A stretch of DNA of 8,948 bases from assembly GCF_006345805.1 (NCBI RefSeq), contig NW_021828271.1, positions 1-8,948 on the forward strand, in the 5' to 3' direction. Made by a program: the position numbers and the translations under genes. Of the stretch, positions 1 through 8,948 are shown one piece after another. Position 1 is the first letter of the stretch, and the number at the start of each line of letters is the position of its first letter. Source of the stretch: Octopus sinensis. Taxonomy: Eukaryota. The notes below the pieces were generated by a model. That model was not told where the DNA came from and did no database searches. It saw only the letters and a list, made by a program, of their open reading frames with translations.

Positions 1-69
1 CAAAAAACAATAATGAATACAGAAACATGAAATACAGAAGCATTAACGTGAAAACAACAAGTGTCTTAC

Positions 70-105
70 GACTGATAACAAGCAAACAAATTTTCTCTGG
101 CGCAT
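70..105 (-). CDS. Candidate first coding exon (MRQRKFVCLLSV, phase-0 donor); speculative
   Basis: Minus strand reads CCAAAATG (ATG at 105-103), 12 codons, then GTAAGA (69-64) and T-rich intron-like sequence. It lies in a CpG-containing non-repetitive island downstream of an E-box. No homology recognised. Confidence 0.2.
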
Positions 106-202
106 TTTGGAAAGAGCCTTATCGGCGATGCCTTGGCGGCGGACGAAAAACAACGATGTTAACCGTCGCTGGTGGAAGCTGAGAGGCAGATTTCGGCCAG
201 CG

Positions 203-212
203 GTCACGTGAC
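203..212. promoter_or_regulatory. Palindromic extended E-box GTCACGTGAC (CLEAR / MiT-TFE / USF-type site)
   Basis: Exact 10-bp palindrome matching the CLEAR consensus, at the edge of a CpG-containing island. Function is not shown. Confidence 0.3.
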
Positions 213-503
213 AGAGAAGAGAGAAAAGAAAAGAAAGAGAAGCAAAGAAGGAAGAGAGAAGAGAGAGAGAGAGAGAGAGGGACAAACGCAACAAGGGGAG
301 AGAAGAGAGAGAAAGAGAATCAGAGAGGAGAAGGGATGGGTGTCGAAGATTGACCTGTGAGTGCAGAGCGAGACAAAGAAATGGAAGGGTAGGGGAAGAG
401 TAGACCAAAGAATCAGAGGAAAGAGAAGAAAAAGAGGATGAGTAGAGAGAAAAGAGAGAAGGGGACAGATCAAGTAAAAGTGAGAGAGAGAGAGACAACA
501 GAG
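213..503. repeat. GA-rich polypurine low-complexity tract with (GA)n runs
   Basis: Mostly A/G on the + strand, with (GA)n runs around 255-280 and 482-495. Confidence 0.9.
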
Positions 504-504
504 A

Positions 505-732
505 GTCGTACCATTTTTAAGAATATGTGCTCACATTAATGTTAAGAGGGTACGTAGCGCCTGAATATATATTAAGGTATGTAGAAAAATACAACATGGA
601 CAAGAACGTATAACTCTTAGAAGACGATACAATAAACACGGACAGGACATTCGAAACCCTCAGTCTTCAGTCAATAACCGGATCGTCGTAGTAATTTCGG
701 CTGATTAATCTTGAGATTACTAGATCACGGCC
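505..732 (-). mobile_element. Unclassified interspersed repeat fragment, possibly a Penelope-like terminal region
   Basis: Sits between GA and TA microsatellites. Minus strand has two hammerhead-core-like motifs (CUCAAGA..GAAA and CUGAAGA..GAAU-GUC). Shares the 11-mer TTTCGGCTGAT (695-705) with the hammerhead at 1282-1292. Confidence 0.35.
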
Positions 733-761
733 ATATATATATATATATATATATGTATATA
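733..761. repeat. (TA)n microsatellite
   Basis: Direct inspection. Confidence 0.95.
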
Positions 762-928
762 CTAGTGCTACGGAATTTAACGATTAATTAATCAATTAAT
801 CGTTAATTTAATTTAACGATTAAACTTTTATTAATCGGTTTCCAATTTCTACCCATCATTAATAAATGTGCCGTAAGTCGGGAAGCAATAGTAACAACAG
901 TAAAATGCCAGTGGAAGCGATTTGAGTT

Positions 929-1191
929 ATGAAATATAAACCTATATCATCAGGTCGATTACGTGAACATTTTGGATTTAAATTGTAGGCTGACGGTAAT
1001 ATCAAAACTGCTGATAACGTTTATTGCATCCATTGCGACAAATCGTTCGCATACCGTGTTTCTAACACATCGCTTACTTACCACCTTCAAACAAACACTC
1101 GCTACAGTATTCGAAACCTCAGTAAGCAAAGTCAGCTTCATTTAGTCATCTACAGGTAGCGTCATCTACCTCCAAGCAGACTACTTTGAGC
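929..1191 (+). pseudogene. hAT transposase N-terminal fragment (BED zinc finger)
   Basis: From ATG 929: MKYKPISSGRLREHFGFKL*ADGNIKTADNVYCIHCDKSFAYRVSNTSLTYHLQ, then a frameshift to KHSLQYSKPQ*...SKQTTL. This matches the BED pattern HF..CxxC..NTSxLxxHLxxKH. Stop at 986, frameshift near 1091. Confidence 0.85.
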
Positions 1192-1272
1192 CATACAGTT
1201 CTATTTAAGAGATGAGGAATTATGTACATTATTTACAATTGACAGATATTTGTCCTCATCTTGTTTGTTGCT

Positions 1273-1318
1273 AACACAACGTTTCGGCTGATATACCCTC
1301 CAGCCTTCGTCAGGTGTC
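1273..1318 (-). ncRNA. Minimal type I hammerhead ribozyme (Penelope-like-element type)
   Basis: Minus strand: GACAC-CUGACGA-A-GGCUG(GAGGGUAUAU)CAGCC-GAAA-CG-UU-GUGUU. All core nucleotides are present, with a 5-bp stem II, a 5-bp stem I (one G-U) and palindromic ACGU in place of stem III. Confidence 0.75.
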
Positions 1319-1366
1319 TTGGGGTAATTTCGTACCTGGGTTCTCATTCCTAAGGTATTTTTCGAT

Positions 1367-1397
1367 GCTGTTGTTGTTGTTATTATTATTATTATTA

Positions 1398-1455
<58 letters not shown>

Positions 1456-1470
1456 CATCATCATTATTAT
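1367..1470. repeat. (TGT)n/(TAT)n/(CAT)n trinucleotide microsatellite
   Basis: Direct inspection. Confidence 0.95.
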
Positions 1471-1510
1471 TCAGGTCACTGCCTGGAATCAGGTCATTGC
1501 CTGGTCTATT

Positions 1511-1853
1511 CATCCGGTGAGTGCTGTTGTACAACATGACCTTAAAATATCACTTGCAAACTGGACAGCTAATAGTGGTAGAAGAATATCGATAGTAGAT
1601 GATGATCTTCAGCAAGTATTGCGCACAGCACTTCAAAATACCGACTAAATAACTACCTTGCCAGTGCTCTATTGATAAAATGTTGGCTGATATTTATAAT
1701 AGCAAAAGAGAAAGTGTTAGAGAAGCAGTGAAAAATTCAAATGCAATTGCACTAACATCTGATTTTTGGACATCCCTTGATAATGAAAGTTATTGCGGAA
1801 TCACCAGCCATTCGATTGCAGATGACTGGAATTTTAGAGTTAAAGAATGCTGA
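1511..1853 (+). pseudogene. hAT transposase fragment (DNA-binding region and first catalytic Asp)
   Basis: HPVSAVVQHDLKISLANWTANSGRRISIVDDDLQQVLRTALQNTD*, then a frameshift to LPCQCSIDKMLADIYNSKRESVREAVKNSNAIALTSDFWTSLDNESYCGITSHSIADDWNF. This matches the hAT motif ALTxDxWTS..SYxxxTxHxI..W (Asp at 1761). The rest of the catalytic domain is missing. Confidence 0.9.
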
Positions 1854-2142
1854 TTTTATAGTTTTAAATTTTAAAGGGCCTAAAGGTAGCTGAAAGAATG
1901 TCGCGTATAATATTAAATATTCTATGACAATCTGAAAACAATAGAAACTTTTAAACGTTTACTGGTTTTTATGAAATGTTTGTGTTAAAGGACTCCTGTT
2001 AACGGAAGCTAAATATAACGGAAGTTAATTAGTCCGATAATGATGTTCAAAGTTAAATTAAAAGTTAAATCGTTAACGAAAATGTTAACTTCGTTCATTA
2101 ACGATTAACAGGTTAACAGACTTTCGCCTAGCTCTGAATATA

Positions 2143-2258
2143 TTTGATCGGCTTGAGACTATAGCATATAGATACTTAGTCAAGGTGCCACGCAATGGCA
2201 CTAAACCCTGAACCATATAGTTGGAAAGCAAGCTTCTTATCACACTGCCACGCTCACC
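2143..2258 (-). mobile_element. Degenerate, 3'-truncated tRNA-derived SINE
   Basis: Minus strand has A-box-like GTGGCAGTGTGA, B-box-like GGTTTAGTGCC and CORE-like CACCTTGACTAAGTATCT. It resembles my recollection of an abundant octopus SINE head and ends next to the hAT right terminus. Confidence 0.6.
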
Positions 2259-2268
2259 ATATTTAACA

Positions 2269-2279
2269 TTATATATGTT

Positions 2280-2317
<38 letters not shown>

Positions 2318-2355
2318 ATATATATATATTATATATAGTATATAATATATATATA
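2269..2355. repeat. Degenerate (TA)n microsatellite
   Basis: Direct inspection. Confidence 0.95.
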
Positions 2356-2451
2356 ATTTCAACAATTGAGGGCAAAATTAATTAATTATTAATCAATTCA
2401 CCAGTGTTCAGTAGCAAAGAGACCATTCAAGGCGAAATTTCCAATTATTAC

Positions 2452-2981
2452 ATTATATAAAAGGGCTTAGTAAAATAAATTACTTTGCGCATACTGAACT
2501 CATTAGAAATAGCAGCCAAAAACTTTTTTAAGGCTATTTCTAATACTTAAGAAAATCTCTCTCATATATAGTGTTTGCATAATTCACTCACAAAAGTTTG
2601 GGGGTAATGACATCGAAAAATCAAATGCTAAGGTTATTCGAGAACGTACGTTTCAAGATAGTCAAAACAACATTTCTATCATCGGCTCGGAAATTCCTTG
2701 GTTTGGATTTCAGTGTTTCCAAATCCAAACCAAGGAATTTCCGAGCCGATGATAGAAATGTGTTTTGACTAATCTTGAAACGTACGTTCTCGAATAACCT
2801 TAGCATTTGATTTTTCGATGTCATTACCCCCAAACTTTTGTGAGTTGAATTATGCAAACACTAATATGAGAGAGATTTTCTTAAGTATTAGAAATAGCCT
2901 TAAAAAAGTTTTTTGGCTGCTATTTCTAATGAGTTCAGTATGCGGCAAAGTAATTTATTTTACTAAGCCCTTTTATATAAT
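2452..2981. repeat. Long inverted repeat (fold-back): 259/261-bp arms with a 10-nt spacer
   Basis: 2452-2710 is the reverse complement of 2721-2981, with spacer CAGTGTTTCC. By manual comparison the arms differ by six 1-nt indels and no substitutions. Confidence 0.97.
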
Positions 2982-3003
2982 ATATAGATATATATATATA
3001 TAA

Positions 3004-4247
3004 TTGCGTCATCCCTAAATAATGCAATTTTAATACTTTTCTTTTTTTAATCGGAAATACACTCTCCTTCATTTTCTCCAATGCTCTTCCATCTATCTAG
3101 TAGACTTGAAAAGCTCTTCTTCCAAAATTCCCTTGTACGTGACGAAAAATACTCCTCTTGTTCTGACCTCGTCTACAAAATTTATATTTTTTCCATCCAA
3201 ATACTTTTAAAGATTGCGGAATAAATGATAATGAAATGGAGCAATGTCCGGCAAATATGGTGGGTAGGGAATCGCTTCCCATTCAAACTGCTCTAACCTT
3301 TAGAATCTCATGCTGTATGTGGCCGAGCATTATCTTGATGGAAGAACATCTTTCGTCTTGAAACCAAACATGGTCGTTTTTCTTCTAGCGTTGACTTAAG
3401 CCGCTCAAGCTGCTTGCAGAAGATGTTTGTTATTGTTTGGTTTGGCTTTGAAACTTTCGAAGTGGACTAAACCTTTCATATCCCACCATACAGATACCAA
3501 CAACTTACATGGGGGAAGACCTTTTATAGGCTGGGTTGCCTGTGTTTCTCCATTCCCTACCCACTGTCTTCGGCGCCTGACATCTTTATAGAAAACCCAT
3601 TTCTCGTTACCAGTCACTATTCGCTCCAAAAAAGAATCATTCGTGTGACGTGACAGCAAAGAAAAGCACACATTCACTTTCTGCGCACGATTAGACTGGG
3701 AAAGTTTGTGAGGAACACATTGACCCAATTTGCTGACTTTTCCGATGGCACGCAGGTGTCGATTTATTGTTGAATGACCAAATCCAAACTTCTCAACTAG
3801 TTCGTCAATAGTTACGATGGTATTTTGCTCCTTCAGGATTTGCAGAACGTCCTCGTCGAACTCTACAGATCTTCCAGGACGAGGCTAGTCTTTCAAGGTA
3901 TAGTTTCTAGCTCGAAATTTCTGGAGCCACCGTTGACTCCACACTGACTTATGCTTATTGTTCAATACCATGTACTGCATTAATATTCCTCGCACTTCCC
4001 GTTGCGTTGTTTATTGAACTCATAAAGCAAAATATGCCGAATATGCTCCTTTGTCACCTCCATTATAGCTTTGAAAAAATGACGGTTAAAATCGAACAGC
4101 ACTCTTCAAAATTTGCACTAAGAATAAGTACAAGTTAAAATTAATACCTGCTTTTATAGCAAGTTGATGCAAGTAATTTATCCCATCCCTCTCCGACTTT
4201 TAGTTCATGCAATTGAAAAAAACCGCATTCTCTATGGGATGACCCAA
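3004..4247 (-). mobile_element. Near full-length inactive Tc1/mariner (mariner-type) transposon, ~1.24 kb
   Basis: Imperfect ~29-bp TIRs: TTGCGTCATCCCTAAATAATGCAATTTT (3004-3031) versus TTGGGTCATCCCATAGAGAATGCGGTTTT (reverse complement of 4219-4247). TA-rich flanks, with TA at 4248-4249. Transposase remnant inside. Confidence 0.95.
3047..4063 (-). pseudogene. Mariner transposase pseudogene
   Basis: Starts MEVTKEHIRHILLYEFNK. Motifs: CVPHKL (WVPHEL-like), IVTGNEKWVFY, SVWWD, FFHQDNARPHTA, PPYLPDIAPFHYHLF. Ends RWKSIGENEGECISD*. First and third catalytic Asp are mutated (D>N, D>H), and there are several stops and frameshifts. Confidence 0.95.
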
Positions 4248-4285
4248 TATATATGCATGTATTGATATGAGTATATGTATATGTA

Positions 4286-4327
4286 TCTTTCTCTCTCTGT
4301 ATATATATATAAATATATATATATATA

Positions 4328-4391
<64 letters not shown>

Positions 4392-4398
4392 CATACCT
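4286..4398. repeat. (TC)n/(TA)n/(TACA)n microsatellite
   Basis: Direct inspection. Confidence 0.95.
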
Positions 4399-4404
4399 AT
4401 GAGA

Positions 4405-4705
4405 AGGGGGCACATTCTGCTTAGGTTGTCGCATTCATGATCGCTAGATCTCGATTTCAGTTCCTAGACCGGTTGGTGCGTTTTGTCCTTGAACAAAAAC
4501 GCTTCATCTCACGTTGCTCTGCGATCACTGCAACACATGATACATGGTACACCGTGCAAACTATTCAGACAACATCGATTTGATGGAGAGATGTGTGAGC
4601 TAATGTGGGGCACGAACATTTGATCACTATAAACAAATCACTTGTGCAGGTCGTTCGGCAAAAGCTGAACTCCCATACGTCGTCTCCGGCGTGGGGGGGG
4701 GGGAT
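4405..4705 (+). mobile_element. Old, degenerate tRNA-derived SINE
   Basis: 4447-4519 (GATCTCGATTTCAGTTCCTAGACCGG..TGTCCTTGAACAAAAACGC..CACGTTGCTC) aligns by eye with the head and body of the minus-strand SINE at 6756-7056 (GATCGCGGGTTCGAGTCTCAGACCGG..TGTTTATGAGCGAAACAC..CACGAGGCTC). Ends are approximate. Confidence 0.6.
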
Positions 4706-4713
4706 GATCTATC

Positions 4714-4865
4714 GTATATTCACATATACACATGTATATATGTATACAGGTACATAGAGAGAGATAGAGAGAAAAAGAGAGACAGAGACAGAGACATACA
4801 TACACAGAAAAGCATACGCACACACATATCTTTATTTGCGATACCGTAAACATATATATATATTT
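4714..4865. repeat. Mixed (TA)/(GA)/(CA) simple repeats
   Basis: Direct inspection. Confidence 0.85.
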
Positions 4866-5009
4866 TTCAAGTATAGGTATCTCTGTCTCTTTCCAAGTGT
4901 ATACAGATATACATATGTGTTTCACTTTATGCGTGAGATACAATGGGATATTTATAGACGAGAGAATTTCCTCTTTGTCTTTATATTTTTCCTATGTCCT
5001 TTTTCAACA

Positions 5010-5080
5010 GTTATTATTGTTGTTGTTGTTGATGATGATATTGGTGATGGGAGTGACGGTGCTGGTGGTGGTGATGGTGG
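5010..5080. repeat. (TTA)/(TTG)/(TGA)/(TGG) trinucleotide low-complexity tract
   Basis: Direct inspection. Confidence 0.85.
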
Positions 5081-5207
5081 CCTATCTATTAATTGCACTC
5101 ACTTCTCAGTTCTGCCGTACATACCATCTGCCAATGGGCGCATGGCACGTACAATTTACTTTCAAACAGATTCAGTAAACACTGCACTGTCTTCGTGTAA
5201 AGACACC

Positions 5208-5539
5208 GAAAAACAACAGCCAAAAATAAATGAAAATAAAAAACCCAAAAAAACAAGCAAACAACATAATAAGACCCACATAATGAAGTAAGAACAAGAA
5301 CAAGAATAACAACAACAGCAAAATGTGGATCAACAACAGCAACAAAAACAACGGAGAACAAAAACAAAGAGAAAACAGCAACTGCTCTAACGACGAGATG
5401 AAGAAGAAAAACAATAAAAGAAAGAGTAACCAAAATAATAATAATGATAATAATAATAATAATACTAATACTACTACTACTACTACTAATAATAATAATC
5501 ATAATAATAATAATAACAATGGTAATAATAATAATGATG

Positions 5540-5577
<38 letters not shown>

Positions 5578-5620
5578 GCTGCTGCTACTACTACTACTAC
5601 TACTACTACTAATAATAATG

Positions 5621-5656
<36 letters not shown>

Positions 5657-5722
5657 GTGATAATAATAATAGCGATAATAAAAAGGTAAAATGCGAAAAT
5701 AAAAGTAAAATAAAGAAGAAAG
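5208..5722. repeat. A-rich low complexity plus compound (AAT)n/(ACT)n/(GCT)n microsatellite
   Basis: AAC/AAG-rich 5208-5433. Compound trinucleotide array 5434-5680. Confidence 0.95.
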
Positions 5723-6046
5723 AGTTTAAAGATCAAGTATAAATGTAGCAGAGCAAACCTTCGTGATTTATGTCAGAGCACCTGTTGTGATAATCGAGTA
5801 CTGAGTAACCTCAGAGGAACATCACATATTGTGTTCCGGGTGAGCGATTGGAATTACGGGGTGGATGACAATTACGACTTAGTTGAGAGTGCGGGCACAT
5901 CAATATACATTTCTATAGGTCTAACTGTGACTGGTAGCTTGATAAATGATTTATCAACTTATCTTACTTCTTCATATTGTCACGGTTTATACAAAACCAC
6001 TGATTAGGTACAAATACTTTTCATGCCTACACCATACGCCTGTTGC

Positions 6047-6500
6047 CGTGCGTATGCGTGCGCGTGGGAGTTGGATGAGTGTGTCTGTGCGTGTATGTGT
6101 GTGCTTGTGCGTGTGTGAGTTTGTGTATGTAATATATATGGATTATACGTTACATATGTATATGTACCCTATGTATATTTTTCTTTCTATAAATATATAT
6201 ACATGCACATCCATACATACATATATATATATATACATACATATATATATATATATAAATATATATATAAATATACATATATATACATATACCTATATAC
6301 ATACATATATTTATATTTATATAAATACATATATGTGCACATATATATGTATATATATATGTAAGCGTGTTTTTGTGTGTTTGAGTGTGTTTGTGTGTGT
6401 GTGCGTGTGCATCCCTGTGTACACGCGCAAACATACATACACACGTGTATCTATGTGTATGCGTGTATGCGTATGTGCGTGTGTATGCGGATGTATAAAT
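6047..6500. repeat. Compound (TG)/(TA)/(CA) alternating purine-pyrimidine microsatellite region
   Basis: Direct inspection. Confidence 0.9.
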
Positions 6501-6755
6501 CCATACTATACGACGACGTGTTTTGGAGACAATTTGAAATAATAAGATATTCCATATTGACAAACACACAATTTAATCCCGCTGTGTAAACAAATGAGCA
6601 ACAGTACATATTTTATTTCTTAGAATGTGGATGGCAGAAAACCGAATCAATTTGAATTGTTTCTGGTGTTGTTAGACCTCTATCATGTACAAATGTCCAA
6701 GTTCAGTCTATACGATACCGTAATATTAGCTCCTTAATATATCAACTTGACCTAT

Positions 6756-7056
6756 GTTTGTTCCTTCTCGAGCTATACCTGGCTCATACGAGCCGGTTTC
6801 CCGGTTTCTTTGGCGTATTGGTTCCCCACCTGGACGGGACGCCAGTCCGACGCAGGTGAGCTGTAAGATGCATGAGGAAAGAGTGTGAGAAAGTTGTGGC
6901 AATGAGTCAGCAGAAGTTCGCCATTACCTTCTGCTGGAGCCTCGTGGAGCTTAGGTGTTTCGCTCATAAACACACACATCGCCCGGTCTGAGACTCGAAC
7001 CCGCGATCCCTCGACCGCGAGTCCACTGCTTTAACCACTAGGCCATGTGTCTCCAC
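6756..7056 (-). mobile_element. Apparently full-length tRNA-derived SINE (~300 bp) with intact Pol III boxes
   Basis: A box TGGCCTAGTGG (7045-7035) and B box GGTTCGAGTCT (7001-6991). Internal 9-bp hairpin CAGCAGAAG/CTTCTGCTG (6908-6936), body motif GGACTGGCGTCCCGTCCAGG, short AAC-type tail. CpGs are retained. Confidence 0.88.
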
Positions 7057-7317
7057 AAAGTGTATGTGCTGTTATGCAAGTTTGACTGACTGGTTTACAT
7101 CTATTTGAGTTTGTATACCCAAGGCATAACTATAAACTAAACTTCCTTTCGGGGGACCAAAGAAGGGCTTCCTTCCTCTTATGAATCTCTGGCAAGAAAC
7201 TAATGAGAATGATCTCTTCCTTTTCTGTCCACAACAAGTGCTATCAGCATATAATGTATTTTTGTATACAGAGTAAATTTTATTTCTGTTTTGATATTTG
7301 ACTGTATATTTCAATAC

Positions 7318-7384
7318 GTGCGTGTACCTGTGAACATGTGTTTGTGTGTGTGCATATGTTTATGTATATATATATATATATATA
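7318..7384. repeat. (TG)/(TA) microsatellite
   Basis: Direct inspection. Confidence 0.9.
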
Positions 7385-7530
7385 GTTATCCGTAATAATG
7401 AAGGGTGAAATTAATTAATTTTTACTGAGATCTCCCTTTTTTAGTAGAAGAAATAGCTATAACCCTTTGACTGCTATTTCTAAATTCGGTAGTGGTAAGG
7501 CAATTCGTTGCTAACCCTTTATTGCTTAGT
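7385..7530. mobile_element. Short unclassified repeat embedded in (TA)n, related to the 2356-2555 sequence
   Basis: Head GAAGGGTGAAATTAATTAATT resembles GAGGGCAAAATTAATTAATT (2368-2387). The reverse complement of 7438-7522 resembles 2457-2553 (AAAGGG..TTAG..TAGAAATAGCAG(T/C)CAAA..GCTATTTCT..TACT). Confidence 0.55.
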
Positions 7531-7642
7531 ATATATATATAGATATATATATATATATATATATCTATATATATATATATATATATATATGTAATATATT
7601 ATATATATGTATTAGATATATATATATCTTCTATATATCTAT
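7530..7642. repeat. Degenerate (TA)n microsatellite
   Basis: Direct inspection. Confidence 0.95.
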
Positions 7643-8198
7643 GTCAGGTCACTTTCGAGTGCTACTGGTAACATGTAACCCAGTACAACCTGTTGCATGG
7701 TCGGGTCGTCGGCGACTAAACCGGCAACCCCACCAAGCTTGCTTGGTATGGAAGGTGTTTATTGGACACGCTGTGGGATGAAAAACAAAACCCGTCAATG
7801 GGCGGAGGAACTCTTGAGAGTCGACGGCCAGCCAAGAAATGTCTTAAGGCTGTATCATGCGCGGGGACATAGAAATAATCGGACTGAATACCCGACCACA
7901 CGGTTAAACCATTGGGAGTGAAGGACTCCTAGACTTTGTTAGGGCATCCTTCTAGGATAAGGTAACTCAGGTAACTGGGATAACTTCGACATAAAACCTG
8001 CGGCTCTCAGTGGTTACCGATGATGTTGACTTGTTCTTCTTTTCGGATTATGGTTGCTGTTGCTTAGTGAGAGGGATTGACTCAGTGCACAGCCTTTCCT
8101 CACTTTAAAAGTAATCTTCTTGCACAGGCATTGCACGATAACAACATTGATTAAGCTTCGTGCAATGACCATACTCGATAACGAGGGGGCAGCCACCA
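7643..8198 (+). mobile_element. Non-coding, non-autonomous RTE-LINE-derived element (5'UTR-like body plus short tail)
   Basis: GC-richer ~555-bp island between (TA)n and a (TATC)n tail. GGGCATCCTTCTAGGATAAGGTAACTC..AAACC (7942-7998) resembles, from memory, the conserved RTE 5'UTR motif GGCAACC..CTAGGAGAAGGAAAACTC..AAACC. Many hairpins and no RT/endonuclease ORF. Confidence 0.6.
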
Positions 8199-8200
8199 TA

Positions 8201-8283
<83 letters not shown>

Positions 8284-8370
8284 ATATATATACAACCACA
8301 CACACACCACACATATATATATATATATATATATAATATATAGATATATATATATATATATATATATATA
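8199..8370. repeat. (TATC)n followed by (TA)/(CA) microsatellite
   Basis: Perfect TATC run at about 8201-8280, then TA/CA runs. Confidence 0.95.
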
Positions 8371-8529
8371 GGTTCTGCTCGACAGCTTCCAGATAATCGA
8401 ATCTTATATGCCTTTTGGTTTAAATCAAAAATCTGTCTGAGCCAAACGAGGTATATTTGTTGTGATAACCTCAGATATAGATTGGATGGTTTCCTTTACA
8501 TCCTAGATCTACTTAACTATATCATTGTC

Positions 8530-8880
8530 ATACGGTATATTCGGCTACGTGCGTCATCTTCATTACTGAGAACTGGTAGATCTATTCGCCAAATATTTAA
8601 TCACGGATAATTTGTATGAGTGAAACTCCGTGTAACACAGGAGAAATTCACAAAACGCTTCTCAATGAATACAAGTTTTTCATTATGTATTGAGTGTTCT
8701 TTTCTTCTGAACATAAACATAAACGCCTGTGCCAAGATACAGAAATCAGGATTAAGTTTTTCCAACGCTATATCTGCATCTTTTACCATTGTACATCTTA
8801 TCTATATCGGAGGCTTTCTCAAGATGACGCTATATCCATGTTAACTACGATATACAGATTGCTACGTTGAACCAATACTG
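8530..8880 (-). mobile_element. Possible highly decayed Penelope-like element 3' end (GIY-YIG remnant)
   Basis: Minus strand SIGST*QSVYRS*HGYSVILRKP resembles YIGxTxxxLxxRxxxH. It is followed downstream by a decayed hammerhead-like core AUGAAGA-U-GAC..GCC-GAAU (8563-8539). Weak. Confidence 0.25.
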
Positions 8881-8948
8881 CTTCCGTCGCTGAAAATGAA
8901 TTTTTACTCAGCTCGCCAGCCATTGGCGAGACCGGTCATTTCTGATCA

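Follow-up and report, generated by a model that had tools for sequence, protein, structure and literature searches.

A decayed pseudo-LTR in the Octopus sinensis genome, from a Penelope-type retroelement with a tRNA-like head that is likely an RNA polymerase III promoter

To our knowledge, the promoters of Penelope-like elements have been dissected mainly in D. virilis. For Poseidon_Ac of Anolis carolinensis (PAc), reverse transcription is described as starting, in vitro, at two internal sites that bound the tail, both target strands being cut and extended, and insertion as proceeding without a need for hammerhead cleavage (PMC11167929). The minimal hammerhead ribozymes of Penelope pseudo-LTRs are, in the account of PMC4209133, thought to act as dimers and to cleave poorly. 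The Sm-alpha and Sj-alpha repeats of Schistosoma are described as tandem non-coding units freed by cleavage (PMC6765202). Here we analyse a repeat at positions 1194..1504 (minus strand) of a stretch of 8,948 nucleotides from Octopus sinensis (contig NW_021828271.1), referred to as the window. The repeat is a damaged example of the terminal repeat that an abundant, protein-coding Penelope-type element carries. Judging from its sequence and that of its relatives, it probably represents a solo pseudo-LTR, now decayed, of an autonomous Poseidon-type Penelope, whose tRNA-like head is likely an internal promoter for RNA polymerase III (Pol III).

All features listed in a preliminary description of the repeat were found where it had placed them, in the window sequence, by TRF and in the minimum free energy (MFE) fold. 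Read along the minus strand, a remnant of the 3' part of the tRNA-like head (1472..1490) is 100% identical to positions 54-72 of the complete head in locus L002; the B box ends with the GATTCC at 1490-1485, as had been surmised. An (AAT)n/(AAC)n linker of 105 nt (1367..1471) follows, which by sequence consists of 102 nt plus AGC and in which TRF assigns 30.7 units to 1380-1471. A spacer (1366-1319) then separates the AAT tract from a minimal type I hammerhead motif (1273..1318). The start codon of the Penelope ORF is at 1347-1345 and its first approximately 50 codons span 1194..1347; the frame, which opens 835 amino acids in the consensus, hits a stop in the window after a 2-nt deletion. A 9-bp hairpin (1210..1261; arms 1261-1253 and 1218-1210, present in the MFE fold) is located inside this coding sequence, and the last part (1194..1218) belongs to the Penelope "tail", a 26-nt extension that, from the arm-end counts in the family, is present on one arm of an insertion. 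The copy as a whole is a dead fragment, a decayed solo pseudo-LTR. It is not a chance arrangement, as a search of 2.72 Gb of genome gave at least 1916 first-look candidates for copies of the tail, 40 of which were scored and are 93-96% identical.

The repeat interrupts a decayed hAT-type DNA transposon on the plus strand. The left part (733..1193) has a zf-BED match above cut-off at 989-1111, and homology to other copies starts at 733; the element has 25 matches. The right part (1505..2136) shows homology up to 1834 within the collected loci, and its end around 2136 is tentative, placed by eye only from a weak terminal inverted repeat. Elsewhere in the window, a distinct tRNA-headed SINE that has A and B boxes of its own is found at 6757-7057 (minus strand; 21 matches among the collected loci), its head bearing only a loose resemblance to the Penelope head. 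A near-perfect inverted repeat at 2586-2845 (125-nt arms, 94% complementary, 10-nt spacer), within which Rfam miRNA matches stay below threshold, is probably a MITE or fold-back insertion. Non-simple stretches amid microsatellites at 7646-8185 and 8371-8948 resemble repeats or coding fragments; the former has no matches among the collected loci.

A tRNA-like head had been predicted upstream of the linker, and when genomic copies are extended past 1490, intact ones have it: most copies carry a 75-nt head, 5' of (AAT)n, with both A and B boxes. The head aligns end to end and collinearly with host tRNAs (z about 7 against shuffles), the best among the 42 tRNA sequences in the comparison, which represent seven amino-acid types, being tRNA-Arg(TCT) and tRNA-Cys with 47-48 of 75 positions identical. 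Neither ARAGORN nor Rfam calls a tRNA in the head, and a phage tRNA search gave three weak matches, each of them under tRNA genes and the best with an E of 0.05. Possibly the head corresponds to an octopus SINE that already has a name. The start of the head is straddled by a palindrome of 10 nt, with fold-back centred there in 6/30 copies.

The preliminary description had envisaged a distinct SINE carrying a Penelope-derived tail. This view is not supported: the whole unit of head, (AAT)n, hammerhead and tail is the terminal repeat of a coding element, and what was taken for a borrowed tail is in frame with the ORF. Coding sequence resembling a GIY-YIG domain directly precedes the head in 2 of the first 30 loci, and among 30 loci picked by GIY-YIG, 26 show, further downstream and in the same orientation, a match to head or tail (L052 counted via the hit table). 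Walking upstream from GIY-YIG leads to a reverse transcriptase (RT), and in further loci the tail continues straight into the ORF. The unit of head, (AAT)n, hammerhead and hairpin is placed just after the GIY-YIG stop codon and again before an 835-codon ORF. The consensus of 72 pieces (2613 nt, sense) is one open frame; with the tail consensus, an ATG at tail position 20 opens 835 codons and the frame runs through the hammerhead. The frame is 835-841 codons long and has an RVT_1 match in Pfam. For a GIY-YIG domain Pfam gives no match on the ORF consensus; from its motifs, we take the domain to be present. Relatives that are 56-68% identical carry RT domains, and pseudo-LTRs overlap the ORF start in several loci (L125, L168 and others).

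A 38-nt GT-AG intron candidate was considered and rejected: the frame is open, excision would remove conserved N-terminal residues, and a relative from another source (P0189) aligns through these same residues, reading through the hammerhead region. No joint of such an intron is present among the contigs searched. By every feature tested except a retained intron, the element of the window is a member of the EN+ Penelope-like elements. It appears to be of the Poseidon type, judged from the domain order, the N-terminal alignment and the absent Neptune zinc finger rather than from an RT tree. A distant-protein search for control families returned the same family in all 30 loci and in 5/8 further stretches, and another family in 3/8. 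Metagenome relatives are represented by nine distant loci, and the five that were scanned contain no B-box motifs, a result of little informative value. A second young Penelope-like family, C-rich and with an 835-aa open frame and a hammerhead-like motif, was encountered in loci L182-L184; its long direct repeats are 99% alike, and a Neptune-type zinc finger was recognised by eye.

Insertion marks could be analysed in 46 of 60 loci. Head-to-head inverted arrangements are present in 28/46, and 19/46 have a target duplication of at least 9 nt with one mismatch allowed, compared to 3.8% of 1500 random pairs. The duplications measure 9-17 bp, and of the 22 loci in which a tail arm is inverted, 18 show one. 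Where the direct arm ends at 170-174, the end of the inverted arm is at 136-149 in 20/22 cases. The 3' ends of 123 units peak at tail position 148 (19/123) and at 173-174 (46/123). Position 148, which is 1219 in the window, is the last loop base of the hairpin, making the hairpin a likely start region for RT. The head-to-head inversions, the two 3' ends, the target duplications and the linkage to GIY-YIG bear out the suggestion that the repeat is mobilised by a Penelope-like element. By analogy with PAc, RT would start from two internal sites, with both target strands cut and extended. In five loci (L237, L238, L260, L097 and L106) an arm starts at tail 127-128, at the beginning of a 9-nt unit that is reiterated also at inverted-arm ends; these starts possibly reflect repeated re-priming by RT.

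The hammerhead motif contains all core bases. On the minus strand, helix I is formed by 1318-1314 and 1277-1273, CUGACGA (1313-1307) is followed by an extra A at 1306, helix II is formed by 1305-1301 and 1290-1286, and after GAAA (1285-1282) comes C-GUU, without a loop III; both helices are present in the MFE fold. The lack of loop III, the palindromic 15.2-16.2 pair, the extra base between positions 9 and 10.1 and the G10.1-C11.1 pair are as described for metazoan minimal hammerheads, while the GUU triplet sets it apart, as does the tRNA-like head, tRNA and Pol III being absent from the main text of that paper (PMC4209133). Rfam makes no hammerhead call in the window, folding of 1200-1370 yields no greater stability than folding of shuffles (z -1.15), and MFE folding of two hammerhead strands does not give the dimeric ribozyme. 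The motif is predicted to cleave only as a dimer, between 1278 and 1277. As copies rarely start at its cut site (1/30 ORF-linked copies starts near it), the hammerhead seems not to define the template, in keeping with PAc, where insertion is described as independent of cleavage. Retrozyme-type head-to-tail arrays are absent from 60 tail- or head-picked loci, in which units are single or head to head.

Instead, most copies start at the head. The 5' ends were sampled from the first 30 of 444 exact head matches, which favours well-kept copies and a single chromosome; by x-drop extension, 23/30 have their 5' end at -14..+4 relative to the head start (BLAST extends four of these to -22 at most), and 7/30 run 44-994 nt further. 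With random truncation, such a pile-up has a P of 2e-23 at the rate of the seven longer copies, and of 2e-7 assuming a truncation rate of 1 in 50 nt. Exact genome-wide counts drop about 6-fold over the head start, from 5407 for a head 21-mer to 888 for the 20-mer just upstream, and copies holding both regions retain the two words equally (16/56 each). By our estimate there are roughly 19,000 heads, and roughly 3,000 copies that include upstream sequence, each inverted pair contributing two. The ORF start was used to pick 30 loci, some of them redundant, and nine of these have a forward head match: four start at the head start (L236, L240, L243 and L257), two start upstream (L248 and L249) and three inside the head. 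L168 is a fifth ORF-linked 5' repeat starting at the head, making 5/7 of those that reach the head start. Copies of tandem type (L248, L249, L046, L116 and L124) imply that some templates began upstream of a head.

Pol III initiates slightly beyond the 5' edge of the tRNA-like part of its templates and terminates at runs of four or more T (T4). The 2613-nt sense consensus has no T4 run; the expected number is 3.0 with synonymous permutation (P 0.027), 5.0 under a frequency model (P 0.0025) and 4.5 after shuffling (P 0.009). Runs of four G are absent as well (P 0.26 and 0.047). A head-less Neptune-type family of the same genome has five T4 runs against 4.4-5.3 expected, a control that consists of a single family of different base composition. 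A-rich ORFs low in T carry few T4 runs anyway, and the T4 result is a moderate one. Together, the pile-up of 5' ends at the head and the T4-free consensus make Pol III transcription likely; the head would thus act as a Pol III promoter, possibly for the whole coding element. Contigs from runs of four organisms cover head and tail, three of them also most of the ORF start; such contigs, none of which is recorded as RNA, give no transcript start, strand or level. The most far-reaching form of this reading, in which the whole coding element is transcribed by Pol III from a captured tRNA promoter, with a 2.5-kb ORF kept without T4 runs, capless translation and the shedding of about 16,000 solo repeats that resemble SINEs and seed (AAT)n microsatellites, we regard as evenly balanced.

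The transcript would begin at the head, some 6 nt ahead of the tRNA +1, and could extend through the T4-free ORF. The element protein may bind the ORF start in the RNA, with RT beginning internally at tail 148 and 174. Since promoter and RT start would lie within about 280 nt, a short copy resembling a SINE could come from any solo or 5' repeat. With both target strands nicked, two cDNAs would result, joined head to head inside the 9-17-bp duplication, and the palindrome of 10 nt at the 5' end of the RNA would sometimes form the joint. The (AAT)n tract would be carried along and expand afterwards. The hammerhead, for which a dimer is predicted to be necessary, would not set the limits of the template.

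The abundance of short copies could also be explained by an independent tRNA SINE with an acquired Penelope tail, copied in trans from master copies of its own. Short head-starting copies outnumber ORF-linked ones by about 5:1, they could act as masters because both the promoter and the RT start site are within them, and in Adineta pseudo-LTRs are reported to be enough for mobilisation in trans (PMC3846280). Against this, the identical unit is present at both ends of the coding element, the tail is coding sequence, and no diagnostic position distinguishes 52 short from 68 ORF-linked units (0/21 variable positions differ; lowest P 0.051). Because the two sets do not differ in this sample, we consider the unit a pseudo-LTR and not a separate SINE lineage, and an independent SINE highly improbable. 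The short copies have a tRNA-related head with A and B boxes and begin at it; they work like a tRNA SINE, yet do not form a non-coding lineage separate from their partner.

Alternatively, the head might be a passive captured fragment of a tRNA or SINE, with Pol II producing the element, either from an internal promoter of the Inr/DPE type or through tandem read-through; the 5' pile-up would then be due to RT stalling or switching template at the palindrome or the tRNA-like fold. The D. virilis Penelope promoter is indeed described as LINE-like, internal and TATA-less, with Inr and DPE (PMC2377424), the 5' ends of Adineta pseudo-LTRs as marked by palindromes without any tRNA (PMC3846280), and tandem-type copies exist. 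However, the ends are at the 5' side of the tRNA-like part and not at the 3' side, where RT meets the fold first, a palindrome of 4 bp and a 2-nt loop makes a weak barrier, and the absence of T4 runs is left unexplained, which makes a passive head unlikely. A weaker version of our preferred reading, counted within the confidence we place in it, limits Pol III to the short repeat RNAs and has the coding mRNA made by Pol II read-through. The tandem-type copies agree with this, and the short copies are accounted for without translation of an uncapped RNA, for which a Pol III promoter of the coding element offers no explanation. But of the ORF-linked 5' repeats extending as far as the head start, most begin at that point, and the ORF is without T4 runs; such a division of labour is possible, if on the doubtful side.

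The copy in the window has a history of its own. Compared with empty hAT sites, about 11 target bases are missing and there is no target duplication. In locus L142 (G000:C10 near 24.77 Mb), an insertion occupies the identical base of a hAT element from the same family; it has a complete head, one arm that is inverted and a target duplication of 10-12 bp. Its inverted arm and full head are found where the window shows the second copy of a 16-mer (1489..1504); the pair, at 1504-1489 and 1486-1471 of the minus strand, has one mismatch and a TT spacer, and short letters are common to both joints of the duplication, as read from the sequence. As its sister copy in L142 is complete, the window copy probably lost its 5' part later: it likely inserted into the hAT element as a complete inverted unit, the 5' half was lost afterwards, and the second 16-mer likely arose at the repair of this loss. 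The preliminary description had called it a 5'-truncated copy; truncation at insertion is probably not the case. A TCTATT at both ends was considered as a target-site duplication and rejected, one of the two being located within the tail. The flanks of the window copy and of L142 have 4/48 derived changes in common, no more than other hAT copies, with a star-like pattern. Because the flanks are no closer than this, it is the identical junction, and not its surroundings, that points to a common origin of the two insertions. The presence of a Penelope insertion at the same base in two otherwise unrelated-looking hAT copies (window 733-2136 and L142) suggests that a retroelement insert travelled as the cargo of a DNA transposon. 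With the Penelope insert inside it, the hAT copy would have moved in the course of its burst.

The prediction that the element spreads (AAT)n was correct in that every unit has an internal (AAT)n of variable length, so the family brings (AAT)n to each new site. Among 130 units the linker has a median of 33 nt (quartiles 21-59, range 1-356), the 105 nt of the window being long, and we infer later expansion after insertion. The Penelope family is in this way a source of thousands of (AAT)n microsatellites in the Octopus sinensis genome. Other elements often interrupt the linker (L014 and L091; L016, L018 and L028), namely a LINE 3' end, presumably R4/Dong-like, and another AAT-tailed repeat. The Penelope element seems to create landing sites for microsatellite-targeting elements.

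If the head is indeed a promoter, the case is unusual: Pol III would be able to express an autonomous retroelement from tRNA-type A and B boxes, which poses the question of cap-independent translation. A SINE-like family would have arisen from within its own autonomous partner, and since promoter and RT start are in one short repeat, SINE-like families would need no separate SINE-LINE fusion. No tRNA-headed Penelope is described in the open literature searched, as far as its text was available (PMC13282606 included); Repbase, Dfam and subscription journals were outside its scope.

As in PAc, in the description of PMC11167929, a single ORF encodes RT and, C-terminally, GIY-YIG, the pseudo-LTR extends over the ORF start and the start codon is upstream of the hammerhead cut site. 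Two 3' ends bound the tail in both, here at +129 and +155 from the ATG and in PAc at +111-118 and further on, and a stem loop is located at the inner site, that of PAc being AC-rich. Unlike PAc, for which the available text of the same paper mentions neither such a head nor a Pol III promoter, most copies here start at a tRNA-like head. The Pen2, Pen2a and Pen3a families of Adineta vaga likewise have inverted pseudo-LTRs, 5' palindromes and solo repeats, there with 8-10-bp duplications, but tRNA and polymerase III are absent from the main text of the report (PMC3846280). Non-LTR retrozymes are also short, pseudo-LTR-derived hammerhead repeats and non-autonomous Penelope derivatives; they differ in being defined as tandem arrays, and the main text of that report (bioRxiv 10.64898/2026.07.22.740005) is without tRNA, Pol III or octopus. 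The D. virilis Penelope shares a promoter in the terminal repeat, putative in our case, although it is of the LINE-like Inr/DPE type there and consists of A and B boxes here (PMC2377424). The nearest precedent for a Pol III promoter combined with a hammerhead is Sm-alpha of Schistosoma: in the account of PMC6765202, Sm-alpha and Sj-alpha are short repeats in which a Pol III promoter is followed by a hammerhead, the order also seen here with a putative promoter. Unlike in Sm-alpha, the octopus unit is the end repeat of a coding element, its insertions are head to head, and most copies retain the putative promoter, which lies upstream of the cleavage site.

Follow-up and report, generated by a model that had tools for sequence, protein, structure and literature searches.

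The window, which is the whole 8,948-nt stretch of Octopus sinensis contig NW_021828271.1 that was analysed, contains a short LINE-derived element and several other features. A decayed DNA transposon at about 770-2140 comprises a BED zinc finger (998-1126, + strand, PF02892) and a stretch at 1653-1850 (+ strand) that is presumably hAT-like. A fragment of a mariner-type transposase (PF01359) lies on the - strand at 3405-3884, and a SINE-like copy with a tRNA head was recognised by eye at 6780-7056 (- strand), where ARAGORN predicted no tRNA gene. A palindrome at 2586-2845 has 125-nt arms that are 94% complementary, separated by a 10-nt spacer, and by eye it extends further if gaps are allowed.

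The LINE-derived element spans 7643 to about 8197 on the + strand (555 bp) and is a bipartite, internally deleted, non-autonomous copy. Its first 510 nt (7643-8152) are 92% identical to part of the 5' UTR of a parent LINE represented by two loci (L379, L380), and the remainder (8151-8197) matches the terminal 45-49 nt of the same LINE. The parent, designated family A, is a 4.0-kb LINE with an APE endonuclease and a reverse transcriptase (RT). Bipartite, internally deleted derivatives of RTE elements are a known kind of non-autonomous copy; the window element shares with them the 5' UTR part and the last 45-49 nt, and is unusual only in its head. It is flanked by a likely 10-bp target-site duplication (7633-7642, again at 8198-8207), which is uncertain because of its low complexity; given that duplication, the window copy probably carries no extra leader base.

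An internal 24-mer of family A has 1,210 exact matches in the genome, and the insertions lie mostly in TA/TATG microsatellites. Among the first 30 copies picked by this internal motif, 22 have their first base at G7643 or one position further on, 3 others start within 7 nt, and the remaining 5 between +26 and +50. The original prediction had assigned the locus to the 5' end of an RTE-like element and had named a precise shared start near 7643 as a check. Both points agree with these starts, and the former also with the match of the first 510 nt to the 5' region of a LINE encoding APE and RT. Three of the five truncated copies (L246, L247, L262) begin at 7691-7693, at the 3' strand of the long-range pseudoknot described below, for which either RT stalling or microhomology with the microsatellite may be considered. 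The family is also present in assembled contigs of four presumed-RNA sequencing runs, contigs that show neither starts nor strand.

The head of the element (7642-7699, + strand), an RNA of 57-58 nt, is a candidate for a fold like that of the subclass 1a exoribonuclease-resistant RNAs (xrRNAs), with a three-way junction and two pseudoknots; Rfam searches, fold prediction, covariation and a model built from repeats only bear on this assignment. According to the accessible text of the relevant reports, subclass 1a is characterised by a conserved GU preceding P1 and forming a first pseudoknot (PK1) of at most two pairs with the nucleotides that link P3 to P1 (PMC8917146, PMC7527734), by a junction of a 5-bp P1, a P3 of 4-8 bp and a variable P2 (PMC7749634, PMC7527734), and by a U·A-U triple, by a C left unpaired at the P2/P3 junction, and by a long-range pseudoknot, PK2 (PMC7527734, PMC7749634, PMC8917146). 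PK2 of xrRNAs is given as 2-7 bp in the accessible part of PMC8571300. Every one of these features that is testable in sequence is present at 7642-7699.

The 5' strand S1 (7642-7644, + strand; features after the accessible text of PMC8917146) could form PK1 through the potential pairs U7642-A7687 and G7643-C7686. P1 pairs 7645-7649 with 7688-7692 (5 bp), and the P2 hairpin at 7650-7661 has 4 bp, its length and sequence differing among families. The unpaired C at the P2/P3 junction is C7662, a base that defines the subclass in the accessible text of PMC7527734. P3 (7663-7685) consists of 6 bp (7663-7668 with 7680-7685) closed by an 11-nt loop, from which 7672-7678 can pair with 7693-7699 in a PK2 of up to 7 bp, strongest at 7672-7675 with 7696-7699. 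The bases required for the U·A-U triple (U7644, A7664 and U7684) are in place, and U7644 is predicted to be the third base of the A7664-U7684 pair.

All stem sequences quoted in the original prediction are found at their positions, and its P1-P2-P3 junction coincides with the predicted fold, in which pair probabilities are 0.82-0.91 for P1, 0.66-0.77 for P2 and 0.70-0.93 for P3. The segment 7620-7770 is more stable than expected (z = -2.58), with 1 of 200 shuffles equally stable. The head is followed at 7700-7747 (+ strand) by a module of candidate structure, comprising the GGCGACUAA motif (7711-7719) and a CUUG hairpin, which occurs in families A, B, C and E, is missing in families D and F, and is possibly a translation element. 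Its ACCAAG(CUUG)CUUGGU hairpin at 7732-7747, proposed earlier, is predicted with probability 0.83-0.93. Two further proposals find no place in the pseudoknot-free ensemble: the nested GUCGG/CCGGC and GUCG/CGAC domain has a probability of 0.0, another register being preferred, and so has the alternative GUUGC/GCAAC pairing (7692-7696 with 7724-7728). The letters at 7700-7747 differ from those of the Coremin-type xrRNA, which has a YGAD loop and a CUAC spacer in the accessible text of PMC10321173.

The best Rfam hit in 7600-8220 is RF01415 (Flavivirus_SLIV) at 7638-7709, with 25.8 bits and an E-value of 0.037 against a cut-off of 54.5; RF03547 had no hit in the window. The sub-threshold score is not a defining failure, because genuine flavivirus xrRNA sites at two viral loci (L113, L124) also fall short with 29.7 and 28.1 bits on RF01415. 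A 28-kb scan covering 12 loci of related families gave no hit to an xrRNA model at E <= 10, and a whole-genome search with RF01415 gave no matches among the 64 of 88,671 candidates that were scored. A descriptor of the core with U-A pairs matched 1,414 times in the 2.7-Gb genome, compared with 0 matches for the reversed pattern, and a long-P2 version matched 90 times (control, 2). A version with C-G as the first P3 pair had 0 matches in the genome.

Compared with the subclass 1a RNAs of mosquito-borne flaviviruses (RF01415, RF03547), the letters are identical at most core positions. C-G occupies the inner pair of P1 and the first pair of P3 in the flaviviruses, U-A in the retrotransposon heads. 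In viral sequences the descriptor found 25 loci; 20 of these were scanned, and flavivirus 3' UTR families were identified in 15. A covariance model built from 14 repeat heads only (R1) gave 10-35 bits to the viral pattern sites and recovered 6 additional downstream sites missed by the pattern, of which 5 are SL-IV according to Rfam. With R1, three matches in long viral contigs that are probably due to chance reach 15-16.5 bits, so that the score partly reflects the pattern. The fold is considered very probably to be that of subclass 1a.

Motifs like those of subclass 1a were also seen in a further set of contigs (L109:601-660; L110:601-680 and 948-991; L159, L112, L126, L117), of which the short, RNA-virus-like ones had no flavivirus hit in Rfam. 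One of these motifs lies near the end of a 10.5-kb contig, and L159 has the motif twice, with a weak S-domain coat protein upstream. Except in L112, the first P3 pair of these copies is U-A, as in the retrotransposon heads, and several of the small contigs have one U-A and one C-G at the inner P1 and first P3 pairs. Subclass 1a may thus extend beyond flaviviruses. Other well-formed motifs of this type (L189, L193, L179, L182) occur in metagenome contigs of different make-up, including GC-rich repeats and a possible eukaryotic gene region.

The head opens at least six repeat families. The core-descriptor matches listed fall into families A (that of the window), B, C, D, E, F and G, which differ in P2, P3 and PK2. 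In families A-F the sequence upstream of the motif varies between copies, and the motif is therefore their 5' boundary. Family B is a young LINE of 3.96 kb with Pfam domains PF03372, PF14529 and PF00078 and an (ATT)n tail; its relatives, found in many animals, consist of one protein of about 1,065 aa each. A single ORF with APE and RT, a length of about 4 kb and a short tandem-repeat tail constitute the architecture of RTE-clade LINEs, and on this architecture these LINEs are presumed here to belong to that clade. LINE coding fragments lie downstream of the head in families C, E and F, and the APE and RT of the family D parent (L367) are only about 30% identical to those of family B. The LINE downstream of the family G head in L366 was rejected as its parent, as its start lies 2 kb away, beyond a microsatellite, and it was probably inserted independently. 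A further group, family H (L070, L075, L085, L086), fits the loose pattern but was set aside, since it lies inside another repeat and has no clear PK2.

A metagenome scan yielded at least 117 loci, of which 42 are one repeat family; among the matches listed, 33 loci pass the structure filter, some of them probably by chance. An endonuclease-like gene lies downstream of the head in three metagenome loci (L136, L165, L177). A 5-nt duplication, GTCAG, stands directly 5' of the head in ten loci spread over many families (L064, L076-L078, L160, L177, L234, L243, L370, L377), being three-fold in L177; its length equals that of the leader proposed below.

Covariation was assessed in an alignment of 14 heads, one per family, which were chosen by the analysts with family H left out and aligned by MAFFT without editing, two rows being one column out of register. 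Paired cells made up 87.4%, compared with 82.0% in shuffled alignments (0 of 500 as high) and 27-41% in slid controls. Cells changed on both sides numbered 19, against 8.3 (0 of 500), and the covariation score was 0.197, against 0.105 in shuffles (0 of 500) and 0.026-0.081 in slid controls. Two other measures did not beat the shuffles, namely how many pairs show double changes (7 versus 5.7; 131 of 500) and how many further pair types occur (196 of 500). The PK1 pairs are present as G-C in 14/14 rows, which the pattern imposed, and as U-A in 8/14; in general, to infer conservation from the invariant core would be circular, since the pattern selected it. The informative changes outside the search pattern lie in the two outer P3 pairs, which change on both sides in 4/14 and 3/14 rows, and in four PK2 pairs. 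Double changes affect 4 of the 7 PK2 pairs, the first of which shows five pair types. In P2 of family B, three pairs are swapped on both strands.

The 7-bp pseudoknot between 7672-7678 and 7693-7699 in the original prediction, together with the covariation check proposed for it, is thus upheld mainly for four pairs: across the 14 families both-sided changes occur, and 7672-7675 with 7696-7699 are paired in 13, 11, 11 and 12 of 14 rows, whereas the other three pairs are retained in only 5, 7 and 9. These data bear on the possibility that the flavivirus likeness arose by chance, or is a functionless relic of a captured virus. Such an origin would agree with the low Rfam score and with the chance hits of the loose pattern, for which 95 of 142 loci in large collections fail the structure filter. 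It is nevertheless extremely improbable, given the covariation outside the pattern, the occurrence of the head at the same position in LINE lineages 30% identical to each other, and the absence of any core-descriptor match in 53.7 Mb of shuffled window sequence.

The position at which the element RNA begins was approached through the bases 5' of the head. For family B, the sample comprised 60 of the 80 listed heads and 6 other loci, 62 of these copies having an intact start. A T occupies position -1 in 57/62 family B copies, in 22/22 copies of family A (microsatellite background, 17-19/22) and in 23/42 copies of one metagenome family. Pyrimidines at both -4 and -3 were found in 31/62 family B copies, compared with 5-13 at offsets -20 to -6. 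The target duplication could be resolved in 15 of 52 two-ended family B copies, and the number of extra bases between duplication and head was 0 in two copies, 2 in two, 4 in six, and 1, 3, 5, 6 and 7 in one each (mode 4), microhomology with the target possibly masking the true first base. No copy (0/15) has an untemplated G as the first extra base, and the recurring leaders begin with a pyrimidine. Of the 5'-truncated family B copies used as a control for extra bases, 2/18 were resolved. In family A, 5/54 target duplications could be resolved, with 0, 3, 4, 5 and 8 extra bases.

A tree of 39 full-length family B copies, built from the G onward, was compared with 12 upstream positions. Base -2 follows the tree (8 changes versus 15.1; 0/1000 shuffles), as does base -3 (6 versus 8.7; 3/1000), while none of the other ten positions does, -4 to -12 among them; the RNA that was copied therefore included at least 3 nt 5' of the G, and these bases differ in sequence among sub-lineages. 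Four copies sharing one 5-nt leader group together as a clade, and in a clade of 17 copies the leader of 15 ends in GT. For family A (56 copies) the tree has a star-like shape, with which none of the upstream bases agrees. On viral xrRNAs XRN1 halts 2 nt (PMC13161572) or 5 nt (PMC7749634) upstream of PK1, as described in the accessible portions of these papers, which corresponds to -3 to -6 here. The leader of family B would fit an RNA end a few bases 5' of the fold, at the place where XRN1 stalls on the viral RNAs.

On this sequence evidence, the head, predicted to fold as a subclass 1a xrRNA, likely sets the 5' end of the element by stalling a 5'-to-3' exonuclease, not by cutting itself. Read-through from a host promoter, or location in an intron, would yield a longer transcript, which would acquire a 5' monophosphate when decapped, cleaved or, as a lariat, debranched. 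XRN1 or XRN2 would then strip the host part and halt about 3-6 nt 5' of the fold, and the trimmed, uncapped RNA would be stable and be translated cap-independently. Finally, target-primed reverse transcription would copy the trimmed RNA together with its short flank, and new copies would therefore carry 0-5 nt of donor flank between duplication and head. The whole sequence of events, from trimming to retrotransposition, is considered reasonably probable.

The main rival to exonuclease trimming holds that transcription begins a few bases 5' of the head, from an internal Pol II promoter, and that the xrRNA serves as a guard only, protecting the RNA after decapping. A leader of 2-5 nt would suit a start site at a fixed distance, and in the accessible text of PMC4758252 a different head common to several LINEs is suggested to act as a promoter, the 77-bp head of ingi/L1Tc being cited as both promoter and ribozyme. 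Family B, for its part, has its first in-frame Met at +602, preceded by 10 ATGs, which argue against cap-dependent scanning. Purines are the usual start bases of Pol II, and a G is frequently left behind by capped LINE RNA; the pyrimidine-first leaders and the extra G in 0/15 copies thus speak against this explanation, which is regarded as unlikely.

The same upstream ATGs require a non-scanning route, as would be provided if the ring-like fold were kept for ribosome recruitment or for binding the element's own protein, with the 5' end set in another way. One viral xrRNA also affects ribosomes, according to the accessible text of PMC10321173. Such a role would leave unexplained both the ends of the copies a few bases 5' of the fold and the retention of the PK1 and triple bases, and it is distinctly unlikely.

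A self-cleaving ribozyme freeing the element from a read-through transcript was the central proposal of the original prediction. It would account for the precise 5' ends and has precedents in the twister variants of Perere-3 (RTE) and the HDV-like ribozyme of R2 (accessible text of PMC8501958); a CUAA motif also sits 3' of the hairpin at 7713-7720. The Rfam searches proposed with it for twister and HDV matched neither family, the best hit being RF01415, and twister, twister-sister, pistol, hatchet, hammerhead and every other ribozyme family remained without a hit at E <= 10 in the window and the 12 related-family loci. An HDV-like core is a nested double pseudoknot (P1-P2-P3-P1.1-P4) with a pyrimidine loop of 7-8 nt and a catalytic C; a descriptor of it, run without a positive control, had 0 hits in 7600-7900. 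Twister and hammerhead core motifs are absent in 7600-7800. Moreover, the module with the CUAA motif is absent in families D and F, the leader varies between sub-lineages, and the conserved bases are those of xrRNAs. An undescribed ribozyme is accordingly very improbable. What stands of the earlier proposal is that the element begins exactly with a conserved RNA containing a pseudoknot, which is probably concerned with 5'-end processing; the evidence favours a subclass 1a xrRNA over the ribozyme label.

A broader proposal, which could go either way on the sequences at hand, is that a portable subclass 1a xrRNA using the host XRN1/XRN2 represents a third route to the LINE 5' end besides internal promoters and ribozymes and provides the first cellular xrRNAs, the module having moved between retrotransposons and RNA viruses and the flavivirus element perhaps sharing its origin with the retrotransposon head. 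A 2021 review describes xrRNAs as characterised in viruses only and raises the question whether eukaryotic genomes contain them (PMC8374639, section 7, within the accessible text). In the literature covered, which lies outside subscription journals and Repbase, no retrotransposon or cellular RNA was reported to carry an xrRNA. The candidate described here has over a thousand genomic copies and natural covariation. If the proposal is true, retrotransposon RNA could be made with neither promoter nor ribozyme, flavivirus xrRNA would have a route of origin or exchange, and non-viral RNA stabilisers would become available for mRNA, guide-RNA and retrotransposon tools.

Among known systems, the flavivirus RNAs of subclass 1a are the closest in structure; they lie in a viral 3' UTR, whereas the present head forms the 5' end of a genomic retrotransposon, its product would be a coding, retrotransposing RNA, and its resistance is predicted. 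LP-SINE, Nimb-17_LMi, I-3_DR and RTE-9_CPB have in common a 5' domain of about 70 nt on unrelated LINEs, which the authors call a promoter in the accessible text of PMC4758252. As judged by eye from Fig. S2 of its supplement, this head has a stem of CAGGU with ACCUG, contains a loop that could base-pair with a UUGCA further 3', and shares the GGCGACUAA motif; it is not of subclass 1a, because the sequence shown is without the GUCAGG start, P2, junction C and P3. The letters at 7693-7721 resemble the 3' half of the LP-SINE/Nimb-17 head in the same figure, and the two heads may be related modules. The closest parallels in position are the ribozymes of Perere-3 and R2, which likewise place a structured RNA at the exact 5' end, adjoining the target duplication, and for which the same release of an uncapped RNA from a host transcript is proposed. 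They differ in having a catalytic core, of which none was found here; in the octopus element the end would instead be made by a host exonuclease, leaving a short variable leader.
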